Virus record (IMG/VR): IMGVR_UViG_3300023202_000336
Location: 64,001 to 128,000 of that record
Length of the DNA stretch: 64,000 nucleotides
Source: a virus
Direction: 5' to 3' (one strand)
Shown here: positions 1 through 64,000 of the stretch, one piece after another
Layout: each line of letters begins with the position of its first letter
How positions within the stretch are numbered: position 1 is the first letter of the stretch
Notes under the pieces: generated by a model
Databases searched by the model: none
What the model was told of the DNA's origin: nothing
What the model saw: only the letters and a program-made list of their open reading frames with translations
Position numbers and translations under genes: made by a program

Positions 1-10
1 GTTTGCTGGT

Positions 11-1042
11 GTGAAGAAGCGCGCCAGCGAGCTCTCCGAAGAACTTCGTAAGATTGCCCGCGGCTATAAGCACAAGGGCAAGGATGGTGATTACGAAGGT
101 GATTACGAGGAGGGCAGCAAGGGAAAAAAGCATAATCCCGGCTACCACAAGAAGGGTTCTTCCGAGCTCAATCCGCTTCAGGAATTCCTGGTAAAATCCG
201 CGCGCGTCAGTGAAGACCCTCAGGTCAAGGCCGCTGCTGACGCTGTCGAAGACGATGCGGCCTTGGCTGGCGCTGCGAGTGACGCCATCATGCAGGGGAT
301 CGAGGCTGGCGAGATCGGTGACGAGGAAGCCGCTCAGATTCTCGAGGAGGCGGTCCAGGCTGGTGCCGTTTCTGAGGAAGAGCTCGCGGAGGCAGCTGAG
401 ATGGTTCAGGCTGCGACTGCTGAAGGGGGCGGCGAAATGGCCGGAGCGGGAGAAGCCGATCTTGGTGGTGCCGAGATGGCTGGCGGTGAGATGGCTGGCG
501 GCGCGATGGATTACGAAGCGCTTCCCGAGGAAAAGCTGGCGTTCGCCGAAGTCGGCCCTGAGAGCGAGCACTACGTCAAGAAGCTCGCCTCGCTTTATCC
601 TGACGAGATGAATGCGGGGTATGCGTTCGGCCTCAAGCTGGCGCAGGAGCTGTCCGAGCTCGCCGAAAAGGAAACTGGTGACGAGGGCGACTACGAAGAG
701 AAGGAGGAGAGGGAAGAGAAGGGCGACTACGAAGAAGGTAACGGTGAGGATGAGAACGGCGGAGAAGAGGCCCCTCCGGCTGACGCTGTTCCGCCCCCTG
801 CCGAGGCCGCCCCTCCTGCTGCTCCTGAAGAGGTTGCTCCGATAGGTGCCGAGGACTATGCTCCTCAGTCTCCCGAAGAGGAGCAGGCTCTCCAGGCCGT
901 CCAGGAGGAGCTGGGGCTCGATGATGCCGCGCTCGCGCAGATCATGGCCGCCCCGGTCCCCGGTGAACTCGACAAGGTCGCTTCTGCGAAGTCGAAGTAC
1001 CGGTCTCTCATCTTGAATAAGGTTGCAGCTAGCTGGCAGTAA
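11..1042 (+). CDS. Acidic low-complexity head protein, scaffold-like (5' probably truncated by window edge)
   Basis: E/A/G-rich 343 aa, frame open to window start, upstream of capsid genes, repeated K-x-A motifs. Confidence 0.55.
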   Translation: MKKRASELSEELRKIARGYKHKGKDGDYEGDYEEGSKGKKHNPGYHKKGSSELNPLQEFLVKSARVSEDPQVKAAADAVEDDAALAGAASDAIMQGIEAGEIGDEEAAQILEEAVQAGAVSEEELAEAAEMVQAATAEGGGEMAGAGEADLGGAEMAGGEMAGGAMDYEALPEEKLAFAEVGPESEHYVKKLASLYPDEMNAGYAFGLKLAQELSELAEKETGDEGDYEEKEEREEKGDYEEGNGEDENGGEEAPPADAVPPPAEAAPPAAPEEVAPIGAEDYAPQSPEEEQALQAVQEELGLDDAALAQIMAAPVPGELDKVASAKSKYRSLILNKVAASWQ

Positions 1043-1072
1043 CCGTAACCTGTAAGCCAAGGAATCACGAAG

Positions 1073-1513
1073 ATGCCTAACGAAGATATCATCAAGGAAG
1101 CGGCGGACCTGCTCGACCAGCTGGTCAAGCATGCCGAAGCCGCTGACAAGCACGCGGAGGAGGCAGAGTCCGAGGCCAAGCAGGCGAAGGAAGCTGCCGC
1201 CAACGCGTCGAAGGAGCATCAGAAGACTGCTGCTGCGGAGGAGGCCGAGATCGGCCAGCTCGCGAAGCAGGCGTCTGATGCCCTCATGAACGCGGGCCTG
1301 CTGGGGTCGCAGGAGAAGGCTGACGAGTTCGCCAGCCTGATCCGCGACCCGAAGGTTGCGCTCGCGAAAATGGCCCAGTTGACGCAGTACGTCAAAGCAC
1401 CGAAACTGGGAAGCGTGGTGGTTGAGGATAACAGCTCGGCTCCCGCAGAGCCCACCGCCGACGAGCGTTGGGACATGCACATGAAGCAGGCGGCTGCTCG
1501 GCTCGGTCTGTGA
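1073..1513 (+). CDS. Hypothetical coiled-coil head-assembly protein
   Basis: SD AAGGA upstream, Ala/Glu/Lys helical composition, position in head cluster. Confidence 0.6.
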   Translation: MPNEDIIKEAADLLDQLVKHAEAADKHAEEAESEAKQAKEAAANASKEHQKTAAAEEAEIGQLAKQASDALMNAGLLGSQEKADEFASLIRDPKVALAKMAQLTQYVKAPKLGSVVVEDNSSAPAEPTADERWDMHMKQAAARLGL

Positions 1514-1556
1514 CGCTCCAGCCGTTTTCACCAAGTCTCTCTAAGGAGTAACATCA

Positions 1557-2222
1557 ATGGTTCTTCAGACTTCTATGGGGCAGAACAAGCTGGACGTCCG
1601 TTTCGGCGACCGCAATACTCTGCCGTACTACGTCGGCATTCTTGACAGTGCGTTGCTGTCAGATGACGACATCGTCGCTGCGATCACTGCTGGTCGGGTG
1701 ATGTCGCTCACCACTGGTACTAAGCTCGTCCCGGGAATCCTCGTGGCGGCTGCTGCCGATGGGGGCAACTTCCCGTACTACGCGTGGTCCGGCCTCGATA
1801 AGAACAACTCGCCGGACGTCGAGCGTACCCGTGGTATGCATGGCTATCTCGACAAGCCGGCCGGTGGTGTTGGTGGACCGCAGAGCCCAGGGTTCTTCGG
1901 TATCCCGACCAGCTCTGAGCTCGTCGGTCCGTTCGGCACCATCCAGATGGACAACAGCCTCGAGCTTTCGTCTACCGCGTTCGACACGAGTGCTGGTGCG
2001 ACTTATGCTCCGGGCGACCCTCTGACCGCTGTTGCGGCCGATAGCGCTGAGAAGTCCAATCGTGGTCTTCTCCGTCCGGCCGAGGCCGCTACCGACGTGA
2101 TCGTCGGTCGTGTTGCCGCGGCTGCTCGGTTCACCGGTCCGGAAGGGTTCGACCATCTGGCCTTCCGTCCGGACTTCGTGGCCGGTACCACCGTCCCCGA
2201 CACTATCCTCGATAACGACTGA
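1557..2222 (+). CDS. Putative head decoration/cement protein
   Basis: SD AAGGAG; directly upstream of the major capsid gene; Gly/Ala beta-rich with TYAPGDPLTA-type motif. Confidence 0.5.
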   Translation: MVLQTSMGQNKLDVRFGDRNTLPYYVGILDSALLSDDDIVAAITAGRVMSLTTGTKLVPGILVAAAADGGNFPYYAWSGLDKNNSPDVERTRGMHGYLDKPAGGVGGPQSPGFFGIPTSSELVGPFGTIQMDNSLELSSTAFDTSAGATYAPGDPLTAVAADSAEKSNRGLLRPAEAATDVIVGRVAAAARFTGPEGFDHLAFRPDFVAGTTVPDTILDND

Positions 2223-2272
2223 TAGCGTCGGATAGCCCTGCTCACTACGAGTGTATACAAGGATTCAACACC

Positions 2273-3211
2273 ATGACTCAAGAGAAGCTTAGCGCGGCTC
2301 AGTCGAATAAGATCTTCTTCGGTCTGCTCGATAGTGGGCAGGTGAAAGAGGCACAGGATATGGTCTCGGACTTTACCCGAGTTCGTATCCGGGAGAGTTC
2401 CTTCTTCGAGAAGATTCTCCCCTCGGTCAAGATCGCTGACGACGAGCTGACGCCCCAGCTGGATAACGACAAGAATGTGAAGCTGGTGGAGCGCGAACCC
2501 GCGTCTCCGGCGGCCGTCACTATTCCGCTCGGTACCCAGCCGGTTCAGTACTACTTCCGCGGCGATCGGTTCCCGGTCTTTTTCGACCGGATCGTGACGA
2601 CCAAGTTCACCAAGGATATCTCCGAACTCCGTACCTACGGGATGGATATCCGACAGGTGATCTCGGATAACGCGGTCCTCGATATGGACTTCGAGTTCGA
2701 CCGCAAGATGATCGCTGCTGCGCAGTCGATCGTCGGCGCGGAAGGCTCGACCGTCCCCGAGACCGGGGTCATCCAGAACCGGAAGATCGTCGATCCGCTC
2801 GGCATCACCCGTAACTCGCTCTTCGAACTGCGGAAGATCCTCCCTGAGACTTTCGCTCACCTCGAGAGTGTGACGATTCTCGTGAATAACATCACTATTC
2901 ACGACGTTGCGAAGTTCGGGCGAGACGACCAGGGCGGCGACCTCTCGGAGACGATGTTCGTCGAGGGGTTCCAGCAGAAGCAGCTGCTGGGCGCCAACTG
3001 GATTGTGACAAACAAGACAGAGCTGATCGAGAACAGCACCTTCTGGTTGTTTGCCTCGCCCGAGTTTATCGGGAAGAGCTTTATCCTGGAGGACGTGACG
3101 CTCTTCCTTGATAAGAGGGCATTCAATCTGGAGTTCTTCGCTTACACTGAGCGTGGTGCTACCATCGGTAACGCTGCTGCGGTCGCGAAGGCTCGGATCG
3201 CTACTAGCTAA
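2273..3211 (+). CDS. Major capsid protein (HK97-type fold likely)
   Basis: 312 aa, strong C/G-ending codon bias, followed by a strong terminator, C-terminal FFAYTERGATIGN pattern typical of capsid P-domain ends. Confidence 0.75.
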   Translation: MTQEKLSAAQSNKIFFGLLDSGQVKEAQDMVSDFTRVRIRESSFFEKILPSVKIADDELTPQLDNDKNVKLVEREPASPAAVTIPLGTQPVQYYFRGDRFPVFFDRIVTTKFTKDISELRTYGMDIRQVISDNAVLDMDFEFDRKMIAAAQSIVGAEGSTVPETGVIQNRKIVDPLGITRNSLFELRKILPETFAHLESVTILVNNITIHDVAKFGRDDQGGDLSETMFVEGFQQKQLLGANWIVTNKTELIENSTFWLFASPEFIGKSFILEDVTLFLDKRAFNLEFFAYTERGATIGNAAAVAKARIATS

Positions 3212-3236
3212 CTCCAGTTACGCTAGTTACTTACGA

Positions 3237-3272
3237 GAATCCCCCGGCCTGGAAGGGCTGGGGGATTCTTTT
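3237..3272 (+). terminator. Rho-independent terminator after capsid gene
   Basis: GAATCCCCCGGCC...GGCTGGGGGATTC stem followed by TTTT. Confidence 0.8.
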
Positions 3273-3437
3273 GTACGTCGGCCTGGCGTTTCGAACTGAT
3301 GAGTGGAAACCGAGGCCCGACCAGCCCACCTACGCACCTGGCGCTCTACTACACCTGTCGCTCTACCCGATATCGCTGCTATTACGATGGCTGGATAAAC
3401 CGTTGCAAAGTTTACTTAAAAGCTACTTTGAAAGTTT

Positions 3438-4457
3438 ATGCGAAGCAGAATAACGGATGAGGTCGCGAGAAAGGCTTATGAGTTCTACAAGCAGGGGCAC
3501 TCGCTTGTGGAAGTTGCTAAGAAGTATGAGTTTACCGCGTCTGGTCTCTCGGTTGCATTCTCCAAGCGTAAATGGCCTACACGTCCACGTGGACCCATCC
3601 CTGAGCGTGGAAGGCACCTCACTGCTTCAGACAAGGAAATTATCCTGAAAGCTTACTCTGAAGGGAATACAACTATTCGTTCACTCGCTAAGTCTTATGA
3701 GGTATCTGAAGGAGTGATTCGAAACCTGCTAAAGTCCTTCAATGTTCAAACGAGAAGAGATTGGTCGCGTCGTCGACAAGAGGACGGCAGCATCGTTTGC
3801 ATAGATTGTAGTGTACCAATAACAACTCAAAACGCCCAGAAGGATAAGTATCGTAAATCAGGATTGATCAGTCGTTGCCGAATTTGTCAGCGGAGACATA
3901 TCAGGTATAAGAAATATAAGCTGACGTATGACCAGCTCTTAAGACGTTTAAAGATACAGGGATATAAATGTCCGATCTGTGAAGGACATCTCGAGGAATC
4001 ACTTTTAAAGGTAGATCATTGTCACCGTCGAAAGGTAGTGCGAGGATTACTATGTAACGATTGTAACGTTGCTCTCGGGTATGTCTGCGACAATGCAGAA
4101 ACGCTCGTTCGAATGGCAGATTATCTTGCTACGGCTGATACTGGTTCCGTTGCTACTCGTACTGGCGTCTATAGCTGCGGTTCGACCGATAACGAGAAAC
4201 ATCGTTATGCAGTTTATGGGATTACAGCGGAGCGCTTCAATGAGCTGAAGGAAGCTCAAAATAACGTATGCGCCTGTTGTCAACATTTTCGGACGACTCA
4301 GCGAGCACCCGATCTAGTGATAGAGCATTGTCACATCTCCGGCCGGATCCGCGGCCTCACATGTCAGTATTGTAACCGAGCTATCCAGCACTTTAAAGAC
4401 CTTGCAAATCGATGTCTTCGCGCCGCTGATTACCTTCAGCAAGCGCAGGAGGGATAA
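3438..4457 (+). CDS. HTH plus tandem endonuclease VII-like domains (homing endonuclease-like)
   Basis: CPIC..VDHCH..RGLLCNDCN and CACC..IEHCH..RGLTCQYCN motifs; N-terminal HTH-like segments; AT-richer than neighbours. Confidence 0.8.
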   Translation: MRSRITDEVARKAYEFYKQGHSLVEVAKKYEFTASGLSVAFSKRKWPTRPRGPIPERGRHLTASDKEIILKAYSEGNTTIRSLAKSYEVSEGVIRNLLKSFNVQTRRDWSRRRQEDGSIVCIDCSVPITTQNAQKDKYRKSGLISRCRICQRRHIRYKKYKLTYDQLLRRLKIQGYKCPICEGHLEESLLKVDHCHRRKVVRGLLCNDCNVALGYVCDNAETLVRMADYLATADTGSVATRTGVYSCGSTDNEKHRYAVYGITAERFNELKEAQNNVCACCQHFRTTQRAPDLVIEHCHISGRIRGLTCQYCNRAIQHFKDLANRCLRAADYLQQAQEG

Positions 4458-4458
4458 A

Positions 4459-5463
4459 ATGCCGAGGCTTACTCACGAGCAGACCGCGGACGTGATAGCT
4501 CAATACGAAGATGGTATGACGATGCGAGCGATAGCTGAAAAGTTTAGTATTACTAAAATGGCGGTGAGTAAGCTGCTCCGAAGGAATGCGGTTGCTACAC
4601 GGCCAGTTGGACGCCCTAGTACTTTGAAGGCTGCACTTTCAGCAGCACCAGTGGGGTTGAGCCCGTCATATCTTCCTCCTGTTATAGGCGTCTTCCACAA
4701 TCTTGCGATCGTATCGGTCAATCCTCGAGAGTGGAATATTCACACGATAATGGGCCGGTTTGATCAGACGCATGCGCAGGCGGCCCAGTGGATGCTACAT
4801 CTTCAGAGACATCTGGTACTCTCAGGCTATAAGTATCTTATATTATGGGAAGATGAGGTGCATTCTCCGCCAGTAACCAATATGGTTAGGCACAAAGCTC
4901 GAAAGCAGACTCGAAAAGTTTATGCGCGAAAATGCAGTATCGTCGAAGTCGATCGTTCAACATCGAACGAGTTCTATCGGAAACACCATATACAAGGCAC
5001 CTGTACGGGCACCGTCCACTACGGTCTCGAAAACGAAAATGAGCTCGTCGCATGTATGAGCTTTAATCAAGGCTCTGCCTGTCGAGGTAAACGAGAAGAT
5101 CATTTGCTTCAGCGATATGCGACTGCATGCCAGGTGACGGGCGGAGCCTCGAAATTATTGGCCGCGTTTCGTTCGGATCATTCAGGTCCTATTGTGAGCT
5201 ATTCAGACGAACGATATGCTGCTGGCGGGAATCTTTACCAGATACTTGGCTTTTCCCAGGTACACGTTCATAAGCCGGATTACAGGTACTGGCGAGACGG
5301 AACTTGGTATCCGAAGAATGCGAAACAGAGGCGTCACCTTTATGCAGAAGCAGCTGATCGTGGTGCCCCTTTTCCAGAGGGGAGCAAAGAGTTCAATATG
5401 GCTGAGGCATTAGGTTATCTTCGCTGCTACGACATGGGAAAGATTACCTGGAGGCTTGAGTAG
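4459..5463 (+). CDS. HTH plus Hef-like homing-endonuclease-associated protein with Mom/GNAT-like C-terminal domain
   Basis: ATG at 4459 after SD; ILWEDE remnant, FYRKHHIQG, GGASKLL and SYSDERY..GNLYQILGF motifs. Confidence 0.6.
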   Translation: MPRLTHEQTADVIAQYEDGMTMRAIAEKFSITKMAVSKLLRRNAVATRPVGRPSTLKAALSAAPVGLSPSYLPPVIGVFHNLAIVSVNPREWNIHTIMGRFDQTHAQAAQWMLHLQRHLVLSGYKYLILWEDEVHSPPVTNMVRHKARKQTRKVYARKCSIVEVDRSTSNEFYRKHHIQGTCTGTVHYGLENENELVACMSFNQGSACRGKREDHLLQRYATACQVTGGASKLLAAFRSDHSGPIVSYSDERYAAGGNLYQILGFSQVHVHKPDYRYWRDGTWYPKNAKQRRHLYAEAADRGAPFPEGSKEFNMAEALGYLRCYDMGKITWRLE

Positions 5464-5536
5464 CTGTTCTTCTCAGCTCGAGCACCCTCTTGACAACTCT
5501 CCCTACGAGACATAGTAACCGCCGAAGGAGCCCACT

Positions 5537-6289
5537 ATGTCGAAGAAGACAGCGAAGAAGTCTTCGAAAAAGAAGAAGCCAGTAAAGAAGACTGCAAAGA
5601 AGGTAGCAAATAAGAAGACCGCGAAGAAGACCGCGAAGAAGACCGCGAAGAAGACCGCGAAGAAGACCGCGAAGAAGACTGCGAAGAAGGCGGTAAAGAG
5701 AAGCGTAGCTAAACCTACTTACGAGAACCCACCGAATTCCTGGTCAGAAGCTGCAGCGCATATTTTGAGTCAGATAGAGGGGGTCCATTTTACGCCTGAC
5801 GAACTCTATAGAGCATTTATGCAAAACACTCGGAAGGAGGTAACTATACGCTCTCCCTCAGGACCTCAGCACAGTATCGTTACGGCTTCACCCACTCCTG
5901 AGATGGAAGAGCAGCGGCTTCGTCGACGGTTGAGCAGTCTGAAGCAGAATCTCTCTCGTTACAGCAGAAAGCCTCAGATGCTCGCGAAGGAACTCGATGA
6001 TATTCTCTCTGGCGAGCTCGATCGTAATAAGAAAAAGGACCCGTTTGTAGAGAAGTGTGAGAAGTTCGTTGCGAGGGTACATAATGTCGTACACAACCTT
6101 CCGAGGTACCTTCGTTGGTGCGGCGACTCGTTGGCGGTTGAGCTGAGGAGTCTTGCAGACGAGGCTGAAGATATCGATAAGCAATGTAAGAAGGGAAAGT
6201 ATATCCCCGAAGAGTTGATTTCTATGAAACAACTTACCGAGATCGAGATACTCGGAGGTGATATTCATCGTGGTAAGGGGCCGGAATGA
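5537..6289 (+). CDS. Basic protein with histone H1-like KKTA-repeat N-terminus
   Basis: SD AAGGAG; KKTAKKTA.. repeats. Confidence 0.7.
   Translation: MSKKTAKKSSKKKKPVKKTAKKVANKKTAKKTAKKTAKKTAKKTAKKTAKKAVKRSVAKPTYENPPNSWSEAAAHILSQIEGVHFTPDELYRAFMQNTRKEVTIRSPSGPQHSIVTASPTPEMEEQRLRRRLSSLKQNLSRYSRKPQMLAKELDDILSGELDRNKKKDPFVEKCEKFVARVHNVVHNLPRYLRWCGDSLAVELRSLADEAEDIDKQCKKGKYIPEELISMKQLTEIEILGGDIHRGKGPE
5612..5683 (+). repeat. 12-bp tandem repeat x6 (AAGAAGACCGCG) coding KKTA
   Basis: Read directly. Confidence 0.95.
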
Positions 6290-6332
6290 AAACTGGCGGT
6301 AGCTTCTATTCATGTAGAGCGAGTACGACTCA

Positions 6333-8246
6333 ATGAGTCAGAAACTTATTGAAGCACGAGAGGCACTTGATCGGGGCGACTACGAAAGGGCGTGGTCGCT
6401 CTTCGATGCATTGATTGCTTACGGCGAAGAGGTCGAGAACGCACACATCGGGAAGGTTGCGATCTTCGTTAGGCGTGAGCAATTTCGAGAAGCAGCGGAG
6501 TATATAGAGAAGTGCGGTATTAATGCCGTTGAGATGTTGATTAACCTTTCTGCCTGTTATCGACACCTTAAAGAAGAAGAGAAAGAGATAGAGGTACTCA
6601 AGCGTATCGCTCGGACAGGGCAGAAGCGTTACGACGAGCCGTATCGTCTTCTCGCGCAGAAAGCGAAGGACCGTGAGGACTGGGAGTCTGCTTACGAAGC
6701 ACTCGTCCCGTTGTTCCACATGGAACCTGAGGACTTTTCGATTTGCTATTCGCTTGCGGAGGCATGTAAGAAGTTGGATCTTCGTAAGCAGGCTATCACG
6801 TATTTTGTACGTGCGATCGAGCTTGCAGACGGCGATGAGAAGACGGCTGGCTCGCTTCGAATGCTGATCGGAAGCCTCTATAAAGATTGTGCACAGCAGG
6901 AGAGCGCCGTCTGGAACTATCAGGAAGCCTACCGTCTTCTGGGTACATCAGATCCATGCTCGAACCTGATCGTACTTCTGCAGTATTTCCATCAGGCGAC
7001 GCTTCGCGACTTCTATGCGCAAAGCGTCGACTATAACTTACGCTTCATTCGCTCCCTCCCGAAGTACACGTATTCTCTCGAGCGGTTGGATCCGAAGAAA
7101 GAGAAGCTGACGATCGGATTCATGAGTGGCGACTTTCTCGCTCATTCGCTTGCGCATTTGATTCTCGAGGTTTTCAAGCAGTTTAGAGAGGTCGCACCGC
7201 AGCACACTTACATTTGTTATATGGAGCGCCCTGCGGAGAAAGAAGATCGTGTTTCAGAGATCTTCAAGAGATCGGTCGATGAATGGAAGTGTACCAGCGA
7301 TCTCTCCGATAAAGATGCTGCGGAAATGATTCATAATGACGGGGTCGACGTACTCATCGATCTCGCCGGTCATACCGCATGTAATCGTCTCAAAGTATTC
7401 GGACACAAGCCAGCACCTGTTCAGATGAGTTGGATTAGTGGGATGATGACACCGCCGGCGATCGAGACGATCAATTACTTCTTCACCGATAAATGGATGC
7501 TTCCGCCGAATGCAGCCGAGATCTGCCCTGAGCGACTTATACAGTTGCCTTCTGCATTTACTTACTTCCCGCTCGCGAACATTGAAGCGACCGAAAAACT
7601 GCCGAGTGAGAAGGACGGAATTATAAACTTTGGGTCGTTTAATAACCCGTGTAAGATCAGTACGACCGTACTCGAGACATGGGCCGACTGCCTCAAGGCG
7701 GTGCCGAACTCACGGATGCACATCAAGATCTATTCGAAGTCGACCGAGCGTAACTTCCGTAAGGTCTTCGAACGAAAAGGTATTGCGAAGGATCGACTCG
7801 TTTTCGTCTATCAGCTCCCGTCGGTCCCTGACGTACTGCAGTACTACACTCAGAATATCGATATCATACTCGATACTTGGCCCTGCGCCGGAATGCTTAC
7901 CTCGACGGAGGCGCTCTGGATGGGGGTCCCGATCATCACGCTGGTCGGGGATACGTTCCTCCACCGGCAGACGTGGTCGGTACTCAATCAGCTCGGGCTG
8001 GAGAATCTCGGCGCTGAGACGGAGGAAGAGTTCGTCGAGAAGGCGAAGTCGTTAGCTACCGATAGGAAGCGACTTACGGCGATGAGAGGTGGTCTCAGGG
8101 CTCGTTTTGAAGGTGCCCCCATGCGAGACGCGAGGCTTATAAGCTCAGCTATAGTAAAAGGTTGCGAGGCGGCCTGGATCGACTGGTGCGAGTCGAGAGC
8201 GCCTCTGAAGCATTTGGAACGGCGTCTGGAGCCTGTGACCACGTAA
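6333..8246 (+). CDS. TPR-containing O-GlcNAc transferase/SPINDLY-family glycosyltransferase (GT41)
   Basis: N-terminal TPR-like helices; DVLIDLAGHT, KPAPVQMSW, FGSFNNPCKI, DIILDTWP and EALWMGVPIITL motifs. Confidence 0.9.
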   Translation: MSQKLIEAREALDRGDYERAWSLFDALIAYGEEVENAHIGKVAIFVRREQFREAAEYIEKCGINAVEMLINLSACYRHLKEEEKEIEVLKRIARTGQKRYDEPYRLLAQKAKDREDWESAYEALVPLFHMEPEDFSICYSLAEACKKLDLRKQAITYFVRAIELADGDEKTAGSLRMLIGSLYKDCAQQESAVWNYQEAYRLLGTSDPCSNLIVLLQYFHQATLRDFYAQSVDYNLRFIRSLPKYTYSLERLDPKKEKLTIGFMSGDFLAHSLAHLILEVFKQFREVAPQHTYICYMERPAEKEDRVSEIFKRSVDEWKCTSDLSDKDAAEMIHNDGVDVLIDLAGHTACNRLKVFGHKPAPVQMSWISGMMTPPAIETINYFFTDKWMLPPNAAEICPERLIQLPSAFTYFPLANIEATEKLPSEKDGIINFGSFNNPCKISTTVLETWADCLKAVPNSRMHIKIYSKSTERNFRKVFERKGIAKDRLVFVYQLPSVPDVLQYYTQNIDIILDTWPCAGMLTSTEALWMGVPIITLVGDTFLHRQTWSVLNQLGLENLGAETEEEFVEKAKSLATDRKRLTAMRGGLRARFEGAPMRDARLISSAIVKGCEAAWIDWCESRAPLKHLERRLEPVTT

Positions 8247-8311
8247 GTGCTCGTAATAAGGTAAACAACCACTTATTATCAATACCCGTACATCTACTAG
8301 GAGTACGGACG

Positions 8312-8833
8312 ATGGCTCAGACGCCTCTCGGACATTTCCAGCGGACCCAGAACGGGCGCTTCTTGTACGGCCGCTGCAACAACTACCGCCTCAAGTCGGC
8401 GTTGGCCTCAATGCCGAACCCGAATCTCGACCTCGGGAGCACCGATCTCGATTCTGGTGCTTCTCCGCTTACGGTGAGCCACGACGTGGCTGCCGGCGTC
8501 GGTCAGACTTCGATCGTTGCTGATCAGCGTGAGAACTGGCCTTCGAGCGGCTCCGTGAATGGGGCTGGCACGTCCCAGGTCCTGACCCAGGGTGGGATCG
8601 CTGCACGGACCGAAGGCTTCCCGCGGGTGGATAACAACGGCGTTTCGTCGATCTCTGAGACCCAGGACTGGATCTACGATGATGGCGATCCGGCCGATAC
8701 CGGGGTCGGGTTCGGCTCGAACACCTCTCATGACTACACTTCCGCTGGGACCTTCCGGCCAGACCTGTCCTGCAAGGACGGCCTCGGGCGTGAGTCGCTT
8801 CAGGAAGAGGTCGAAGAGATCGTCGTTACCTGA
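8312..8833 (+). CDS. Hypothetical virion protein
   Basis: SD AGGAG, ATG at 8312, Gly/Ser/Thr/Asp-rich. Confidence 0.6.
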   Translation: MAQTPLGHFQRTQNGRFLYGRCNNYRLKSALASMPNPNLDLGSTDLDSGASPLTVSHDVAAGVGQTSIVADQRENWPSSGSVNGAGTSQVLTQGGIAARTEGFPRVDNNGVSSISETQDWIYDDGDPADTGVGFGSNTSHDYTSAGTFRPDLSCKDGLGRESLQEEVEEIVVT

Positions 8834-8913
8834 CGTAACCCGACAACATTACTAATCTTTACACTTGTAAAACGCAAGCTGCCGATTAACGTCCCGGCAT
8901 CAACGGAGATATT

Positions 8914-9237
8914 ATGTTCGGTGATGTCGATACTTCGAAGCCGCACACTATCGTCCGAGTGCACCATACGACTCGGATGATGGGGTTGCGTCGCATCGTT
9001 CTTACGCCCGGTGAATATCTCATCCAGGGTGATGCGCGGCGTTACATCTCGAAGACTTCTGATCGTCAGAAGATGCAAGCTGGTATCCTCGACGTCGAGT
9101 ATTGCACCGGCGTCGATGCAGCGCCGCTGATCGAGGACTCCGGTCCGCTAGTGGACGATCCGATCGAGGAGGCCGATGAAACTGTGAATGCGCAGTCACA
9201 GTTCGATACGGCCGATCGGGAGGTCCGCGGTTCGTAG
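8914..9237 (+). CDS. Hypothetical protein (possibly the 5' part of a gene continuing past TAG to 9714)
   Basis: SD GGAG; same frame as 9337..9714, separated by one TAG. Confidence 0.6.
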   Translation: MFGDVDTSKPHTIVRVHHTTRMMGLRRIVLTPGEYLIQGDARRYISKTSDRQKMQAGILDVEYCTGVDAAPLIEDSGPLVDDPIEEADETVNAQSQFDTADREVRGS

Positions 9238-9336
9238 GAGAAGCATCCGTACGATACCTCTTCGATCCCTTCGGATTCTGAGAACGCCGTCGAGACCTTC
9301 TATCACGAGCTTCCGACGGGGGCCTGCTTCCTCTAT

Positions 9337-9714
9337 ATGGGCGAGGTTTACGCGAAGATCGAAGACGAGTACGCGATGAAGATCTCCGATTACGAGACCT
9401 TTGTCTTCGAGGGCCATCATGGAGTGACGATCAGTCGCGAATTTTACGAGCAGCTCAAGCGTGATGAAGCTCCGGAAGAAGCCTCTGAAGACGTCTCTGA
9501 AGACGTGAGTGCCGTGAACGATGAAACGACTACTGCAGTCGTTTTCGACGATGTCGAAACGTTCGAGGATGCTGGCGATTTCGGCCACGTTATCGCGAAA
9601 GTTCCAGACGTTGACTCCGCGCCCGAGGATAAAACCGCTCCGGTAGAAGATCAGAAGCCTGAGGTTCTTAAGAGCGAGCTGACCGGTCGTCGGCGTCAGC
9701 GCTCCGCATCCTAG
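9337..9714 (+). CDS. Acidic hypothetical protein; frame open from 9238
   Basis: 33 sense codons between the upstream TAG and the first ATG. Confidence 0.5.
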   Translation: MGEVYAKIEDEYAMKISDYETFVFEGHHGVTISREFYEQLKRDEAPEEASEDVSEDVSAVNDETTTAVVFDDVETFEDAGDFGHVIAKVPDVDSAPEDKTAPVEDQKPEVLKSELTGRRRQRSAS

Positions 9715-9752
9715 GCAATTGCAGCCCTCGGAGGGTTGCGTAAAGTGGTATC

Positions 9753-9923
9753 ATGAAAGCCACGCATGCCGCTATCGGACGCGGACTTGCGAAGTTCGCG
9801 CATGCTCCGTTAGTAAAAATTGCTCACGTAAAGGAAGCTCGTCGGAGATGGCTCGAAGACGACGACCTCATTAAACTGTGCAGGCTCTTCAAGGAGAAGC
9901 ACAAGGCCGGGAGTGCTGAATGA
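9753..9923 (+). CDS. Small basic protein (56 aa, MKATHAAIGRGLAKFAHAPLVKIAHVKEA...), missing from the ORF track
   Basis: Translated by hand; ATGA overlap with next gene; K-x-A motifs like the head proteins. Confidence 0.55.
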   Translation: MKATHAAIGRGLAKFAHAPLVKIAHVKEARRRWLEDDDLIKLCRLFKEKHKAGSAE

Positions 9924-10951
9924 CTGCTCCGTCGATTCTTTCTGCACAGCATCAAGACACGACGCTCTACATAATTTTTGATAGAGCAATCTCGGTAACC
10001 GGTGGTTCCGAGCTTGATGGGTTTACGTTCACGCTCGATCCCGGCGGAGTTATCACCCCGTCTTTTAGCAGCGTCGACGACAACGCGCTGATCGCGACGC
10101 TTTCGTCCGCCGTTAATCCCGGCGAGACGTTGAACGTCGATTACGATAGTGGAACGGGAACTGTTGTCGAAGCGGTTGCCCCGAACGACCCTGCAGGTGA
10201 CTTCGACGTCGATGCAGTCGCTTACTTCGAGACACCAATTGTTCGGCGAGCAGAAACCGGAAGCGGTGCCGGGAACAATGACGACGTTACCATTTTCTTC
10301 GGAGAGCCGGTCGCATCGACTGACGGTGACCTTCTCGCCGGTATCACCATTAATGTAAACACCGCTTCAATCGATCTGAGTAGCGCAACCGCTTCGCTGA
10401 ACGCTGATCAGACCGAACTGACGATTTCGACTGGTACCAATTTCGTTTTCTCAGATACAGTCACTGTCGATTACGATGACTCGTCCGGGAACTTGAAGAC
10501 GTTCCCGACCGGATTCGTCGCAAGCTTTACCGGACTCGCAGTCACGAATCTTTCGACCGATGGGCTTCCGGATAGCCAGTACCCGAACAGCTTTGCCGTG
10601 AAGCAGCCGCTCGATGTGAAGGATAGCGTCGTTACCGGCGTGGTCGCGGTGAATCTCAACCCGGTTGATCTCGAGCTCGTCGATAAGTACGGGCCGATTT
10701 CCATCGTTACCGGCGGTGACTTTGGAACGTCGACAACTTGTACTATCGTTGGTGGTAATCAGAACATCATTGACGGTGTCGAAGTGAAAGAGTCTTTTAC
10801 GAAGGATGCATGCGGTTCGATCGTGAACGCAACCGACGCCGCTGCTGATTGGCAGGATAAGATTATCGACCGCATAAGTGTTGAGCTCGGCGCACTGAGG
10901 ACCATCGATCAGAACGTGACCAACGTGAACGAAACCGTAGTGAGTATCTAA
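9920..10951 (+). CDS. Virion structural protein with Ig-like repeats
   Basis: Two similar beta-rich T/V/D segments (..VDYDSGTG.. / ..VDYDDSSGNL..). Confidence 0.5.
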   Translation: MTAPSILSAQHQDTTLYIIFDRAISVTGGSELDGFTFTLDPGGVITPSFSSVDDNALIATLSSAVNPGETLNVDYDSGTGTVVEAVAPNDPAGDFDVDAVAYFETPIVRRAETGSGAGNNDDVTIFFGEPVASTDGDLLAGITINVNTASIDLSSATASLNADQTELTISTGTNFVFSDTVTVDYDDSSGNLKTFPTGFVASFTGLAVTNLSTDGLPDSQYPNSFAVKQPLDVKDSVVTGVVAVNLNPVDLELVDKYGPISIVTGGDFGTSTTCTIVGGNQNIIDGVEVKESFTKDACGSIVNATDAAADWQDKIIDRISVELGALRTIDQNVTNVNETVVSI

Positions 10952-11916
10952 TGACCGCACTTGATAACGCTCTTAAGAAAGTCGCTCAGCTCTATGAGGA
11001 TATGGATAACGTTGAGCGATGGTATCAGCGTCAGATGCGAACGTATCCGAACCGAAGAGCAGCATACGAGCAGCAACTTCAGAAGTATCTCGAGAGAAAG
11101 TCCAAGCGCGAGATGCGTCGCCAGCGAAATACCGCGAAGCAGGAGGCGCGTCGGAAGGCCGATAAAGAATGGCGTCAGCGAGTAACCAAGGGGCTGCGCG
11201 AAGCACAAAGTCGGCGGAAGACGCGAGAGGCTGACCCGGTTTACGCCGCGCAGCTGGCACGAAGTTATCAGGTTGCCGGGACCCCTCAGTCCAAGCGGCC
11301 CAGATGGCTCCATCATGCTGCCGCGACGCCTGCGTTCCAGCAGGCCTCGCAGGCGATTAGCGGTTTCAGGCGCGCAGGGGGTGGCGTGTATGCGCAGTCG
11401 GTGACTTCTCCGAGACACCGCCAGTTCCAGCGTCAATTAGGGAGGGTCGCCGAGCTTCCGGCGTATCAGGCCCGCGCCGCGCAGACTGCTGCGCAGTACA
11501 GGGCTCCGACTCCCGGGGCAGGGAGCGGATTCTTTTCGTCGGTCGGGGAAGGTCTCGGTAAAGCCTGGGAGGGCATTAAAGGAGTCGGGCAGACCATCGG
11601 AGGGCTTTTCGGTGGAGCCAAGACCGCTCAGTCGGCTGATCTGATGTCTCCGATGTTCGGAAGGTATCGGATGAACTTCAACCGCCCCTTCCGATTCAGA
11701 TCTCGGCGTCCGCTGATGACGTTCGGAAACGGTGGCCGTTTCGTTCCTGGGTCTGGCGAGCAGCGATTCGGGGGCCCGTTCGTCCCTGGATCAGGCGAGC
11801 AGCGCTTCGGTGGGAAGTTCAAGCCCGGATCAGGGGAAACATGGTTTAGTGGTCGTTTTAAGCCTGGATCCGGCGTGATGTTCGGGAAGGGTAAGCACCG
11901 TCCCAGGGGCCTTTAA
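10951..11916 (+). CDS. Very basic Arg/Gln-rich protein with C-terminal PGSG repeats (candidate internal head/DNA-binding protein)
   Basis: Composition; four ~12-aa repeats. Confidence 0.55.
   Translation: MTALDNALKKVAQLYEDMDNVERWYQRQMRTYPNRRAAYEQQLQKYLERKSKREMRRQRNTAKQEARRKADKEWRQRVTKGLREAQSRRKTREADPVYAAQLARSYQVAGTPQSKRPRWLHHAAATPAFQQASQAISGFRRAGGGVYAQSVTSPRHRQFQRQLGRVAELPAYQARAAQTAAQYRAPTPGAGSGFFSSVGEGLGKAWEGIKGVGQTIGGLFGGAKTAQSADLMSPMFGRYRMNFNRPFRFRSRRPLMTFGNGGRFVPGSGEQRFGGPFVPGSGEQRFGGKFKPGSGETWFSGRFKPGSGVMFGKGKHRPRGL
11737..11874 (+). repeat. Four ~36-bp imperfect coding repeats (F(V/K)PGSGEQRFGG)
   Basis: Seen in DNA and translation. Confidence 0.85.
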
Positions 11917-12794
11917 TGTCGATCGCTCCTATTGAGATCGCTCCTTCGTCCGAGCCGTCACAGACGAAGACGGCCCGCGTTCCTCACCAGGGCAGGAAGC
12001 AGCTCGTTTTTAAATTGACGAACGCCGACGGCAAGGCGCTGAAACTCGACGAAGAAGTTGAAAATCCGCCGGCCGATCTTCCCGACTTCTCACCGCAGAA
12101 ATCAGCGACTGGGACGAAGGTTTCTATTCGGCTTAAAAGTAGTCAGGGTAGTCTGACCGGCCCTTCGATGTTCGACATTCAGGGCGAGATTCTCGATCAG
12201 GAGAAGTATCGCGGGTTCGTCGTCTTTCAGCTTACGCAGGAAGAGACGAACCGCGCTGGAGTACACGAAGCTTCAATCGGCCGCTTCGTTTCTGGTGAGT
12301 ATCTTACGGACGTTTGGCGGGTACTCATAATTATCGAGCCGAGTGCTTTCTCTCAGCTTCAGGGAGTCGGTCCTCTGACTATTCCGGAGATTCGTCTCGC
12401 ACTTCTCGATCTCGAGACCACGACCGGTGGGGCACCGTTTAACAATCTGCTTGATGACGTCGAGTTCCAGGAAGTTGAGATCGTTCATGCGATGCGTCGT
12501 GTCATCGACAAGTGGAACGAGACGCCTCCTCCTGTGAACCCGCATACGCCCGCGAGTTTCCCGTATCGGTACTGGTGGCTTCAGGGTACGTGCGCGCATC
12601 TGCTTCTGATGGGAGCGGCTCGATACCGGCGTAACCGTCTCGACTATCAGGCCGGCGGAGTTGCCATCAACGATCAGTCGAAGGCGAATGAGTACGAACA
12701 GATCGGACGATTGAAGATGCAAGAGTTCGATCAGTGGATGATGCATGAGAAGACGCGTATCAACATGGACCGCGTGTGGGCGACCGGGATCTGA
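11916..12794 (+). CDS. Putative neck/head-tail adaptor protein
   Basis: NNLLDDVEF..NETPP..RNRLDYQAGGVAIND pattern; position between head and tail genes. Confidence 0.55.
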   Translation: MSIAPIEIAPSSEPSQTKTARVPHQGRKQLVFKLTNADGKALKLDEEVENPPADLPDFSPQKSATGTKVSIRLKSSQGSLTGPSMFDIQGEILDQEKYRGFVVFQLTQEETNRAGVHEASIGRFVSGEYLTDVWRVLIIIEPSAFSQLQGVGPLTIPEIRLALLDLETTTGGAPFNNLLDDVEFQEVEIVHAMRRVIDKWNETPPPVNPHTPASFPYRYWWLQGTCAHLLLMGAARYRRNRLDYQAGGVAINDQSKANEYEQIGRLKMQEFDQWMMHEKTRINMDRVWATGI

Positions 12795-12800
12795 CGCGTT

Positions 12801-13505
12801 ATGGCCGAACCCATTGTCGGACTCGGAGTTCCTGCCGCAGCGCTTCTCTACGAACTAGTCGGTAATCCTCTTCTCGGACGTTACGCAGGAACGCCGCTCG
12901 ACGAGCGCCGGCTCGATGACCGCCGACGTCGAGCGATACTCAAGCGAGTTGGTGCACATCCGAAGACACCTTGGACCGAAGTAGAGGCAGAAGAAGGTGA
13001 CGAGCCGAGCGCTTTCGTCGACCCCTCAAACATTGAAGCGGCCCAGACTGCATTCAATCTCAAGCTGACCCCCGCACAGAAACGTCTTGCAGAGAAGCAC
13101 GGTGTTATCCTGACCCACCCGCGCTCGAGTTCTGCAGTTTTTGCGCATGAGGCGGGCCATGCCGCTGAACAGCAGCAGCACAAGCGGCCGTTCTGGCCGT
13201 ACGCACTTTCTACTGGGCTTGCTGGTATCGGCGGAGCGCTCGCTGGCGGGATCGGCGGACATTATTTTAAAAGTCCGTACGCTGGCATGGGGATTGGCGG
13301 GCTTACGGCACTTGCGCTCGGTGCTCCGATGTTGTACGAAGAGTATCGTGCAAGTCGGCGCGCAGATGAGCAGCTGAAGAAAGATGAGAAGAGGAAGTGG
13401 CCTGGGCGCAAGCGCCTCGGATCCGCTTTTCTGACTTACCTCGGCTCGGCGCTTGCTCCTGCTCTCGCCGTCGGCGCTTATACAGGGTACAAAGCCTCAC
13501 AATGA
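12801..13505 (+). CDS. Membrane-anchored putative zinc metallopeptidase
   Basis: VFAHEAGH (HExxH) followed by Gly-rich hydrophobic helices and a later EEYRAS. Confidence 0.6.
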   Translation: MAEPIVGLGVPAAALLYELVGNPLLGRYAGTPLDERRLDDRRRRAILKRVGAHPKTPWTEVEAEEGDEPSAFVDPSNIEAAQTAFNLKLTPAQKRLAEKHGVILTHPRSSSAVFAHEAGHAAEQQQHKRPFWPYALSTGLAGIGGALAGGIGGHYFKSPYAGMGIGGLTALALGAPMLYEEYRASRRADEQLKKDEKRKWPGRKRLGSAFLTYLGSALAPALAVGAYTGYKASQ

Positions 13506-14317
13506 CCATTCGTCCGGAAAAAAGAGGGCCGTTTCGCAGGTTGACCGTCGACGCCCATTTCAACGCGATCGTTGAAAACCGGGTGCTCGTCGAGTGGGCG
13601 CTGAACAGAGAGTTTGACAATCCAGGGCCGTACAAGTTCACGCTCTTTCGTGGTTTCGCGGTGAACGATGACAACTTCATTCCGGTATCTGAAACGATCG
13701 ATCAGCCTTGGCTCTACGATAACAATCCGGCGAGGCCGGCGAAGGGAACCGACGTTTTTTACCGGGTAACGCTCGAGGACGGAAACGGAGACGTTTTTAC
13801 TTCGCAGGCGGTATCTGCCGGGACCAACTGGGAGCGTTACGACTGGACGCTTGCTCGGGAGATCATTCGTAAGGAGTCGCTGCTCCTAGCGAAACGGACC
13901 GGTACCGATGGGTTTCTTCTGAAGCGGCGGGTATTTGGAGACAGGTGCCCGTGTACCGATCCGGAGACACTTCGGACAGTCGATCCTGATTGCGACCAGT
14001 GCTTCGGTACCGGTATTCTCGGTGGATACTATGATCCCGTCCGTTACCCGGTTTCGATGAATCCGGTGCAACGGATCAAGAAGCTCAATCAGGACACGGG
14101 GCTTCAGTCTCAGATTATCGAGACAGTGCGTGCCTTGGCGCACCCTCGGCCGTCTCAGAACGACGTCTGGGTTCATCGATTTACCGATCAGCGATATATT
14201 GTACAACCAGATATCGTAGCGATCGCGCGTCACCGTGGCGTCGATCTCATCCTCAATCTTCGTCTCGAGGAACGAGCCCGTTCCGAGTCGATTTACGACA
14301 TCCCGGTGCCATGCTAG
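13502..14317 (+). CDS. Putative neck/head-closure protein with Cys cluster
   Basis: ATG at 13502 overlapping upstream stop; RCPC..DCDQCFGTG..GGY motif. Confidence 0.55.
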   Translation: MTIRPEKRGPFRRLTVDAHFNAIVENRVLVEWALNREFDNPGPYKFTLFRGFAVNDDNFIPVSETIDQPWLYDNNPARPAKGTDVFYRVTLEDGNGDVFTSQAVSAGTNWERYDWTLAREIIRKESLLLAKRTGTDGFLLKRRVFGDRCPCTDPETLRTVDPDCDQCFGTGILGGYYDPVRYPVSMNPVQRIKKLNQDTGLQSQIIETVRALAHPRPSQNDVWVHRFTDQRYIVQPDIVAIARHRGVDLILNLRLEERARSESIYDIPVPC

Positions 14318-14448
14318 AAGACGTTATCATTCGTCGTAGAAAAGGTGAGAAGCCGAGAGAGAAGGAGGAGCGGCCGGTAGTAGCCCCGCGGCCCGCTCGC
14401 CCACTCATCTCTCGTACGTATGGACCCCTTCGTCGCGTGAGATTCTGA
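14311..14448 (+). CDS. Small basic protein (45 aa, MLEDVIIRRRKGEKP...), missing from the ORF track
   Basis: Fills the gap exactly, overlapping both neighbours (TGATG). Confidence 0.45.
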   Translation: MLEDVIIRRRKGEKPREKEERPVVAPRPARPLISRTYGPLRRVRF

Positions 14449-15272
14449 TGACAAAACGTGACGACGGAAACGAACAGGACCTCCGGATACGGAATGACCT
14501 CGACGCGAAGCCGCTCGATGATGACAACCCATTTACCGGTACTATTCCTGAGGGGAAAGATCCCTGCGTCGACGGGCACGGTGATCAGACTGATATCCCC
14601 CCTCCTGAGCCCGAGCCGGGTGATGAGATCCTTTATAACTGGGCTGATATCTCAGAGGTATGTCCTGACGGCTTCTCGATAGATACGCTCGATCTCTTCA
14701 TGATACGTCTCATGAAGAACCATTTCTCGTCTGCCGACAAGATCTTCGATCCCGAGCTCAAGTCATTGGTTTTCTCTGAAGACTCTGGCGAGACGGGAAT
14801 CCGGATTGTATTCAATACGAACTGGGACGCCGAGAACGTCGGGTTTCTTCCGGCGATCATCGTCAAGCGTCTCCGTCAGCGGTCACCGCAGCACTCGGTG
14901 ATCGGCGACCGGGGTGAAACGAGCGATCTCGCCGCTGGGACTGAGCGCTTCGTACGTCATTATCAAGGCGGGCATCGCTTTCTCGTGATGGGCGAGACCG
15001 ATGCTCAGACAGAAGCGATCGCGAAAGAGCTCCACTTCTTTCTCACCTGCTTTAGCCCCATTTTCCGCTCGGAACTCCCGTTCCACGACTTCCAGGTAAC
15101 CGATCTCGGTGAGCTCGGTCTCCTCGATGGGACTGGGAATACGTTCGCCGTCCCCGTCCAGGTCGTTTACGCTTACGAGTTCGCCTGGACAATCCAGCGG
15201 ACTCGCCGAGACTTGAGGGGCGTTCGGATTTCTCTGACGACCAACCTTTCGTCGGATCCGACGAGGAGTTAA
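14448..15272 (+). CDS. Putative tail terminator/completion protein
   Basis: Directly before the sheath gene; PAIIVKR motif. Confidence 0.45.
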   Translation: MTKRDDGNEQDLRIRNDLDAKPLDDDNPFTGTIPEGKDPCVDGHGDQTDIPPPEPEPGDEILYNWADISEVCPDGFSIDTLDLFMIRLMKNHFSSADKIFDPELKSLVFSEDSGETGIRIVFNTNWDAENVGFLPAIIVKRLRQRSPQHSVIGDRGETSDLAAGTERFVRHYQGGHRFLVMGETDAQTEAIAKELHFFLTCFSPIFRSELPFHDFQVTDLGELGLLDGTGNTFAVPVQVVYAYEFAWTIQRTRRDLRGVRISLTTNLSSDPTRS

Positions 15273-15274
15273 TC

Positions 15275-17290
15275 GTGGCTGTATGCGCTCCTGTTGAGAG
15301 AGAATCGCTTCTGAGCAACTTCCTCGAGATGCCGGGGGAGCTGGTCGATGATCTGCGCACCATTATCGTCGGTCCCGATTACGCTTCTCGGAAGCACGAT
15401 GTCGAGTCTTCGACGAATCTCGTAGGAGCCTACGACGAGACGGCAGGTACCAGCAGCGCGTGGCCGAACCTTCAGAGTGACGAAACGGTCGATTTGACCA
15501 CAGCGAAGGTCTTCATAGCGAACGCGCTCGTGAACTACTACGCCGATACCGCACCTGCCCCCGGCGCAACTGAAGGTGCTCAGAGCGGTACGACTCCGAG
15601 CGCAATCATTCACGATAGTGGAAATACGATCTGGACTGGTTCGAGCTTCACTCCAGCGCTGAATATACCTGTCGAGGTTGGCGACTACGTGAAGTTGGAC
15701 GACGAGGGCGGAAACGTTCTCGAAACGAGAGTCGCAGGATTCGACTCATCCGGCTCAGACCCGGATATCCTCATCCTCGAGGACAACCTCCCTACCGCAC
15801 TTACCGGTGGCGCGAACTTCAACGTGATTCTCGCAGAGATCGTTGATGAGATCGAGCTCGATAGTACCGACGTTACGTTGGCTGCATCGACGGTTCAGGC
15901 GGACGCCGGTATTACCGCTTCGACCGACCGCACAGGATCGACGTCCTACCCCGTTATCGGAGGGACCGATTTTTCGGATGTATTCACTGATTACCGAGCG
16001 ATCCGTGATACGAACGAGAATACCGTAATCTCGGTTCGAGAGCCTTCCGAGCTCGGCTCGTTCTTCGTCGGTTACGAGAATCCCGATTCCGAGCTCGGGT
16101 TCGCGGTTGCGCGAGCACTCGCACCGGTCACGGATCCTCCGACCTCGAACCCGCCTGCGGTACTGTTTATTGCGCTTCAGTCGGACGACCTTGCCGGCTA
16201 TCAGGAAGCGTTTAGTCGTATACGTAATCGACGTGACTGGTACATAGTTGCCCCACTTACCGAGGACATCAGCGTGATCGGTGAGTTGACGACGTTGCTT
16301 TCGCAACGGAGCCTGCTTGACCTTACCAGCCATGGAATGGTCTCGCAGTCGCTGACGCTCGAGACCATCCTCGTATCCGGGGCTGGAAACACCGTGAACG
16401 TCGATGACTCGTTGACTTCTGGTGAGGATCGGACGGTAACGAGAGACGGAGGTATCACCGATCCGTTTGCTGACGCGATAGCAGGCGACATCGTTCAGAT
16501 CGCTGGCACTGATTTCACGATCGAGTCGGTCGTAAGTAACCAAACGGTAATTATTACCTCTCCCACTACGTCCGGTCCTGGGCAGACGCTCAACAACGTC
16601 CGTCATCCACTCTCGTTCGAGGAGCAGGCGGAAGATTACGGGCAGCGCGCTTCGGCTTTCATGAATCGTAATCTTTCCGTGATTTTCCCTCCGGACCCGC
16701 AATGGAACGGGGAAGTCGTCGAAGGCTATCTTTTCGCGGCAGCGACGGCAGGTATTCGCGGGTACACGATGCCGCATCAGAGTATCGTCGGTACGCTCTT
16801 CGAAAGTGGATGGTCGGTCCCTCAGTCTGCGGGCGAGTTCCTCCCGTTCCTGGATGACCTTGCTGCGGACGGTGTTTTCGTGATCGAGGAGTGCGAATCT
16901 CTCCCGGGGAATGCAGTTATTCGCGATGGGAACAATACCGACCAGAGCTCGACGATTGCATCGAAAGAAAGCCTGACGGCAAATTCCGATGCAGTACGGC
17001 GCTTCTATCGCGGACGGCTCGGAGCTTTCAGTGGTAAGAACAAGATAACGGTCGCGTTGATCAACACGCTGCGAGCGGAAGCAATTGGTGCCGGCGAGTT
17101 CCTGATGACCTCCACCAGAGTGAAACCTTTCGGGAGCGTAATCATAGAGCACGTGGTCGGCGCGCTGACGCAGGATCCTGTGAACATTACGAAGCTGATC
17201 ATTCCGATTACAGTGACGATTACGCCGAGCTTGGAAGATGTGGACGTTAGTATCACTATTCTGACCGAGTTTGCGACGGCGGTAGTATAG
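15275..17290 (+). CDS. Contractile tail sheath protein
   Basis: 671 aa; YLFAAATAGIRG and C-terminal IIIPITVTITP..VSIT pattern; followed by small tube-sized gene. Confidence 0.7.
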   Translation: MAVCAPVERESLLSNFLEMPGELVDDLRTIIVGPDYASRKHDVESSTNLVGAYDETAGTSSAWPNLQSDETVDLTTAKVFIANALVNYYADTAPAPGATEGAQSGTTPSAIIHDSGNTIWTGSSFTPALNIPVEVGDYVKLDDEGGNVLETRVAGFDSSGSDPDILILEDNLPTALTGGANFNVILAEIVDEIELDSTDVTLAASTVQADAGITASTDRTGSTSYPVIGGTDFSDVFTDYRAIRDTNENTVISVREPSELGSFFVGYENPDSELGFAVARALAPVTDPPTSNPPAVLFIALQSDDLAGYQEAFSRIRNRRDWYIVAPLTEDISVIGELTTLLSQRSLLDLTSHGMVSQSLTLETILVSGAGNTVNVDDSLTSGEDRTVTRDGGITDPFADAIAGDIVQIAGTDFTIESVVSNQTVIITSPTTSGPGQTLNNVRHPLSFEEQAEDYGQRASAFMNRNLSVIFPPDPQWNGEVVEGYLFAAATAGIRGYTMPHQSIVGTLFESGWSVPQSAGEFLPFLDDLAADGVFVIEECESLPGNAVIRDGNNTDQSSTIASKESLTANSDAVRRFYRGRLGAFSGKNKITVALINTLRAEAIGAGEFLMTSTRVKPFGSVIIEHVVGALTQDPVNITKLIIPITVTITPSLEDVDVSITILTEFATAVV

Positions 17291-17300
17291 GGAGCCGTAG

Positions 17301-17738
17301 ATGGCTGACGCAACTTGTTCTGAACACCGACTCGAGGGTACGATTCGTGGGACGAATTTTACCATCGAAGGAATCGATGACGCTGCGGCGGGGCTCGTTC
17401 AGAGCTTTCAGCTTCAGTTCAAGAGAGAGCTCGCAAGGATCTACGATCTTGCCGATCCTGGGTTCTACTACATTGAGGGGCCGAGCGAGGGGAGAGTTGG
17501 GTTCAGTAAAATCGTTGGCCCGAAAGGTGCTCCGAAACTGACGTGCGACTGTGAGCCGAGAACGCTCGTACTCAATGCTGGCGAGACGATCTGTTTTCCG
17601 GAACCGACCGCTGCCCAGATCGAAGGAGCGACGTACACTCTTCTCAACGCGCTCCCGTTTGGCATTAGTGGTCAGGGAAACTCGAATAACTTTTTGATCA
17701 GTTTTAGCATAAGCTATCTCTTCAGCGATTTAAGGTAG
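17301..17738 (+). CDS. Tail tube protein
   Basis: 145 aa after sheath; LVQSFQLQFKRELARIYDL..YYIEG pattern. Confidence 0.7.
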   Translation: MADATCSEHRLEGTIRGTNFTIEGIDDAAAGLVQSFQLQFKRELARIYDLADPGFYYIEGPSEGRVGFSKIVGPKGAPKLTCDCEPRTLVLNAGETICFPEPTAAQIEGATYTLLNALPFGISGQGNSNNFLISFSISYLFSDLR

Positions 17739-17745
17739 TGCCGTT

Positions 17746-20310
17746 GTGGCAACGTTCGGACAGAACGTAGGAGATCAGCAAGGCGCTGGGAACTCGGGTA
17801 ACGTCGGGCCCGGACAGCCTCCATCTACCGATTTTAATTTTCCGAGATATACCGATCTCGGCAGGTTTCCTCAGCCGCTCTACGTTCTTCGTGGAACCAT
17901 TCTCGCCGCGTTTCAGGGCCTGCAGTATTACGAGGTAGCAACCGATCACGGCCGTTACTTCGCGATCTACCGTGGAAGCAGCCGTGGTCAGATCGGTGCG
18001 ATGGAATCGGCCGGGTTTCTTCCTGGCGAGCAGGTTTGGATTGCGGTCGCCCCATCTCTTGGATCGTTTAACGGCGTTATCATCGGAGCAGCGAGTCACG
18101 CGCTCGCGGGCGATTTTCGTCAGGCGATCCCACTGACCGTTTTCCCGCAGGTAGCCGGGTTAGAAGTACAGGGCGGGGACGAGGGTTCGGGCGGAAGCGC
18201 CCGCATGTCCGGCCAGCTTCTCGCCGAACTTCCGCTACTGAGAAACTACAATAGCGGCATTCTCGATTCGGTCGACAGCGACTGGATGATGCATAACGCC
18301 ATCGGCGGTGCACTTGCCGTCGAGGCGTTCCGTACGTATCTTCAGGGCGGCCCGATGTCGGGCATCTACTGTTATAGCGACGGCGATCATACCCGGGTCG
18401 TTGGAAGTCGTTACGAGCTGATTACGTTCGCTGAAGAATACGAGGATCGTCAGCTTGGGCCGAACATCGTTCAGGTTGGCCGAAAAGTTTATTATCCGAT
18501 GGACGCTATCTACGAAAACGTTCCTCAGCGTCTTCGTGTGAGCGGCCCTGCGTACGGAGGTCACCAAGAGTTCCACTCCTACCGTGATAAAGATAATCTG
18601 GAAGACGAGGCTCCCGGGACGTTTGATCGTATTGCGTTGCTGCATGAATACCGCGGTCTCGATGGTGCTTACGTCCTTACGTCTGCGCATTCCATCACGC
18701 TTCAGAAGCGCGTCGGTGTTCGCGTTCCGATCGAGATCCTTGAGGGTGAAGTTGAGGAAGAAGAGGAAGATGGTGAAGAAGATGGTGAAGAAGAAGAGCT
18801 CACTCTTGAGGAGCAGGCCGAACAGTTCGGGATAGATACCGACGGGTTAACTGAAGAAGAAATACAGCAAGAGATTACCGAGGCTCGGAATCTTGCCCGT
18901 TGTGAACCAGCGGATCCAGAATTCTCGCCGAACAAGCCGGTCGACGGTGGAAGCGTCTACGCAACCGTTGTCCAGAGTCTTCGGATAAATACCGATCCGG
19001 AAGATACGAAGGATCCTCTCGAGTTCGCGATGAACTCTCGGAGCCTCGCCGACCGCATCGTCGACTGGCAGGCGCGCGGAGGGCTCGACGGTCTTACGGC
19101 TCAGTGGCGTCAGGGCCAGAAGCCGACGAAGATTTTTGATGAGGACGAGCAGCCGAAGGATTCGCTCATCGGTTGCGATCCTGGAATGTGGAAATGCGTT
19201 CCCAAGTCATTCACGCTCAACCTCGACCCGTATACAGCGAGTAAGCGGTACTTCCTCGGGAGAGCTATATTCACTATCACGGAAGATGGGAGCGTCGTCA
19301 TACAGGACGCGCAGGGTAGTCAGATAATGATGTCCGGAGGGAATATCTACCTCTCCGCACAGCACGACATTATTCAAGTGGCGGGCCGTAATAAGCTCGA
19401 CGTCGCCGGACGAGATATGGGTCACCGTGCTGGCCGTCATCTCGACCAGCAGGCGAATGAAGGCCGGATTACACAGGCTTCTGGTTCACAGATGTCGATC
19501 GTGGCGGGTATGGACGGCCACGGTGGCATTTTGATGGAATCGAGAGGCCAGCATTCGAGTACGGTCGATACCGGCGAGCTTCCCGCTACCGGCGGCGGTA
19601 TCATCATGCGCTCGAAGCACTTCATTGGGATGCGTGCGACGAACATTTCGATGAAGGCTCGTGGACCGACTGGGTGGTCCGCGCGCGAAGGTGGGAGCGG
19701 GATGATCACGCTCGATGCGGGAGATCTCGTAGCCTGGAGAGCGAAGAACGATCAGTTCTTCGGAAGTTTCGGGGCACAGATCATAGCTAAGCTTGAGAGC
19801 GCCGGAAACTCTACCGGAAAGATCGTGCTCGGTGCAAACTCGATGCTTGGACGTCTGCATGTCGTAAACGAATTGATCTATAAGCGTCTTCTCCATCAGA
19901 ACAGCGGTACCGAGTCGTTCGATGAGAAGCGCATTTTTGATCTTCTGAATTTCCTCGATGAGTATCTCAAGTCGCAGCTCGAGTACGAGAATCATCCTCT
20001 CGAGATCGGAGAAGACTACGAGCCTCGGTTCCTGGATTCGGCGCAGTATACGCTGCCGAGAAGTCAGTTCTTTACGCTCCCGCAGCCTGAGTGGGAGATC
20101 CGGTCGGTGAATCGTTTCGAGGGTAACTCGACCATGCTGAACGCGTTTATGATCGACACTCAGCTGAACGGATCGATCGCGTTCCCTGGGACCGAGGCCT
20201 GGAAGGTGACGCGAAACGAAATCTCTGAGCCCGACTATGGTGACGAACCGACCGTTGGTACGACTTTCAATCAGGTAGGCGCAAGCGGAGGCCTGAGAAA
20301 GGGGATCTGA
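17746..20310 (+). CDS. Baseplate hub/spike protein (gp5/VgrG-like)
   Basis: N-terminal OB-like PGEQVWIA segment; beta-helix-like ITEDGSVVIQDAQGSQIMMSGGNIYL repeats. Confidence 0.6.
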   Translation: MATFGQNVGDQQGAGNSGNVGPGQPPSTDFNFPRYTDLGRFPQPLYVLRGTILAAFQGLQYYEVATDHGRYFAIYRGSSRGQIGAMESAGFLPGEQVWIAVAPSLGSFNGVIIGAASHALAGDFRQAIPLTVFPQVAGLEVQGGDEGSGGSARMSGQLLAELPLLRNYNSGILDSVDSDWMMHNAIGGALAVEAFRTYLQGGPMSGIYCYSDGDHTRVVGSRYELITFAEEYEDRQLGPNIVQVGRKVYYPMDAIYENVPQRLRVSGPAYGGHQEFHSYRDKDNLEDEAPGTFDRIALLHEYRGLDGAYVLTSAHSITLQKRVGVRVPIEILEGEVEEEEEDGEEDGEEEELTLEEQAEQFGIDTDGLTEEEIQQEITEARNLARCEPADPEFSPNKPVDGGSVYATVVQSLRINTDPEDTKDPLEFAMNSRSLADRIVDWQARGGLDGLTAQWRQGQKPTKIFDEDEQPKDSLIGCDPGMWKCVPKSFTLNLDPYTASKRYFLGRAIFTITEDGSVVIQDAQGSQIMMSGGNIYLSAQHDIIQVAGRNKLDVAGRDMGHRAGRHLDQQANEGRITQASGSQMSIVAGMDGHGGILMESRGQHSSTVDTGELPATGGGIIMRSKHFIGMRATNISMKARGPTGWSAREGGSGMITLDAGDLVAWRAKNDQFFGSFGAQIIAKLESAGNSTGKIVLGANSMLGRLHVVNELIYKRLLHQNSGTESFDEKRIFDLLNFLDEYLKSQLEYENHPLEIGEDYEPRFLDSAQYTLPRSQFFTLPQPEWEIRSVNRFEGNSTMLNAFMIDTQLNGSIAFPGTEAWKVTRNEISEPDYGDEPTVGTTFNQVGASGGLRKGI

Positions 20311-20999
20311 TGAGCATGAGTGACGAGCAACTTCAGGAACTGGCGATTGGTACGCCGAGTGACGAGCAACTTCAGGAACTGGCGATTGGTACGCCGAACG
20401 AATCTTCGCAGGAGAAAGAAGACCCTCTGAAGGATATGCCTGACCCCGAGCCGCATGTAGTCGAACGGGCTCAGAAACTCGTTGATGACATGCAGCAAGG
20501 AAAGAAATTCTCGCAAGTTATCGATAGCGAAAAGAAAGAGAAGAAGCGGGCGGAGAAATCTGACGATATTCCTAAGAAGAGCCGTGTCGAGTTTCTCGCA
20601 CACATCCTCGAGGGTGTTCCGTTCAGAAAGACCTATGAGTTCTTCGACAGGAAGTTCACGGTTACATTCCGAACGCTCTCGAAGAGCGAAGAGGCGCAGC
20701 TCCTTAAGATCATAGCTGCTGAGGAAGTGCCGCAGCCGCAACAGGAGCAGGTCTTCTTCCAGCTCCTGCTCGCCGCCTCTATCGAGTCGTATACGGTCGA
20801 AGGCAAGAAGCACCGTATCGCGATATTCGGCACTGTAGCTCCCGAGGAAGACCCGCTCGAACGGTATCGGGAGTGGATGACTGAGACGAGCCGCGAGCGT
20901 TATCAGATTCTTAAGAGGGCTCATAAGCAGTTCCGTCGATTGCTTGCGATTATGATCGAGGAGGCAGGAAGCCCGGATTTTTGGAAGTCCCTCTCGTAG
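20310..20999 (+). CDS. Baseplate/tail assembly chaperone-like protein (T4 gp26-like)
   Basis: VTFRTLSKSEE motif; position. Confidence 0.45.
   Translation: MSMSDEQLQELAIGTPSDEQLQELAIGTPNESSQEKEDPLKDMPDPEPHVVERAQKLVDDMQQGKKFSQVIDSEKKEKKRAEKSDDIPKKSRVEFLAHILEGVPFRKTYEFFDRKFTVTFRTLSKSEEAQLLKIIAAEEVPQPQQEQVFFQLLLAASIESYTVEGKKHRIAIFGTVAPEEDPLERYREWMTETSRERYQILKRAHKQFRRLLAIMIEEAGSPDFWKSLS
20318..20397 (+). repeat. Perfect 39-bp tandem duplication (SDEQLQELAIGTP x2)
   Basis: Read directly. Confidence 0.95.
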
Positions 21000-21373
21000 C
21001 GGCCGTTCTTCGAGCCGTTTCGAGAGGGCTTCTCGATCTGAGAAGCTATGAGGATTCGCCGCGGTGGTGGGCCGGATTCACGCTGAAGCTCCGTATGGCG
21101 CGATTTGGTGTTCTTGCGGAGAAGTCGCGTCTCGAGGCTCAGTGCGAGTCTTCGCTGATCCCGCTCTCGAAGGGGTCGTTCGGGAGAGCTGAGCGCGCTG
21201 AAAAGCTGAGAAATGCCGTAAGTCGCTTCGAAGAGGCGCTGAGTTTCCGTGAGTCCGAGGCGTTGCAGGAGGGTGACGAACTCGACCTTCTGGCGAAATG
21301 GTATATCATTAACGCACCAGATAGGTTACGTAAGTTAGGGGTAGATTTTGGCTCTCTTGTATCCGATCGTTAG
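20981..21373 (+). CDS. Hypothetical tail assembly protein (TTG start, or -1 frameshift partner of 20310..20999)
   Basis: 19-nt overlap in the -1 frame at GGATTTTTGG. Confidence 0.5.
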   Translation: MEVPLVAAVLRAVSRGLLDLRSYEDSPRWWAGFTLKLRMARFGVLAEKSRLEAQCESSLIPLSKGSFGRAERAEKLRNAVSRFEEALSFRESEALQEGDELDLLAKWYIINAPDRLRKLGVDFGSLVSDR

Positions 21374-21803
21374 TTTCGATGATGACGACGATGAGGAAGA
21401 TCTCGGCGATAGTCCGTTCGATTTTTTCGAAGAAGATTCCGGCGACGACCCTTTTGTTGATTCCGAGAACTTTTTTACCCCTCTCGACGAGGATCCGGGA
21501 ATGAGCGTAGATATCTTTCCCGACGACGCCGATGAAGGTATTCCAGATCTGGCGATCGATTCGTTGACGAGCGTGAGCTCGTTCGGAGAAGGGGCTGCCG
21601 GGATCTTCGGACGTGACCTCTTCGGTGACGAGGATGAGACTGCCGAGGGGCTGAGGGTCGCCGAGAACGATATCGGGCATACGCTCCAGGAGGAGGGAAG
21701 TGCAGAAGCGGTAGAGGCGCTTGTTCGTAAGAACATCGCCGATTCGTACGGGGCGCTCCCTGTTTCACGTGGAACACTTCGTTCCGGATCCGGTGTTGGC
21801 TGA
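21348..21803 (+). CDS. Highly acidic hypothetical protein
   Basis: D/E/F-rich, TGATG overlap with next gene. Confidence 0.55.
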   Translation: MALLYPIVSFDDDDDEEDLGDSPFDFFEEDSGDDPFVDSENFFTPLDEDPGMSVDIFPDDADEGIPDLAIDSLTSVSSFGEGAAGIFGRDLFGDEDETAEGLRVAENDIGHTLQEEGSAEAVEALVRKNIADSYGALPVSRGTLRSGSGVG

Positions 21804-22282
21804 TGGCGACGGTAGTAGGTTGCAGCGGCGGCGCGGGCCGCATCATCGCGATCGACTCTCAGGAGGCGACGACACTGACTGTCGGGCTGAGTTATGCCGG
21901 CGGCGACGATGCAGAAGCGACCGAGGATCTTGTGAGGCTGGGTATCGTTACCCAGGTACAGGCTGCACAGAACATCGCGGCTCAGTTCCAGAACGCGCTG
22001 ACCGATGCGATTTACGTAACTCCGTTCGGCGACCTCCCGGGGACGGTACGAGTAAGCTTCGTCACCAATAGGACCTGCAACAAGGACGAAGAGGTTCCAC
22101 TCGACGCAATTCAGCACTACCTCAATCGCCGCCTTCTTCCGGGAAGGAATCTCGTCGCAGCGACGATCACGATCGGATCTGGTACGTTTCGAGGCTATCT
22201 GGTGGCCCTGCTGATTAACGGGAGTTCTCAGGGAACGCCGATTGTGAACTCGACGCTGGTATTCAAGGCGTGGCCACAATGA
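21803..22282 (+). CDS. Putative tube-initiator/baseplate protein
   Basis: IYVTPFGDLPGTVRVSF pattern resembling tube-like folds. Confidence 0.45.
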   Translation: MATVVGCSGGAGRIIAIDSQEATTLTVGLSYAGGDDAEATEDLVRLGIVTQVQAAQNIAAQFQNALTDAIYVTPFGDLPGTVRVSFVTNRTCNKDEEVPLDAIQHYLNRRLLPGRNLVAATITIGSGTFRGYLVALLINGSSQGTPIVNSTLVFKAWPQ

Positions 22283-22734
22283 TCAATTCGTTTCTCGTGA
22301 CGCTTCACAACTCGGAGACGCAGCCGACGAATCCTTCATCGGAGGTAGGCGACGTGCTCTGGCCGGATACGTATCTGCCGAAAACATTCAATACCGATGA
22401 GGCGATTGCCGAGAAGATACTCTTCGATGGCGAGGCAGACGCTCTCCGTCATTTTCTGAGAGCAATCCAGATGCTGTGGGTTGTTGAGAACAGTGTTCAC
22501 GCCAACACAATCTTTCAGGATGACCCGAGAACCTCTTATACGCAGGAGCAACTCGAGGGGCAGTTCAAGGGGACCGTACTCGAAAAGCAGCAGATCAGCC
22601 GTATTCTCGGCTGCATCGACAAGATTCCGGCGACGAAGTTCCTGAGCGGCGAGCTTCTTGAGACGTTTCGTTTCGCGCTTTCGCCGATGGATCGTCTCGC
22701 GGCTGTGATCGCTCATTTCGGGAAGCGACCGTGA
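22279..22734 (+). CDS. Hypothetical baseplate-region protein
   Basis: ATGA/GTGA overlaps on both sides. Confidence 0.55.
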   Translation: MINSFLVTLHNSETQPTNPSSEVGDVLWPDTYLPKTFNTDEAIAEKILFDGEADALRHFLRAIQMLWVVENSVHANTIFQDDPRTSYTQEQLEGQFKGTVLEKQQISRILGCIDKIPATKFLSGELLETFRFALSPMDRLAAVIAHFGKRP

Positions 22735-24203
22735 CTGAGTCTGTCGCTACGCCGTCGTCGATCCGGCTCTTCAGCCGTGGCGGTACGTACGATATCGCGT
22801 CGGTACGAGCCACGTTTACTGCGAACGGCATCAATGCTGCCGAGGTTGATCTCGCAGTTGGTCGTAACGAGCAGGGAAACCTCGTAAATATTGCGTTCGA
22901 TCGAGGAGACGATGCGGCAATATTTGTCAACAACGCTGACGTATTTACCGACTCGTCCTTTTCGACCTTCGGGTTCCTGAGGGCCTCCAACTTCACGCTT
23001 TTTAGCGGCGTGATCGATGACTTCGGTCCGAGCGATATTTCGTATGGAGCCTTCACTATTCGCGTGCGGATACTCGGTAACCTCGTAAAGCTCACGTCGG
23101 GGACACTTCAGGCGAACCAGATAGTACCGACCTCTTATCTCGATACGCGTGTCCCATTCTCTTACATGGTAGGAAAATCCGAGCAGTTCGTGCTCAACCC
23201 TGAACGTGCTGCGAATGGGTTTTTCTCCGAGCTCCGCCGAGCGCTCCTTGGCATCTCGGAGGATAAGACCGCGTCGGCAGGAAGCGTGACCTCTCAGATC
23301 CAGCTTCAGTTTTCTGGTTCGAACCTCGATGCGGCCGAGCAGCTCCTCGATACGAGAGGTGAGTTGAATTGGGATCAGCAGGCGCGACCGACTATTGCTG
23401 GGGTTACCAACCATATTAACGAACTATTTGGACGGGAGTGGTTTTACGAGTCGATTTTCAATCGAATCATTACGATTGGTGAGATGCTTCGATTCGCGAT
23501 CGTCGAGAACGGGAGTGGTATTAAAGTCGTTCCGTATCATCCTTTCTTTCGGAGAGCGGATGCGGTCGAGATCCCTTCGAGTACCTATAACTCGATCCAA
23601 CATGTCCCGGGGGAAGGGTTTCCGAATTACAGTGGGGCAGTCATGGTCTCGGGCGGGGGGCACGATTCCGCAAGTCCTGGAGACCTGGTGATGGGTCAGT
23701 ACAAGCGGCTGGGGAGTACGATCGGACAGGTTTTCACCGCAACGGCTCCACCGTTCTTCAGTGCGATGTCCTATTCGCAATTTTTCCCGAAAGGCGCCGA
23801 ACGCCGTGCCACCGTCGGAAACGTCGCATTCGCGAATATCCTCGCCAAGATCCTGACATGGGAGCTGAACTATAAGAGAGGATTGGTGGTTTCGTCTCCG
23901 ACGCTTCGGACGGATATTGCGCCTCTTTCTGCCGTGAGAGTCGATTTTCCGAATATCCCAGAGATCCAGGCAGGCACCGATACACCGGCTGTCTACGGGT
24001 CGGTACAAAAAGTGACGGTTGTGATGGATGCCTCACGGCAGTACGCTGCTACTACCTTTCATATAGGTTACGTACGATCCTACCAGCAACAGGAGCAGGA
24101 AATCGATCCTGATTTGAGCCCAAATGAGCACCCCTTCTGGAACACCAACTCGATTGGAGGACGTCTGGACTCAATCCAGGAGCGGGGCACGAGCGTCGTC
24201 TAG
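22731..24203 (+). CDS. Baseplate hub protein (gp27/gp44-like)
   Basis: 490 aa, beta-rich, C-terminal YGSVQKVTVVMD; position. Confidence 0.5.
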   Translation: MTESVATPSSIRLFSRGGTYDIASVRATFTANGINAAEVDLAVGRNEQGNLVNIAFDRGDDAAIFVNNADVFTDSSFSTFGFLRASNFTLFSGVIDDFGPSDISYGAFTIRVRILGNLVKLTSGTLQANQIVPTSYLDTRVPFSYMVGKSEQFVLNPERAANGFFSELRRALLGISEDKTASAGSVTSQIQLQFSGSNLDAAEQLLDTRGELNWDQQARPTIAGVTNHINELFGREWFYESIFNRIITIGEMLRFAIVENGSGIKVVPYHPFFRRADAVEIPSSTYNSIQHVPGEGFPNYSGAVMVSGGGHDSASPGDLVMGQYKRLGSTIGQVFTATAPPFFSAMSYSQFFPKGAERRATVGNVAFANILAKILTWELNYKRGLVVSSPTLRTDIAPLSAVRVDFPNIPEIQAGTDTPAVYGSVQKVTVVMDASRQYAATTFHIGYVRSYQQQEQEIDPDLSPNEHPFWNTNSIGGRLDSIQERGTSVV

Positions 24204-24906
24204 CGACGCTTACGACTCCTGGCGGAAGAATCAGACGCCTTCGAATCTCAAGCGGGTTATCGATGATCTCGAGCCGACGATCAAGTCGTCGATTCGTACC
24301 TACGTCGGTCCGCGCGTATCGCCGACTATCGATCAGCGGGCGAAGATCATCGCAGCGAGGGCGGTGAAGAAGTACGATCCGTCTCAGAAAGCGAATCTTA
24401 ATACTTACGTGTCGAATCAGCTTCGTGAACTTCAGAGGACCGCTCCGCAGATCAGCGACCCTCTTTCGCCGAGTGAACGATTTCGCCAGAATCAGGGCGA
24501 GATCATGACCGCTGAAACCGAGATCGAAGACCGTATCGGGCGTCCGGCGACCGATGAAGAGATAGCGAGAGCTACAGGATTCCCGGTGAAACGCGTGACG
24601 AAGGTCCGTGAGCGCATGCGTGCTAGGGTGCCGATGTCGGTATACGAAGACTCTTTCGGTGAGGATGATGACGACGGGGCTGAAGATATCGTCGCGTCGG
24701 AGCACACCGATTACGACGACTGGGTCGACGCCGTCTATCAGGACCTGGACGATATCGACCGGCTCATATTGATGCATCGCACCGGTTACCGAGGCACGAA
24801 TATCCTGAGCAATCGAGAAATCGCGATGAGACTCGACATGTCTCCAGCCTCGGTGAGCCAGCGGGCAGGGCGTGTTCAGAAACGATTGGATGAATTCTAT
24901 GAGTGA
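24124..24906 (+). CDS. Phage-encoded sigma-70-family RNA polymerase sigma factor
   Basis: KYDPSQKANLNTYV (region 2), RPATDEEIARATG (region 3), SNREIAMRLDMSPASVSQ (region 4 HTH). Confidence 0.85.
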   Translation: MSTPSGTPTRLEDVWTQSRSGARASSSDAYDSWRKNQTPSNLKRVIDDLEPTIKSSIRTYVGPRVSPTIDQRAKIIAARAVKKYDPSQKANLNTYVSNQLRELQRTAPQISDPLSPSERFRQNQGEIMTAETEIEDRIGRPATDEEIARATGFPVKRVTKVRERMRARVPMSVYEDSFGEDDDDGAEDIVASEHTDYDDWVDAVYQDLDDIDRLILMHRTGYRGTNILSNREIAMRLDMSPASVSQRAGRVQKRLDEFYE

Positions 24907-25450
24907 GCAGGAACTTCATTCGGATACCGCCGCATGGCTGGGTGAGCGGAGCGGATTCCGTCAGAGTATCGCAGGAGCATTTCTTGCAGGAGGCCAGGCT
25001 CCTGCTGAAGAGGAAGGTGCTCAAGAGGAAGAAGAGGCTCAGGAGCAGGAGGAACCGAGTCCGGGAAACCAGCAGTCATCTGATTTTGGGTGCGAGGTAT
25101 CTCACAACGACGCCTTCAGCGGCGTCGAGACCAACCCGTTCCAGTCCGAGGTCGAGGGAGGTTTCCCTGACTCGACAGCGATCACGAAAGACATTCTCGA
25201 TGGAGTAAAGGACTTCGAAACTGCCGAGAAGCTCATTCCGCTTCAGCGGCAGGTGAATGCGCTCGAATCCTTCCGTAAGACGACGCTGAACAGGAAGCAG
25301 CGCCGGGTCCATCTCCTTCGGCATTCGCAGGAGAATTGGGGCCGCGAAGAGCAGTATCAGTCCGAGCTCCAGGCAGCGTTGATAGGGCGTCAGATTGGTC
25401 TCTCGGGAAATATCGAGGCCGAGCAGACAGAAGAGAATGGCGAATCCTGA
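24899..25450 (+). CDS. Hypothetical protein
   Basis: ATG at 24899 overlapping sigma stop. Confidence 0.55.
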   Translation: MSEQELHSDTAAWLGERSGFRQSIAGAFLAGGQAPAEEEGAQEEEEAQEQEEPSPGNQQSSDFGCEVSHNDAFSGVETNPFQSEVEGGFPDSTAITKDILDGVKDFETAEKLIPLQRQVNALESFRKTTLNRKQRRVHLLRHSQENWGREEQYQSELQAALIGRQIGLSGNIEAEQTEENGES

Positions 25451-25508
25451 GCTTTTCAGAGGTGGAAGTGCTCTCTGAGAGCCCCAAAATAAGTCATAGG
25501 GAAGGGTT

Positions 25509-25889
25509 ATGGCCGAACTGCAAGATCTCGGGTTGGAGAAGCAAAGCGAGGGATTCGCGCTTGTTGCTCCGATGACGGATCTCGAGGATCGGATGAAGAA
25601 CCGGTTCCTCATTCAGTTTTTGAGCAGTCGGCGCGGGGAGCGCGGGAGCGTGTTCATTTCCGAAATGGCGGCAGGTCGTATCAAGTCGAATGCAGAGATC
25701 ATCTCACTGTTCTCACTCGCTTCGCAACAGGTCATGGTATTGCTTCGAAAGCTGAATAACGAGATTTTTCCGCTGCACACGAATCTCGACTCGTTCACTT
25801 TCATCGACCTCTTCAACGTCATTTTGAACTTCACTATCTTTACAACTGAAGGCAGCATCAGCGCGAACGCCGAGGTGAGTGAGTCGTGA
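25509..25889 (+). CDS. Baseplate wedge protein (gp25-like)
   Basis: 126 aa directly before baseplate J-like gene; RFLIQFLS..G pattern. Confidence 0.5.
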   Translation: MAELQDLGLEKQSEGFALVAPMTDLEDRMKNRFLIQFLSSRRGERGSVFISEMAAGRIKSNAEIISLFSLASQQVMVLLRKLNNEIFPLHTNLDSFTFIDLFNVILNFTIFTTEGSISANAEVSES

Positions 25890-27544
25890 CTTCTATCGAC
25901 GAAAATCTGACGCAGAGCGACATCGATGATGCGAAGGAAGCGATCCGCACGCTGCTGCAGGAACAAGATCCGACGCTCGATTTGAGTAACGGCGGGCCGG
26001 TCGATAGCCTTCTGGTCGACGGTACTTCGCTTGTTGCAGCACAGAACGATGCCGACGTCGATCGTGCATTCCTTCTTCAGAGTCTTCAGGCGATCGCTTC
26101 CGGGACCGTCACGGTTGAAGATGAGGACCTCGAGAACCTCATGGAGGCGTATTTTCTCGCGCGGAAAGAGGCGGTTCCGGCGACTGGAGACGTGGAGTTC
26201 ATCGTTTCCGAAGACCGGGTCTATACGATACCGGCTGGATTCACCATCCGATTCGGTGATCAGGCGTACGAAGTAACACAGACCTTTACGGTCTCTCCGG
26301 ATGGAACGACCGGTGTCGATTTTTCGGATGAGACGAATATCCGCCTTCAAGATATTTTCGACGAAGAGACCGGGTTCGGTCATCGATTCGTCATTCCGTT
26401 TTCGTCGGTCGAATCCGTTCCCGAAGCGATTCGTACCGCAGGTGATCGATTTACGCCGGATCAGGGCTTTTCTGGACTCGGCCCGATAGAGGCTGCTGAG
26501 AACTTTCAGGGCGGTACTGCTGAAGAGACGAACGCCGAGTTCGCATCGCGTGGACTTACCGGTGTTCTTGCCGAAACTGTTGGTGGAAGAGATAACATCA
26601 ACAAGATCGTCGGGCAGGCGGTCCAGAACGCGGTCTCGAATACGGTCGGTATCAACGATCCGCTGATGACACGTGATCGTAACAATGTCTTCAATCTCCC
26701 CGTTGGCGGGAAGATCGATGTTTACGCGAAGTCCGGAGCGATCGGCCAGGAGGCTTTCCAGGTCGATGCGGAAGTGGTCGATGTCGGGGCACGTCGCCTC
26801 AAAGTGAGACTGACTCGCGAAGAGAGCGCCGGTGTTTACCGAGCGGTAGTCGCTGGGTTCTTCGTATCGTCTCCTCCTGGAGGGATTACCGGCGAGATTA
26901 CGATCGAGTCCATCGAGCACTTCGCAGCGACGGTCGACGGGTTTAATCCGGAGATGCCGACCGAGATTGAGCGAGCATTTTCCGCTAATCAAGAGATCGA
27001 GATCACGTTTACCGATACGCGCGTCGATAGTCTTCTTAACCCGATCGTGACGCTGAGCTTCGTTGGTGAGACCATCAGCGGAGCGTATCAGGCCGAGACG
27101 CAGTTCCAGCCGGGTATCTTGTCGGCCGCTGACGCACTGAGTGCAGACGACGACGTTCGCCCTCCGGGGCTGGACGTATTGGTGAAAGCAGCAGTCCCGT
27201 GCATCACGAATATCAGTGTTGTTGCACAGACTCCCGAGGATTATAGCGGTCCCGATGAAGAGTCGCTTCAGCTTTCGATCGTATCGGCAGTCAACCTACT
27301 TCCGGTGACGCGTGCGTCGCTGGACGCGTTTACGATCTCTACGATCGTGCAAAATGCTGCACCAGATCTGACGGTTTCATCGGTAACGATGACCGGGACC
27401 GTTTTCGGGCAGGACGATACGGACATCTCTATTCCGCAGACGTCCTCGAAGCTCCAGATCCCGCTCAATACCACCGCGAAGGTTGGGCCGGCGAATACTT
27501 ATTTCACGACGACTTTCGATAAAGTGACGGTGACCTTTGTTTGA
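25886..27544 (+). CDS. Baseplate J/gp6-like wedge protein
   Basis: RKEAVPATGDVEF, YTIPAGF, GGTAEETNAEF and GGKIDVY motifs. Confidence 0.8.
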   Translation: MTSIDENLTQSDIDDAKEAIRTLLQEQDPTLDLSNGGPVDSLLVDGTSLVAAQNDADVDRAFLLQSLQAIASGTVTVEDEDLENLMEAYFLARKEAVPATGDVEFIVSEDRVYTIPAGFTIRFGDQAYEVTQTFTVSPDGTTGVDFSDETNIRLQDIFDEETGFGHRFVIPFSSVESVPEAIRTAGDRFTPDQGFSGLGPIEAAENFQGGTAEETNAEFASRGLTGVLAETVGGRDNINKIVGQAVQNAVSNTVGINDPLMTRDRNNVFNLPVGGKIDVYAKSGAIGQEAFQVDAEVVDVGARRLKVRLTREESAGVYRAVVAGFFVSSPPGGITGEITIESIEHFAATVDGFNPEMPTEIERAFSANQEIEITFTDTRVDSLLNPIVTLSFVGETISGAYQAETQFQPGILSAADALSADDDVRPPGLDVLVKAAVPCITNISVVAQTPEDYSGPDEESLQLSIVSAVNLLPVTRASLDAFTISTIVQNAAPDLTVSSVTMTGTVFGQDDTDISIPQTSSKLQIPLNTTAKVGPANTYFTTTFDKVTVTFV

Positions 27545-29012
27545 TTTCGATGCGCTCATAAAAGAAGCTCTTCGAGATCCGAAGCAACTCTGGCGTGCGC
27601 TCGATTCTTTCTGGCGTCATCGTACCGAACCGTCGACGCGTGATCTCGTCCAGTACCTGAGCTTCGCTAATCTCCTCTTGTACCTGAACGTGCGCGCGAG
27701 AAGTAATCATTTTGTTTCGATGCAGAATCCTTCTCAGATGCAGAAGGTGCTCAAGCAGCCTTGGCTTCCCATAGTGATCTTCAAAGATCAGCTCGAGGAA
27801 GTCGATTTCATCAAGTACGGTGATGGGTTCGATTACGACGATCCGCCCGAATTCGATTATGGAGATGGGACGGGAACTTCGACATTCCGTTATCCGCTCG
27901 ATGATAATGTTTTCGATGTGAAGGAACTCGTCGATTCGGTCACCGAAACACGTTTTGCGTTTGATGCCTCGCAGTTCGATTTCGACCGCGATAAGCGAGA
28001 GCTTGCGTTTGATATCGATCCGTTCACTATTGTGCCTTCGAAGACGCTTCAGGAGAGTGGACGCGAATATATCGTCCTTTGGGCACGGAACATCGAGATC
28101 GACCTGGAGGCACCGTTTCGGTGGAACGGGTTCCTCGCCCGATACAGCGGTATCACTTCGGAACAGTACGTTGAAAGTCTCAAGATACTTTGGAGGCTCA
28201 TCATACATGGCCCGAACACGAGGGACTTCAAAAGCGGGCTCATGGCGGCCCTCGGATTTCCGTTCGCGAAAGAGGACGGAGTCATCCGTCGGATCGACGA
28301 TGATGGGCACCAGTTACTGATTTCGACGGATGAAACGACGCACAAGGCGAGTAATTCACTCTCGGCGGTAGTACAGGTCGGTGACGAAGTCGAAGACGGG
28401 ACGCCGCTGACGGACGGTGTGAAGTTCTTCGAATACGAGGAGACGCTGTTAGCTACCGACGAGGAGCTTCCGGCGCTCTCGATGACGGTCCCCCTGAGCA
28501 CCGGGAAAGTTGTTGAGCTCCTTTTCCGTAATTTCGATACAGTCTGGGACTTCGAAGCTGGGCGGCCCTCCGAGTGGAGGTTTCCAATTTCTGGAGAGGA
28601 CCCTGACATCGAGCAGTTCTGGGTTGACGTCGATACCTTCGCGACGGCAAACGGTATCGATCTCGAAACGACCTTTGGGCTCCCCGACGTCATCAACCCG
28701 ATGCGGATGATCATCGACCAGCTTCTGAAGAACAACCTCTTCGTCGCTTCGCTGGATAACGAAGATATCCCAGTGAGTAATCCGGCTGGATTTGCCGATC
28801 GGGCGCGGAAATTGCTCCTCTCGCCGGCCCAGCTTATCGTGATCCATCAGGACGTTGGAAGCGTTTCCGACGCCTACGATCTTGGTGTTAACACTTCCGA
28901 AACCGTCGGGTTTGGATACCATGCACTTCCGTCGACGGAAGTAATTTCGGTCCCTGGAAGTGGTACTGATCTGACGTTTTTCGACTACGCACCCATGGTG
29001 GCAACCTCATGA
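27537..29012 (+). CDS. Baseplate wedge protein (gp7-like)
   Basis: Follows J-like gene; YVESLKILWRLIIHGPN..ALGFP pattern. Confidence 0.5.
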   Translation: MFDFDALIKEALRDPKQLWRALDSFWRHRTEPSTRDLVQYLSFANLLLYLNVRARSNHFVSMQNPSQMQKVLKQPWLPIVIFKDQLEEVDFIKYGDGFDYDDPPEFDYGDGTGTSTFRYPLDDNVFDVKELVDSVTETRFAFDASQFDFDRDKRELAFDIDPFTIVPSKTLQESGREYIVLWARNIEIDLEAPFRWNGFLARYSGITSEQYVESLKILWRLIIHGPNTRDFKSGLMAALGFPFAKEDGVIRRIDDDGHQLLISTDETTHKASNSLSAVVQVGDEVEDGTPLTDGVKFFEYEETLLATDEELPALSMTVPLSTGKVVELLFRNFDTVWDFEAGRPSEWRFPISGEDPDIEQFWVDVDTFATANGIDLETTFGLPDVINPMRMIIDQLLKNNLFVASLDNEDIPVSNPAGFADRARKLLLSPAQLIVIHQDVGSVSDAYDLGVNTSETVGFGYHALPSTEVISVPGSGTDLTFFDYAPMVATS

Positions 29013-29557
29013 GAGATGTATTCGACCTTTCGAAGTTCCTCCGTGGATACGTGAGGGTTTGGAACGAAGTCGGCGATGTGACCGAATCGGACAATCTCGT
29101 CGTTTTCAACGGTGGCGATATCATAACGCAGCTCCTCGCTGGTAATCAGGAGTATCAGATATCGCACTTCTATTTCCTCTACGAGAACACTGTCGGCTCT
29201 CCGGCGCCGATCGCCCCTGCTCGGAGCGATACTGCAACGTCGCTCCAGTCGATCACCCCGCCCCAGGATCTGTTGCGAGCGTCGATTCTCGACCCGGTGA
29301 CGCTCGAGGCGGCGGACGTGAATCACCTTTTCAACCGGGCGACATTCCTTTCCGTGACGGCGTCGTCGACGGGTGATGTGAACGGATTGAGCTTCGGCGC
29401 TGGGAGCGACTCGAAGGTCTTCCATCTCGGGATGGTTGCGGCGCCGACCGGAGCGATCGGTGGCGACATATTGTACGCCTCGTTCTCGCTCCCGACCGAA
29501 ATCCCGGCAGCTGGAAGTGGTCAGATCTCGGCGGCCTGGGCGACGGAGGCTGATTAA
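29009..29557 (+). CDS. Putative baseplate/tail-fibre attachment protein
   Basis: NLVVFNGGDIITQLLAG start typical of such proteins; overlap coupling. Confidence 0.45.
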   Translation: MRDVFDLSKFLRGYVRVWNEVGDVTESDNLVVFNGGDIITQLLAGNQEYQISHFYFLYENTVGSPAPIAPARSDTATSLQSITPPQDLLRASILDPVTLEAADVNHLFNRATFLSVTASSTGDVNGLSFGAGSDSKVFHLGMVAAPTGAIGGDILYASFSLPTEIPAAGSGQISAAWATEAD

Positions 29558-31302
29558 TGGCGACGTTTCCTCCGATGGTTCGCTTGTTCGTTGACGGTGA
29601 TCCGGCGAATGCGTCGACAACCAACATCCATATCAATCAGCTGATCCAGCGCACCGATTGGCTCAAGGATCAGCTCGAGCAGTTCATCGAAGGCAAGCGC
29701 CTGATCCTGCCGAACCAGCAGGTCGAGTCTGGGTTGATCCCGGGAACGCCGGTCTACATGGATACGTCGACCGACGTGTTCCGTGCTGCACAGGCGAAGG
29801 TCAGTGAAGACGATGCGAATCTCGCTGACCCGGAGACCTTCTGGCAGGGGATTATCCTGACGGTCAGCGGAACGACTGCTGACATCGCGCTGGTAGGTGC
29901 GATTGAGCAGGATACCGGAGACTGGGATGCGGTCTTCGAGGATGGATCGTTTGCTTCCGGTGACGTTTTCCTCTCAGCAGTCGAAGCGGGCAAGATTACG
30001 ACGGAGCGTGGAACGCTCGGTGTTTATATCGGGCACATGCGCTCCACTGGTGAGTTGCTGATCAAATCAGGGGCTCCGGGTGCTTTCCTCGATCACGTCC
30101 ACTTCCAGCGGCTGCTTCAGGGAGAGCCTGCTGGGACGGTGACGGATCCGGCGTTCGGTGATCCGCACGCGGTCGACACGCCCGATTCCAACGAGCAGGG
30201 CTGGCTCCCGGCGAACTCGACGTACTTTCCCGGATTCGTCGTTGGCGTACAGATTCCGACCGGAGCGAAATTCGGTTACAACATTCAGCATCCAGATGAA
30301 GAGGATCTTCGCGAGATCTTCCCGGTTCTTCCGGCCGATAATGCGCAGTTCAGTCAAGGCGGGGCGATCGTCGATACGTCGAAGATTGTCATCAACGAGT
30401 TCGGTATCTGGTGGCTGGATAACACTTACGGAAACGCGCCGTGGCCGGTCGATTTCGCTGCGAATGGGGTCGCGACCGATATCCTTCTCTGGTCGACGCG
30501 TATCATCGCGCAAGCATCGTTCGCTGATACGCTGCTCGCGATCATTTTGAATGAGCTCGCATCGGGTGAGATCGATAACATCGCAGTCTCGAGTATCCTT
30601 TCCGGAGCGAGCGGTGACCTCGAAGTTACCGGTACCGAAGGTGACGCTGTCAATGGCTTTCAGGGGCAGGTGACGGTCACCAACAAAGGCGTCACCGCTC
30701 AGCGTCATGGCCGCGGCCTGATCATTACTGCTCCGAGCGGAAACAATACCACTGGGTTCAAGGGTCTGCTCGATATCGATTTCGACGCAGATATCCCGGC
30801 TCAGCATATCTGGACCGAGTTGACCGGTGGCGGCGACAAGGTCGATCTTTTCACGACAAACGGCGTGAATAGCGGTACGTCGATTGGCCTTCGTGCACAC
30901 GTTCTCGGATCTGATATCGGGAACGACTTCATCGATTTCATGATCCACGTCGGTCAGGATCTGATCTCGACGGTCGATTACGAAGTGACGATCAGGATTC
31001 TCGGTGGGTCCGACACTGCGTCGCTCGTGACACCGGTTCTGCGTGACGTGAACGTATCGTTCTATCGCATGTCGATCGGGTCGCCGGCGTCAGATACGAC
31101 TTTCGTCCGTACCGAGCAGTTCCAGGTCAAAGAAGGTGCTCCGGGCGAACTTCAGCGGGCGAGCGTTGGACCGTTTGCGGACGTGTTTGTGAATCAGAAT
31201 GATTCGATTCTGGTACGGTTCGAGAACAACAACGCAGGGAACCCGCTTCCGGCTGGGACGTTCCGGCTGCTGCAGGTTCTCTACGATTTGAACAAGGCGT
31301 AA
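29557..31302 (+). CDS. Putative tail fibre/baseplate protein
   Basis: QLIQRTDWLKDQLE N-terminus, LIPGTPVY..A.A motif, Gly-rich beta segments. Confidence 0.55.
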   Translation: MATFPPMVRLFVDGDPANASTTNIHINQLIQRTDWLKDQLEQFIEGKRLILPNQQVESGLIPGTPVYMDTSTDVFRAAQAKVSEDDANLADPETFWQGIILTVSGTTADIALVGAIEQDTGDWDAVFEDGSFASGDVFLSAVEAGKITTERGTLGVYIGHMRSTGELLIKSGAPGAFLDHVHFQRLLQGEPAGTVTDPAFGDPHAVDTPDSNEQGWLPANSTYFPGFVVGVQIPTGAKFGYNIQHPDEEDLREIFPVLPADNAQFSQGGAIVDTSKIVINEFGIWWLDNTYGNAPWPVDFAANGVATDILLWSTRIIAQASFADTLLAIILNELASGEIDNIAVSSILSGASGDLEVTGTEGDAVNGFQGQVTVTNKGVTAQRHGRGLIITAPSGNNTTGFKGLLDIDFDADIPAQHIWTELTGGGDKVDLFTTNGVNSGTSIGLRAHVLGSDIGNDFIDFMIHVGQDLISTVDYEVTIRILGGSDTASLVTPVLRDVNVSFYRMSIGSPASDTTFVRTEQFQVKEGAPGELQRASVGPFADVFVNQNDSILVRFENNNAGNPLPAGTFRLLQVLYDLNKA

Positions 31303-31303
31303 C

Positions 31304-31684
31304 ATGGCGTTTTCGGTAACGCTTGAGAAGCAACTCACGGCGACGGATCCGGCTACGCAGCCGGAGCCGATCAAAGTGATCTTGAAGGTGACCGCTTTCG
31401 ACGGGATCCCCGACGCTGGCGTGTTTCTCTTCCTCGTCGATACGGTGACCGGAGTCCCTTTCTTCGATACCATTGCTTCTGTCGTTGATTACGATGAATT
31501 TTTCGTAGACGTGATCAGCGGGAACACGCACGTACGGAAGTCTGAGGTCGAGAAGGTCTTCGAAACGTCCGAAGCTGCCGAAGAGTTTATCACCAGTGCT
31601 GAAGGCGGCATTCAGACGCTTGTGGATGACTTCAAGCGGATCGACGATTTCGATCCGCCGGTGACGAACGTCATCAGTGCCTAG
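31304..31684 (+). CDS. Hypothetical virion protein
   Basis: Contiguous ORF in operon. Confidence 0.55.
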   Translation: MAFSVTLEKQLTATDPATQPEPIKVILKVTAFDGIPDAGVFLFLVDTVTGVPFFDTIASVVDYDEFFVDVISGNTHVRKSEVEKVFETSEAAEEFITSAEGGIQTLVDDFKRIDDFDPPVTNVISA

Positions 31685-31961
31685 ACAACGTGTTGTCGAT
31701 ACCGCATTCCTCGTGCGGCTCGCGAGGAATAAACTTTTTCGTTGGATGAACTCGCTCGAGCCGATTCGTAAGATCGCCTCCGGTCAGCGGAAAAGCAGCT
31801 GCTGCGGGAAGAAATCGTTCACTGCGAAGAACGTTCCTTCGCATGTCTTTCAGTCGGTTATTCGTCAGCCGACTTTTCGCGACGATCTTTTACGCCTGAA
31901 ACAAGACCTCGGCGTACAGGAGCTCACTCTCCAAGTACTGCACCTTCGGGAGACGCTGTAA
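31677..31961 (+). CDS. Small basic hypothetical protein (SSCCG motif)
   Basis: Overlaps upstream stop. Confidence 0.5.
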   Translation: MPRQRVVDTAFLVRLARNKLFRWMNSLEPIRKIASGQRKSSCCGKKSFTAKNVPSHVFQSVIRQPTFRDDLLRLKQDLGVQELTLQVLHLRETL

Positions 31962-32595
31962 AGTCGATTCCGAGCTCCATCAGATGCGCGATGAGCTTCT
32001 CGGCCTGCGATTCGACCCACTGATCGATCTCATCAGCTTTCGACTGCTGGACGCCCCACGTTGCCGCGTACATCGCAGCATCGTCGGTCCCCTCTTTTCC
32101 GGGGAGACGATCAGCAGCGAAATCGAGGATCTTCGGGGCACGCGTGAATCCTTCGTCATCGAGGACGACGCGGACGTACTTCTGGATATCGCGCCCCCAC
32201 GGCTGTTCGGGTGAGCGTGTCGTAGGGTCAGGGTCGTTCAGCCGGATCTCAGCGACGGCCCAGGCAGTATCGTCGACGCTCGGGACCCCCTGCTCGAGGC
32301 CGACCCCTTGGCGATTGAGCGCTGAGATCGTCTCATCGAAGACGGGGACCTGCTTATAGACCGCGTCTGTCGTGAGGACGTTCTGGAGCGCCATCAGCTG
32401 GTCGTAGACGCGTCGGGGCATCTCGACCCCGAAATCTTCTTTCACCTGGAGCTGGATCGTCACGCCGTCCCAGTCGATGACCTCGAGACCGTAGGCCTTC
32501 ATCAGGCCGGCGAGGAGCACCGTTGCGAAGGTTTCTCGCTCGCCGCTGAGGAACGGGGCGAGATCGACTTTCAGGTGGCGTTCAAGGATCGGCAT
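31924..32595 (-). CDS. Hypothetical protein
   Basis: 223-aa ORF with typical codon bias. Confidence 0.65.
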   Translation of the reverse strand: MPILERHLKVDLAPFLSGERETFATVLLAGLMKAYGLEVIDWDGVTIQLQVKEDFGVEMPRRVYDQLMALQNVLTTDAVYKQVPVFDETISALNRQGVGLEQGVPSVDDTAWAVAEIRLNDPDPTTRSPEQPWGRDIQKYVRVVLDDEGFTRAPKILDFAADRLPGKEGTDDAAMYAATWGVQQSKADEIDQWVESQAEKLIAHLMELGIDFTASPEGAVLGE

Positions 32596-32616
32596 GTATC
32601 TGTGTACGCGCGAACA

Positions 32617-33570
32617 CTATTCTGAGAGGCGGACCAGCAGGTCGGCATCACCACGAGGGAGCGTCGGCAGCACCGAGGCGAGCTCACCAGCGTCCAGATC
32701 GACCAGCCCCGGATCCACTGCCGCGAGCGCCTCCTTCTGGACCTGCGTCACGTCGATCGACTTCCCGTTCACGAGCTTCGCTTCTGCGTACTTATAGGAG
32801 GCCAATTTTGAGAGTTTTTCCGTGGTGCGGCCCGAGGCTATCAGATCCTCAGGAAGCCCAATCTCGCTGCCGTATTTGGCCGTGAGACCCGTCTCTGCAT
32901 CGAAGTGCTCGATCGCTTCCATCGCTGCCTTGATGAAGTCCTCGTCAAAACGCAGAGTAGCGTCCTCAGCCATCTTGCTCAGGACTTCGGCCAGCTTCTG
33001 CTTCTCGTCGGTGTAAGCGGCTTCTTTCGCCAGATTCAGCCGTTCGAGAAGGGTCTGCTCGATGGTCTCCTCGGTCGGATACCCGAATCCTGCCGCTTTG
33101 TGCAAGTACGTGTTCAGATAATCCGGGATGTGCGCGGCGAACTTCTCAGCGCGGGCGAGGAGCCTGGCAGCTGCCTTCTTTCGCCACGCGTAGGGGTAGC
33201 GGTGCCGGTTCTCGTAGAGCGCCCGAGCCGCCGTTTTGGTGGATCCAGCGTCGTAGGCCGCGAACTTTCGGATCTTCTGTCCGCCAGCCTCAGCCACCAG
33301 TGCGTAGTCGTGTTCCTGCAGCTTCGGCGGCGCGTAATTGGCGATCTTTTCCTGCGCCTGCGAGCAGTCCTTCTCGATGCGCCAAAACCGTGCGTACTTC
33401 TTCAGTTCATCGATTTCTTCGTCGTGAGCCTCTTTCACAACACCTCTTATGAACGATAAGAAGGTTGCGTTTTTGCTTTTGTGGTGATAGTTATCCGGGT
33501 CAGACGCTTCCTTGACGAGGTCAGAACGACCGACCAACTGAAGCGCTTTCTCGATAGTCAAGGTGCTCAT
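32617..33570 (-). CDS. Hypothetical helical protein rich in K-x-A motifs (possible head-associated protein)
   Basis: LVKEAS, LHKAAG, LAKEAA, LSKLAS; SD-like GAGGG upstream. Confidence 0.6.
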   Translation of the reverse strand: MSTLTIEKALQLVGRSDLVKEASDPDNYHHKSKNATFLSFIRGVVKEAHDEEIDELKKYARFWRIEKDCSQAQEKIANYAPPKLQEHDYALVAEAGGQKIRKFAAYDAGSTKTAARALYENRHRYPYAWRKKAAARLLARAEKFAAHIPDYLNTYLHKAAGFGYPTEETIEQTLLERLNLAKEAAYTDEKQKLAEVLSKMAEDATLRFDEDFIKAAMEAIEHFDAETGLTAKYGSEIGLPEDLIASGRTTEKLSKLASYKYAEAKLVNGKSIDVTQVQKEALAAVDPGLVDLDAGELASVLPTLPRGDADLLVRLSE

Positions 33571-36004
33571 GCGAATTGACCCTCATGGGACGCTGGCGTT
33601 ACTGGGAGTCGACGTTGGTCGGATATATCCGACATCGACTGATTGTCCACTCTGTAGATCGATCGGCAACCTCGAAATCAGGTCTGCGCACCATTTCCAC
33701 TGCCGGAACTGTCACTTCATCGGCGACATCGTCGAATTCTATGCAAGTGCGAAAGGGCTAGAGCTCGCAGAGGCGGTCAGCGAGCTCCCGCGACTCGGGG
33801 TCGCCGATTTCGAGGGTCGACATAAGTTCTACCTCGAGAAGAAGGAGCAGCAGCAGGAGCTGAAACAGTTCTTCGCCAGCGCTTCCGAGACCTTTACGAA
33901 GAATCCACCGCAGTCGACTCCCGAGATCATCTCGCGCCTGAAGATCCGCCATAATCGGCAGGTCTTCAAGCATCTCCAGCCGCACGTCGGGATCGCTCTT
34001 CGATCGCAATTCAAAGAGCTGGATATGAAGCTCCCGAAGCATGCGAAAGAGGCGCTCAGGCTCTGGGGGGTACGTTGGGCACTCGTGATCCCGACGTGGT
34101 CAGACGCCGACGTAGTCGGGATGTGGGTCATCACGAAGAGCAACGCTTGCTACCTCCCTTTCACGGATGAGATCAACTATCCGGCAGCCTTTGCGATGGT
34201 CCCGTCGATCCACGACGACACGGTCGTTGTGGTCGACGATATTCTGGCGGCGCTCCGCATGAGTGTCTGGTCGGTACTCGAGACGGGGCGTTGCCACGGG
34301 TTCGTCGTACCGTACGGTCTCAACGACCGGGCGGAGCTCTACAGCTGCGGGAAGACCGTTTTCTGGTCGGTAACGCGGAACCTCTCGTGGTTAATGCGCG
34401 CGATTTCGACGCCAACAGCGGCTATTCTCGATTCGAAGCTGATCGGTGACTTCGATCCGCTCGAGTCGTATCCGTGTCGCGGGAGCTTCGTCCAATTCAA
34501 ACGTCTCGTTTCCGAAGCGCTCCCTGCGCATCAGCAGCTCGCGGCGGATCTCACTTCGCTCAAGAAGAGCGAAGCACGATCGATGCTCTCCGGCGCGTCG
34601 TTCGAACCGGGTGAGAAGGCGAAGATGCTCGCGTACGTACAGGGATCGGACAGCATCTTTCTGTCGCAGCTCTTCGACGACGAGGTCGATACGGTCGCGG
34701 TGACGTGGGATGGTGAGACGATTTACGACACCGAAGAAGGATGGCGCCTCCCTGGTGGGAAGGTAATCGCGTCGGCGAAGCTCTTCATTGATCAGATACA
34801 TGCTGCAAGCGACGCGAACGAAGCTCTGGTACGAGGGTCGATCGTCTTCAACAAGCGGAGCTATATTTTCCGAGAGAAGCTCGGAATCATTCAGGAGAAC
34901 CCGGCGAAGTGGATTACAAATTATCTCGTCGGTATCGGTGCTTCGGGCGGTATCCCCTACTTCGATATGAAGTGGAAAAAGAAGTTGATCGAAGTTGCGC
35001 AGCAGTTCCAGGAGCCAGAGGTTATTTCGGAAGCGCAGGGTTACGGCTGGCGCGGGCCGGAGGACCGCAAGTATCTGCGGATGCCGAGCTTCGTAGTCGA
35101 TTCTACGGGGGTCCATCCTACCGCTGGCCTTATGGAAGGCCCTGCGCTCGTCCTCCCGCACCCGCTTTCGTCGCGCGAGTGGAGTGCCTTCCGAAGCATG
35201 AGTTTTGCGCGATTGGTGCTCGTGTTTTTAGGGACGATGGTTCGAACGCGCCAAGGGTTCCCGGGATTTGGAATCATGTTGACGAACGAGCCACATGTAA
35301 TCGCACGAATAGCTTACACGATCTCGGCAGACGTCGTCAGTTGCCCTTCGAACGAATACATCGATCAGCACCTTTTCGATCCGTTGCCGCTCTTCACCGA
35401 GTGGAACGAGCAGAGCATTCCGAAGATTTTCGAGAAGCGCGGAATGAAGAACATCATGCTAAGCGTCGATTCGCATACCGCTGAGGTGAGTAAAATCTAT
35501 ACCGATTGGGTACACCTTCGTATCGGGGACATCGTCGATTATCAGGCGCTTCGAGCAGTCTTTCTCCTGCTCCCGAAGTTACTCCACGACGACAAAATCG
35601 ACCCAGCGTCCCCCGAGTTCTTCAAGCGTATTGCTGCTTCGCTTCAGGCTGAGCTCGATGAGAGTTGTGACGGTCATCAGCTTCTGATGGCCGCGTCTCA
35701 ACTCGATCACTACTGCAGCTGTAGAAATCAGTTTACCTCGGCGAGCCGTCTTCTCGAATTCATATTCTATGGGATCGAGCGAGATTTCATCACCCCGCGT
35801 ATCGAAGACGACGGCGTCGTGATACTTCACGAGGAGTTCCTCGCCGCTACGTCGAGTACGCTCGTACCGGTTCCGTCGCTTTCGGAGCTGACGGAAACGT
35901 TCTCCGAAGCACGTTTCCTCGTTCCCGACCGTAAACCACGTAGCGCGTGGAAAATCAGCCGAACGACCTGGGACGTAAATCAGACACTGATCGCCGCCCG
36001 TTAA
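33569..36004 (+). CDS. DNA primase-type zinc-finger protein with a large uncharacterised C-terminal region
   Basis: CPLC..FHCRNCHFIGDIVEF..GLELAEAVSEL (CHC2-like zinc-binding domain). Confidence 0.6.
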   Translation: MRIDPHGTLALLGVDVGRIYPTSTDCPLCRSIGNLEIRSAHHFHCRNCHFIGDIVEFYASAKGLELAEAVSELPRLGVADFEGRHKFYLEKKEQQQELKQFFASASETFTKNPPQSTPEIISRLKIRHNRQVFKHLQPHVGIALRSQFKELDMKLPKHAKEALRLWGVRWALVIPTWSDADVVGMWVITKSNACYLPFTDEINYPAAFAMVPSIHDDTVVVVDDILAALRMSVWSVLETGRCHGFVVPYGLNDRAELYSCGKTVFWSVTRNLSWLMRAISTPTAAILDSKLIGDFDPLESYPCRGSFVQFKRLVSEALPAHQQLAADLTSLKKSEARSMLSGASFEPGEKAKMLAYVQGSDSIFLSQLFDDEVDTVAVTWDGETIYDTEEGWRLPGGKVIASAKLFIDQIHAASDANEALVRGSIVFNKRSYIFREKLGIIQENPAKWITNYLVGIGASGGIPYFDMKWKKKLIEVAQQFQEPEVISEAQGYGWRGPEDRKYLRMPSFVVDSTGVHPTAGLMEGPALVLPHPLSSREWSAFRSMSFARLVLVFLGTMVRTRQGFPGFGIMLTNEPHVIARIAYTISADVVSCPSNEYIDQHLFDPLPLFTEWNEQSIPKIFEKRGMKNIMLSVDSHTAEVSKIYTDWVHLRIGDIVDYQALRAVFLLLPKLLHDDKIDPASPEFFKRIAASLQAELDESCDGHQLLMAASQLDHYCSCRNQFTSASRLLEFIFYGIERDFITPRIEDDGVVILHEEFLAATSSTLVPVPSLSELTETFSEARFLVPDRKPRSAWKISRTTWDVNQTLIAAR

Positions 36005-37662
36005 TCGAGCGGCTGTTTTTCCATCAATTTCGCGAGCTCTTCGTCGGGCTCTTCCGGATCGCGGAGCGTCGAATACTTACCGACCTTCTTCGTGATCCCC
36101 ATATACTCGGCGATCGTATCGGCGTCCCAGCTGATCATTCGAGCACGTTCGGCGATGTTGTACTTCTTATGATGTTCGTGTGGAACACACGAGGGGGTAC
36201 GTTCGTGAAAGAAGTGAGCAAGAGGACCACCTACACGAATTACTTTTGCACCGAGCTTCTGCGCCCGCGCAACCACCTCGTCATCCTCTGCGCCCCAGCC
36301 ACGGAAAAGCTCAGAAAAACCACGAATATGACGAAGGAAAGAAGTACGGTGAAGGCAAATACCGCCGCCAATAACCTGATCAAAAGCATGGTCATAATTC
36401 CTCGGGTCGTTTACGGCGCTGAAGTCGAACTCTCCGTATTTTGCGTCTCGAATGAACTTTCGATGAAGATGATAGAAGATAGAATAAGGCATTGCGATAT
36501 CGGCGTCGCCTTCGACGATATTTTCGTACGCTGTTTGAAGACTCTGCCCTGGGATGATAGTATCGGTATCCCACACTGCTATGGCTTTTGACTCGATCCA
36601 CGGAAGTACCGTATTGAAGGGGCGGCCACGGCACCACACTTCAGCTTTACTTCGTTGTACGAATACGTAGCGGATACGATCATTATCTTTGAAAAAGTTG
36701 AAGAGCTTCGGTTCATCGTCTACTTCTACTACGTAAAGTAATGGTACGTGAAGTCTTTTCGTTACGTACTCTGACACTACTAACAGGTTCTCGAGTCTAT
36801 CGGTCGAATCGATTTTCACGGGCATGATTGCGGTGAGTTCGTTGAGCATAGTTTCGGCCCCTACTGTATTACAGGAATTCGACGCGACATTTTTCGGTCT
36901 TTCTAGGAACTGGCGAGCAGCGACGTTAAAGGTCGTATCTTTTTCAAAGATATCTGATTCACGTATATGTTTAAGGAACGGCTCATACGCCACCTTTTGA
37001 CATAGATCTATTACGTAGGACTGTGAAAAGTTAACGTTGTTTTCGTATAACATAATACGCCCCTGGTCGTCCCAAGTATTTCGGCCGAAGCCATTCAGAA
37101 TCACCCCAGATACAAGCTCTGGATATTTTGATCTGAGCGCCGTCGTGACTTCTCCGGTGTATATCCCCCATCCTTTCAGAATATAGTGCGCGTAAGTAAG
37201 ATAGATTTTTAGAAACTCACTACCAGCCGGTGCTAAAAGTCCGCTGGTCATCAAACGCTGTGAGCCATCAGAGAGGTATTCCCATGGTACAAGGCACTTA
37301 TTAGTATTCAGAAACGGTTTAAGATCTTTGAGGAACAAAGTATCTATATCGTAATAGACCCCGCCCCGTTCGTAAACGATTTCAACTCTTGCAAGGTTTG
37401 AGATAGCTGCGTGGTTCGGCATCGTTTCGCCGTTAATTTCTCGTTTAAAGTTGTAGTACTCGACATTGGCATACTTTTTAGCGCTGTTCCAATACTCGTT
37501 ATCCTCCGGTTCCGGGCCGTCAATATATATTGTAATCGATTCCGGATCCTGCGTATCGTAACATGATTTAATACTTAGGTAATGATAAAGACAAAACGGT
37601 TTAGCATCCTTACCGTTAACAGGGAGTACGAGGAATATAAAATGGAATTTTTTTGGAATCAT
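36001..37662 (-). CDS. Bifunctional glycosyltransferase: DXD/GT32-like N-terminus fused to GT2/GT7-like C-terminus
   Basis: YERGGVYYDIDT; AVWDTDT; FRGWGAEDDE. Confidence 0.85.
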   Translation of the reverse strand: MIPKKFHFIFLVLPVNGKDAKPFCLYHYLSIKSCYDTQDPESITIYIDGPEPEDNEYWNSAKKYANVEYYNFKREINGETMPNHAAISNLARVEIVYERGGVYYDIDTLFLKDLKPFLNTNKCLVPWEYLSDGSQRLMTSGLLAPAGSEFLKIYLTYAHYILKGWGIYTGEVTTALRSKYPELVSGVILNGFGRNTWDDQGRIMLYENNVNFSQSYVIDLCQKVAYEPFLKHIRESDIFEKDTTFNVAARQFLERPKNVASNSCNTVGAETMLNELTAIMPVKIDSTDRLENLLVVSEYVTKRLHVPLLYVVEVDDEPKLFNFFKDNDRIRYVFVQRSKAEVWCRGRPFNTVLPWIESKAIAVWDTDTIIPGQSLQTAYENIVEGDADIAMPYSIFYHLHRKFIRDAKYGEFDFSAVNDPRNYDHAFDQVIGGGICLHRTSFLRHIRGFSELFRGWGAEDDEVVARAQKLGAKVIRVGGPLAHFFHERTPSCVPHEHHKKYNIAERARMISWDADTIAEYMGITKKVGKYSTLRDPEEPDEELAKLMEKQPLD

Positions 37663-37737
37663 ATCGTTCCCGTGACGTTTATATAGTTAAGTGGTTCGAT
37701 AAAATACAGCATGATTGCGGTGAGTTCGTTTAGCATA
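36822..37737. repeat. 29-bp direct repeat pair (36822-36850 and 37709-37737, 1 mismatch) flanking the GT32-like domain
   Basis: GCATGATTGCGGTGAGTTCGTT(G/T)AGCATA; on the minus strand both encode MLNELTAIM. Confidence 0.9.
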
Positions 37738-37802
37738 TGATAAGTTATCGAAAACCCAACCGGGCTTATCAGCAAGTAAAAGTATTTTCATGGCGGTGCC
37801 TA

Positions 37803-38447
37803 TTAGCGTCTAGTTAGGGAAATCCAGGTAGCCTGTTCAGTAACGTCATCTTGTAAAAACAACGGATCGTTAGTAGCAAGTACTATATGTCTCCCCATGT
37901 TACGGGCCAAATATCTATCCGCTGGACAGTTATCGCTTTTAATAGCGCTATCACGGCATGCCTTTGATATTACTTTTAGAGAGTTCTCGACATAACTTTC
38001 AGTAACATGTAACACAGCATGAGTACCACACATATTAAGTATCCGTATACATTTAGAGCTATATTTATATATCGCTACTTTTCCTAGTTCAGAGTGACCG
38101 GGCCCTACTGGGCCATATAGAGAGTGGCCTAAGTATACGCGGTCTGTTTCGTCCGGTATATCTATGATAGGAGTATACCACCCTGTTTCTTTTGCGTCAT
38201 CTTCGAGTACCAAGGCCGGCAGTCTACCGCGTATGTAGCAGGCGGCATGGAAGGCAGCAAGGTTGGCACCAAGATATTTCTTTCTACTCTTAACCCCCGG
38301 GATTCTTTCGTGACGTGTAATACCAAGTCTCTCAAACATATTTTCGATGTTTTTACGACGCGCTACATCTTGATCTAAGTTAATGTAAAATACATTAACA
38401 TCTTTCCTGAGGTCGAGTTTCATATCATCCCCATCAATCGTAACCAC
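37803..38447 (-). CDS. Glycosyltransferase family 25-like
   Basis: VFYINLDQDVARR and LVLEDDA motifs. Confidence 0.75.
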   Translation of the reverse strand: MVTIDGDDMKLDLRKDVNVFYINLDQDVARRKNIENMFERLGITRHERIPGVKSRKKYLGANLAAFHAACYIRGRLPALVLEDDAKETGWYTPIIDIPDETDRVYLGHSLYGPVGPGHSELGKVAIYKYSSKCIRILNMCGTHAVLHVTESYVENSLKVISKACRDSAIKSDNCPADRYLARNMGRHIVLATNDPLFLQDDVTEQATWISLTRR

Positions 38448-39685
38448 TCGTTTGCAGTTTGTTTCGGTGAAGACTGCACGACTGGAGGCTGCACGTTGTT
38501 TACGGAATGCTCCCTGATTGTTTCAGCAATCATTTCAGCCGCCTCACGCGGATCGACGGTACGAATATACGAGTCGGGAGTATGTTCTGTTTCCCGCCCG
38601 GGATACCATTCGAAACGTGACGCTTCCAGCTCGATACCTCGTCCGTCGATGATCTCACCGGTTACGAAATCGTTCGGTCCAGCGACAAGAGTTCCAGCCG
38701 ACATCGCTTCTGCTACCGTAAAGTTCCAGCTATTTTTAAGTGAAGTGTCGAGTACGAGATCGCACGCGTTGTAGAGGTAGTTCATCTCTTGATCCGAAAG
38801 TCCTGGGGCTTTAGTCTTCTGATCGAAGAATCCGTATCCGAGTAGTATATCGTCCTCGAGTTCCAACTCGTTTCCGATCACGAGTGACTCGATATCGAGC
38901 CATTCGTTCTCGGTGTTAGCGGGTCGATATGGTGACATATGAAGGTAGCCTCTCACTTTTCCATCGATGAACGGATCTTTTTCGTTGAGAGTCTTCAGAT
39001 GCGCGATGGTCTGAATCGCGAGTGGGATCCCCTTCTTGATCGTCGGATTCCCGGAAACCAGTATGAGGAAGTCGTTCGGATCGACCTTTTCGTTGAAGAG
39101 ATGCTGACGAAGTTCCTCGGGCCCGTATTCGCCCGCATGTACGTTGAGTGGACGGAATATCGATGAATCTACCGCAGGCGGGATATACCACATATTCCGC
39201 GCAGCCACGTACGTATCGATATCTACCTTGTTCTCCTGCGTAGCTTCGATGAGTGCTTCCCGATAGGCGGCTCGAGCCATATATGAAGGCGTTACGAAAA
39301 AGTCGAATTTGGATACCGTTTTAAGATACTTCCCGTCGATAAAGGGAGTATCGATAAGGCCGTAACCGATCGAAAGACTATTGCGGACTTCCAGATTATC
39401 TGCCAGATCTTCGAGTGTCCCTATATCGAGTGTATGCGTAATACCCAGCGTTTTCTCAGCAGGTACGGCGTTTAGGACTTCTACGTTATCAGGGGGATCG
39501 AACTGATACGCCCCCTGGTAGGGGGCCCTGACGGCTACGAGAATACGTTCGAAGCGAGGCCCCCAGAGGGGGAGCATATCTTTGAGAAACCGCCCGAAAA
39601 GGTAGTGATCACCCGGGTGGGGGGAGCAGATCATGAGTTGAGCCATCGCGCGAACGCTATTCCTATTTGAGGCAGTTGTCAACAA
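38420..39685 (-). CDS. Glycosyltransferase family 4 (GT-B fold)
   Basis: YNACDLVLDTS..SW..TVAEAMSAGT motif. Confidence 0.8.
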   Translation of the reverse strand: MLTTASNRNSVRAMAQLMICSPHPGDHYLFGRFLKDMLPLWGPRFERILVAVRAPYQGAYQFDPPDNVEVLNAVPAEKTLGITHTLDIGTLEDLADNLEVRNSLSIGYGLIDTPFIDGKYLKTVSKFDFFVTPSYMARAAYREALIEATQENKVDIDTYVAARNMWYIPPAVDSSIFRPLNVHAGEYGPEELRQHLFNEKVDPNDFLILVSGNPTIKKGIPLAIQTIAHLKTLNEKDPFIDGKVRGYLHMSPYRPANTENEWLDIESLVIGNELELEDDILLGYGFFDQKTKAPGLSDQEMNYLYNACDLVLDTSLKNSWNFTVAEAMSAGTLVAGPNDFVTGEIIDGRGIELEASRFEWYPGRETEHTPDSYIRTVDPREAAEMIAETIREHSVNNVQPPVVQSSPKQTANEWLRLMGMI

Positions 39686-39767
39686 CCTTGTGGTGCCCCC
39701 TCGAGGGGCTTTCCGTTATCTGTGAACGCGCGTACAAAATCGAAAGCCCCCTGGGGGGCATAGTGAA

Positions 39768-39796
39768 TTCAGAGCCTTATTTACGTATATATAAAT
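39768..39796 (+). promoter_or_regulatory. Putative promoter for the structured RNA (TTCAGA-16-TATAAA; contains TATATATAAA)
   Basis: AT-rich island; 10-mer shared with the CRISPR leader. Confidence 0.4.
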
Positions 39797-39804
39797 GAGG
39801 AAAG

Positions 39805-40460
39805 TTATGCTATCGCAAGATAGCGTGGCTGGCAGCCGTAAAGCAATTTACGGTGGTCGCGCGGTTCTGAAGAATCGTGCGGCGGCGGAATCGCGATTCG
39901 TCGCGATTTCGTTTTGCCCTTGGTGGGACTGCGGTCCAGCGGACCGGGATCCTAAGGGATCCCGCTGCCGCCTTTCGGCGAAGTACGCCGGCACCTGGAG
40001 AGACGGTAATAAGCTCCGGGTGTAAAGCCCGCAAGGGTCAAAACCCGGAGTGAAATGGCCGTCTAGGAGTAAGCCCTACGTCATGAGGCATCTGAAACCG
40101 TCGTGACTCCTCCACGACAGACCCTCAGGGCAGCGTGAAAACAAAGCGCGTAAGACCAAGGTTCGGGCTGGTCCACGCTCGTAATAGAAGGACAAAACAA
40201 AACAAAAAGGATTAGGAGATGGCGCTCCGACATCCCATCTTCTTAACAGGGTACGTCCCTGAGAAGATGGCCTGCTATGTTACCCCTTGAGTGGGGAAGT
40301 TCCGCGAGGAGCAGGCGATGCCCGTTATCGATAAACGGGAAGTCTAAGGTATACCACCGCCCTTTGGTAGGAGTATATCGGAGGCGTTTTGTCCCGCGAT
40401 AGCAGCCACCTCCACGCGGTGCGGGATGGACACTTGGCTTGTTGCCAGGTGACTAGGAGC
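39805..40460 (+). ncRNA. Candidate large structured non-coding RNA (~600-650 nt), class unassigned
   Basis: More than a dozen hairpins, several with GCAA or UUCG tetraloops and G-U pairs favouring the + strand; 5'/3' long-range complementarity; no credible ORF. Confidence 0.7.
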
Positions 40461-40491
40461 TGCACGGCTGACCCGGACAGGAGACACGATC

Positions 40492-40896
40492 ATGAACATC
40501 GACCATACCGTCACCATCGACTACCTGCGGGCCTGGCGCGTCCGCCGTCTGCTGCGGCACCTGCCGCAGCACTACGAAGATGGCGGCGACCCCGACATCC
40601 CGCGCGGCGATGTCGGGGTCATCACTGGCCCCGGGATAGGGGCCGGGGAGCCCACGGGATACCGCGTCGAAGAGCGGGTAGTGGATGTCCCCGGATTCGG
40701 GGACATCCACGTCTGGATCCGACTGTCCTCTGGGCACCGGATCCAGGGTGGAGTCGTCGTGGGCTCAGGCACATGGAGGGTCCAGGACGCCTACGTCCCG
40801 GGCATGCAGGAGTTCGACATGGCTCAGCTGTCGGCCATCGTTGACCAGTTGGATGTCGACCTTCTGCGGCAGACTGAGGACCTACTAGACGCCTGA
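40492..40896 (+). CDS. Hypothetical protein
   Basis: SD AGGAG; flanked by 11-bp direct repeat CTGACCCGGAC. Confidence 0.65.
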   Translation: MNIDHTVTIDYLRAWRVRRLLRHLPQHYEDGGDPDIPRGDVGVITGPGIGAGEPTGYRVEERVVDVPGFGDIHVWIRLSSGHRIQGGVVVGSGTWRVQDAYVPGMQEFDMAQLSAIVDQLDVDLLRQTEDLLDA

Positions 40897-40989
40897 CCCG
40901 GACCAGGGCACCGTCTCCGCACGGTGCCCGCGCCCTGGCCACGCGTCATCACCACCGGCCCTTCGGGGCACACAGGAGACCTTCATGTT

Positions 40990-41931
40990 ATGACAGACAA
41001 AATAGAAAAACTGACTCCAGAGCAAGAAGCTCTGGTGCCCGTTTACCGCCAGCGATACTTCGATATCGGCTGGTCGACGGACGAGACCGATCGGGAGGCG
41101 GCCGAGAAGGCCATGCGAGAGTTGCACGAGATCAAGGGTTGGGATCAGCCGGAGATCGTCTGGTTCCAGAGCCCCTACGCGGCCGTGGACACGATCATCG
41201 AGTCCTCGGACAAAGATCCCGAAAACACCGATATTTCGATGAACGGCCCCTGCGCCGCGCTGGACGCGGTATGGGGGTGCTTCTACAAGTTCGGCGAGGA
41301 ACTAAAGCCGGACATGTATAAGGAGGAGGACAGTCGTCTGCTCGACGCCTGGGACCGACTGTGCAAGAGCTGCGGCCCCTGCTGGCTCTATACCAATTAT
41401 GTCCTGATGACGGACAAGCCGGTGGAGGCCCACTACAACGATGGGGAGCTCGTGCACTGTGACACGGGCCCCGCACTACGGTATTCAGATGGTCACGAGA
41501 TGTACGCTATCGACGGCGTGCGTTTGCCGCGGTCTATCGCCAAGAAGGCAGTGATGACTCCTTGGGAGATGACGCTCGAGGAGATCGAGGATTCGGATCT
41601 CGACGAGGATGTCCGCACCATCCTGCAAGACAGGTGGTGCTACAATGAGATCGATGATGCCGGCGATTACGTCGGTTCGGGTGGCGGTCGTTTTCTCAAG
41701 GAGACCGGTGCCGTTTCGATTCACGAGGACGTATACAAGGCTTACAAGGACGTGGCCATCATGCGAAGCCTCCTGCGCGACAAGTACGGCAGGAAGTGGT
41801 TGATGTGCGCTGATTCGTCGACCACGCGAGTGTACTACATTCGCGTCGATGACTCGGCGAGCACGTGCGAGGAGGGGCACATGTCGATCAACGGCGGTAC
41901 CCCAGACAGTGATATCCAGGTCAGCTCGTAG
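40990..41931 (+). CDS. DUF6745-like phage protein
   Basis: IEKLTPEQEAL.. start; LVHCDTGPALRYSDG..YAIDGV motif. Confidence 0.7.
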   Translation: MTDKIEKLTPEQEALVPVYRQRYFDIGWSTDETDREAAEKAMRELHEIKGWDQPEIVWFQSPYAAVDTIIESSDKDPENTDISMNGPCAALDAVWGCFYKFGEELKPDMYKEEDSRLLDAWDRLCKSCGPCWLYTNYVLMTDKPVEAHYNDGELVHCDTGPALRYSDGHEMYAIDGVRLPRSIAKKAVMTPWEMTLEEIEDSDLDEDVRTILQDRWCYNEIDDAGDYVGSGGGRFLKETGAVSIHEDVYKAYKDVAIMRSLLRDKYGRKWLMCADSSTTRVYYIRVDDSASTCEEGHMSINGGTPDSDIQVSS

Positions 41932-42005
41932 CAGGCCCTGGTTGCTTTTCCATTTCACACCGTTTTAATTTTTGCCAACCAAAGAACCCGAGAAGGAGCA
42001 ACAAC

Positions 42006-42452
42006 ATGTCCGAAGACAGCATACTCGAGGTCAGCGAACGCATGCATATCTCGGCCCGCAAGGGCGCCGACCCCGAGACCCGCTTGATCGATGGCATTAC
42101 CGCCACGATCGACTACGGCAAGAGGGGCCGCCAGGGCGACGTGTACCTGAAGCGCCTGACATGCGACCGCAAGCTGGTCAAGGGCCTGAGGAAGACAGAC
42201 AACCCGCAGCTGGTGCCCGGTACCTCCATCGGCAGCCGCCACACGCTGCGGATGGACCGCGGTGAGGAGATCTACCTCCGCAAGAATCCCAGTCCCCTCC
42301 AGGGGCCGATCATCTACGCGCCGAACGGGTTCTACCTCGAGCATCCGAAACACGCGGACTTCGATTGCCGTCTGCCCGGCGTTTACGAAGTCACCTTCCC
42401 GGCCGACAAGGTCGCAGAAGAGCTCGGCGAGATCCGTCGCCGGATCGACTAG
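42006..42452 (+). CDS. Hypothetical protein commonly paired with DUF6745 proteins
   Basis: RQGDVY, GSRH and EHPKHA..LPGVYEV motifs; SD AAGGAG. Confidence 0.65.
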   Translation: MSEDSILEVSERMHISARKGADPETRLIDGITATIDYGKRGRQGDVYLKRLTCDRKLVKGLRKTDNPQLVPGTSIGSRHTLRMDRGEEIYLRKNPSPLQGPIIYAPNGFYLEHPKHADFDCRLPGVYEVTFPADKVAEELGEIRRRID

Positions 42453-42502
42453 TCGATCCACTGATCCTCGCTGCAGCTCGTCTAGACGAGCTGCAGCGAG
42501 GA
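42442..42502. repeat. Two adjacent perfect spacerless palindromes (18 bp at 42442-42459; 38 bp at 42465-42502), both centred on CTAG
   Basis: GGATCGACT|AGTCGATCC and TCCTCGCTGCAGCTCGTCT|AGACGAGCTGCAGCGAGGA. Confidence 0.95.
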
Positions 42503-42550
42503 CATCCGCCGCGACCTGAAGATCGTCTCATAAGACCGAAAGGAAGAAAC

Positions 42551-42856
42551 GTGGATCGAGGTAATACCTGGCCTGAGCAGGAGGTCATCGAGGCCTGGGC
42601 TCAGCGTCATGGAATCAAGGCGTCGAATAAACAGCTCATGGAGCTCAAAGAAGAAATGACGAAGCTCTCGTGCAGTTTCGATAAAGCGCGACTTGTATTT
42701 CTCGCGGGCGAAGTATTCGATCAGATAGGTGACGTAGATGTACATGAGCAAGCATTTTTATACGCGAGCGCTTTCGGCCGCGAAGAACCGAACGATGACG
42801 ATTACTGTGCTGCGGTACGGGACGCAATCGATCACGGTATGGAACTCGATCTATGA
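42551..42856 (+). CDS. Hypothetical protein
   Basis: GTG start after AGGAAG. Confidence 0.55.
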   Translation: MDRGNTWPEQEVIEAWAQRHGIKASNKQLMELKEEMTKLSCSFDKARLVFLAGEVFDQIGDVDVHEQAFLYASAFGREEPNDDDYCAAVRDAIDHGMELDL

Positions 42857-42880
42857 GGCGAATGTCTTCTATGTTACGAT

Positions 42881-43096
42881 ATGAAAGCAACTATCGAATA
42901 CGAGTTGCCGGATGACGAAAAAGCACTTATCGTGGCATCTTGTATTAACAAAATACTAGGAGGAGCATCTGAAGCTCACGAACAGCTTCGTATGCTTCTC
43001 AAGCACGAAGAAGATATATCGGAAAAGATTCGCGAGAAGATAGTGGACATAATAAAAAACCTCTATGAGGATACGCAAATAATAGATCTCGTTTAA
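42881..43096 (+). CDS. Small hypothetical protein
   Basis: MKATIEYELPDD start. Confidence 0.55.
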   Translation: MKATIEYELPDDEKALIVASCINKILGGASEAHEQLRMLLKHEEDISEKIREKIVDIIKNLYEDTQIIDLV

Positions 43097-43108
43097 TAAG
43101 GAGAAGAA

Positions 43109-43627
43109 ATGAGCAAAGTAAAAGCGGTAACGTTTGTTATCGTAGTTGCTGCAGTAACGTTTCTCGTTGTCGAGGGTGTCCTTCCGGTGCTGGTTGCAGC
43201 TTTCGAAGCCGGAGCACAGGACGAACAGAGGTCGTCAACAGCGATAGAAAAGGCAGAGGAACTGCCGAGGACGGTGAAGGTCGAAGCGGTCGCTACGGGC
43301 TACTGTCCGTGCGAGAAGTGCTGCGGTCGATTCGCCGATGGAATAACGGCGAATGGAAGGTCGGTTGAGATGCATCCGTATGGGATTGCCGCTGATCCTT
43401 TGGTATTGCCGTACGGGGCGAAGATCGATGTCCCCGGGTACGGTCGTGCCGAGGTCGACGATACCGGAGCGGCGATGAGTAATTCTGAGGTCCCTCACGT
43501 CGATCTCAGGTTCAAGACACACGACGAGGCTCTCGAGTGGGGTCGACGAGATGTCATCTTAGAGGTCTCGACGGTCAATCTCGTGAGGGACCAGATCGAG
43601 TCCCTCCTCGCCCATACGCTTCGGTAG
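43109..43627 (+). CDS. 3D-domain (MltA-like) cell-wall-associated protein with N-terminal TM/signal segment
   Basis: ATGYCPCEKCC, GITANG, IAADP..LPYG, DTGAAM and HVDLRF motifs. Confidence 0.85.
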   Translation: MSKVKAVTFVIVVAAVTFLVVEGVLPVLVAAFEAGAQDEQRSSTAIEKAEELPRTVKVEAVATGYCPCEKCCGRFADGITANGRSVEMHPYGIAADPLVLPYGAKIDVPGYGRAEVDDTGAAMSNSEVPHVDLRFKTHDEALEWGRRDVILEVSTVNLVRDQIESLLAHTLR

Positions 43628-43667
43628 CTCAGCGGAAGAGTAAGTCTACTACGTGTGTTGCGTAGTG

Positions 43668-43712
43668 CGAGGGTCGGCCGGTGATTTCTGGATGTTCGGT
43701 CGGCCCTCGTTT
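43668..43712 (+). terminator. Terminator-like hairpin overlapping the first bases of the repeat-like leader
   Basis: CGAGGGTCGGCCG / CGGTCGGCCCTCG then TTT. Confidence 0.55.
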
Positions 43713-43799
43713 ATGCTCGCTCAGGAGCTTTGTATCTGAGACTCGGGCGAAATCCGTCGAGGCCCCGTATCTGAGACGCATCTGATATCGGAGCCTCGT
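43707..43799 (+). CRISPR. Degenerate mini-array in the cas12 leader: one full variant repeat, a 17-nt spacer, a 3'-half repeat and a loop fragment
   Basis: TCGTTTATGCTCGCTCAGGAGCTTTGTATCTGAGAC (43707-43742); AGGCCCCGTATCTGAGAC (43760-43777); GAGCCTCGT near 43791. Confidence 0.75.
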
Positions 43800-43824
43800 C
43801 CCACCAACCGCTAAGGAGAACGAG

Positions 43825-45549
43825 ATGCAAAGAGGACGCGATCCAGCGAATATTTACAGCTTCGCTGCATACGTATACCGCGAGGATTACGAGCGGACCG
43901 GCGATATACTGTTCAATGCGAACCGGTTCGGAAACGCGCTTGTCGCGATCGAACTCCACCGTCGCGAAGAGTGCGAGAAAATACTTCGACAGTGCTCGAA
44001 GGATTACACGGACGCGCGCGCCAAGGAAGACGCGCTCGTCGACCACCTTCAAGCGATCGGCAAGGAGCTGGGTCGATATCGCCAAAAGAAGCGTGAAAAG
44101 AAGACGCCGAAGGAGCTCCGTGAAAAGTACACGGAGGTCGAAGGGCAACTCGAGAAGCATCGAAACAGCGTGGTGCTTCCGATCCGCCGGGAGCTCTACA
44201 GGAGCCCCAAAGTCAAGAAGCTCCTGAAGAAGCTACATGAGAAGGTAACCGCGGATAAAAAAGAAGCGCGGGCCAACAGGAACTGTTACTGGGGGACGGG
44301 TGGTCTCGTGGAGAAGGCCCACGAGAATGACGGAGAAGGGCCGCCTCCGTCATTCAAGCGATTCGACGGAACCGGTCGAATCGGTGTGCAGCTCCAACAG
44401 CAGTCAGGAGCTCCTCCGTGGACCCCGGAGCGGCTCACGAGAGAGAACACTCTCCTGATGCTCGATGTGGACCAGATGCCCGATGATTTCGTCGGCGCCG
44501 ATCTGAACACAAGGTACAAGAAAAGTCAGAAGAAACGCTGTCCGGTCCGTATGAGGATCGGTTCGGAGAAAGCCAAGCCGGTGTGGCTCGACTTCATGGT
44601 CAAGTTCCATCGACCGCTTCCAGAAGGCTGCAAGATCAAAGCAGCCTGGATCCTTTTCAAAAAGGTCGGGACGCATACGAAAACGTATTTTCAAACGCAA
44701 GTGGCGCGTCCCGAGGGGTTCATGAGAGACGACGTCGCCGATGGCGGCCATGTCGCGGTCGATCTTGGCTGGAGAAAGTTCGAGGACGACCGGGTCCGCG
44801 TCGCCTACTGGCTCGGAGATGATGGAGAACAGGGTGAGATCGCTCTCGATCCGGAGCTCCTGAGCCGAGACCGGAAGAACCGGTCACTCCAGTCGATCTA
44901 CGATCGACAGTTCGACTCCATGAAGGAGCTCCTCCATGGCTGGATCACCGAGCACAAGAGTTCGGTTCCGGAGTGGCTGAAGGAGGAGACGAAGACCCTG
45001 CCGATCTGGAGATCGAGGTCCCGCTTGGCAAAGGTCATCATCAAGTGGAGGAAACACCAGTTCGACGGCGACGTCGAACTGTATAAAACCGCCGAAAAGT
45101 GGCGGAAGAAGGACAAGCACCTCTTCGACTGGCACAAGTTCCAGGCGAGGATCATCAGGGAAAAGCGGAAGGCGCTTTTCCGAGAGGAAGCGGCAAAGCT
45201 CGCGAGGCGTTATCGCTGCGTCATATTCGAAGATATGAAGATCAGCGATATGGCCAAGGACTCACCGGTGAGCAGCGATGACATGGATCCAATCAAGGAT
45301 ATCATGAAACTCGCGTCGCCAGGGGAGCTTCGAATGGAGTTCGAGAGTCGATTCCGAGACTCCACCAGACAGAAGACGAAGAACACGACGAGAGAATGTT
45401 CGGAGTGCGGTTTCGTTGACGGAGAGTTCGACTTCGTGAATCTGTACCACGAATGCCCGAACTGTCAGGCGGAGAAGGATCAAGATCTCAACGCCTGCGA
45501 GAACCTCCTCGCACGAGAGTTGGGGCCACCAGACGCTTCGGCCGCTTGA
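43825..45549 (+). CDS. cas12m: Type V CRISPR effector, Cas12m (V-U1)-like, 574 aa
   Basis: RFDGTGRIGVQLQQQSGAPPWTP, CYWGT and V(R)MRIG..W matching the remembered Cas12m pattern; RuvC-I VAVDLGWR (D313), RuvC-II IFED (E469), CSEC/CPNC zinc finger, DQDLNA (D554); adjacent array. Confidence 0.8.
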   Translation: MQRGRDPANIYSFAAYVYREDYERTGDILFNANRFGNALVAIELHRREECEKILRQCSKDYTDARAKEDALVDHLQAIGKELGRYRQKKREKKTPKELREKYTEVEGQLEKHRNSVVLPIRRELYRSPKVKKLLKKLHEKVTADKKEARANRNCYWGTGGLVEKAHENDGEGPPPSFKRFDGTGRIGVQLQQQSGAPPWTPERLTRENTLLMLDVDQMPDDFVGADLNTRYKKSQKKRCPVRMRIGSEKAKPVWLDFMVKFHRPLPEGCKIKAAWILFKKVGTHTKTYFQTQVARPEGFMRDDVADGGHVAVDLGWRKFEDDRVRVAYWLGDDGEQGEIALDPELLSRDRKNRSLQSIYDRQFDSMKELLHGWITEHKSSVPEWLKEETKTLPIWRSRSRLAKVIIKWRKHQFDGDVELYKTAEKWRKKDKHLFDWHKFQARIIREKRKALFREEAAKLARRYRCVIFEDMKISDMAKDSPVSSDDMDPIKDIMKLASPGELRMEFESRFRDSTRQKTKNTTRECSECGFVDGEFDFVNLYHECPNCQAEKDQDLNACENLLARELGPPDASAA

Positions 45550-45556
45550 GAATGTT

Positions 45557-45606
45557 TTCGAGCGGCTACGTCGTCGATAAGATGACGTAGTCGCTCGAAG
45601 TCTTTT
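45557..45606 (+). terminator. Terminator between effector and array leader
   Basis: 19-bp stem with G-U pairs, GATAA loop, then GTCTTTT. Confidence 0.75.
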
Positions 45607-45645
45607 ATGCGATATTGTTTATATATAAAAATTTTGACAGTACTG
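45607..45645 (+). promoter_or_regulatory. AT-rich CRISPR leader/promoter
   Basis: GATATTGTTTATATATAAAAATTTTGACAG in a GC-rich context. Confidence 0.65.
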
Positions 45646-46229
45646 TTAGATATGCCCGCTCAGAGGCTTCGTATCTGAGACGAGGCGCGTGATCTCGAAC
45701 TCCTGGAGTATCCGCGTCGCTTATGCCCGCTCAGAGGCTTCGTATCTGAGACTGGGGCCTGCCAAACCACGCCCGCTTATGCCCGCTCAGAGGCTTCGTA
45801 TCTGAGACAGCGCTAGGTGAAGGCTGGCGGGGATGCCACGACCGTTTATGCCCGCTCAGAGGCTTCGTATCTGAGACGGATCGTTTTGGTGGTATCCCGC
45901 TTATGCCCGCTCAGAGGCTTCGTATCTGAGACGCCAATCCATCCAGGTACCCGCTGATGCCCGCTCAGAGGCTTCGTATCTGAGACTAGGCGCGTGATCT
46001 CGAACTCCTGGAGTATCCGCGCCGCTTATGCCCGCTCAGAGGCTTCGTATCTGAGACCCGCCTCGAGCACCCGTTTCGGGGGCGTTGATATCCCGCTTAT
46101 GCCCGCTCAGAGGCTTCGTATCTGAGACGACCACGCCTGCCGTCTCCGCGAACTCGGCTTCGCCCGCTGATGCCCGCTCAGAGGCTTCGTATCTGAGACG
46201 CCAATCCATCAAAGCCTCGTACCTGAGAC
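45646..46229 (+). CRISPR. CRISPR array: 9 repeats of 36 nt (CCGCTTATGCCCGCTCAGAGGCTTCGTATCTGAGAC) plus a terminal half-repeat; spacers 35,20,33,19,18,35,35,35,(11) nt
   Basis: Parsed by hand; CTCAGA/TCTGAG hairpin near the 3' end followed by AC, as in Cas12m-type repeats. Confidence 0.95.
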
Positions 46230-46248
46230 ACCAACCAAGGAGAAAACC

Positions 46249-46809
46249 ATGCGTTTAGTCTGTGTTCTACTTTTCGTGTTCGGCCTCTGTGCCGAAGAAA
46301 CCTCCAAACTCCCCAGCACCGCCCAGCGTCTCGTCGATCGCCACGATCACGCGCTGGCCGAACTGCGTGAGCGATACCTCGCCGACGTCGCCGACTTGCG
46401 CGAAGACGTCACCCACGACCTCGAGCGGGAACTCAAGAAGACGACCCGTCGCGGCGACCTGGAAGGGGCCCTCGCGATCAAGGAGAAGATCACCGCGCTC
46501 AAGGAGCAAGAGGAGGCGATCGCTGAAGCGCCGACCGATTTCCTCGGACGTAAGAGGCAACCTGAATTCGTCGGAAACACCTACCGATACAGCTCATGGT
46601 GGGTTCGCTTTGATAAGGACGGGTCGGTGAAGACAAACTGGACTTCCCGCGACCTGAGAGACGGTGAATGGAGGATGGAAGGCGAAGAGATCGTCCTCGA
46701 ATTCAACGGGGAAGAGCACGTGAACCGCGCCTTCATCAACGAGGATGGAGATCTGGATTTTAACGGGGCGCAGCTGTTCCGCCTCGAGGAGAAGGACGAG
46801 GACGAATGA
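46249..46809 (+). CDS. Secreted-type protein, paralog A1 (signal peptide, coiled coil, variable C-terminus)
   Basis: SD AAGGAG; hydrophobic N-terminus; KKTTRRGDLEGALAIKEKI. Confidence 0.75.
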   Translation: MRLVCVLLFVFGLCAEETSKLPSTAQRLVDRHDHALAELRERYLADVADLREDVTHDLERELKKTTRRGDLEGALAIKEKITALKEQEEAIAEAPTDFLGRKRQPEFVGNTYRYSSWWVRFDKDGSVKTNWTSRDLRDGEWRMEGEEIVLEFNGEEHVNRAFINEDGDLDFNGAQLFRLEEKDEDE

Positions 46810-47496
46810 TCCTGATCCTGGATCAGTCGCCAGGAAAGGCGGCGAAGGCATACGCAGACAACGACCTCGTGGAGGAAGAACCGTGCGAATTCTGATGGCT
46901 ACGCTATTCTTGTTGCCGACCCTCTCCCTGTCCTCCGAGGAGGAGCAGGACCCGATGCCCGCGTCTGCCAAACGGACCGTGGCCCAGCACGATCGCGAGG
47001 TGCAGCGCCTCAAAGAACGCTACCTGTCCGACCTCGCCGAAATCCGCGAAGACACCCTTCGCGACCTCGAGCGTGACATGGAAAAGACGACCCGTCGCGG
47101 CGACCTCGAAGGGGCCCTTGCGATCAAGGAGAAGATCACTGCGCTCGAGGAGCAAGAAGAAGAGATCGCTGAGGCACCGACGGATTTCCTCGGGAACGCG
47201 AAGAAGCCGTTTTTTGCTGGTAGAACTTTTAACCATGTGCGCGGTGGTGGTTACCATATCGCATTTTCGGAGGATGGAACGTTGACGACGACGAACTGGG
47301 GCCACAGGTACAACGTCGGCGAATGGACCTTTGAGGACGGAACTATCCACATGGTTTTCGAGAACGGCGGTAACCCACATGAAGCAGAGGTAGATCCAGA
47401 AAACCAGAGGCTCACCTTCATGAACGGTGACGTTTACGTGATCTCGGAAGACAAATGATCCTGATCCTGGATCAGTCGCCAGGAAAGGCGGCGAAG
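46805..47496. repeat. Perfect 43-bp direct repeat (46805-46847 and 47454-47496), equal to the start of gene 47455
   Basis: AATGATCCTGATCCTGGATCAGTCGCCAGGAAAGGCGGCGAAG seen twice. Confidence 0.95.
46883..47458 (+). CDS. Secreted-type protein, paralog A2
   Basis: GTG start after GGAGG; near-identical coiled-coil block to A1, divergent C-terminus. Confidence 0.75.
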   Translation: MRILMATLFLLPTLSLSSEEEQDPMPASAKRTVAQHDREVQRLKERYLSDLAEIREDTLRDLERDMEKTTRRGDLEGALAIKEKITALEEQEEEIAEAPTDFLGNAKKPFFAGRTFNHVRGGGYHIAFSEDGTLTTTNWGHRYNVGEWTFEDGTIHMVFENGGNPHEAEVDPENQRLTFMNGDVYVISEDK

Positions 47497-48012
47497 TGCT
47501 ACGCGGATAGAGATATTTCGAGAGGAGTAAATGACGTTATAGAAGTTCTCGAAAACGTGTACCTTCGCCGCCTTCGGCGCGATTATGATGACTCGTCTCC
47601 ATTCGTATCGTGGTGCGGTCTTACGTATCGTAACTTCATGTGGCTTTATTGGCTCGGTTGGTTTCTCGGCATCGAGTACTTCGTGTTAAAAGATAAAGAT
47701 CATAAAAATTCTCTGAAGCTAGATAGCATCAGAACGGAATACGAAAAGCTATCGAAAGGGATGAAGAGACCGCTTCCTCTTTCGTCGTGGCCTCAATCAC
47801 CGTTACCAGCAAAGTTTCGTATGCCGCTCTCAGAGTCGGATCTTCATCCAGCTTCAAAAGGTGACGCGCATCCAGCCGTGTTCGCCTACAGAAACTACTA
47901 CCAGACGTTTCCGGATCGCGAGTGGAGACGTCGAGAAAAACCGTTGTGGTGGGATCCGGCAAGTGCTGAAGATCCCGACGATTTCACCGAGACGATCATG
48001 GCGGTCGTCTAA
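47455..48012 (+). CDS. Divergent pyrimidine-dimer DNA glycosylase-like family protein
   Basis: MILILDQSP..AA..Y.D, PF..W....NF.WL and AYRNYY resemble the phage family starting MNIF.LD. Confidence 0.5.
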   Translation: MILILDQSPGKAAKCYADRDISRGVNDVIEVLENVYLRRLRRDYDDSSPFVSWCGLTYRNFMWLYWLGWFLGIEYFVLKDKDHKNSLKLDSIRTEYEKLSKGMKRPLPLSSWPQSPLPAKFRMPLSESDLHPASKGDAHPAVFAYRNYYQTFPDREWRRREKPLWWDPASAEDPDDFTETIMAVV

Positions 48013-48024
48013 TTACGCGGAGGA

Positions 48025-48627
48025 ATGATGACGAAAACGCGTAGAAAAATGGTTGAGGTTTTAAATACATCGCTTCTCGATTTGGAAGATCTTGCGCTCA
48101 AAAGATTAGAAGAACGGAAGTTACCGGGTGATCCCAGTATTCCAGACGGTCTCCGTAGAGCTATAGAGGCGTTATCGAGAGCTGATCTGAAACCTGTTAC
48201 TAAGGAGTCGATTTGCGATGCTATGGCAGAATTGGCGCAGTTTCCTATATCAGATCCCGGCTATATAGCCTTCCGTAATAGTAAGTTAGATATAGGGGCA
48301 AGTGTACTCGTTGGTACACCGATTTACGTGAAAGCGAAGCGTAATCCGAATAATCATAATTATGCGACTGGCCACGTGTTTTTTGCAAGTTCAAATATCG
48401 ATAATACTTGGTCGTTAGGTATATTAAACAGCGGCACTATTGGTTTGGGAAATAGTCCTCCCGATTCTTTCGATGGAGTAGAGAGTTATTATCTCAGAAT
48501 AGCTACCGCAGACGAGGTACGTAGGACCATAACCGTTATGGTACAGATTATTAACCGCGAAGCTGTCGAAGTTAAAACCATGGGAATAATAGTAGGTTAC
48601 TTAGATACAGCTTTAAAAGAATTGTAA
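48025..48627 (+). CDS. Hypothetical protein (AT-rich)
   Basis: SD GGAGG, 200-aa ORF. Confidence 0.6.
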   Translation: MMTKTRRKMVEVLNTSLLDLEDLALKRLEERKLPGDPSIPDGLRRAIEALSRADLKPVTKESICDAMAELAQFPISDPGYIAFRNSKLDIGASVLVGTPIYVKAKRNPNNHNYATGHVFFASSNIDNTWSLGILNSGTIGLGNSPPDSFDGVESYYLRIATADEVRRTITVMVQIINREAVEVKTMGIIVGYLDTALKEL

Positions 48628-48641
48628 GCAGTATTCTTTTG

Positions 48642-48677
48642 TTGATTATGCCCGCTTAGGAGTTGCGTATCTGAGAC
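48642..48677 (+). repeat. Solitary CRISPR-repeat variant
   Basis: TTGATTATGCCCGCTTAGGAGTTGCGTATCTGAGAC, same 36-nt register as the array repeat. Confidence 0.85.
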
Positions 48678-48690
48678 AAAGCAACCAACA

Positions 48691-48718
48691 GCGACCCACT
48701 GGGTCGTTTTTCTTTTTT
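48691..48718 (+). terminator. Terminator 13 nt downstream of the solitary repeat
   Basis: GCGACCC-ACT-GGGTCGT then TTTTCTTTTTT. Confidence 0.8.
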
Positions 48719-48733
48719 ACGGGAGGATTACCT

Positions 48734-49378
48734 ATGGCAAGACTGAGCCAAAAAGAAGTCATCAACACGATTCGCGATTGCTACGGCGATTTCGAATCGG
48801 TAAGGGAGGGCGATAACGTCCGGGCCTACATCGGCCCGGATATCGAGGTCGTCGTTCCCCCTGGCGGCCCATTCAAGGACCCCGTCGTGGTCAGCGTTCC
48901 CGAGGAACGTATGCACTACGAGTTTCCGATTACCGCGGGTGGCATCGGCGATGCGGTCTTCTTCTTGAGAAAGAAGACCGCATCGCTGAAGGTCAAAGAC
49001 GGCAAGCGGCTCAAGAAAAACGAGCTGATCGCCCGTCGTGCCCTGTGGATGGCCTTCAAGGCCGCAGTCCCGCTCGAGAGCAAAATCCTCCACGTCGAAG
49101 ACGAGGAGGTGCTTTCCGAGAAGGAGCTGTGGAAGAAGGTGCAACCGAGCAGAACCGAAACGAAGTGGTCCATATTTCTCCGGTACCACTTCGGTCGGGC
49201 GCTCAACCTCAGCATCTGCTGGAACCGGGACGAGGTATGGATCGAACCCGACATCCTGACTCCCGGACGGCAGTCCTGGGTGAGTTCGTACAAGAGTGGA
49301 AGGGATCTCATCGCGAAAGCGATCGAATCAATCCGCGACGAGATCAAGGCACTGCGCGGTGCAGTGATTTTCAGGTGA
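48734..49378 (+). CDS. Hypothetical protein
   Basis: SD GGAGG. Confidence 0.65.
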   Translation: MARLSQKEVINTIRDCYGDFESVREGDNVRAYIGPDIEVVVPPGGPFKDPVVVSVPEERMHYEFPITAGGIGDAVFFLRKKTASLKVKDGKRLKKNELIARRALWMAFKAAVPLESKILHVEDEEVLSEKELWKKVQPSRTETKWSIFLRYHFGRALNLSICWNRDEVWIEPDILTPGRQSWVSSYKSGRDLIAKAIESIRDEIKALRGAVIFR

Positions 49379-49380
49379 TC

Positions 49381-50496
49381 ATGAAAGGTTGGAAAGAGCT
49401 ACGGCCGAATGGTCGCCAACTTGCCGAGTACTGCGGAGAAGACGGAATCGGGTTCGACTATATCCGTTTCTCCAAAGGACCCGGCAGAACCGAGGCGAAG
49501 GAATTCGCCTCGGAAGAATCCCTCGCCGAATTCCTCGATTCAGGAGGTTTTACGCGATTTCCCTGCGTGTACGTAAAAGCACGAGGATACAAATCAAAGC
49601 GTAAAGCCAGAGTCCATGTCGGTGAGGGGACGCTCGTGGTAGCCATGGAGAACGGTATCACCGTTTCTCGCATGAGAGTTACCGTGAGCAACAGCTACCA
49701 AGAGGAGAGCTACGTGAGGGACAAAAAAGAGTCTCTGCAGGTGCGCAGAGAAAAAGTTCTCGACCGCTTGAGAGTGGTCGAGGCCAACGAGAGTAATACA
49801 GGCGCTGAATCTGCGTTGGGTTCGCGCTACCGTCATCAACTCAGTGAGATTGAGAAAGCAATTTCACGTGCCGAGGAAAGGGACGAAATGTCCGACATCG
49901 ATAAGACCGAAACCGAGATCGAGAAGACCGAGGTCAGCAAGGCCATCGAACCCCACGAGGAGCAGGAGAAGGCGATCGAGCGCAGCCTCGCGCGTGTCTC
50001 CGCCAGCGACGACGACAAGGGCAAGGCCAAGGAGGCCGAGAAGCCCGCGGACCGCAAGCGTGACCATCGCCCGCGCAATCGTCGTCACGAGATCACGGAT
50101 GAAGATGCGTTCAACTTCATCTTCTACGGCTCGCTGACTCCTCCGAGTACCGAGTACCTCCTCGCCGACGAGGTCCTCGATCGTCACGGCGGCTTCCTCG
50201 ACATCGGCGCCATCAAGCGTCTCATGAAGGCCGGCCGGTGCACCATCTGGCTCAACCCGGATGAAAACCCCGTCGAGCAGCTCGGCGGCGAAAAGGTAAA
50301 ACCCACCTACAACGGGTTCCTGGTCAAGAACGACCACGGGAAGTGGGTCGACCCCGAGTGCCGCGTGAACGGCGTGGTGGTGCGGATGGCCGCGATCGAG
50401 ATCGCCTTCAAATACCGGTACTACGATCGTACCGATACCTACATGATGCAGGTGGACTTCCGCATCCACCGCGCTGCACTCGACGTCGTCGAGTGA
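49381..50496 (+). CDS. Hypothetical protein with probable internal in-frame start at 49888
   Basis: ATG at 49381; second SD-like AGGAAAGGG plus ATG at 49888, where codon bias changes. Confidence 0.55.
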   Translation: MKGWKELRPNGRQLAEYCGEDGIGFDYIRFSKGPGRTEAKEFASEESLAEFLDSGGFTRFPCVYVKARGYKSKRKARVHVGEGTLVVAMENGITVSRMRVTVSNSYQEESYVRDKKESLQVRREKVLDRLRVVEANESNTGAESALGSRYRHQLSEIEKAISRAEERDEMSDIDKTETEIEKTEVSKAIEPHEEQEKAIERSLARVSASDDDKGKAKEAEKPADRKRDHRPRNRRHEITDEDAFNFIFYGSLTPPSTEYLLADEVLDRHGGFLDIGAIKRLMKAGRCTIWLNPDENPVEQLGGEKVKPTYNGFLVKNDHGKWVDPECRVNGVVVRMAAIEIAFKYRYYDRTDTYMMQVDFRIHRAALDVVE

Positions 50497-50540
50497 AGAA
50501 AGAGGGGCCGGCTGTACGGCCGGCCCCTCTTTCTTCTTTA
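50495..50540. terminator. Strong, probably bidirectional terminator
   Basis: 18-bp perfect stem GAAGAAAGAGGGGCCGGC / GCCGGCCCCTCTTTCTTC. Confidence 0.85.
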
Positions 50541-50598
50541 GTTTGGCGGGCGTAATCCCGTCACGGGGTAGTTGTACCCTACAAAAAGGAGGTCGTGT

Positions 50599-51171
50599 AT
50601 GACCATGATAAGAGTGGACGCGACGGATCTCGCGAAAGATCTCGTGAAGGCGGCGTATTCGCATCGCGGGATCATCAGCGAAGGACGTCTCGTCCAGTTT
50701 CGGCTTCTCATCGGGAAAACCGACGTCTCGTTGTCGTCGGTTCTCGAAGAGATAGCCCTCATACCGGGGAACTGGATAGAGGGGAAAGTAACCCCCGAAG
50801 TCGAAGGCAAAGAGAAGTCGGCGCATATGGTCATCAAGATCGTTGCGAACATGATCGGAGCCTACATATCGACGTCGTTCAAGTTCCTGGGAGAAAAGCT
50901 GGAAGCACACAAAAACAATTCAGAAGAAGTCTTCGAAGAGTTCAAGTCGATGAGAAGTCGGCTCCTTCGTGCGTCGAAGCTGATCCAGCCCCTGGTATTT
51001 CTCGATAAGAAGTGGGAGATGGTGGAGCCCCACCATGTCGAAGCAATCGCGGAGAACATCGAAGACGCTCACAAAAGGCTCGGCTCCACCGGTCTTACGA
51101 TGTTCTTGGGTCCGGGGACACTGGACGCAGTCCGCACATGGTACTCCGAACTCGAACTCGAGGAGGAGTAG
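50599..51171 (+). CDS. Hypothetical protein
   Basis: SD AGGAGG, ATG at 50599. Confidence 0.65.
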   Translation: MTMIRVDATDLAKDLVKAAYSHRGIISEGRLVQFRLLIGKTDVSLSSVLEEIALIPGNWIEGKVTPEVEGKEKSAHMVIKIVANMIGAYISTSFKFLGEKLEAHKNNSEEVFEEFKSMRSRLLRASKLIQPLVFLDKKWEMVEPHHVEAIAENIEDAHKRLGSTGLTMFLGPGTLDAVRTWYSELELEEE

Positions 51172-51186
51172 TAGGAGGCACTTTTA

Positions 51187-51882
51187 GTGGATGACGAACC
51201 TCAACCGGAAGGTGTCGAGGTTGAGGTACCCGAGAAGCAGGATGGTCAGCGGTCCCTGAACAGGCACGGCCTGTTCAAACCGTTGACCATCCACTTCAAC
51301 GGTATTTCTGCGGACACCCCTTTACCACGCATACGAGAGCGACTCATATGGTTGAAGGTGTTAATCGAAAATGCCGCGAGGCCTGATAACAATGCCGTTT
51401 ATTCGTTGAAGTTGAAGAGAACGGCAACGATTGATTTCGCTATAAATGCGGTAGAGAGAAAAGCAAAACGTATACATACGCCCCGCAAGACGGCTGAAGG
51501 TTACACGTTGATGAGCAGGTCGGAAGCGTACTATAAGACAGTTGGTTCGGCGATTATGTATCTCGACGCGATGATCAGGTATAACGATTTCGCGCAGCTG
51601 TTAGAAATGATTGATACGCTTCGTCACAATGATCCGTCGGTCCTCGACGAGCTTCCTGAACGTCATTACTCAAAGTACTTTCGGTTCAATAGACCGATAT
51701 ACGGCACCAAATATAAAGAGCTGCACCATAAGTTGTTAAAAGAGAAGGAGTCGTACGAGCGCCGAGCAGCGATATTGGAGGTAATTGGAATTGAGAAGAA
51801 TGCAAAACGCGACACTATCAGAGAGGCCCTCCAGGACATCTTGCCTGAAGGGTTGTCAATCGTTTCGAATGAACCTACGTGA
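51187..51882 (+). CDS. Hypothetical protein
   Basis: SD AGGAGG, GTG start. Confidence 0.65.
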   Translation: MDDEPQPEGVEVEVPEKQDGQRSLNRHGLFKPLTIHFNGISADTPLPRIRERLIWLKVLIENAARPDNNAVYSLKLKRTATIDFAINAVERKAKRIHTPRKTAEGYTLMSRSEAYYKTVGSAIMYLDAMIRYNDFAQLLEMIDTLRHNDPSVLDELPERHYSKYFRFNRPIYGTKYKELHHKLLKEKESYERRAAILEVIGIEKNAKRDTIREALQDILPEGLSIVSNEPT

Positions 51883-52022
51883 GCCCCCTCTTCGTTTCGT
51901 GAATCATTACCCTTGACCCAACAGCGTCGAGGAGTATTGATCTCGGGACGAGAGGAGGCACCAACGGCCTATACGGTCGCGATGCCATCTATCTTATTTT
52001 TTAGCTATCAGTCGGGACCGTC

Positions 52023-52328
52023 GTGAAAACAGTTACAACGCGTATATTAGCCGAAGCGGTGATACTCGATAAGAGCCTCTATCGAGAGATGGGAAGCCCG
52101 TCGAAATTGACGCTGATATATAGCGATGCCGATTTACTGTTGTTTCCCGGATCAACGAAGCAGGTGTACAAGAAGAATAGGTCGATATTAATACCTCTGC
52201 TCGACGAGATAAGAGTCGATGGTGACATCAAGAAAGGCGAATTCGACACTACCGTAGAGTACGCTTGTGGATACCCTATATATAGGGTCAGAGACTGTTT
52301 AACAAAAAGATTTCCTTTTGTTTGCTAG
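52023..52328 (+). CDS. Hypothetical protein
   Basis: GTG-start ORF. Confidence 0.5.
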   Translation: MKTVTTRILAEAVILDKSLYREMGSPSKLTLIYSDADLLLFPGSTKQVYKKNRSILIPLLDEIRVDGDIKKGEFDTTVEYACGYPIYRVRDCLTKRFPFVC

Positions 52329-52340
52329 AAAGGAGCAAAC

Positions 52341-53090
52341 GTGCTAGAATTAGGAGATATCACACTCGCTGTTGATGATAGTAAGCACGCTCTCATTATC
52401 CTCACCGAGAACTTCGATCATGTACCAGAATGGGCACGAACTTCTAAAGAGAACGACAAGGTATCCCTAAATATCAAGGGTGGCCTTGTCGAGTTGGAAG
52501 TCCCATACACAACTCTAAGGCTCGATAGCGATCAGGAAGAGAGTGCGTCAGAGGTGACAGCGCCTCCTCCACCTAATGAGTCGCGCGAAACAGATAAGCC
52601 TAAAAAGAAGAGTAAAAGAAGCGCATATAAGACGCGTTTAAGGGCGACGGCATGGCTCCCCTATTTGAAGGGGGTACTCGCTAAGCACGGGTTTACTTAC
52701 GCGGAAAAGCACGACCACGGCGGAGGCGGTAACCCTAAAATCTGGGAATTCGTCACCGATGGGAAGCGTAAAAATCTTCGGTGTACGGCGTTTACCGAAA
52801 GTCCGAAACGGAAATCAGAGCCTGCGAGGGCTACGCTTAACATCGAGCCTTTCCGTAAGTATAGTGACCTTGTGGACTATTACGCGTTTACATACATGTC
52901 GAAAGAAAAGGTGTATCTCGTCTCGAAGAGTTACATCAATGTAGTAGTCGACGAGCACGTGAAGTCAGTCACCGATAAGCGAGGCGAAGCTCCGGTTACC
53001 TACACCGTCACTCCGCGGCATCTCGACGATATTTGGCTTCGCGAGAGGCGGAAGCCAGCTCATAAGCGCATACTCGAGGTCCTGACGTAG
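52341..53090 (+). CDS. Hypothetical protein
   Basis: SD AAGGAG, GTG start. Confidence 0.6.
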   Translation: MLELGDITLAVDDSKHALIILTENFDHVPEWARTSKENDKVSLNIKGGLVELEVPYTTLRLDSDQEESASEVTAPPPPNESRETDKPKKKSKRSAYKTRLRATAWLPYLKGVLAKHGFTYAEKHDHGGGGNPKIWEFVTDGKRKNLRCTAFTESPKRKSEPARATLNIEPFRKYSDLVDYYAFTYMSKEKVYLVSKSYINVVVDEHVKSVTDKRGEAPVTYTVTPRHLDDIWLRERRKPAHKRILEVLT

Positions 53091-54932
53091 TCATATCGAC
53101 TCGACGAATACCTCAGCGAGCTTCGGCCATCTATTGAGCATGTGATAGATGGCCATCACCCCGAAATTAATGGCGTGTACCACGTCGTCGGTTCTTCTAC
53201 TCATCCGTTTAACGAGTCTCTTCGGAGATCCGCGCGGATTATCGATGGACTCTTCGTAGATGTTAAGGAAGTCACGAAGATGGTCATCGAGGTACTCATC
53301 GTTCTTCGGCAGGAGCACCTGTCCTGACTTGATAAGTTCACAGAGTAGGAGGACCGAGCGTGGTTTGTCGAGTGTAAAGCTCGAACGAGCGCCGATTAGT
53401 TTCGCCGGCTTGTTGTAAAAGACGAGCGGTTTAGTAGTAGCGGTAACGCTATAAGTAAAAGGAATTACTCTTTCAGCCGGCCACCCAGCGGCGTTGAGCA
53501 TCTGCTCCTGAACGTTTCCTTGTCCGCCGTAATCGATAGCTACATATTCGGAATGACTCATACGTGCGACGTTTGCGACGAGTTCCGCTTCGTGTGCATG
53601 ATCTGTCTCATACGGGATCTTATGAAGCCATTTCACTTCTATCACACCCGACGTGAGCACGCCCATCAAGGCGACTGCGGTATTAGATACGAAGTCTTCC
53701 GTATCGGTGGTTTTCTCTTTACCACGTCCGCCCCAGTCAACTCCCACCAGCTGCATGATGTACTGACCGTGAGGCATGTTCTCAGGGTGACACGGTTCGA
53801 CCTTACATGCTTCGCGAATCTGTTCGGCGGTAATAACTTTCGCACCGACGTCGTACGACTCTCCGAGAATCTCGTTATGAAAGACATATGCGGGCTTGTT
53901 CTTCTGAACTTCGAGTATTTCCTGCCACGAATTCGGAGATTCGTAGTGCATAGGAAGGGTCGGTTGTGAGACGTGATATCCTGCGAATTTAGCCCGGCGC
54001 TCGGGAAAATCGTGAACGAAAAATCCGAGCTTACTATTCAGCGGCTTACCGCACTTAGAGCATACGAGCGTCTTGGACCCTAACATCTGAAGCAAGTCAC
54101 CATCGACCGCCGATCGGTTTACACGTTTGCATCCGATTTCCTGACACGGTATATGCCATATCCCTTGAGAAGAGTCCTCCCAGTACAGCTGTATCGGATT
54201 ATCAAATGTTTTCGGCGTACCCGTCATTCGCATGATTTTAAACGGAGACGCACCCATACAGGCTTCGATGATAGGTATGTCCTCGATAGCGAAATCCTGG
54301 GTTTCATCGAGATCTACTTCGTCTGCAGGAACTCCTCGAATGCGGTTCGGATCCCCGTGTGAGTACATGTAGTAAAGATTCGATTCGTTACCAATGCTTC
54401 TCTGTAGTACAGTATCGATGCTTTTATCTCCGATTATGAACCGCTTCGCAGGAGACGTCGAGAGGAACGGTTTCACGTAGTTCTGACTGAATTTACGTAC
54501 CTGCTCGAAGAGAGGCATGACTGTGAGAATGTTGTAGAACGGTTGCGCAGATGCTCTCAGTATCTGAGACGCCGCCATATTTGTACTTTTCGACGTCTGG
54601 CGCCCGGTACGGAAAATCATACGTCTGGGCATATTTTTCAGGCGAAACATCGGTTCGAAGAGAAAATGAGACCACTCGAGAGAGTACGGTTTTCCTCTTA
54701 AACTAAATAACAGCGGGAGCATCTTTGAAAGTGGGCGATCATCGCAGTGGTCGTATTTTTCGAGATACGACTCGACCTGATCCGCGACCTGTAAGGGACT
54801 CCCCGTCATTATGCCGCAACTTTTATTGCACAATTGCGAAAATGCAAGGAGCTTTTCGATGACCAAGCCATTACCCCTTGATGTAACGAAACTTAGGGAT
54901 TTCGTGATAGAATCAAATACGGTCGAAGGCAT
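53091..54932 (-). CDS. terL: Terminase large subunit (true start possibly 54809)
   Basis: GRQTSKST Walker A-like, DEVDLDE Walker B, TGTPKT, CxxxxC/CSKC zinc region, GVDWGG and DDVVHA nuclease motifs. Confidence 0.85.
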   Translation of the reverse strand: MPSTVFDSITKSLSFVTSRGNGLVIEKLLAFSQLCNKSCGIMTGSPLQVADQVESYLEKYDHCDDRPLSKMLPLLFSLRGKPYSLEWSHFLFEPMFRLKNMPRRMIFRTGRQTSKSTNMAASQILRASAQPFYNILTVMPLFEQVRKFSQNYVKPFLSTSPAKRFIIGDKSIDTVLQRSIGNESNLYYMYSHGDPNRIRGVPADEVDLDETQDFAIEDIPIIEACMGASPFKIMRMTGTPKTFDNPIQLYWEDSSQGIWHIPCQEIGCKRVNRSAVDGDLLQMLGSKTLVCSKCGKPLNSKLGFFVHDFPERRAKFAGYHVSQPTLPMHYESPNSWQEILEVQKNKPAYVFHNEILGESYDVGAKVITAEQIREACKVEPCHPENMPHGQYIMQLVGVDWGGRGKEKTTDTEDFVSNTAVALMGVLTSGVIEVKWLHKIPYETDHAHEAELVANVARMSHSEYVAIDYGGQGNVQEQMLNAAGWPAERVIPFTYSVTATTKPLVFYNKPAKLIGARSSFTLDKPRSVLLLCELIKSGQVLLPKNDEYLDDHLRDFLNIYEESIDNPRGSPKRLVKRMSRRTDDVVHAINFGVMAIYHMLNRWPKLAEVFVESI

Positions 54933-55404
54933 CGTCAGAGACGAGAAAACACTTAAGGAGGAGGTAGAAGCTCACGAGCGACTGCTTCGGTGCAAAAAGG
55001 TCGAGGTTCGAGACGTCGTAAGACTCGTGAACACAGTGCAGCCGAACGCTCAGTTCAGGGATCATCAAGATATCCCGGGAGTCTGCGTGATAGCGAGGGT
55101 GCAGCGTCGGCATCATACCGAGACAGTCGTTATGTCCGAACCTCCAGAGAGTGGACCGCTCATCAGGGCCCGTCTACAAGACGTGCTCGATAAAGTCGAG
55201 AGGATGGAGAACGTTTATACGAATCATCTTCTTTATGAAGAGCTTCACCCTTTTACCGACGGGAACGGTCGTTCAGGACGGGCGGTATGGCTATGGCAGA
55301 TGTTGCGTACTGATATACCGTGGGGTTATCGATTCGAGCTACCGTTCCTGCAGAAGTGGTACTATGACTCGTTCTCTATGCTCGCTCAGGAGCCTCGTAT
55401 CTGA
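54859..55404 (+). CDS. fic: Fic-domain protein (AMPylase motif intact)
   Basis: HPFTDGNGRSGR; ESNTVEG; SD AAGGAG. Confidence 0.9.
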   Translation: MTKPLPLDVTKLRDFVIESNTVEGIVRDEKTLKEEVEAHERLLRCKKVEVRDVVRLVNTVQPNAQFRDHQDIPGVCVIARVQRRHHTETVVMSEPPESGPLIRARLQDVLDKVERMENVYTNHLLYEELHPFTDGNGRSGRAVWLWQMLRTDIPWGYRFELPFLQKWYYDSFSMLAQEPRI

Positions 55405-55407
55405 GAC
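55372..55407 (+). repeat. Solitary CRISPR-repeat variant forming the last codons and stop of fic
   Basis: TTCTCTATGCTCGCTCAGGAGCCTCGTATCTGAGAC. Confidence 0.85.
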
Positions 55408-55470
55408 GAGATGGATCATCGAGGTAGGCATATATGAGGCAGATAGACACCCGAGTATAGGAGTATATAT

Positions 55471-55534
55471 GAGAAAGTAATCGCGAGCTACTAATGCACG
55501 AGAAGTAATAGCGAGCTACTAACGTACGAGAAAG
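55471..55534 (+). repeat. Imperfect 28-29-bp tandem repeat (GAGAA(A)GTAAT.GCGAGCTACTAA.G.AC) x2 plus partial
   Basis: Read directly. Confidence 0.8.
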
Positions 55535-55548
55535 AAGAGGATACTAGA

Positions 55549-55860
55549 GTGAAGTATACGAGAGTGAAACATGCGAGAAACAAGAGTGCCGCGACCTCCG
55601 GTGAGAAATTCATTTGGAGTGTATTCGCGTGGTCAGCGTTAGGCGCTATCGTTCTAATAGCCTTTGATTACATATGGCCCTACGCAGTCGCAGCCGCGTT
55701 CTGGTGGTCAGTTTTATGGAGCCTTTGCTGGGTTCTGAATACTCTATTCGACAAAGTTGAGTGGCTGGATGACTGGCTTGTAGGAGGGCCCGGACTGAGA
55801 GAAGTAAAAAGGGAGGTCGCTAAATACCATAAAGAACAAGTATTAAAAAAAGAAAGTTGA
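55549..55860 (+). CDS. Small two-TM membrane protein
   Basis: Trp-rich hydrophobic helices; SD GAGGA. Confidence 0.6.
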   Translation: MKYTRVKHARNKSAATSGEKFIWSVFAWSALGAIVLIAFDYIWPYAVAAAFWWSVLWSLCWVLNTLFDKVEWLDDWLVGGPGLREVKREVAKYHKEQVLKKES

Positions 55861-55879
55861 TAGCGCCGAGTGATTGTTC

Positions 55880-55907
55880 GGGCGGGACAAGCCCCCGCCC
55901 TCTTTTT
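55880..55907 (+). terminator. Rho-independent terminator
   Basis: GGGCGGG / CCCGCCC stem then TCTTTTT. Confidence 0.75.
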
Positions 55908-55909
55908 AA

Positions 55910-55988
55910 ATCGAGTCGAGCTACCGTTCCTGCAGAAGTGGTACTATGACCCGTTCACTATGCTCGCTCAGGAGCTCCGTATCTGAGA
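55910..55988 (+). repeat. 79-bp near-identical copy of the fic 3' end (55328-55406), containing solitary repeat variant 55954-55989
   Basis: ATCGA.TCGAGCTACCGTTCCTGCAGAAGTGGTACTATGAC.CGTTC.CTATGCTCGCTCAGGAGC..CGTATCTGAGA in both places. Confidence 0.92.
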
Positions 55989-56075
55989 TAAAAAAAACTA
56001 GTGAATCAGAAAATAGATGATATAGGGTATAATAAAACGAAGGTAGGCGTATTTCTGTAATAAAGGGGGGACGTC

Positions 56076-56765
56076 ATGATAGATGCGATGGTAGCATATT
56101 ACGGTAGGCAATTTCGAGTACGTAATAAGAACGTGTATAGATACCTTTCAGGAATGCAAAAGGATTATAACGAGAGAGCTCGAACGAGGTGTAGAGGGTT
56201 CGAATACATGCGTTTACGGAATAGAGGGTCAAATTACTGTGGGAACCCATTTTGCCCGACGTGTTGGCACCGTAAACAAGAACATCTTATTAGCTTCATC
56301 ATGGATGCTCGATCAGATTTATTATTTTTGAGAGTAACTGACGAGGTCCACTGGGAAGATACACTTAACAAAAGATATCTCGATAAACTAAAAAGTAGAA
56401 AATATAGACTCATAGCTCAATGTATTTCTTTTGATAACCTTATAGGCGTGATCGATGATATCGGGTATAAAATAGCAGGCATATATAGCGCGAGTAGAGA
56501 GGTTCACGATGAGGATACACCAGGAGTGTCTTATGTACACGAGCAGGCGAATGATCCTTTGTCGGAGGTGATAGGAGCGGTAGAAAAGCTCGAATACGAA
56601 GGAAGCGATAAAGAGAGTCTTATACATGATTGGCAAGATACTATGAAGCACCCGTATAAGTTTCGTAGGCACTCGAGGTTTAACGAGTATATTCGTAGGT
56701 TTGAAACGTTTCGTATTGAACGAAGTTGGGCGAAACGCGGAATTGTACCCCGAGGAGGACGTTGA
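56076..56765 (+). CDS. Hypothetical protein with a CxxxxCxxC motif
   Basis: YCGNPFCPTCWHRK. Confidence 0.6.
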   Translation: MIDAMVAYYGRQFRVRNKNVYRYLSGMQKDYNERARTRCRGFEYMRLRNRGSNYCGNPFCPTCWHRKQEHLISFIMDARSDLLFLRVTDEVHWEDTLNKRYLDKLKSRKYRLIAQCISFDNLIGVIDDIGYKIAGIYSASREVHDEDTPGVSYVHEQANDPLSEVIGAVEKLEYEGSDKESLIHDWQDTMKHPYKFRRHSRFNEYIRRFETFRIERSWAKRGIVPRGGR

Positions 56766-57859
56766 TGGCTAATCCGGCATTTATAGCTCTCGGAGATCTT
56801 CATCTTGATTTCTATATTTGGCGTAAATTCAAGCAAGTAAAAGGCGATTCGTTTCTAGGATTCACCTCTTTGATAAATAGAGGTATAGCTCTCGGCGTTC
56901 CGGTCGTACTCGTAGGCGACATATTCGATACAGTCGAGCCAGACCCAGCTATTATACGATTTTTTCGAAGAGAGATGGATAGATGCAGGGATAACGACGT
57001 TGAAGTATACGCGATTCAAGGGAATCACGATCGACGCCCGATACCCTGGTACTCCGCAGTCCACGACTGGCCTATTCATATCGGAGACGGTGAGGAAGTA
57101 GATATAAACGGTATCGGATGCGTTGCTTTCGACAATATGACGCGCGATAAAATAGAAGACGCTATAATGAGCCTGAGAGACTGCGTGCCGAAGCCAGACG
57201 TCCTGTTTCTTCATCAAGCGGTGCGTCAGATGCTGTCATTCGAAGGGGCGTGGAATTGCGATCTCGATTGGATACCGGAAGGCATCCCGGCCACTATAAT
57301 GGGTGATATACATAAAGAATGGGAACATAAAATACGCGAAGGACAGAAGGCGTATTATACCGGCTCGAGCCATCCGAGAGAAGCGCCGGAGATAGGTTCG
57401 AAATCATGTATCGTCGTAAATGACGATCTTTCGGTTGAGAGACTTCCAATTGATTATAGGCCTATGACGAAACTCTATGTGAGATCTGATAAAGAACTAG
57501 AGGATCTGCGATCATGGGTCAACGAGGCTGTCGAGTCGAATCCGAAACTTCCTCCGTTCGCCTGGGTTGTGGCGTCTCCGGAGAAAGAGAGCGATATACT
57601 GGAGTTCAGAGAATCCTTCGAGGACGGCTCAGTTATAATCATAACCGAACCTTTCACATTTAAAGATGATATAGAAGATCCAATAGTTGATGATGAGGAA
57701 TGTTTAAGTATAGAAGCGCTACTTTCAAGATTCTTCGATCCAGATGAAGAACCAAAGAGTTATTCGTTTGCGGCTGACCTGCTCGGTCAGTCGAAGAGCG
57801 TTCTCGACGTAATAGGAGAACGCAGGGACCAATTCTATCAGGAGACCGAAGGTTCATGA
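56765..57859 (+). CDS. sbcD: Mre11/SbcD metallophosphoesterase nuclease
   Basis: GDLHL, GDIFD, GNHD, LHQ and GDIH motifs. Confidence 0.9.
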   Translation: MANPAFIALGDLHLDFYIWRKFKQVKGDSFLGFTSLINRGIALGVPVVLVGDIFDTVEPDPAIIRFFRREMDRCRDNDVEVYAIQGNHDRRPIPWYSAVHDWPIHIGDGEEVDINGIGCVAFDNMTRDKIEDAIMSLRDCVPKPDVLFLHQAVRQMLSFEGAWNCDLDWIPEGIPATIMGDIHKEWEHKIREGQKAYYTGSSHPREAPEIGSKSCIVVNDDLSVERLPIDYRPMTKLYVRSDKELEDLRSWVNEAVESNPKLPPFAWVVASPEKESDILEFRESFEDGSVIIITEPFTFKDDIEDPIVDDEECLSIEALLSRFFDPDEEPKSYSFAADLLGQSKSVLDVIGERRDQFYQETEGS

Positions 57860-59388
57860 CGGACACCGCCGAACTGGTATACGTGATAAGAGATTCGCTG
57901 AAGAGCGATCTGCTGAGAGAGCTGGAAATAGAGGTTGAAGAGGACTCGTTGACTTTTCCGGCTACCGACGATGAAGAAGAGTTCACTATCGAATGCTGGC
58001 GTTTCCCGAAAGAAGAGGTGAGTAAGTTAATTGATTATGGGTACAACTGTACCTCGCTCGCTACTCCTACTAACGAAGACCTTGGGGAAGAGATTCCGGA
58101 GGGGCGAAAGATCGAATTCTTGGCTCTGATGAATCCGGACAATTCCCCCGCACATCACGATGTAGATCCTCGTGAAAGATTCACGGTCGATATCAATAGC
58201 TGGAACAGCCCAGCGCCCGAAAAATTCAAGAGTCGAATCAAGGAGATATTCGAGGAGAGGCTGATGCCGGTAGTTCGAAAGAACATCGGCATTACGGTCC
58301 CTCACGCCGTAAAGGCGTCCACGGTTACTGAGGGAAACACTTTCATCGTCCATGTATGGTCCTCTCCGGTCAGTGCGCCAGACCATGGATATGTTGTTCC
58401 TCCGCAGATGTGGGGAATACCAGTTCCTTGCGTCGATGGTAGTTCCCTTGGGATATGGGCGGACGGTAATCCAGTTATAACAGAGGAAGGTGATGAAGTC
58501 GCTGCTTTCGATGAATATAATCTCTACATCTATTTCGACGCTGTTGAGACCGGCAGTGAAAGTGAGGTTGCTATTCTCGAAAAGATCGCAGAAAGTGTCG
58601 CAACGCAACTTCGTGATGGCCTCGAATACGATCTCGATAAAGTAAAGACTAGTTATATAAAGCAGTGTGGTAAGCGTGTAGAGATGCAGAAGAAAAATCT
58701 TAAGAAGCAGATGACGGATCTCGAAACTAGAGCTACAGAGTTGCAGCAGGAGATGGTGCGTACTCTGCGAGAACATAAGGAAGCTCGAGTACGGGTGGAA
58801 ACGTTCGATAAGCATTCAGATGACATTAACAAGATGCTTTCGGAAGAGTTCGACGCGCTTACCGAGATGCCGAAAATCGAGAGGGTGGAGTACCGTGGTA
58901 ACAGTCTCGCTGTTCATACGAAAACTCTTTTCTGTACCGACCCGAGGACCGATAAGGTACACGAAATCGGGGCTTTCAAGCTGGTTATCGATGAGCTGAG
59001 AGGCGATGTATACTTCTATAACAAAACGAGAAAGATAAATGCGTATAAAGCTCAAATGAACGGTCCCCACCTCTTCCCCGACGGGAGAGCGTGTCTCGGG
59101 AACATGACGAAGGTGTTTCCGCAGCTCATTTCGAGTTATGAGTGGAGCGCGGCTATCAACATGGCGTTGAGTTTTATCGAGCACGTAAATGTGGACGATA
59201 CCGCCGGCGCCCATATCGACATGTGGCCGATAGCTACTGACCCGAGTAAGGAACGTAGAGAAGCTGTGGAAGAGGTTGCTGAAGCCGCAGAGGTTGTAAC
59301 AGAAGGGCATGATGTCCCGGTTACAGAAAACACCGTACCCGCTGCTGCGACGGAAGACGCAGCAGATACCGTAGAAAGAGAGGGATAA
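57856..59388 (+). CDS. Prokaryotic E2-like ubiquitin-conjugating domain at the C-terminus, fused to a coiled coil and an unknown N-terminal region
   Basis: NGPHLFPDGRACLGN (H405, C413) ..FIEHVN.DD.AG..I..WP. Confidence 0.75.
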   Translation: MTDTAELVYVIRDSLKSDLLRELEIEVEEDSLTFPATDDEEEFTIECWRFPKEEVSKLIDYGYNCTSLATPTNEDLGEEIPEGRKIEFLALMNPDNSPAHHDVDPRERFTVDINSWNSPAPEKFKSRIKEIFEERLMPVVRKNIGITVPHAVKASTVTEGNTFIVHVWSSPVSAPDHGYVVPPQMWGIPVPCVDGSSLGIWADGNPVITEEGDEVAAFDEYNLYIYFDAVETGSESEVAILEKIAESVATQLRDGLEYDLDKVKTSYIKQCGKRVEMQKKNLKKQMTDLETRATELQQEMVRTLREHKEARVRVETFDKHSDDINKMLSEEFDALTEMPKIERVEYRGNSLAVHTKTLFCTDPRTDKVHEIGAFKLVIDELRGDVYFYNKTRKINAYKAQMNGPHLFPDGRACLGNMTKVFPQLISSYEWSAAINMALSFIEHVNVDDTAGAHIDMWPIATDPSKERREAVEEVAEAAEVVTEGHDVPVTENTVPAAATEDAADTVEREG

Positions 59389-59393
59389 GATAG

Positions 59394-60062
59394 ATGTTTC
59401 TCCCCCATAGTTTCAAAACAGAAGTAGGGGGCGTTCCCGAGATAATCATCTCTCAGCAGGCGTACTACGACATGTGGACCATCGTCGACAAAGTTACGAC
59501 CGAAGTGGGGTGGATGGGAACAGCTCACCGTAGAGACGACGGCAATCTTTTCATCGAAGAAATTCTCTTGCTGAAGCAGCAGTGCCACTCGACCACTACC
59601 GAGATGTCCCCTGAGGGGTACGCAGATGCTGTTACGCGTCTTGCGATGGAGGACGCCGAGAAAGGAATCAATCCGGAGTCGCCAGACTACAGGGCCAACA
59701 AACTTTTCTTCTGGGGCCATTCTCACGTAAACATGGATACGTCTCCTTCGTCGCAAGACGATGCCCAGATCGAAATATTCAGAGGCGATGGATGTCCGTG
59801 GTTTATCCGCGGCATCTTCAACAAGAAGAAGAGAGCAGAGTTCACTGTATTTTTCTTCGACGCGAATCTGGCGGTCATAGACTGCCCGTGGTCGATAGAG
59901 GCTACCGTCGACGATGGTAGAAGAGAATTCTGGGAGAAGGAAATCAGTGATAAGGTCAGTACTTTCTCGTCGAGCTCGTATTACGGAAGTAACAAGCACA
60001 AAGGCAGCAGCTATACCCCTCGTAGGACGGGTGGTCAGTTCAGTGATCGGTGGAGTAAGTAA
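59394..60062 (+). CDS. JAB/MPN-family metallo-isopeptidase
   Basis: EVGWMG and WGHSHVNMDTSPSSQD (E..HxH..S..D). Confidence 0.88.
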   Translation: MFLPHSFKTEVGGVPEIIISQQAYYDMWTIVDKVTTEVGWMGTAHRRDDGNLFIEEILLLKQQCHSTTTEMSPEGYADAVTRLAMEDAEKGINPESPDYRANKLFFWGHSHVNMDTSPSSQDDAQIEIFRGDGCPWFIRGIFNKKKRAEFTVFFFDANLAVIDCPWSIEATVDDGRREFWEKEISDKVSTFSSSSYYGSNKHKGSSYTPRRTGGQFSDRWSK

Positions 60063-60769
60063 TGAGCGATACCGTGGATACTCTTCGGCATATCAAGGTA
60101 TTCGACGCCGAGGAGTTCGCGAGCAAGCGGGTCGACGTGATAGGGGCCGGAGCTACCGGCTCCCGAATCGCGCTCGCGTTGGCGAAGCTCGGGATCACGA
60201 ATCTTCACGTGTGGGATTTCGATAAGATAGAGTCTCATAATATAGCTAATCAGGCTTACGGACTTAAAGATGTCGGTAAGCCGAAAGTACGTGCGTTGGA
60301 AGAGCTTATTCACGAGCAGACGGGGATTAGTATCGCTCCTCACGAAGAGGCTGCTACGAAAGAGTCCGATCTGGGAGCATATGTGTTCCTTCTCACGGAT
60401 ACCATGGCTTCGAGAAAAGAGATTTGGAAAGGTGCTTTGAAGTACAAAGCCCACGTAGAACTCGTCGTAGAAACGAGGATGGGAATCAGCGAAGGAAGAG
60501 TCTATTCCGTAGTTCCGTCAGAACCGGCGGAAGTTTCATTTTACGAAAAGACGTTCTGCGACGATGACGAAGCAGAGGAGAGCATGTGCGGTGCTCGGAC
60601 CGTAGTCGGCTCCACCGCTGAGTTGGTGAGCGGCTACGCTGTGTGGGCTTTTCTCAGGTACTATAAGTATAATCTCGAACGAAAAGAAGAGCGACCAGAG
60701 GTAGAAATGCTGTTTTTTGCCAGCCCGGCAATGACTATGACGAACTCGCCGAAACCGGTGCTCGTCTAA
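60062..60769 (+). CDS. ThiF/E1-like activating enzyme
   Basis: VIGAGATGS, DFDKIESHNIANQ, ETRMG and SMCG motifs. Confidence 0.9.
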   Translation: MSDTVDTLRHIKVFDAEEFASKRVDVIGAGATGSRIALALAKLGITNLHVWDFDKIESHNIANQAYGLKDVGKPKVRALEELIHEQTGISIAPHEEAATKESDLGAYVFLLTDTMASRKEIWKGALKYKAHVELVVETRMGISEGRVYSVVPSEPAEVSFYEKTFCDDDEAEESMCGARTVVGSTAELVSGYAVWAFLRYYKYNLERKEERPEVEMLFFASPAMTMTNSPKPVLV

Positions 60770-60795
60770 CCAACTTCAAAAGGGAAGAACAAACT

Positions 60796-61047
60796 ATGAT
60801 CGACATTTCCATCGGAGCGCCTCCCCGCTCTCCCATGCGCACCGTCACCGTCCCCGACGATGCTTCCGTCGCGGATGCCATCGAAGCGGCTGGGCTCAAC
60901 GGCCCGGAGTATCGGAACTTCGAGATCCGGGCGGGCGGCAACCACATCGATCACCCCGAGCGCGAACGCGCCACTCCGGGGATGACGGTGATCCTGGCCC
61001 CTCAGGTGAAGGGGAACGAGTTCGAAATTCGCATCAAGACACGATAG
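60796..61047 (+). CDS. Ubiquitin-like (beta-grasp) protein with a C-terminal extension after VKG
   Basis: 83 aa; VTVPDDASVADAI..G...VIL..VKG-NEFEIRIKTR. Confidence 0.75.
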   Translation: MIDISIGAPPRSPMRTVTVPDDASVADAIEAAGLNGPEYRNFEIRAGGNHIDHPERERATPGMTVILAPQVKGNEFEIRIKTR

Positions 61048-61110
61048 ATGGCCAGAAATACCGGGGAGGAATCGTTCTCCCCGGCGTCATCTATGAGGAA
61101 GTGAGATAGC

Positions 61111-63474
61111 ATGATTACGAGAGTAAAAATTAAGAACTTCGGCGTTCATAAGTATATGGATATCGAGTTAGAAAAAGGTATAAACGGGATCATTGGTACG
61201 AATGGTTCCGGTAAATCAACGATACTCGAAGCTATTAGATTCGGATTTACTGGTCAGGTATCTATGTCGGGGAATAAAGACGATAATGTTTCATGGGGCG
61301 AAGATCGCGGTAGTGTAGAGATTTGGTTCACGTACGGTGACACTGATTATCAGCTGAAACGTACTCTTGGAGCTGGTTCTTCTCAGCGTCTGATCACCCC
61401 GGAAGACACTTATCGTCGAAAGACTGAAATCGAGCAGTATTTGAGAGAGCTTCTCGGCGCGAGTGCTGACGCGCTTTTGAACAATATTTTTCCTCCACAA
61501 GGAGATATAGATAAGATACTTTTCGATACGCGTACCCAACGTTTGAAAGAGATGCAGCAAACCGTAGGGCTCCAAAGAGCTGCGGAAGCTGAAAAAGCCC
61601 TCGGTAACGAGATTAACAGTTATATATTAACGATAGGTCTTGACGCACAGATAGAGGCAATCGAAGAAGAATTTGAAAAAGTAGACGAAGAGCTGAAAGA
61701 TGCCACTCGACATAAAAGTTCAGTAGATGACGAGATAGATTGTCTCGAAACCTATAGAGATAAGCTCAACGAGTTCATGATTTCGCAAGAAAATAGGGTC
61801 ATATTGGATGATACCAAAAAGGAAATAGACGGCCTCGAACGAGAGCTCTACAAATCTAATCATGAGCGTCTTGAAATATCCAGTCATATAGAGGCAATGG
61901 CGTATCTTCGTGACTCGAAGAAACCGCTCGTAGAGGATGCTCAGGAGAAACTTCTCGACATCAGGTCGAGAGAGAAACAGATCAAAACGGTCGAATCTTT
62001 GAAAGAGAAACTCGTAAAGATAGATAAAGCGATAGTGGATCTCACAGAGTCGCGAGATGACCTTCTCGATATTATAGAGTCTAAGGAAGATCTCTTACGA
62101 AAGAAGCGTTCCAAGCTCGATCAATTAGTAGACATCGAGAAGGAAAAGATCCCATACCCGGAGACAGAAGAGGAAAAAGAATATAAAGAAGAATATCAGA
62201 ACATCGCAGCTGAGCTCGATGATCTGACGAAAAAGGAGCTGTTTTCGGAAGAGCTGGACGATCTTCAGAAGAAGTTAGAGGGTAGGAATCTCATGCTCGA
62301 GTCTATCGACGAGGGTAGCTGCTACGCATGCGGAGCTCCTGTAGACGACGTTAAGAGGGCCTTTGTTGAGAATGAAATAGAGGAGCTAGAAGGGTCGATT
62401 TCGGAGGTTTCAAAGGCTCTTCGCGCAGAACGCGATGAGAAGGTACGCGAGTTGACCGAGTATCTCTCTGGTCTCGAAAAGAAAATAGAGTATTACATTA
62501 AGACGGCCCGCGAGGTAATATCCTCGAGAAGAAAGAAAATCGAAAAAGAAGTAGAGGAGCTCGAGAATGACTTGAAGATGCTCAGGTCCGAGAAAGAAAC
62601 GCTCGGCGAGCTTCGTGCAAAGAAAACAGCAGTAGAAGAGCAGATATCCAATAACGAAGTAGTAGAGTCTCATGACGTGGATATCGACGAGCTTAAGAGC
62701 ACGGTCGATAAATACGATAAGGTTCTTACGAAATTGAGTGATCTCGAGAGCGAACTTAAGTTAAAGGAACAGAAAATAGAGAATATAGAATCCTCGTTAC
62801 AGCGAGCTAATGAAAGGAAAGAAAAGATAGAAAGTAATACCGTCAGTTTTAGTGATGAGGAAATAGCTGAGGCGAAGGAGAAAGTGGACGTTCTTGCTGA
62901 GAGACTAAATTTTCGTAAGAGCCTCATAGAGGCCCTCACTGGACTGGAAGTGAAATATAAGGAATACTCTTCTTCGCTTAAGAGCCTTCATGAGAAATAT
63001 GAGAGGGAAAAGAAAGATCAAGAATGGGTGAAATTCTGTAAAAAAGTAAGAGACGTGTTTCATGTAAGTGCACTTCCGTCCCTCGCCATGAGAGAATACG
63101 CGACGGTACTGAACAAGCGTGTCGACTACTATCTGTCTACGTGGGAGGCTCATTTTACTATGGAGCTCGACGAAGAGCTGTCATTTATAGCTAAATTCGA
63201 CGATAGAATACATCCGGCGAAGAGGTTGTCGGGTGGACAAAGGATAATTGCGAGTACAAGTTTTAGACTCGCGATGGGTGATACGTTCGCCAAACGCGTC
63301 GGATTGCTAGTTTTAGATGAGCCATCAGTCTATCTAGACAAAGATAACATCATACATCTACAGAGACTTTTACTGAAGTTGAAGGAGCTGGCCGGCGCGA
63401 CCGGTAAACAGATCCTCTTGGTTACACACGAAGAGACATTAAGTGGTTTCTTCGATAACATCATCAGACTGTAA
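61111..63474 (+). CDS. sbcC: Rad50/SbcC SMC-family ATPase
   Basis: GTNGSGKST, CYACG zinc hook, LSGGQ, LVLDEP and LVTHE motifs. Confidence 0.93.
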   Translation: MITRVKIKNFGVHKYMDIELEKGINGIIGTNGSGKSTILEAIRFGFTGQVSMSGNKDDNVSWGEDRGSVEIWFTYGDTDYQLKRTLGAGSSQRLITPEDTYRRKTEIEQYLRELLGASADALLNNIFPPQGDIDKILFDTRTQRLKEMQQTVGLQRAAEAEKALGNEINSYILTIGLDAQIEAIEEEFEKVDEELKDATRHKSSVDDEIDCLETYRDKLNEFMISQENRVILDDTKKEIDGLERELYKSNHERLEISSHIEAMAYLRDSKKPLVEDAQEKLLDIRSREKQIKTVESLKEKLVKIDKAIVDLTESRDDLLDIIESKEDLLRKKRSKLDQLVDIEKEKIPYPETEEEKEYKEEYQNIAAELDDLTKKELFSEELDDLQKKLEGRNLMLESIDEGSCYACGAPVDDVKRAFVENEIEELEGSISEVSKALRAERDEKVRELTEYLSGLEKKIEYYIKTAREVISSRRKKIEKEVEELENDLKMLRSEKETLGELRAKKTAVEEQISNNEVVESHDVDIDELKSTVDKYDKVLTKLSDLESELKLKEQKIENIESSLQRANERKEKIESNTVSFSDEEIAEAKEKVDVLAERLNFRKSLIEALTGLEVKYKEYSSSLKSLHEKYEREKKDQEWVKFCKKVRDVFHVSALPSLAMREYATVLNKRVDYYLSTWEAHFTMELDEELSFIAKFDDRIHPAKRLSGGQRIIASTSFRLAMGDTFAKRVGLLVLDEPSVYLDKDNIIHLQRLLLKLKELAGATGKQILLVTHEETLSGFFDNIIRL

Positions 63475-63488
63475 AAAAGGGTCACATA

Positions 63489-64000
63489 ATGCCCAGAATC
63501 ACTTTCATCAACGACGACGGCGCCGGATTCGGATCCCCGCGCGAGGTCCCCTACGGCACCACCATGGCCGGTCTCTTCCGCGAGATCTGGCCGACGGGTA
63601 ATCCGGAGCACTTCCGGTTTACTCTCAACGGTCGCTCCGCTACCGGTGACGATCGTCTCTCGGATGGCGATCGTGTCGCCATGATCGCCGCTACCGACGA
63701 GGCGCGTTACCCGGGTTACGGCCAGCGCCTCGGCGGTACCGTCGGTGGTTATGGTGCGGTCGACCGCGATGGTGGCGACCGCGTCGCTTTCATCGCTCCG
63801 CACGGCACCGGTTTCGCCGATTGGTACTACATCCGTCCTGGTACCACTCTCGAGCAGTTCGTTTATGAGCGTCTCGGTCGTCATTTCGACGTTCGCAATC
63901 ACGTCATCAGCGTCGATGGCGTTCAGGGTCCCCCGGCCTCGCAGGTTCTCCGGGCGAACAACCATATCTCGGTCACTCCGCGCAACATCAAGGCTGCGTC
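63489..64000 (+). CDS. Tandem ubiquitin-like domain protein (runs off window; missing from the ORF track)
   Basis: Hand translation: MPRITFINDDGAGFGSPREVPYGTT..TLNGRSATGDDRLSDGDRVAM.. / ..VAFIAPHGTGFADWYYIRPGTT..LRANNHISVTPRNIKAA. Confidence 0.75.
   Translation, partial: MPRITFINDDGAGFGSPREVPYGTTMAGLFREIWPTGNPEHFRFTLNGRSATGDDRLSDGDRVAMIAATDEARYPGYGQRLGGTVGGYGAVDRDGGDRVAFIAPHGTGFADWYYIRPGTTLEQFVYERLGRHFDVRNHVISVDGVQGPPASQVLRANNHISVTPRNIKAA

Follow-up and report, generated by a model that had tools for sequence, protein, structure and literature searches.

Positions ~39800-40390 (+ strand) of the phage sequence analysed here most probably form a stand-alone gene for a processed non-coding RNA of ~590 nt, perhaps of a new class, that is ended by a ribozyme and lies at a variable "stable RNA" locus; we give this reading a probability of about two in three. 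The region is strongly structured, non-coding and strand-specific, and its locus is conserved together with a conserved start module. Immediately downstream of the region lies an HDV-like ribozyme, which probably cuts free the tail of the large RNA.

The locus

The window, that is, the whole 64,000-nt stretch of DNA that was analysed, spans positions 64001-128000 in a viral record of 180,134 bp, which carries direct terminal repeats. Besides pieces of a multisubunit RNA polymerase, the uncultured phage (G000 below) encodes a DNA polymerase of family A and a LigD-like protein; its genome also has genes for tail and baseplate, and a CRISPR array accompanied by a Cas12-like gene. The RNA locus is flanked by a divergent glycosyltransferase gene (38420-39685, - strand) and by an orphan ORF of 134 aa on the + strand. 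The flanking genes are thus divergent or downstream of the RNA, and none of them is split. The features of the locus are collected in Table 1.

Table 1. Features of the RNA locus, in window coordinates
Feature	Position	Strand	Remarks
Two GCCCCC-N-GGGGGC palindromes	39511, 39560		
Pair of GCCCCC-N-GGGGGC palindromic hairpins	39694-39710 and 39746-39760		Just upstream of the putative RNA gene; jointly a larger inverted repeat
Promoter-like block CGTATATATAAATGAGG	39784-39800	+	Putative promoter; predicted transcription start ~39798-39804
5'-terminal hairpin H1	39803-39830	+	12 bp, GCAA loop; pair probability 0.99; three G.U pairs
Domain I, multi-branch	39831-39969	+	Closing helix 39831-36/39964-69; loops GCAA, UGAA, UUCG and UAAG
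Domain II	39970-40179	+	Long GCAA-tipped arm 40001-40064 and two weaker branched arms
A-rich linker	40180-40208	+	Unpaired
Domain III	40209-40385	+	Five hairpins or arms, including 40236-40269 and 40321-40339
Predicted self-cleavage site	U40390/G40391	+	Position 1 of the Rfam HDV model; first P1 position of model R2
HDV-like ribozyme	40391-40463	+	Matches to RF02682, drz-agam-1 and R2 models
P1	40391-97/40421-27		GUCCCGC/GCGGGAU, 7 bp, G.U first pair
P2	40402-06/40459-63		GCAGC with GCUGC; pseudoknot of J1/2 and the 3' tail
P3	40408-10/40418-20		ACC/GGU, 3 bp; L3 = UCCACGC (7 nt)
P1.1	C40412,C40413/G40428,G40429		Read from the sequence
P4	40431-38/40444-51		8 bp; followed by J4/2 A-C40453-UAGGA
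Orphan 134-aa ORF	40492-40896	+	Start codon 28 nt past the ribozyme, preceded by a GGAG Shine-Dalgarno motif

The palindromes at the head of the locus, four in all between 39511 and 39760 and of the form GCCCCC-N(4-6)-GGGGGC, are clustered nowhere else in the 180-kb genome. They are terminator-like on both strands and may be an insulator, a terminator or a protein-binding site. The block CGTATATATAAATGAGG also occurs only once in the genome; a sigma-70 scan called no promoter there.

A structured and non-coding RNA body

A sequence-only reading of this DNA had proposed a large, highly structured non-coding RNA, and both the fold statistics and the ORF tests back this proposal for the + strand. 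The segment 39790-40470 (+, 681 nt) folds at -311.7 kcal/mol, compared with -243.6 +/- 5.2 kcal/mol for 20 dinucleotide shuffles (z = -13.2). The body itself, 39803-40390 (588 nt), folds at -262.7 kcal/mol, compared with -207.5 +/- 7.5 kcal/mol for 100 dinucleotide shuffles (z = -7.4), the lowest-energy shuffle reaching -227.7 kcal/mol. The - strand folds more weakly than the + strand (z = -4.8 to -4.9). The + strand fold contains 192 pairs, 22 of them G.U, and pairs 65% of the bases; in a sliding scan, strong + strand structure begins at ~39740-39800.

All the hairpins listed in the sequence-only reading occur where it had placed them, and both the centroid and the minimum-free-energy fold use them. 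Among these hairpins are GCUAUC-GCAA-GAUAGC at 39809, a GCAA hairpin at 39837-39852, a 12-bp stem with a UGAA loop at 39856-39883, a 10-bp stem with a UUCG loop at 39887-39910, GGGAUCC-UAAG-GGAUCCC, a GCAA-tipped arm at 40013-40051, and the two domain III hairpins named in Table 1; the A-rich linker is also present. The four main hairpins of domain I have helix probabilities of 0.97-1.0 and its closing helix one of 0.69, and a candidate long-range helix that joins 39970-75 to 40380-85 has a probability of 0.57. Since no homologue of the body was found (see below), its detailed fold is an energy-based prediction. A side observation concerns the loop AUCGAUA of the hairpin at 40321-40339: it contains a palindrome of 6 nt and is possibly a kissing-loop dimerisation site, although it is one such loop among about eight and may have arisen by chance.

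The body (39803-40390, +) is poor in ORFs and lacks codon periodicity, and across the RNA region each + strand frame is interrupted by 7-10 stops. No Rfam family reaches the gathering cut-off anywhere in the 64-kb window, and nothing covers the body at E <= 10 within 39600-40600; in particular, the GOLLD, ROOL, OLE, HEARO and raiA models gave no match under either setting. The RNA therefore belongs to none of the known large classes that were searched, to which the sequence-only reading had likewise been unable to assign it. That reading had also recognised no tRNA, group I or II intron or RNase P core, in agreement with the absence of matches to these family models and to tmRNA, and of any interrupted gene. 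A link of the RNA to antisense regulation or CRISPR was considered and rejected: the RNA and the repeats of the Cas12 array have no sequence in common, and the Cas12-like gene, 3.4 kb downstream of the RNA, has its own repeats.

A ribozyme at the 3' end

The RF02682 model (the F. prausnitzii HDV model) matches 40391-40462 end to end with 25 bits (E 0.03 in 1 kb), which is below the Rfam gathering cut-off of 44, and the drz-agam-1 model matches the same place. When the whole genome was searched with RF02682, this was the sole match in the 180 kb of G000 (E 0.0013); in the related phage G002, the best match (E 0.0026) lies at the syntenic position and in the same orientation. P1.1, P2 and the J4/2 cytosine are outside the scoring of the Rfam model, yet they are readable in the sequence, and C40453 stands at the catalytic place, with the same position and spacing as in the CUAAGA or CUGAGU of the family. 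In J4/2 the G002 copy reads GUAGA, so that a G replaces the catalytic C of the family, and two hairpins occupy the position of P4. Because this copy seems to be without the catalytic C, processing may not be universal at the locus.

A further model, R2, was built from three family sequences that had been found with a pattern taken from the core of G000 and G002. It scores 30.2 bits on G000 (E 3e-6) and places the first P1 base at 40391; since the search pattern came from G000 and G002, this score is not independent for the core, and the independent support for the ribozyme consists of the P1 pairing and the Rfam matches. A hand-made HDV descriptor was too loose (64 matches in the genome) and was dropped. 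Note that the minimum-free-energy fold of the ribozyme alone is uninformative because the method cannot model the pseudoknot.

The 3' element is a bona fide member of a subtype of HDV-like ribozymes. Searching IMG/VR with a pattern of the shared core yielded about 20 further ribozymes of the subtype (two other loci, L053 and L055, were set aside as chance pattern matches). In 18 distinct sequences, P1 pairs at 7/7 positions with 4-5 pair types per position, J4/2 reads C-N-R-A-N-N, and P2 is kept with different letters, for example GUAGC/GCUAC, GAUAGC/GCUAUC and GUACAGC/GCUGUAC, the swaps being of the type C-G to U-A and G-C to A-U. To align the ribozymes, a model-based procedure was used instead of MAFFT, which was out of register for P1, P4 and P2. 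In the resulting alignment of 27 distinct sequences, 99.6% of the P1/P3 cells pair, whereas controls slid out of place pair in 36-55% of cells; the covariation score is 0.76, compared with 0.20 in shuffles, none of 500 of which reached 0.76. For P1 itself, 99.5% of cells pair and six of the seven pairs vary in both partners; 16 of 24 sequences have G.U as the first pair. P1.1 is without covariation because it is invariant in the family.

Members of the subtype are found 1 nt behind tRNA-Met in four loci (L093, L109, L118 and L094), inside tRNA arrays, 13-25 nt before ORFs, or after structured ORF-free RNA; this distribution agrees with that of the published theta ribozymes. All ~20 copies (L054-L121), including those adjacent to tRNA-Met, score below the gathering thresholds of the Rfam HDV models. 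Standard annotation with Rfam thus misses the subtype, and arrangements of ribozyme and RNA are probably under-counted. The regions upstream of ~24 ribozyme-bearing loci contain no homologue of the G000 body. Some contigs carry several copies: L073 has three, and L077 and L105 have two each. In another contig (L111, IMGVR_UViG_3300009854_000325), five HDV-like ribozymes are spaced ~500 nt apart within 2851-5990, each just before an ORF of ~150 aa, with a twister-sister ribozyme at 4519-4587. The array looks like ribozyme-punctuated operon processing.

The identification of the ribozyme changes how the 3' end is to be read. The sequence-only reading had noticed that 40396-40409 is complementary to two 5' elements, 39809-39816 and 39825-39831, and had taken this to imply a closing helix with an alternative fold or pseudoknot. 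The complementarity is real, but the 3' segment runs from the last part of P1 through J1/2 and P2 into the beginning of P3, and when the ribozyme is left out, H1 takes up the two 5' elements by local pairing. The closing helix 39809-16/40396-403, though chosen by the 681-nt fold, was rejected as the native state: it would destroy the ribozyme, it is not predicted in G002, and its 5' strand would be taken first by H1. Such a helix could act as an off-switch for the ribozyme. Since the 3' element lies in an HDV-like ribozyme, the mature RNA probably ends at 40390 and not near 40410-40460.

A conserved position with different RNAs

Searches for close kin with single proteins (three proteins, including PolA and the 134-aa ORF) found nothing, and one Logan contig is identical. 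A search with the RNA polymerase beta' subunit gave a large clade at 50-71% identity, with six IMG/VR records, and also a beta' of 91% identity in a Logan run (P0044); a search with a 223-aa tail-region protein gave six metagenome contigs; GTDB genomes contain no relative of the latter marker. Homologues of a DUF6745 protein, followed as a neighbour gene, sit in other phages without the RNA.

The phages G002, L058, L059 and L060 share the synteny of tail genes, glycosyltransferases, hairpins, block and RNA. In these four, the start of the glycosyltransferase gene is followed by GCCCCC..GGGGGC hairpins, then by CGTATATATA..TGA, then by a 5' hairpin with GCUAU, and finally by 470-830 nt of structured RNA without an ORF. 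The motif CGTATATATA..TGA is invariant in all of them as well as in an unrelated contig (L052). The 12-bp hairpin of G002 lies at the same distance from the block as H1 does in G000, and the GCUAU motif is found in the 5' hairpins of L058-L060. Similar GCCCCC..GGGGGC hairpins are present at the syntenic locus of five related phages, namely these four and G001, while the more distant G003-G005 have no block, hairpins or ribozyme at that place.

The syntenic RNAs are also more stable than expected (z = -6.8, -4.6 and -3.8), but the three kinds of RNA body are mutually unalignable by blastn, nhmmer or covariance model. Homologues of the G000 body were sought without success by blastn against 50,697 phage records, by blastn in five related phage records, and by blastn and nhmmer against the syntenic RNAs, and a covariance model of domain III (R1) had no match in 16 loci of relatives. 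The RNA of L058-L060 contains 22 pairs with compensatory changes, and at least this cargo is therefore under selection for structure. It has no ribozyme and runs straight into the next gene. From phage to phage, unrelated genes follow the RNA: an orphan in G000, a MYG1-like exonuclease in G002, and HTH proteins.

Two further loci are of note. At the syntenic place in G001 (L047 10253-10531, - strand), there are a tRNA-Met and a second tRNA match that spans 182 nt; the second tRNA has an insert of ~110 nt, possibly an intron. The contig L052 (IMGVR_UViG_3300006033_000264, 219-600), from an unrelated AT-rich phage, carries the identical 17-nt block CGTATATATAAATGAGG, followed by an ORF-free stretch of ~290 nt and then genes for tRNA-Trp and tRNA-Thr.

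Proposed pathway

We infer that the block is a promoter and that it gives rise to a stable 590-nt product which works in trans, with a role like that of other large phage RNAs. Transcription would start just past the block, so that the 12-bp hairpin stands at the extreme 5' end of the RNA and the remainder is predicted to form three hairpin-rich domains and an A-rich linker. Once the polymerase has passed ~40465, the HDV-like ribozyme would fold and, as judged from this fold, cut between U40390 and G40391. HDV ribozymes leave a 2',3'-cyclic phosphate and a 5'-OH upon cleavage; accordingly placed here, the cyclic phosphate would be at the end of the large RNA, and the downstream mRNA would begin with a 5'-OH end and carry the ribozyme fold as a cap. 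The large RNA would then accumulate as a discrete stable species apart from the mRNA and act in trans. The locus would be a variable "stable RNA" site of the clade, in which the promoter-like block and the 5' hairpin are kept and the cargo varies.

Alternative explanations

The main rival to a stand-alone RNA gene is a long leader acting in cis for the downstream operon; the structured RNA would then have no separate existence, and the ribozyme would mainly serve the mRNA by giving it a defined, folded 5'-OH end and insulating its translation and stability from upstream sequence. We consider this unlikely, although several observations are in its favour. No terminator was found between the structured RNA and the 134-aa ORF, and only 28 nt separate the ribozyme from the ATG; the same ribozyme subtype stands at a similarly short distance before ORFs in other phages, including all five copies in L111; and in L058-L060 the ribozyme-free RNA is continuous with the next gene. 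Against it, a leader that is cut off would not need 590 nt of such tight folding. Moreover, since the downstream genes differ between phages while the promoter block and the 5' hairpin are kept, a gene-specific leader is disfavoured, and tRNAs occupy the syntenic place in G001 and follow the block in the unrelated L052. Under either reading, cleavage at 40390/40391 would free the structured RNA.

It is much less probable still that the region works as DNA, for example as an origin of replication or a site of packaging or recombination, or that it is a decaying remnant. Its intergenic position, the AT-rich unique block and the clustered palindromes upstream would suit such an element, and the downstream ORF is likewise rich in hairpins on both strands. 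However, the folding is strand-asymmetric with 22 G.U pairs, a strand-specific ribozyme with family covariation stands at the end, the cumulative GC skew has no turn here, and the syntenic RNA of relatives shows compensatory changes. Least credible of all is a protein gene with incidental structure, either the ORF at 39795-40025, whose conservation would have spoken against the RNA proposed in the sequence-only reading, or another small ORF. This ATG-started ORF of 76 aa does exist, and the gene caller predicts a 72-aa version of it, but its base composition by codon position is flat (GC1-3 of 0.57/0.57/0.61, compared with 0.59/0.42/0.60 in G000 genes). An exhaustive HMMER search of 1.84 billion representatives returned, besides its own record, only two weak matches of 35 residues, both to long proteins, and tblastn found no match in the sister genomes G001 and G002. 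Its ATG sits within the conserved block, and the relatives have early stops (in G002, after 2 codons). The ORF is thus not conserved.

Comparison with known RNAs

The G000 ribozyme shares with known HDV-like ribozymes (RF02682, theta) the nested double pseudoknot, the G.U first pair, L3 of the form UCCACGY, P1.1, and a C followed by UARGA in J4/2. Like theta ribozymes it is borne by a phage, and its core sequence is shared with the copies directly behind phage tRNA-Met genes. It differs from them in that it follows a 590-nt structured RNA instead of a tRNA, and the window contains no tRNA. In addition, the theta form has a short or absent P4 and lies within ~5 nt of a tRNA 3' end, whereas the G000 ribozyme, with its 8-bp P4, falls outside this form. 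Among the theta ribozymes of gut phages, 526 matches are not beside tRNAs, 493 of which are in non-coding regions with an unknown role (Kienbeck et al. 2024, PMC10879173). The G000 locus suggests a possible route to a defined RNA end, in which a ribozyme subtype published as a trimmer of tRNA tails would trim a 590-nt RNA.

To our knowledge, only a few classes of large ornate phage RNAs have been described, and those that have, such as GOLLD and ROOL, still lack an assigned function. The G000 RNA is similar to these two in its size class (600-800 nt), its dense helices with GNRA loops, its phage origin and its lack of a known function; it differs in that it matches neither model even at E 10, has no conserved family around it, and would owe its 3' end to a predicted ribozyme. 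GOLLD (RF01998) and ROOL (RF03087) are often near tRNA islands (PMC12286853), and the tRNAs of the sister phage G001 lie at the same locus as the G000 RNA. OLE, the HEARO/IscB omega RNA and raiA are likewise long structured non-coding RNAs, but their models do not match, and no IscB or TnpB gene is adjacent. The G000 RNA thus adds an unusually well-folded orphan to the large phage RNAs, from a little-studied clade with its own multisubunit RNA polymerase. For its role, GOLLD and ROOL, which assemble with themselves, may offer the nearest analogy, and a decoy against host defence would be equally possible.

The conserved slot with varied cargo, in which RNAs or tRNAs appear behind the same promoter-like block at the same position, provides a comparative system for RNA function. 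A bolder proposal, which we put forward tentatively and at less than even odds, is that the clade has a single, strongly expressed "RNA slot" with hairpins that insulate it, a unique promoter, a 5' hairpin that protects the RNA and, in many cases, a ribozyme at the tail, and that the cargo (the three unalignable RNAs of 470-830 nt, or tRNAs) has been swapped or has diverged beyond recognition. If this were true, the slot would fit a molecule engaged in an arms race, for instance a decoy RNA aimed at a host defence or a particle that assembles itself as GOLLD and ROOL do, and the G000 RNA would be the founder of a new class of large RNAs.

Neighbouring genes

The orphan 134-aa ORF has a coding-like composition (GC1-3 of 0.74/0.41/0.81), and protein searches found no homologues of it. 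The region 40466-40905 folds at z ~ -6 on both strands owing to several perfect palindromes. Because direct repeats of 11 bp, CTGACCCGGAC, lie on either side of the ORF, at 40468 and 40893, the ORF may be an inserted cassette. In G002, the gene after the ribozyme-like element (L032 806-1741, - strand) is a homologue of MYG1/UPF0160-type exonucleases (E 1e-64). Elsewhere in the window, a patch of lower GC content at 3438-5463 contains two endonuclease genes, one endonuclease VII/HNH-like and the other homing-endonuclease-like, and LAGLIDADG or intein domains occur in the RNA polymerase and other large genes of G000.

Follow-up and report, generated by a model that had tools for sequence, protein, structure and literature searches.

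Why does a phage-borne cas12m gene carry a degenerate copy of part of a CRISPR array in its own 5' leader, and what might its product do there? An earlier note on the window, the 64,000-nt stretch of DNA analysed here, described a full variant repeat, a short spacer, a half repeat and a loop fragment ahead of the effector's start codon, and held that this leader mirrors the tail of the main array. It went on to propose that the effector binds or cuts the leader of its own mRNA, thereby regulating itself and releasing an extra short guide. The parts named in that description, both in the leader and at the array end, are all present, and they follow one another in this order.

43710-43742, + strand: psiR1, a full variant repeat with an intact Cas12m scaffold (nhmmer E 2.2e-11)
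43715-43717 paired with 43726-43728, + strand: stem I of psiR1
43720-43725 paired with 43735-43740, + strand: stem II of psiR1, with GAC as the 3' end
43743-43758 or 43743-43759, + strand: pseudo-spacer of 16-17 nt, its length hinging on the assignment of the G at 43759
43759-43777, + strand: psiR2, a 3' half repeat of 19 nt made up of loop, 3' arm and AC (nhmmer E 0.044 alone)
43778-43789, + strand: degenerate copy of the repeat's 11-mer, 12 nt
43790-43799, + strand: repeat-loop fragment of 10 nt, matching exactly the loop of the solitary repeat at 55375
43802-43809, + strand: CACCAACC, a module common to the cas12m leader and the array tail
43813-43820, + strand: Shine-Dalgarno sequence AAGGAGAA, followed by the cas12m ATG at 43825
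43825-45549, + strand: cas12m, 574 aa (PDB 23vw Cas12m, E 6e-47; 8hhl Cas12m2, E 1e-24)
45556-45600, + strand: intrinsic terminator after cas12m, a 20-pair stem and then a T run
45601-45648, + strand: AT-rich array leader, 80% A+T just 5' of the first repeat
45649-46199, + strand: main CRISPR array of nine full repeats and eight spacers, starting 100 nt after cas12m
46167-46199, + strand: last full repeat of the array
46200-46210, + strand: array-tail remnant of 11 nt, a copy of the start of spacer 5
46211-46229, + strand: array-tail half repeat
46229-46236, + strand: array-tail CACCAACC
46237-46244, + strand: array-tail Shine-Dalgarno sequence AAGGAGAA, followed by the ATG of gene 46249

By its homology to characterised Cas12m enzymes the effector is a Cas12m, as the earlier note had supposed; the match to PDB 23vw spans residues 43-563, and the product also carries a Pfam TNB domain. 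The locus has the makings of type V-M, with an adjacent array whose repeat takes the form of the Cas12m scaffold, a stem plus pseudoknot ending in GAC at the 3' side. It thus resembles canonical V-M loci (those of MmCas12m, GoCas12m, MsCas12m and Cas12m2, and locus L123 of Schlesneria sp. T3-172) in its effector family, in the GAC end of its scaffold, in the placement of the array downstream of the effector gene, and in that the phage has no Cas1. The Schlesneria protein is 28% identical to phage Cas12m, and an array adjoins its gene. Because 30 of the 31 bases aligned between the best-matching repeat of that array and the repeat of the phage array are the same, the phage repeat is, on this comparison, a genuine Cas12m scaffold. 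Unlike the bacterial locus, whose repeat is confined to the array within a 7.2-Mb genome, the phage has a leader unit, short spacers of 18-20 nt, duplicated spacers and 23 units outside its array. Its array spacers measure 35, 20, 33, 19, 18, 35, 35 and 35 nt in order, and the sixth equals the first apart from its first base.

The likeness between the leader and the array tail proved stronger than had been claimed. When aligned with MAFFT, the 3' part of the pseudo-spacer together with the half repeat is identical at 23 of 29 positions to the 11 nt and half repeat that end the array, the pseudo-spacer being homologous to the remnant at 46200-46210; of the three + strand occurrences of CACCAACC in the 180-kb genome, one is in the cas12m leader and another in the array tail. 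From this identity to the terminal unit of the array, we conclude that the leader of cas12m arose by duplication of the array end and has since diverged, with a segment (43778-43799) that is missing from the array tail. Within this duplicate, psiR1 departs from the array repeat at 5 of its 33 positions and retains the two helices of the crRNA scaffold of Cas12m, with a compensated change from C-G to U-A in stem I that makes it a member of a class of solitary copies with the same pair. Every scaffold feature that covaries over 48 distinct copies of the repeat family is retained in it as well, the helices being counted on the alignment. The half repeat psiR2 agrees at 17 of 19 positions with the array repeat's 3' half and contains the 11-mer GTATCTGAGAC exactly; lacking the 5' arm and the pseudoknot strand, it is by its make-up not a competent Cas12m handle. 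Release of an extra short guide is accordingly doubtful, since those missing parts are required for a cut on the 3' side, and the supposed guide is copied, with divergence, from the terminal pseudo-spacer of the array and has no detectable phage target.

The leader unit had also been taken as special to the effector gene, and here the larger picture is different. With nhmmer at E <= 0.002, the repeat family has 32 matches in the genome, all on the + strand, of which nine form the array and 23 lie outside it, the leader unit being one of these. Any mechanism must therefore be regulon-wide rather than cas12m-specific. A chance origin of the matches is excluded: with up to one mismatch, the core 11-mer has 18 matches in the window where 1.1 are expected. 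The core 11-mer itself occurs 37 times on the + strand and once on the - strand. The outside units sit at gene boundaries in two accessory regions of the complete 180-kb phage, one of which spans the record ends. Half of them fall within the roughly 9% of the genome that is non-coding by crude gene calls, and by a crude start rule some 13 have a + strand start codon no more than 60 nt downstream, and some 19 have one no more than 150 nt downstream. Three solitary copies recur in what follows.

48645-48708, + strand: solitary repeat, then 12 nt, then an intrinsic terminator (48690-48708)
55375-55407, + strand: solitary repeat of the psiR1 class
55957-55989, + strand: solitary repeat of the psiR1 class

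Over the 48 distinct copies, the stem and pseudoknot of the repeat are 94% paired. Double-sided changes number 19, against 6.4 +/- 2.0 in shuffles (0 of 500 shuffles as high), and controls with slid helices all scored far lower; G-U pairs are also retained in the helices, for example 18 of them at one stem pair. The 18-mers that follow the repeats have no self-target at up to three mismatches, apart from repeat-to-repeat matches. A possible guide-target covariation of rare 11-mer variants (CTAAGAC, three times; GTACC, twice) was considered and dropped, as common ancestry of the copies explains it equally well.

How far the leader unit extends beyond this phage can be judged from other cas12m loci. 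No repeat-like unit was found upstream of cas12m in any of seven others whose products are 28-34% identical (L010, L011, L014, L016, L017, L018 and L020), where for the last four, whose own repeat is not known, a generic loop-motif scan was applied. Since none of the seven shows it, the unit is, across these loci, not a conserved feature of the cas12m family. Two of the phage-like loci, L011 and L012, encode a protein (P0009) of 610 aa, the length of the MV-1 Cas12m, and we assume them to be of the MV-1 type; unlike in the phage studied here, no unit precedes cas12m in this type of locus, nor are any dispersed over the 13 kb seen. The MV-1 myxophage itself shares with our phage an encoded Cas12m, an adjacent array and a lack of adaptation genes, and no leader unit is reported for it (10.64898/2026.09.14.751636). 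Distant phage relatives, with a terminase 34% identical and a syntenic SbcCD operon, carry seven repeat-like units with compensated stem variants, in the syntenic place of the units at 55375 and 55957. No cas12m was found in the portions seen of the related contigs L108, L109, L112, L114, L116 and L120-L122. Because the roughly 30 kb seen of the related contigs with repeat units shows none, repeat-like units in related phages may work without a phage-encoded Cas12m.

What, then, could Cas12m do at its own leader? Cas12m enzymes process their own pre-crRNA by a cut 5' of a 36-nt scaffold, and other members of the family have been demonstrated to bind DNA without cutting it (PMC11013384, PMC10442227). 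Given the identity of the effector, this pre-crRNA cutting in its family, the intact psiR1 scaffold, and the lack of an intervening promoter or terminator, it is plausible that the product of cas12m binds its own leader and cuts it on the 5' side. The interval from the upstream gene to cas12m holds no terminator and, in a promoter scan, no sigma-70 site, and nothing promoter-like or terminator-like lies between psiR1 and cas12m. The A+T content just upstream of psiR1 is 33%, compared with 80% ahead of the first repeat of the array, and the array is likewise separated from gene 46249 by no terminator. The earlier interpretation stood in its premises, the Cas12m identity and pre-crRNA processing in the family, and fell short in its regulatory readout, its extra guide and its focus on one leader. 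Autoregulation as such has no effect that can be read from the sequence, and the folds of the full leader (z -1.0), the leader without psiR1 (z 0.24) and the array tail (z 0.74) are not unusually stable relative to shuffles.

The explanation that we favour, tentatively and at somewhat less than even likelihood, is that Cas12m binds and cuts psiR1-type handles in its own and other phage mRNAs. The placement of handles before phage genes suggests that Cas12m may act on the phage's own transcripts, that of cas12m included. The array end would have been duplicated ahead of cas12m, with psiR1 retained as a working handle while the units behind it decayed. The gene is probably co-transcribed with those upstream, its own promoter not being recognisable; Cas12m would recognise psiR1 in this transcript and cut it immediately 5' of the scaffold, in the way pre-crRNA is cut, after which the protein would remain on the 5' end so created in its own mRNA. 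Some 20 other handle-bearing leaders would be treated likewise. Cas12m would then be a factor for RNA processing or RNA binding across the whole phage, with its own message among the targets, and expression of cas12m would be coupled to the level of free Cas12m and to competition from crRNAs and other handles. The feedback of Cas12m on its own expression, including its sign, is something that we infer. Several observations count against this model: the seven other cas12m loci show no leader unit, the fold of the leader is no more stable than that of shuffles, and the units in related contigs may work without a phage-encoded Cas12m. In addition, anywhere from 14 to 141 nt separate the start codon from the last repeat unit in members of the family, and no single translational-operator geometry fits all copies. 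At cas12m, the ribosome-binding site lies 71 nt behind psiR1, beyond any guide-channel footprint.

A bolder form of the favoured explanation, which we regard as unlikely, is that a CRISPR effector that binds DNA has been recruited by the phage to regulate the phage's own genes. About two dozen handles in mRNA leaders, that of cas12m included, would then constitute a post-transcriptional regulon, and some units, those in which the final 11 nt of the repeat are copied in tandem behind it, might give rise to guides that target repeat DNA, with the TTC in the loop serving as PAM. Cas12m would in that case also occupy the DNA of each unit, the two immediately 5' of cas12m among them.

Alternatively, the leader may be an evolutionary scar: recombination between repeats would have set cas12m behind a copy of the array end, and what remains would be decaying debris that regulates nothing, in which psiR1 looks intact because it is young or gene-converted. 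We consider this unlikely, although much of the anatomy fits it. The alignment with the array tail and the shared module of CACCAACC and Shine-Dalgarno sequence are what such an event would leave, psiR2 and the loop fragment are clearly decayed, array ends are often degenerate, and distant cas12m loci have no leader unit. In favour of a retained handle, psiR1 is the better preserved part, with 2 changes in 32 relative to the solitary-class consensus where the pseudo-spacer and half repeat have 6 in 29 plus an indel relative to their array-tail paralogue, a gap that with so few sites is not statistically significant. The scar reading does not, however, account for the 23 outside units, which are co-oriented, placed at gene boundaries and kept in scaffold by compensated changes, and the syntenic units in the distant relatives argue for selection on the family. 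The leader is also identical in a 99%-identical contig from a second sample, and it recurs with cas12m in contigs from four DNA sequencing runs of one study, where no difference is reported in the leader and most of cas12m, apart from one low-depth X3 contig in which cas12m differs at three positions; this population is clonal, which leaves no variation to exploit.

It seems improbable that the handles are instead decoys, RNAs that soak up or redirect the Cas12m of a host type V-M system in the manner of Racr or of viral crlRNA. A bacterial V-M array with an almost identical repeat does exist, there are related phage contigs with units and no cas12m in view, and solitary viral repeat units are known to act as RNA anti-CRISPRs (PMC10651486). 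The phage resembles Racr-bearing viruses in having single CRISPR repeats in its genome. Racr genes, though, are small independent RNAs that mimic a host system not encoded by the phage, whereas here the phage encodes the matching effector and a nine-repeat array, so that decoys would titrate its own enzyme. The leader unit is embedded in the leader of a gene and has neither promoter nor terminator of its own; a terminator is found at the 48645 unit. Nor do spacers link the phage to Schlesneria in either direction: the phage array spacers match the Schlesneria chromosome at E 0.57 or worse and have only chance-level matches in phage and plasmid collections (E 0.6), and the Schlesneria spacers have no match in the phage.

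We give equally little credence to the idea that the units are cis elements independent of Cas12m, whether promoters or start sites for a phage polymerase (a conserved YTATG marks their 5' edge), hairpins that stabilise RNA, or cassettes whose recombination reshuffles accessory genes. Clustering in two regions is the usual layout of early promoters in phages with a virion polymerase; a hairpin precedes 6 of the 18 full units, one of these being a clear terminator, and repeat-gene-repeat layouts occur in another metagenome. No common promoter-like motif was found in the region upstream of the units. Against such elements stand the homology of the unit to CRISPR repeats found beside cas12m in a bacterium and in unrelated elements, and the RNA-type pairing, G-U included, which elements working at the level of DNA would not preserve.

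Very improbable, in our judgement, is that each handle makes the next 17 nt of its leader a guide with which Cas12m silences co-infecting relatives whose leader is the same but free of the handle. Such a scheme would be served by the short heteroduplex of merely 17-18 bp that Cas12m needs (PMC10442227, PMC11013384), and self-DNA would be protected in that the GAC end of the repeat is not the T-rich PAM known for GoCas12m. Searches of viral contigs with the Cas12m peptide, the neighbouring gene and the exact repeat found no close relative, nor was any related phage with a matching leader found, the 3D-domain neighbour gene matching only unrelated phages of about 40 kb, and the guide from the cas12m leader would be the pseudo-spacer, which has no match in the phage or in phage and plasmid collections.

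The architecture of the leader recalls CreR of the type V-A Cas12a system in Moraxella bovoculi, likewise a degenerate mini-CRISPR directly 5' of a type V effector, with a good psiR1 handle, a short pseudo-spacer and a badly degenerate psiR2, and likewise with a proposed outcome of feedback on effector level that senses crRNA load (10.1101/2023.03.10.532045). CreR, however, has a small-RNA gene to itself, with a pseudo-spacer that matches a PAM-flanked site at the cas12a promoter (10.1101/2023.03.10.532045), whereas the phage pseudo-spacer has no promoter match, and its unit lies inside a presumed 5' UTR, belongs to a phage-borne V-M system and is one of 23. Least probable of all is thus autorepression of the CreR or crlRNA type, in which a mini-CRISPR RNA guides Cas12m to a PAM-flanked partial match in the cas12m promoter and blocks transcription: although Cas12m is a natural transcription blocker for which 17 bp suffice, about the length of the pseudo-spacer, the best match at 42800-44000 (both strands, about 1 kb upstream) is 12 of 20 with a PAM-side seed of at most 4 nt, in a scan that a very short match may escape because the promoter and PAM of this enzyme are not known; the best genome-wide match, 14 of 17, is without seed or T-rich flank; and the pseudo-spacer is a diverged copy of the array remnant.

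Other repeat-derived elements at cas loci are also instructive. Standalone repeat units adjoin cas12a in 34-56% of V-A loci (Shmakov et al., 10.1101/2023.03.03.530964) and are, like the phage leader unit, solitary repeat-like sequences 5' of a type V effector with no recognisable targeting pattern. They have weak repeat similarity and are conserved within cas12a clades, whereas the phage unit has a near-perfect scaffold and genome-wide dispersal; it recurs unchanged in the 99%-identical contig and is not seen at the seven other cas12m loci. The autoregulation of Cas9 by tracr-L is similar in that a repeat-derived RNA at a cas locus lets the effector control its own expression, as is proposed here, and it acts through an 11-bp match to cas promoter DNA (10.1101/2023.03.03.530964). 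Unlike tracr-L, the phage element has no such promoter match.

To our knowledge, feedback on cas genes by repeat-derived RNA is established for types I, II and V-A, and always runs through a guide that matches promoter DNA. What appears to be new here is a handle in the presumed 5' UTR of the effector's own gene, with no DNA target found, in a phage-borne V-M system of the non-cutting kind, with the same handle at the head of some 20 further phage leaders. Should Cas12m act on these RNAs, a set of viral genes would be regulated by a CRISPR effector that processes or binds RNA in a sequence-specific way. Such a role would be new among the natural uses of class 2 effectors, and it would offer a ready design for Cas12m-based post-transcriptional circuits.

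The complete phage record is 180,134 bp long, with the window as its bases 64001-128000, and its two ends share 127 bp, which makes the genome effectively circular. An earlier note had treated the effector as a Cas12m, and solved structures bear this out: the 574-aa protein matches the Cas12m structures 23vw (E 6e-47, residues 43-563) and 8hhl (Cas12m2, E 1e-24), and a Pfam search finds a TNB domain in it and nothing else. The spacers of the main array measure, from 1 to 8, 35, 20, 33, 19, 18, 35, 35 and 35 nt, two of them being whole or partial duplicates, and the phage lacks Cas1.

Features of the cas12m leader, cas12m and the main array (window positions)
43710-43742, + strand: psiR1, a full variant repeat that departs from the array repeat at 5/33 positions (nhmmer E 2.2e-11)
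43743-43758/9, + strand: pseudo-spacer, 16-17 nt
43759-43777, + strand: psiR2, a 3' half repeat, 17/19 identical, with the 11-mer GTATCTGAGAC exact
43778-43789, + strand: degenerate copy of the 11-mer, 12 nt
43790-43799, + strand: loop fragment, 10 nt, same sequence as the loop of the copy at 55375
43802-43809, + strand: CACCAACC in the cas12m leader
43813-43820, + strand: Shine-Dalgarno sequence of cas12m
43825, + strand: ATG of cas12m
43825-45549, + strand: cas12m ORF, 574 aa
45556-45600, + strand: terminator with a 20-pair stem, 3' of cas12m, the AT-rich array leader coming next
45649-46199, + strand: main array, 9 full repeats and 8 spacers
46200-46251, + strand: array end behind the final full repeat, with 11 nt, then a half repeat (46211-46229), then CACCAACC, the Shine-Dalgarno sequence also seen in the leader, and the ATG of gene 46249

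Every leader part named in the note was found, each at coordinates within 43710-43825, and the mirroring of the main array tail that it described goes further than it had claimed. Both stretches have the same order of elements and share CACCAACC and the Shine-Dalgarno sequence, and in an alignment psiR2 and the adjoining 3' portion of the pseudo-spacer are identical at 23/29 positions to the 11 nt and half repeat of the array end; the 11 nt after the last full array repeat are themselves the beginning of spacer 5. Two of the three plus-strand occurrences of CACCAACC in the genome are those in the cas12m leader and the array tail. With 18 copies of the 11-mer core in the window vs 1.1 expected, chance is excluded as the source of the leader's repeat pieces. 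The identity to the array end thus marks the cas12m leader, as judged by alignment, as a diverged duplicate of the terminal array unit plus the ribosome-binding module of the downstream gene; relative to the array end, it has about 28 nt of extra repeat debris inserted 5' of CACCAACC. There is no terminator between the array and gene 46249 (window 46200-46251), and transcription from the array promoter may therefore run on through four genes, as far as 48627, to give a pre-crRNA-mRNA fusion. The genes downstream of the array are tandem paralogues (46369-46547 vs 47015-47193, 179 nt, 83% identity; 46798-46858 vs 47447-47507, 61 nt, 90% identity).

That Cas12m processes its own pre-crRNA, as the note stated, is published for other Cas12m enzymes. 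Cas12m2 has a 36-nt scaffold of stem and pseudoknot and a heteroduplex of just 17 bp, and its pre-crRNA is cut upstream of the scaffold (PMC10442227); MsCas12m makes a Mg-dependent cut inside the repeat, and GoCas12m reads 18 bp with a TTN PAM (PMC11013384). Repeat comparisons place the phage repeat in the Cas12m scaffold family: at other cas12m loci the conserved loop and GAC end are common, and the stems differ in mutually compensated ways. At ~1.2503-1.2507 Mb of the Schlesneria sp. T3-172 chromosome, a cas12m adjoins a 7-repeat array whose best-matching repeat agrees with the phage array repeat at 30/31 aligned bases; the Cas12m encoded there is 28% identical to phage Cas12m and up to 43% identical to other relatives. 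This repeat is confined to that array across the 7.2-Mb chromosome and hints at a possible planctomycete host for the phage, and no spacer matches link the phage and Schlesneria sp. T3-172 in either direction. The 5' halves of the Schlesneria repeats are heterogeneous.

In a gap-free alignment of 48 distinct copies from the phage and metagenome contigs, the two helices of the repeat are 94.2% paired and carry 19 double-sided changes vs 6.4 +/- 2.0 when shuffled (0/500 shuffles as high), covariation figures that are inflated by kinship of the copies; the slid controls, which retain the same kinship, each bring pairing down to 17%-50%. Both helices are present in psiR1, and one pseudoknot pair is altered on both sides, from C-G to U-A, in the solitary-copy class of psiR1-like units to which it belongs. 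psiR2 lacks the 5' arm and the pseudoknot strand and so cannot be a handle, the repeat part recognized by Cas12m, or a Cas12m cutting site. A neutral recombination scar is the likeliest of the rival explanations of the leader units, and an unlikely one.

The leader unit is not special to the effector gene, as had been supposed, but one of 23 outside the array. A repeat profile search of the phage gave 32 matches at E <= 0.002, all on the plus strand (best minus-strand match, E 0.17), of which 9 are in the array, and genome-wide there are 37 plus-strand copies of the 11-mer core and one on the minus. The outside units are limited to two regions.

Regions of outside units (genome positions)
107.7-120 kb, + strand: 4 units, psiR1 and the window copies 48645, 55375 and 55957
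159.6-180.1 kb plus 0-4.2 kb, + strand: 19 units

Half of these units lie in the ~9% of the genome left non-coding by crude gene calls, and some of the remainder overlap the final codons of the upstream gene. By a crude rule for starts, a plus-strand start codon follows within 60 nt for ~13 units and within 150 nt for ~19, and the downstream genes are accessory (AAA ATPases, a MazG-like pyrophosphatase, a kinase-like ATPase, unknowns and a TnpB fragment). It is doubtful that the units are decoys for a host V-M system, and equally doubtful that they are Cas12m-independent cis elements such as phage polymerase start sites. The units have no promoter motif in common upstream, and A+T content upstream of psiR1 is 33% vs 80% in the array leader. 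In seven or eight units the final 11 nt of the repeat are copied in tandem directly behind it, in most cases with a single G-to-A change (genome 161618, 164395, 165142, 168836, 172930, 179589). Read as a guide, the tandem 11-mer at 172930 has a 15/16 match to the array repeat 1/spacer 1 junction, where TTC flanks the match on its PAM side. Some rare variants of the 11-mer recur in both "guide" and "scaffold" positions, for which common ancestry could account. That the unit-bearing leaders in general serve as guides against related phages seems to us quite improbable.

Several units stand in distinctive settings. At genome 161556-162109 (L101:3556-4109, L101 being a stretch of the phage genome itself), a full repeat, a partial repeat and the 11-mer lie directly 5' of a 140-aa TnpB C-terminal fragment (Pfam TNB, E 3e-21) that is not close to phage Cas12m; a separate full-length TnpB-like frame of 392 aa lies near genome 144400. 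A second mini-array (genome 165760-165882, L101:7760-7882) consists of a half repeat and then two full repeats, set apart by spacers of 22 and then 19 nt, with a long T-rich tract 3' of it. At window 48645-48736, just 5' of the ribosome-binding site of gene 48734, a solitary repeat is followed by 12 nt and an intrinsic terminator, a layout that could represent a self-contained small RNA or an attenuator ending the operon that begins with the array.

No close relatives of the phage were found among the viral contigs scanned. The leader recurs unchanged in a contig of a different sample (protein 99% identical) and in contigs of four sequencing runs of one study, which is evidence of a clonal population and nothing more. 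Seven other cas12m loci (28-34% identity, mostly phage-like contigs) have no repeat unit 5' of cas12m, and among the loci compared there is no support for the leader unit in particular. A metagenome scan with the repeat core gave 16 contigs. In the distant phage relatives L114, L116 and L120 (terminase 34% identical, Mre11/Rad50 operon syntenic), seven repeat-like units lie between the terminase gene and that operon (L116:7498-8662 / L120:4893-6057), the location of phage units 55375 and 55957; stem variants of the CTGCAG and CGCAG types in L116/L120 are compensated on both arms, and no cas12m is visible in the ~30 kb seen. Short contigs (L104 and others) have repeat-gene-repeat layouts. On the 52-kb metagenome contig L109, six arrays of this repeat family stand in a row at 4700-7850, with very short spacers (~14-22 nt); one and the same ~25-nt sequence comes after four of the array ends seen, and no cas12m was found in the 14 kb seen. 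The units in these relatives and in other metagenome contigs thus indicate that the dispersed-unit family predates this phage.

The closest described system is CreR, the Cas-regulating RNA of Moraxella bovoculi Cas12a (type V-A), in which cas12a is preceded by a pseudo-spacer between two repeat pieces, psiR1 in good state and psiR2 decayed, and the pseudo-spacer is a partial match to a promoter site of cas12a that has a PAM beside it (10.1101/2023.03.10.532045). The architecture of the phage leader fits, but its pseudo-spacer lacks the promoter match: the best site on either strand of 42800-44000 is 12/20, with a PAM-side run never >4 nt, and the best genome-wide is 14/17, without a seed. Because this defining match is missing, we do not class the leader unit as a CreR, and DNA targeting of that type is the least probable alternative. 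The extra short guide foreseen in the note is also unlikely as stated, because no 3' cut would be expected to release it, it is a decayed copy of an array remnant, and no target is visible. Autoregulation of cas genes via repeat-derived RNAs is already known, as are solitary repeats adjoining type V effector genes, which are common next to cas12a with unknown function (10.1101/2023.03.03.530964). A 2026 preprint on phage-borne Cas12m makes no mention of leader or dispersed units (10.64898/2026.09.14.751636). What is new is that the unit stands in cis in the leader of its own effector gene, belongs to a V-M system, lacks a DNA target and is a member of a dispersed, co-oriented family.

Neither a promoter-like nor a terminator-like site separates cas12m from the upstream genes, so cas12m is probably co-transcribed with them. 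The mechanism that we favour, by inference, is that Cas12m would bind psiR1 in this transcript, cut just 5' of it and stay attached at the 5' end of the cas12m mRNA, and that the other units would be treated likewise, as would the array tail, through which the unterminated array transcript passes into gene 46249. Cas12m output would then be set by free Cas12m and by competition from crRNAs and other handles. The direction of any effect may depend on pairing between the psiR1 loop and 3' arm (43728-43737) and 43823-43832, a predicted 10-bp duplex (one G-U) covering the AUG. This duplex, identified post hoc from the MFE fold, is the longest among 181 start regions and was reached in 13/3000 shuffles; it hinges on T43731, a base unique to psiR1 among the copies, and an array-type repeat would form 6 bp only. 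If the pairing is real, the start codon would be freed by handle folding or by Cas12m binding.

Follow-up and report, generated by a model that had tools for sequence, protein, structure and literature searches.

Solitary CRISPR repeats at gene boundaries of a Cas12m-encoding phage as candidate Cas12m handles in phage mRNAs

Introduction

A phage genome that encodes Cas12m and its CRISPR array also carries single copies of the array repeat at the boundaries of other genes, which raises the question of what a repeat outside an array does there. The known roles of Cas effectors are defence, silencing of targets, regulation of a few promoters via single repeat-like RNAs, and being decoyed. The initial annotation of the locus proposed a further one, that the phage uses its effector as an RNA-processing or regulatory factor acting at these copies. 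We followed the proposal in the window (the whole 64,000-nt stretch of DNA analysed, whose coordinates are used below unless marked "genome"), in the complete phage genome of 180,134 bp and in other phages. No paper describing dispersed Cas12m handles in a phage genome was found.

Results

The cas12m locus

The features of the locus are collected in Table 1. The naming of ORF 43825-45549 as cas12m is borne out by solved structures, since its phmmer matches among them include the Cas12m 23vw_A (E 6e-47) and Cas12m2 8hhl (E 1e-24); Pfam also finds a TNB domain in the product. It is the single Cas12m homologue of the genome, in which this fold otherwise occurs only in one TnpB and one TnpB fragment, and Cas1 was not found in the phage genome. 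The array begins 97 nt past the cas12m stop on the same strand, with its repeats spaced 54-71 nt apart. It evolves through duplication (units 1 and 6 are duplicates), and its truncated last unit ends 19 nt ahead of the start codon of ORF 46249, which together with the accessory ORFs up to 48627 is probably transcribed together with the array. A 16-nt match to array spacer 1 adjoins TTG in another phage (G002), so genuine array guides may be short.

Table 1. Coordinates of the features at the cas12m locus and around the solitary repeat copies of the window.
Feature	Position	Strand	Remark
Solitary full-length repeat, GAG/U-A variant	43707..43742	+	Opens a mini-array with one spacer in the cas12m leader
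Spacer-like 16-nt segment TCGGGCGAAATCCGTC	43743..43758	+	Unmatched elsewhere in the phage genome
Degenerate half repeat consisting of loop and 3′ arm	43759..43777	+	47 nt ahead of the cas12m start codon
cas12m, 574 aa	43825..45549	+	RuvC D-E-D positions and zinc ribbon present
20-bp terminator-like hairpin after cas12m	45556..45600	+	Followed by AT-rich array leader 45601-45645
CRISPR array, 9 repeats (AGG/C-G type), 8 spacers	45646..46199	+	Spacers of 18-20 or 33-35 nt
Truncated last array unit, 11 nt from spacer 5 and degenerate half repeat	46200..46229	+	
Four accessory ORFs, from array end to next solitary copy	46249..48627	+	Three are paralogous
Solitary repeat, stem CTTAG/CTGAG with U-G pair	48642..48677	+	14 nt past the stop of ORF 48025-48627
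Intrinsic terminator	48690..48718	+	Starts 12 nt after copy 48642; precedes gene 48734
Fic-domain ORF	54811..55404	+	Final 11 codons and TGA stop inside copy 55372
Solitary repeat	55372..55407	+	Left member of duplication 55328-55406
Small gene, 103 aa	55549..55860	+	Own terminator 55880-55900; bracketed by the duplication
Solitary repeat ending GAT	55954..55989	+	Right member of duplication 55910-55988; 86 nt ahead of ORF 56076

With a Cas12m-family effector, an adjacent array on the same strand and a repeat fold equal to the crRNA scaffold, the locus has the make-up of a type V-M system. It resembles the described systems (Cas12m; MmCas12m2; PMC10442227, PMC11013384) in having an effector that is homologous and similarly sized, a 36-nt repeat with stem and pseudoknot, an array directly downstream of the effector gene, no adaptation module and short effective guides. 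It differs in that the system is hosted by a lytic-type 180-kb phage and that about 26 single repeat units lie outside the array, in phage transcription units. Also, the phage Cas12m retains the canonical RuvC D-E-D positions, unlike Cas12m2 with its non-canonical triad.

Number and placement of the solitary copies

Searching the window with the consensus pattern gave 13 matches on the + strand, nine of them array repeats and four solitary (43711, 48646, 55376 and 55958, i.e. the full copies minus their first 4 nt), with none on the − strand; the expectation from shuffles is 0.00 matches. All four have GAG in the loop where array repeats have AGG, and their stems read CTCAG/CTGAG, or CTTAG/CTGAG with a G-U pair. 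The four full-length copies listed by the initial annotation thus stand, as does its description of them as + strand units with the stem kept and a GAG loop. Its span of 12 kb was far too small, although the dispersal itself holds, as copies extend from 1.3 to 179.6 kb of the genome. The solitary copies comprise 17 of full length and about 9 partial ones, which lie without exception on the + strand and in accessory-gene regions (genome 1.3-4.1 kb, 107.7-120.0 kb and 159.6-179.6 kb). Genome-wide, 22 of 22 pattern matches and every nhmmer hit with E<0.4 fall on the + strand, which holds 161 of the 194 crude ORF calls. The copies lie 0-90 nt past a stop and 14-141 nt ahead of the next start that bears an RBS, which bears out a genome-wide, sense-strand distribution at gene boundaries. 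Among the variants are tandem copies without a spacer (genome 161554/161589), partial or degenerate copies (including genome 4100, 178726 and 179550) and half repeats.

It may be noted that no copy is followed by a T-run on its 3′ side and that separate terminators are found nearby, so the copies do not have the form of intrinsic terminators. A sigma-70 model called no promoter directly upstream of the window copies, a result that applies to sigma-70-like promoters. The claim that the four copies precede genes holds only partly, because copy 48642 has a terminator between itself and gene 48734, and copy 55372 overlaps the end of the Fic ORF. Also, copies 55372 and 55954 are not separate instances as first listed; they are the ends of one 79-nt duplication (55328-55406 and 55910-55988, 94% identity) that flanks gene 55549-55860. 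The product of this gene has no Pfam match and, read by eye, appears to be a membrane protein. Copy 55954 is placed after the terminator of that gene. A TATAAT box can be seen by eye between this copy and ORF 56076, where the sigma-70 scan called no promoter. The loose distance from handle to start, the terminator after one copy and the TATAAT after another mean that some copies cannot be leader elements. A second pair of copies, at genome 2712/2888, is likewise duplicated with its flanks, and these two recent segmental duplications indicate that recombination, besides selection, spreads the copies.

Structure of the repeat

Covariation across the repeats of 25 phage Cas12m loci supports a stem and a pseudoknot of 5 bp each, a fold that agrees with the stem and pseudoknot of the Cas12m2 crRNA (PMC10442227). 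Over these loci 86% of cells are paired vs 34-47% with the partners slid, and double-sided changes number 39 vs 12.6 in shuffles, with 0 of 500 shuffles reaching the observed value. Within this genome alone the covariation is weak: in 16 to 58 of 500 shuffles the observed values are matched or exceeded. Both elements are retained by the solitary copies, with 89.5% of cells paired, and their one-sided changes mostly give G-U pairs, which fit an RNA of the sense strand only. The change from AGG to GAG in the loop is matched by C to T in the 5′ strand of the pseudoknot, and it creates an additional C-G pair; the compensated pseudoknot pair is U-A in 11 copies and C-G in 4. The solitary copies are therefore supported, by their pattern of pairing, as structurally intact handles of the Cas12m type. 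The suggestion that the GAG variant belongs to a second effector becomes unneeded, because GAG is one side of a compensated pair (C-G to U-A), and within the genome only the TnpB and the TnpB fragment share the Cas12m fold.

Occurrence in other phages

In IMG/VR we found 52 phage Cas12m loci, most of which have arrays only (within 10 kb), so the dispersed-handle habit is lineage-specific. The initial annotation counted a lack of conservation in related phages among the outcomes against its proposal, but dispersed copies do recur in distant Cas12m phages (G001/G004 and L120). G001 and G004 overlap as fragments of a single phage type, whose Cas12m has 26% identity to the present one; they carry at least 25 dispersed handles, of which 8 sit 9-18 nt upstream of start codons, and whose stems differ in sequence yet remain complementary (CTTGG/CCAAG, TGCAG/CTGCA, CGCAG/CTGCG). 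The Cas12m of G004 has lost the RuvC D and E, so that one lineage with dispersed handles has a Cas12m without nuclease residues. In L120/L121 there are 5 solitary copies. A repeat copy or mini-array just 5′ of the effector gene, as at 43707-43777 here, is also found in L076, G004 and L103, the last having two tandem handles about 10 nt ahead of the cas12m start codon; this placement suggests autoregulation.

A closer relative than G001/G004 and L120 is G008 (171.5 kb, 79% complete, about 42% aa identity), which shares RNA polymerase genes with this phage (29-40% aa identity). Neither G008 nor G007 has cas12m or handles, including at the orthologous site beside a 613-aa gene, and the absence of copies from the closer relative without cas12m ties the dispersed copies to that gene. 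The handle-bearing regions have no homologues in G007/G008, the 100-117 kb block being an insertion relative to G007, and most genes downstream of copies have no family match.

Discussion

Alternative explanations

The copies exist, keep the fold, lie on the sense strand at the boundaries of genes and are found together with cas12m. Several readings of these observations have to be weighed. Each solitary copy may be a one-guide crRNA gene, the following ~18 nt targeting the host, competing phages or the phage's own DNA; targets could include relatives without the insert, and self-targeting would amount to transcriptional control. Short guides would suffice, as Cas12m requires just a ~17-18-bp heteroduplex (PMC10442227), the array has spacers of 18-20 nt and the match of spacer 1 in G002 permits them. 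Copy 48642 with its 12 nt and terminator resembles a stand-alone crRNA gene, the cas12m leader reads as repeat, 16-nt spacer and half repeat, and the 16 nt past genome copy 172893 equal the junction of repeat 1 and spacer 1 at 15 of 16 positions, adjoining TTC. The initial annotation had likewise allowed one guide per site, which fails in that the 16-18 nt after the copies match nothing above chance: hits in the phage genome are at shuffle level, and seven related genomes gave 13 hits vs 16 for shuffled pseudo-guides. Moreover, the tandem copies of this genome and of L103 leave no room for a spacer, and the supposed guide would often be a generic RBS with start codon, which makes such guides unlikely. 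We are similarly doubtful that the copies are mainly boundaries of portable cassettes, homology patches for swapping accessory genes with an RNA role only secondary. Their restriction to regions without G007/G008 homologues, the insertion relative to G007, the downstream genes mostly lacking a family match, the duplication around a one-gene cassette, the duplicated pair at genome 2712/2888 and a truncated TnpB gene immediately after a copy cluster would all fit. Homology patches, however, need identity and not a fold, whereas here stem and pseudoknot covary and tolerate G-U; the varying stems of G001/G004 would make a poor recombination substrate, and this reading accounts neither for the strict sense orientation nor for the link to cas12m.

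It is very unlikely that the copies act as RNA anti-CRISPR decoys (Racr-like) soaking up a type V-M effector of the host. Such an action is known for viral solitary repeat units (PMC10651486), with which the copies share the form of a single intergenic repeat mimic in a virus with the repeat fold kept. Racr units, however, occur without cas genes, mimic the repeat of the host, are present about once per genome and possess a promoter of their own, as solitary repeat units in general often do (PMC10651486). The copies studied here correspond to the effector and array of the phage itself, which lie in the same genome and make the decoy reading a poor fit; they number about 26, in mRNA leaders and junctions inside transcription units, and relatives without cas12m have none. 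That the copies are functionless, decaying remnants of old arrays seems highly improbable. The partial copies and half repeats, and an array that evolves by duplication without Cas1, would suit decay, but the pairs are largely retained with their changes compensated or wobble, every copy is sense-oriented at a gene boundary, and the same habit is found independently in distant lineages. Scarcely credible is a DNA promoter or terminator signal of the phage multisubunit RNA polymerase with which the CRISPR repeat merely shares a motif: the numerous one-strand copies upstream of genes would agree, but G008 has the polymerase genes and no motif, complementarity (with G-U pairs) is conserved and not sequence, nine promoters at the spacing of the array repeats are implausible, and no U-run follows the hairpin.

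Proposed role and relation to known systems

The reading that we prefer, while giving it a little less than an even chance, is that the copies are Cas12m handles in phage mRNAs serving as sites of processing or translation control, including on the cas12m mRNA itself; binding, cleavage and a regulatory effect of Cas12m at the solitary copies are what we infer from the sequence comparisons. Each handle, made up of a 5′ processing segment, pseudoknot, stem and 3′ GAC, would be embedded in sense transcripts, whether in a leader, in an intercistronic position or at the 3′ end of an accessory-gene unit. The single phage Cas12m would bind it as it binds array repeats and would most likely cut just upstream, by analogy with the cut shown for Cas12m2 on pre-crRNA, by a processing mechanism described as unresolved (PMC10442227). 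The cut would separate cistrons and leave Cas12m at the 5′ end newly formed on the downstream mRNA, whose first ~18 nt, often with the RBS, would be placed in the guide channel. Stability and translation of accessory-gene mRNAs might then follow the level of Cas12m, and the mini-array in its own leader may give feedback on cas12m. The array proper would still yield ordinary guides against foreign DNA. A broader form, which is possible though on the whole doubtful, makes Cas12m a house-keeping RNA factor that cuts transcripts at all of its ~26 handles, stays on the 5′ ends and sets the expression of accessory genes as well as its own; new genes would join the regulon by arriving with a handle.

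The proposed arrangement has partial counterparts. A repeat copy or mini-array just 5′ of the effector gene is also seen in tracr-L, CreR/crlRNA and the units upstream of cas12a (Shmakov et al., PMC10120712). Tracr-L and CreR/crlRNA act via a spacer that partly matches a promoter (PMC10120712), whereas the 16-nt spacer and the pseudo-guides here match the phage genome at chance level only and the copies span more than 100 kb beyond the cas locus. As structured intercistronic sites in polycistronic mRNA the copies would resemble the RNase III sites of phage T7 and engineered Csy4/Cas12a "insulator" hairpins, where cleavage by an endoribonuclease divides the units from one another and fixes the 5′ and 3′ ends. 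Unlike in T7, the role of the enzyme would fall to the CRISPR effector of the phage and not to a host RNase, and this effector would probably stay on its product. The PeSL cassettes of T4-type phages are repeated stem-loop modules around small accessory genes in variable regions. The present copies are like them in the duplications at cassette edges and unlike them in that the unit seems to include no promoter, conserves fold over sequence and is tied to a Cas protein. A phage promoter motif fits less well, given the polymerase genes of G008 without the motif and the covarying stems.

In its broader form the reading would describe a natural, genome-wide, cis-acting post-transcriptional regulon of a class 2 Cas protein, recurring in several unrelated lineages of Cas12m phages. 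If this is true, a phage would be using a CRISPR protein as its own factor for mRNA processing and translation control, independent of host RNases, which would be a new use for such a protein. The handle would also be a compact natural part for insulating synthetic operons. For the phages themselves it would serve as a ready-made module through which newly acquired genes can be expressed, and it would explain why Cas12m systems without adaptation are common in large phages, as in the loci found in IMG/VR.

Solitary repeats in the window and in the whole genome

The occurrence of solitary 36-nt CRISPR repeats outside the array is confirmed and extended by our searches (coordinates of the features are collected in the table below). 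Within the window the consensus proposed in the initial annotation matched 13 times, always on the (+) strand, where shuffled sequences predict 0.00; nine of them are array repeats and four are solitary copies. As had been noted, all four solitary copies carry GAG in the loop in place of the array AGG and have an intact stem (CTCAG/CTGAG; in copy 48642 CTTAG/CTGAG, which includes a U-G pair). Copies 55372 and 55954 are not independent, since they form the ends of one 79-nt duplication (94% identical) that flanks a small gene (55549-55860), terminator included, on both sides. The array looks to be one unit with the four genes that follow it (46249-48627), with the last half repeat of the array at one edge and a solitary copy plus terminator (48642-48718) at the other. 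Within this stretch three paralogous ORFs without assigned function were also seen, with 179-nt and 61-nt repeats (83-90% identical), and the N-terminus of the first resembles a signal peptide by eye.

The phage record, of which the window is bases 64001-128000, is complete at 180,134 bp, with direct terminal repeats measured at 127 bp. Searching the entire record for the pattern gave 22 matches in the forward direction, none in reverse and none in the backwards control, and an nhmmer profile found 17 full-length solitary copies and about 9 partial ones, which carries the dispersal well beyond the 12 kb first described. All of these are on the (+) strand, no (-) match being better than E = 0.4, and no other dispersed 10-mer family of the genome comes near the repeat in abundance. 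The solitary copies cluster at 1.3-4.1 kb, 107.7-120.0 kb and 159.6-179.6 kb, and the whole-genome search gave none in the intervening 100 kb, where the head, RNA polymerase and replication genes lie. Most copies lie between (+) genes, 0-90 nt past a stop codon and 14-141 nt ahead of a start codon that bears a ribosome-binding site. Tandem spacerless copies exist (for example genome 161554/161589, then an extra 11-mer), and in several copies the last 11 nt are repeated once more (GTATCTGAAAC or GTATCTAAGAC) before the ribosome-binding site. The genes 3′ of the copies are mostly without a family match, the exceptions being two AAA-type ATPases and cas12m, while a Fic-domain gene adjoins copy 55372 on its upstream side and is overlapped by it at the 3′ end. 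The duplications include flanking sequence and the copies are confined to lineage-specific regions, which show that recombination spreads them. They resemble PeSL cassette modules and may also be cassette joints, which is compatible with an RNA role. Separately, a unit of about 200 nt occurs in 8-9 copies over both genome ends, each copy including a ribosome-binding site and the beginning of a small ORF.

Coordinates of the repeats, genes and matches described in the text (G numbers denote phage genomes compared, L numbers sequence loci or segments)
Feature	Coordinates	Remarks
cas12m	window 43825-45549	574-aa product
Array	window 45646-46199	nine AGG-loop repeats; 45646-46229 with the terminal half repeat
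Solitary copies	window 43707, 48642, 55372, 55954	GAG loop
Half repeat	window 43759-43777	16 nt 3′ of first solitary copy; 47 nt 5′ of cas12m start codon
Half repeat	window 46211-46229	array end; 19 nt 5′ of ORF 46249
Paralogous ORFs	window 46249-48012	3′ of array
Two tandem 28-nt units	window 55475-55530	between copy 55372 and gene 55549; AAGTAATCGCGAGCTACTAATGCACGAG, 89% identical
TnpB, full-length	genome 143566-144654 (L128:667-1755)	362 aa; no handle nearby
TnpB C-terminal fragment	genome 161687-162109 (with handle cluster 161554-162109, L127:1275-1830)	140 aa; RuvC-II, zinc ribbon, RuvC-III
16 nt after genome copy 172893	genome 172930-172945	GTATCTGAAACGAGGC
Repeat-1/spacer-1 junction	window 45671-45686	preceded by TTC in DNA
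Units of about 200 nt	genome 58-918 and 179640-180069 (L070, L072)	CGACCTGAAGGAGT...; adjoin 127-bp terminal repeat
Spacer 1 (also spacer 6), first 16 nt	window 45682-45697	exact match at G002:170192 (L058:10192)
Spacer 8, first 23 nt	window 46129-46151	match at L130:6980-7002
Cas12m gene of G004	L048:1072-3063	
Array of G002	158453-159752 (L057)	beside cas12m
Array of G003	81623-85077 (L064)	beside cas12m
Solitary handle of G003	G003:66343 (L063:6343)	tRNA T-arm-like sequence GGTTCGACTCC within ~10 nt

Repeat fold and covariation

The covariation alignment was built from 25 phage Cas12m loci, each contributing a single repeat. Twenty rows came from repeat detection alone with no structural selection (19 other phage loci and the array repeat of this phage), and five were chosen otherwise (solitary copy 43707 and one handle, a copy of the crRNA scaffold, from each of G001-G004). 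This alignment strongly supports a stem of 5 bp, together with a 5-bp pseudoknot in which the 5′ ATGCC segment pairs with the loop. Paired cells make up 86%, against 34-47% with the partners slid, and double-sided changes number 39 against 12.6 in shuffles, the observed score being reached by 0 of 500 shuffles; ATGCC with GGC becomes, for example, ATGGC with GCC, or AAGGC with GCCTT. The crRNA of Cas12m2 has the same stem-plus-pseudoknot architecture (PMC10442227). The nhmmer iteration was slow to reach relatives and was replaced by a loop-plus-stem scan with reversed-sequence controls, which selects for pairing and was therefore left out of the covariation evidence. Among the copies of this phage itself 89.5% of cells pair, and the statistics of covariation within this single genome are weak because the copies are so alike. 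The pseudoknot pair C12-G21 of the array copies is U12-A21 in eleven solitary copies, with a new C13-G20 pair, and the remaining one-sided changes are mostly G-U pairs, functional only in sense-strand RNA. The change from AGG to GAG is one side of such a compensated pair; therefore the GAG variant belongs to the same scaffold and is not the mark of the second effector that had been considered.

Effector, array and spacers

The cas12m product matches the solved structures 23vw_A (Cas12m) with E 6e-47 across residues 43-563 and Cas12m2 (8hhl) with E 1e-24, and has all the RuvC D, E and D positions as well as the zinc ribbon. It is the one Cas12m in the genome; a second was sought and rejected, the other matches of the C-terminal domain being a TnpB and a TnpB fragment, the latter immediately 3′ of a cluster of three handle copies. 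Cas1 is absent from the genome. Its effector, array and repeat fold place the locus in type V-M.

Between cas12m and the array lie a terminator-like hairpin and an AT-rich leader. The array looks to have arisen by duplication rather than by spacer acquisition. Its units 1 and 6 are 98% identical across 101 nt, the truncated last unit copies the first 11 nt of spacer 5, and the spacers fall into two length classes (18-20 nt and 33-35 nt). At up to 3 mismatches over 18 nt, no spacer targets the phage genome itself. No exact match of spacer 1 was found in the genome or viral collections. Its first 16 nt match exactly in G002, another 180-kb Cas12m phage (IMGVR_UViG_3300024243_000005), preceded by TTG, a TTN-type PAM, where chance alone would give about 0.003 matches of this type over the 1.8 Mb searched; the ORF hit has no PHROG match. 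This match hints at conflict between phages. Spacer 8 has one match, in a MazG-domain gene adjoining aspS of an uncultured bacterial MAG (CBDIWR010000361.1), with the flank CAA, not TTN, and about 0.1 expected by chance; it may mark a host target or be coincidental.

Phage relatives with and without cas12m

IMG/VR holds 52 loci that encode Cas12m homologues, many on contigs of 100-200 kb, and in most of them the array lies directly 3′ of cas12m and nothing else is seen. Dispersed handles recur in some Cas12m lineages (G001/G004 and L120/L121, the latter with 5 solitary copies), in line with the conservation that had been looked for in related phages. Among relatives carrying cas12m the best is 34% identical. 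G001 and G004 are fragments that overlap (91-98% nucleotide identity along 45 kb) and come from a single phage type, with at least 25 handles across more than 100 kb, whose stems vary yet remain complementary (CTTGG/CCAAG, TGCAG/CTGCA, CGCAG/CTGCG). Eight of these handles are 9-18 nt 5′ of a start codon with a ribosome-binding site, and a subclass lies at the 3′ ends of opposite-strand genes. Their Cas12m has 26% identity to that of this phage, and the G004 protein is probably nuclease-dead, its RuvC-I D being replaced by H and its RuvC-II E by P. It may be noted that, despite this altered RuvC, handles placed 9-18 nt before start codons are densest in G004. A copy in the cas12m leader also occurs in L076 and G004, and L103 has a tandem handle pair about 10 nt 5′ of its cas12m start codon. 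Rctr197k (GenBank KX853510) has an ordinary array and one solitary copy. The arrays of G002 and G003 each contain about 20-30 unlike repeats, with stems that covary inside one array (CGCAG/CTGTG, CACAG/CTGTG, CGTCA/TGACG and others) and variable segments of only about 10-19 nt between them, a form very unusual for a CRISPR array. The likeness to a tRNA T-arm after one solitary handle of G003 is by appearance.

Two genomes without cas12m, G007 (75 kb) and G008 (171.5 kb, 79% complete), are nearer to this phage than G001/G004; 29 of its proteins, phage RNA polymerase genes included, match G008 at about 42% identity. No handles were found in either genome, the scan matches being at control level and nhmmer giving none, and the gap orthologous to the 55372/55954 site, beside a 613-aa gene, also has none. 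Compared with G007, the block at 100-117 kb of this phage, where cas12m lies, is inserted. With both cas12m and handles missing from these genomes, the handles travel with cas12m and not with the phage transcription machinery; the co-occurrence was observed over eight genomes.

Other explanations of the dispersed copies

That the copies are promoters of the phage polymerase is ruled out by the comparison with G008 together with the covarying stems. A sigma-70 scan gave 14 promoters against 10.4 expected, none consistently beside copies. Terminators were rejected on the lack of a U-run 3′ of the copies and the presence of separate terminators nearby, and a protective hairpin 5′ of each copy, which could guard the upstream mRNA once it is cut, is not enriched (Mann-Whitney p = 0.98). 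The copies resemble the viral solitary repeat units known as RNA anti-CRISPRs (Racr), which are defined as being without an associated cas gene (PMC10651486); here such a gene is associated, and a typical Racr unit was rejected on this definition. They also resemble stand-alone repeats beside cas genes (PMC10120712). In spacer-matching autoregulators the spacer partly matches a promoter, a feature that the dispersed copies lack.

The initial annotation further took each site to yield one guide from the adjacent sequence. In the phage genome the 16-18 nt after the copies match nothing above shuffled controls, and the search of phage relatives gave 13 matches in seven relatives against 16 for shuffled sequences. 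One such stretch, after genome copy 172893, equals the repeat-1/spacer-1 junction of the array at 15 of 16 positions. A guide from this site could in principle bind the array start; as 11 of the 16 nt belong to the repeat, the match may be coincidental. The proposal of a Cas12-run regulon is partly supported, among other points by the recurrence in Cas12m relatives; its guide targets and second effector are not. A literature search found no description of such a regulon, and a September 2026 preprint, which presents the Cas12m of a myxophage as the first from any phage, mentions the array alone (10.64898/2026.09.14.751636).

Proposed role of the handles

Cas12m is known to process its own pre-crRNA upstream of the scaffold, in a manner that is unresolved (PMC10442227). 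As full crRNA handles the copies would sit inside sense transcripts, and on the simplest reading the phage Cas12m binds them and probably cuts there. We infer such binding, cutting and an effect on expression. After the cut Cas12m would stay attached to the new 5′ end of the mRNA downstream, whose first ~18 nt, often with the ribosome-binding site, would be placed in the guide channel. As the Fic ORF ends within copy 55372, a cut there would take off the Fic stop codon. In operation the copies might be likened to T7 RNase III sites or to engineered Cas12a or Csy4 insulators. The cistrons would thereby be uncoupled, and the mRNA stability and translation of the accessory genes would be tied to the level of Cas12m, with the same control on cas12m itself through the mini-array at 43707-43777.

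Follow-up and report, generated by a model that had tools for sequence, protein, structure and literature searches.

The complete phage genome described here encodes a 574-aa protein which, judged from its sequence and its modelled fold, is a type V-M Cas12m of full length rather than an intermediate resembling TnpB. Together with the CRISPR array that the phage itself carries, this protein probably carries out crRNA-guided binding of dsDNA, silencing its targets without cutting them. The RuvC D-E-D triad of the protein appears, from the comparison with its relatives, to be a common and ancestral-looking state of Cas12m rather than the mark of an unusual member. The most unusual feature of the locus is its context, namely 21 solitary copies of the CRISPR repeat that head phage genes.

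The window, that is, the whole 64-kb stretch of DNA under analysis, comprises bases 64001-128000 of a 180,134-bp IMG/VR record that has direct terminal repeats and is rated complete. Its phage character is indicated by a baseplate-wedge PHROG, an SbcC-like nuclease and an adjoining cell-wall peptidase/3D-domain gene. The phage location of the effector, proposed in an earlier note on this DNA, was thus confirmed by a complete 180-kb genome with these phage genes. The baseplate wedge protein gave no tblastn match in GenBank phages, and a search for related loci among viral contigs found none. The cas12m gene, the array and the elements adjoining them are as follows.

43813-43818, plus strand: candidate ribosome-binding site AAGGAG, read from the sequence, 6 nt before the cas12m ATG
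43825-45549, plus strand: cas12m gene, an uninterrupted ORF of 574 aa
44761-44763, 45229-45231 and 45484-45486, plus strand: cas12m codons for D313, E469 and D554, respectively
45397-45465, plus strand: cas12m codons for the C4 zinc finger
45556-45608, plus strand: predicted intrinsic terminator directly after the cas12m stop codon, a 20-pair stem followed by a T-rich tail
45600-45645, plus strand: AT-rich array leader with a TTGACA hexamer inside, a full sigma-70 consensus not being called here
45646-46199, plus strand: CRISPR array of nine 36-nt repeats, co-oriented with cas12m
46200-46229, plus strand: array terminus, where spacer 5 recurs as a truncated copy of 11 nt and a degenerate 19-nt half-repeat comes next

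The catalytic residues D313, E469 and D554 and the C4 zinc finger, all of which had been picked out in the earlier note, were recovered when the residues of the ORF were numbered by script. The motif VAVDLGWR starts at residue 310, IFEDMK at residue 467 and DQDLNA at residue 552, the last of them contributing two aspartates (D552 and D554), and the zinc finger consists of CSEC (525-528) and CPNC (544-547) in a CxxC...CxxC arrangement. In the phmmer alignment, D554 is found opposite the RuvC-III Asp579 of MmCas12m2 (numbering of PMC10442227), and His262-Arg263 of the WED domain corresponds to H269/R270 of the same protein, the pair by which MmCas12m2 reads the final nucleotides of the repeat. 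The RFDG...VQLQ...GAPP.TP stretch, cited earlier as a match to the family, aligns with the corresponding stretch of MmCas12m2, and the LHLGWR sequence given in the earlier note for the RuvC-I motif of characterised Cas12m is indeed present in this aligned protein.

A phmmer search against the PDB sequences returned as its top match 23vw_A, deposited as “CRISPR-associated DNA-binding protein Cas12m” (E-value 6e-47, query residues 43-563), which according to the printed alignment is itself a D-E-D protein; no publication for the PDB entries 23vw and 23vu was found by literature search. The E-values were 1e-24 for MmCas12m2 (8hhl), 4e-22 for GoCas12m (8pm4) and 0.42 for the ISDra2 TnpB. An AlphaFold2 model built on 61 relatives (mean pLDDT 91, pTM 0.85) was used for the Foldseek comparison, in which 8hhl_A (Cas12m2, TM 0.79) and 8pm4_A (GoCas12m, TM 0.78) ranked first, and Cas12f (0.36-0.44), TnpB (0.38-0.40) and all other Cas12 types reached TM values of at most 0.44 when normalised to the query. 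Both the family and the fold were thereby established, in line with the original recognition of a Cas12m-family effector.

The protein could alternatively be an ordinary TnpB, or an intermediate between TnpB and Cas12m tied to a transposon rather than to CRISPR, and a few observations point that way: the sole Pfam match is the shared Cas12f1-like TNB domain, weak TnpB matches are found over the C-terminal 140 residues, and a separate 362-aa TnpB is encoded elsewhere in the phage genome. The NCBIfam TnpB models, however, reach only 28 and 25 bits, where their cut-offs are 425 and 350. In addition, neither transposon ends nor tnpA were seen, the protein is 574 aa long as opposed to ∼400 aa for TnpB, and a CRISPR array with a Cas12m-type repeat lies 3′ of the gene. 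A TnpB identity, which is refuted by the profile scores, the phmmer E-values, the fold and the adjoining array, has to be regarded as extremely improbable. Because of the phmmer ranking, the TnpB scores below the cut-offs and the Foldseek match, the protein is taken here to be a complete Cas12m, and assignment to type V-M is consistent with everything found at the locus: full-length homology, the fold typical of Cas12m with WED, REC1/REC2, a RuvC with helical insertion and a TNB zinc finger, a co-oriented array, a crRNA-only organisation, the WED His-Arg pair, the lack of an adaptation module and a RuvC triad in a published state. The Cas12 hacker (Cas12p), which belongs to a different family and depends on tracrRNA, was set aside. 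Apart from a 99% copy, the closest relative obtained by the HMMER search shares 37% amino acid sequence identity with the phage protein, which stands on a long branch in the FastTree phylogeny. The best plasmid match, MsCas12m (WP_013159911.1, plasmid pMESIL02), exhibits 31% identity (6e-41).

The nine-repeat array located 3′ of cas12m was absent from the earlier note. Its spacers are, in order from 1 to 8, 34, 19, 32, 18, 17, 34, 34 and 34 nt long. Spacers 1 and 6 form a duplicate pair that differs at the first base, and each of them, with its flanking repeats, is part of an internal 101-nt duplication. The short spacers of 17-19 nt match the published length of the mature PmCas12m guide. The array terminus ends 19 nt before the ATG (46249) of the next gene.

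According to the fold prediction, the 3′ part of the repeat pairs into a 6-bp hairpin, after which comes AC, and the crRNA scaffold of MmCas12m2 is known to have the same architecture (PMC10442227). The repeat is homologous to that of MsCas12m from plasmid pMESIL02, with which it has the stem, part of the loop and the 3′ end in common; the same three elements are common to the array of phage Rctr197k and to that of locus L013, which lies beside a 35%-identical relative in the same environmental sample. The search with Rfam yielded no family match in the 64-kb window, and over the whole 180-kb genome the minus strand contained nothing similar to the repeat, and hence no anti-repeat or tracrRNA candidate. 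The statement that no tracrRNA is visible consequently holds for the entire phage.

Profiles of Cas1, Cas2 and Cas4 had no match in the complete 180,134-bp genome, each control search being positive in 6-8 reference genomes, so that the lack of cas1, cas2 and cas4 that had been reported for the window extends to the whole phage. It had been presumed on this basis that the phage borrows the adaptation machinery of its host. A second contig, originating from a different sample and 99.2% identical at the nucleotide level over 2,822 nt, agrees in all nine repeats and in the identity and order of the spacers, with the first base of spacer 6 as the only difference. Since the array is identical, spacer for spacer, in this second sample, there is no sign of borrowed adaptation, and the presumption, though conceivable, is left unsupported. 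The sequence of the array looks like that of a fixed guide set which has been reshaped by recombination and is not fed by host Cas1-Cas2.

A search of the phage's own genome that tolerated up to 3 mismatches in 18 nt revealed no spacer target. Five spacers were looked up as exact 19-22-mers in IMG/VR, again with no match, and when the whole array was compared by blastn with GenBank phages and PLSDB plasmids, only matches with E-values of 0.6 or higher were returned. Two partial matches were obtained: 24 nt of spacer 1 are found in an ORF of unknown family in a Woeseiaceae MAG, with TTC as the flank on the PAM side, and 22 nt of spacer 8 are found in a metagenome contig, where they fall within an alanine racemase gene and have the PAM-side flank CTT. 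The flanks are thus T-rich in both cases, but both matches break off abruptly, the remaining 10-12 nt being unrelated, and no other spacer matches the Woeseiaceae MAG. For a random 22-mer the estimated expectation is ∼0.07 occurrences in 596 Gb, a figure that rises in GC-rich DNA. On account of the abrupt ends and the lack of a second spacer in the MAG, these candidates were rejected as targets and are probably due to chance.

Type V-M systems are enriched on plasmids and also occur in some prophages (2024 review). The four orthologues MsCas12m, TfCas12m, ApCas12m and UnCas12m (PMC11013384) resemble the phage protein in size (536-628 aa), in the D-E-D triad and the zinc finger, in the use of crRNA only and in the lack of adaptation genes. 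The present locus differs from them by an identity of only ∼30%, by its location in a complete 180-kb phage, by the mixture of 17-19-nt and 32-34-nt spacers and by the 21 solitary repeats. With MmCas12m2 (8hhl, 8hio) and GoCas12m (8pm4) the phage protein has in common the fold, the RFDG...GAPP stretch of the WED domain, the crRNA-contacting His-Arg pair and a 3′ hairpin handle ending in AC. These two, however, are H-D-D proteins of actinobacterial replicons and are only 21-22% identical to it.

Cas12m loci comparable to the present one have been found in two other large phages. Rctr197k (GenBank KX853510) encodes a 622-aa D-E-D homologue that is annotated as “similar to transposase” and is directly followed by an annotated 1.5-kb CRISPR. 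Myxophage MV-1 encodes MvCas12m, a protein of 610 aa with the triad D305/E463/D555, together with an eight-spacer array and no adaptation genes (bioRxiv 10.64898/2026.09.14.751636). Like the present phage, both combine a D-E-D Cas12m with an array and lack cas1, cas2, cas4, a tracrRNA and confident targets; in Rctr197k the array follows the gene, and the stem and the 3′ end of the repeat are the same as well. Rctr197k nevertheless differs in its Cas12m, which shares 30% identity with that of the present phage, in the 1.5-kb length of its array and in having one solitary repeat.

Whether the intact triad of the phage protein is exceptional can be judged from its relatives. An exhaustive HMMER search retrieved 1,438 cluster representatives at E-values of 1e-30 or lower, and an alignment of 181 sequences was made from the best matches, to which MsCas12m, the Rctr197k protein and an H-D-D protein from Mycobacterium were added. 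The D-E-D triad is present in 132 of these 181 aligned proteins (73%). Over the same set, D313 is conserved in 78% and E469 in 76% of the sequences, as compared with 97% for D554, 95% for W316, 97% for R317 and 94-98% for the zinc-finger cysteines; the WED residue R263 is present in all 181 proteins and H262 in 168. At least ten independent losses of the triad are forced by well-supported branches of the FastTree phylogeny, and even the 19-member clade of the query contains E→R, D→N and D→G substitutions in otherwise intact proteins. Because conservation is lower at D313 and E469 than at the residues of RNA binding and of the zinc finger, and because the triad has been lost many times, selection in the Cas12m family does not seem, as far as sequence conservation can tell, to guard a two-metal nuclease site.

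The published data on the family lead in the same direction. Cas12m proteins were divided by their triads into four clades, of which clades 3 and 4 hold the D-E-D types (D-E-D, N-E-D and D-N-D), and Omura et al. (2023) speculated that members of these two clades might hydrolyse DNA (PMC10442227). This speculation, a similar guess made in the MV-1 preprint for the Cas12m of that phage (bioRxiv 10.64898/2026.09.14.751636), the intact D313, E469, D554 and C4 zinc finger and the near invariance of D552 and D554 across the aligned family are the arguments in favour of a nuclease whose D-E-D RuvC site cuts the target DNA. However, when Ms, Ap, Tf and UnCas12m, all of them D-E-D proteins, were assayed by Bigelyte et al. 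(2024), all four bound dsDNA, this binding being PAM-dependent, and left it uncut (PMC11013384), and conversion of the H-D-D triad of MmCas12m2 to D-E-D did not restore cleavage (PMC10442227). Moreover, the closest solved relative, 23vw_A, has a D-E-D triad and was deposited as a DNA-binding protein, and few motif positions are as poorly conserved as D313 and E469, which were lost many times from otherwise intact proteins, some of them in the query's own clade.

Since D-E-D is usual in the family and the tested D-E-D members bind without cutting, a new DNA cutter is not supported, and target cleavage by the phage protein, as judged from its sequence, seems rather unlikely. The suggestion of a possibly nuclease-active member or evolutionary intermediate between TnpB and Cas12m therefore finds no support in the comparison with the relatives, the four non-cutting orthologues and the full Cas12m fold. 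The view of D-E-D as an exception in a cleavage-dead family went back to the H-D-D proteins only (Mm and Go). The published assays of D-E-D Cas12m covered dsDNA cleavage in cell-free and E. coli formats only (PMC11013384), and with its triad and zinc finger intact the phage protein may possess a weak, conditional or single-strand nuclease activity. In MmCas12m2 the third RuvC aspartate takes part in metal-mediated strand binding (PMC10442227), and the retention of D554 would fit such a role in the phage protein.

The mode of action that we consider probable for the phage system, crRNA-guided silencing without cleavage, is proposed because every Cas12m tested so far, the four D-E-D proteins included, binds its target without cutting it; from these relatives it is also inferred that crRNAs are processed, that binding depends on a PAM and that cleavage does not occur. 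The array transcript would be cut within the repeats to give the crRNAs, most likely with no involvement of a tracrRNA. Each crRNA would then consist of the 3′ hairpin of the repeat as a handle and of about 17-20 nt of the spacer as a guide. The complex of Cas12m and crRNA would bind PAM-flanked dsDNA and most likely block transcription or replication without cleavage, the target being perhaps a rival mobile element or a host locus, and the D-E-D triad would serve the metal-mediated binding of the displaced strand and not its cleavage.

Repeats are not confined to the array. The following solitary units, one of them directly upstream of cas12m, are located in the window.

43707-43742, plus strand: solitary diverged repeat copy upstream of cas12m, with 4 mismatches in the 30-nt core and all six of the six stem pairs kept
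43743-43758, plus strand: 16-nt pseudo-spacer, which with the half-repeat after it gives a mini-array-like leader of cas12m
43759-43777, plus strand: 19-nt 3′ half-repeat of this leader
48642-48677, plus strand: solitary repeat unit, located in the gap that precedes the ORF with its start at 48734
55372-55407, plus strand: solitary repeat unit
55954-55989, plus strand: solitary repeat unit ahead of the ORF that begins at 56076

When the 180-kb genome was searched for the 24-nt repeat core and as many as 6 mismatches were tolerated, 30 copies were found on the plus strand and none on the minus strand, 21 of the 30 lying outside the array and all of these on the coding strand; a strict repeat pattern gave 18 forward matches, no reverse matches and none in the control. 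Conservation of the solitary units stops exactly at the 36-nt borders, and the stem is kept in most of them. The units occupy gaps that extend from the stop codon of the upstream gene to the ribosome-binding site and start codon of the downstream one, 15-140 nt ahead of the start, and the genes headed in this way include cas12m itself (unit 82 nt before it) and the gene that follows the array (half-unit 19 nt before it). Between three and five of the solitary units are directly followed by a copy of the last 11 nt of the repeat (GTATCTGAGAC-like).

Repeat-like units that stand alone outside arrays, as well as crRNA-like regulatory RNAs and RNA anti-CRISPRs, have been described before (Shmakov 2023, bioRxiv 10.1101/2023.03.03.530964; Koonin and Makarova 2024, PMC11656645). 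The arrangement upstream of cas12m, a repeat-like unit with a short pseudo-spacer just before the effector gene, is similar to that seen in about a third of V-A loci. Unlike the published cases, some 21 units are spread here across the whole genome of a phage with a matching effector gene of its own, heading the phage's own genes and all pointing in the direction of transcription.

This distribution suggests that interference with foreign DNA is possibly neither the sole nor the main role of Cas12m in this phage. It can tentatively be imagined that the main task of the protein is directed at the phage's own genes through the 21 solitary units, silencing of foreign DNA being allowed as well. 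Such a self-directed activity might act at the level of RNA, by cutting, capping or masking the leaders of polycistronic mRNAs, or at the level of DNA, as a guide-directed roadblock. The confinement of the units to one strand with an empty strict-pattern control, their sharp borders and mostly intact stems, their placement between stop codons and translation starts, and the static array all speak in its favour. In addition, the 11-nt GTATCTGAGAC-like copies would provide a guide with a match in each unit, namely in its TTC-flanked 3′ half.

On the other hand, the pseudo-guides 3′ of the solitary units have no second site in the genome beyond chance-level matches (3 mismatches in the case of the cas12m pseudo-spacer), Rctr197k, the only other whole Cas12m phage genome examined, has just one solitary unit, and no such unit occurs in the flanks of a further two Cas12m loci, L012 and L008. 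Furthermore, an identical pattern would be produced by a DNA-level motif for a phage factor and equally by RNA decoys directed against a host Cas12m. It is thus a possibility of rather modest weight that Cas12m mainly manages phage gene expression, be it by using the repeat as a handle on mRNA leaders that are cut, protected or masked, by means of guides directed to the TTC-flanked 3′ halves, or with leader-derived guides used against related phages that lack the unit. If so, the array, fixed and equipped with half-length spacers, would belong to the same hard-wired guide set and would not represent an immune memory. A self-directed role is compatible with the binder mechanism proposed above.

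Both D-E-D Cas12m and phage-borne Cas12m are already known as kinds, and the present locus is a divergent further example of them. The D-E-D finding itself carries little weight, virus-derived D-E-D Cas12m having already been published and D-E-D proteins having been bench-tested as DNA binders (PMC11013384), including UnCas12m, which comes from an IMG/VR viral scaffold. The phage protein, at most 37% identical to anything beyond its 99% copy, is useful mainly as one more compact programmable binder. For the family as a whole, the lower conservation and repeated loss of the first two catalytic residues provide comparative support for the view that selection on Cas12m maintains something other than DNA cutting. 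As for the phage, the static array of guide-length spacers, taken together with the 21 gene-heading repeats, points to something for which the literature searched offers no published example, namely the possible use of a CRISPR effector on the virus's own transcripts.

Beyond the array of nine 36-nt repeats that lies 3' of cas12m, 21 further copies of the Cas12m repeat were found in the phage genome, either as solitary units or as mini-arrays. All 21 lie on the coding strand, in gaps 5' of phage genes, and conservation among them is confined to the 36-nt unit.

Cas12m repeat copies outside the array and associated features (genome positions refer to the whole phage record)
Window 43707-43777, coding strand, repeat copy
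Window 46211-46229, coding strand, repeat copy
Window 48642-48677, coding strand, repeat copy
Window 55372-55407, coding strand, repeat copy
Window 55954-55989, coding strand, repeat copy
Genome 1299-2926 and 159638-179601, coding strand, repeat copies beyond the window
Genome 165754-165882, mini-array of three repeat units with ~20-nt spacers
Genome 161618, 164395, 165142 and 172930, beyond the window, tandem GTATCTGAGAC-like 11-mers after solitary units

Directly 3' of some solitary units the repeat's 3'-terminal 11 nt, a GTATCTGAGAC-like sequence, recur in tandem, and in most units this 11-mer is preceded by TTC. The array itself (window 45646-46229) contains spacers of two size classes (17–19 nt and 32–34 nt) and an internal duplication of 101 nt; it is identical in the copy of the locus from a second sample (contig L011, 99.2% nucleotide identity).

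The ORF located 5' of cas12m (window 43109-43627) has matches to PHROGs for L-alanyl-D-glutamate peptidase and to the 3D domain of Pfam; it probably encodes an enzyme acting in lysis or on the cell wall. The same phage also harbours a separate TnpB-type ORF of 362 aa (L002:631-1719, plus strand; genome 143566-144654), which exhibits a Cas12f1-like TNB domain (7e-18) and a weak match to OrfB_IS605, and is unrelated to the CRISPR locus.

Related repeats occur in other viruses. The 87-kb viral fragment IMGVR_UViG_3300027832_000009 carries an array (L004:1100-1700, minus strand) in which the stem arms vary between repeat copies with compensatory changes, while the loop is conserved; Cas12m is absent from the assembled part of this fragment. 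Phage Rctr197k (GenBank KX853510; L009:3944-7426) encodes a 622-aa D-E-D Cas12m homologue, publicly annotated only as 'similar to transposase', adjoining a CRISPR already annotated in that record. Its array has degenerate distal repeats, and a single solitary repeat is located at a distance of 63 kb (record position 175442).

The environmental JGI sample 3300023214 contains both a 99% copy of the phage Cas12m (contig L011) and a 35%-identical relative (contig L013) whose accompanying array belongs to the same repeat family; at least two Cas12m lineages thus coexist in this sample.
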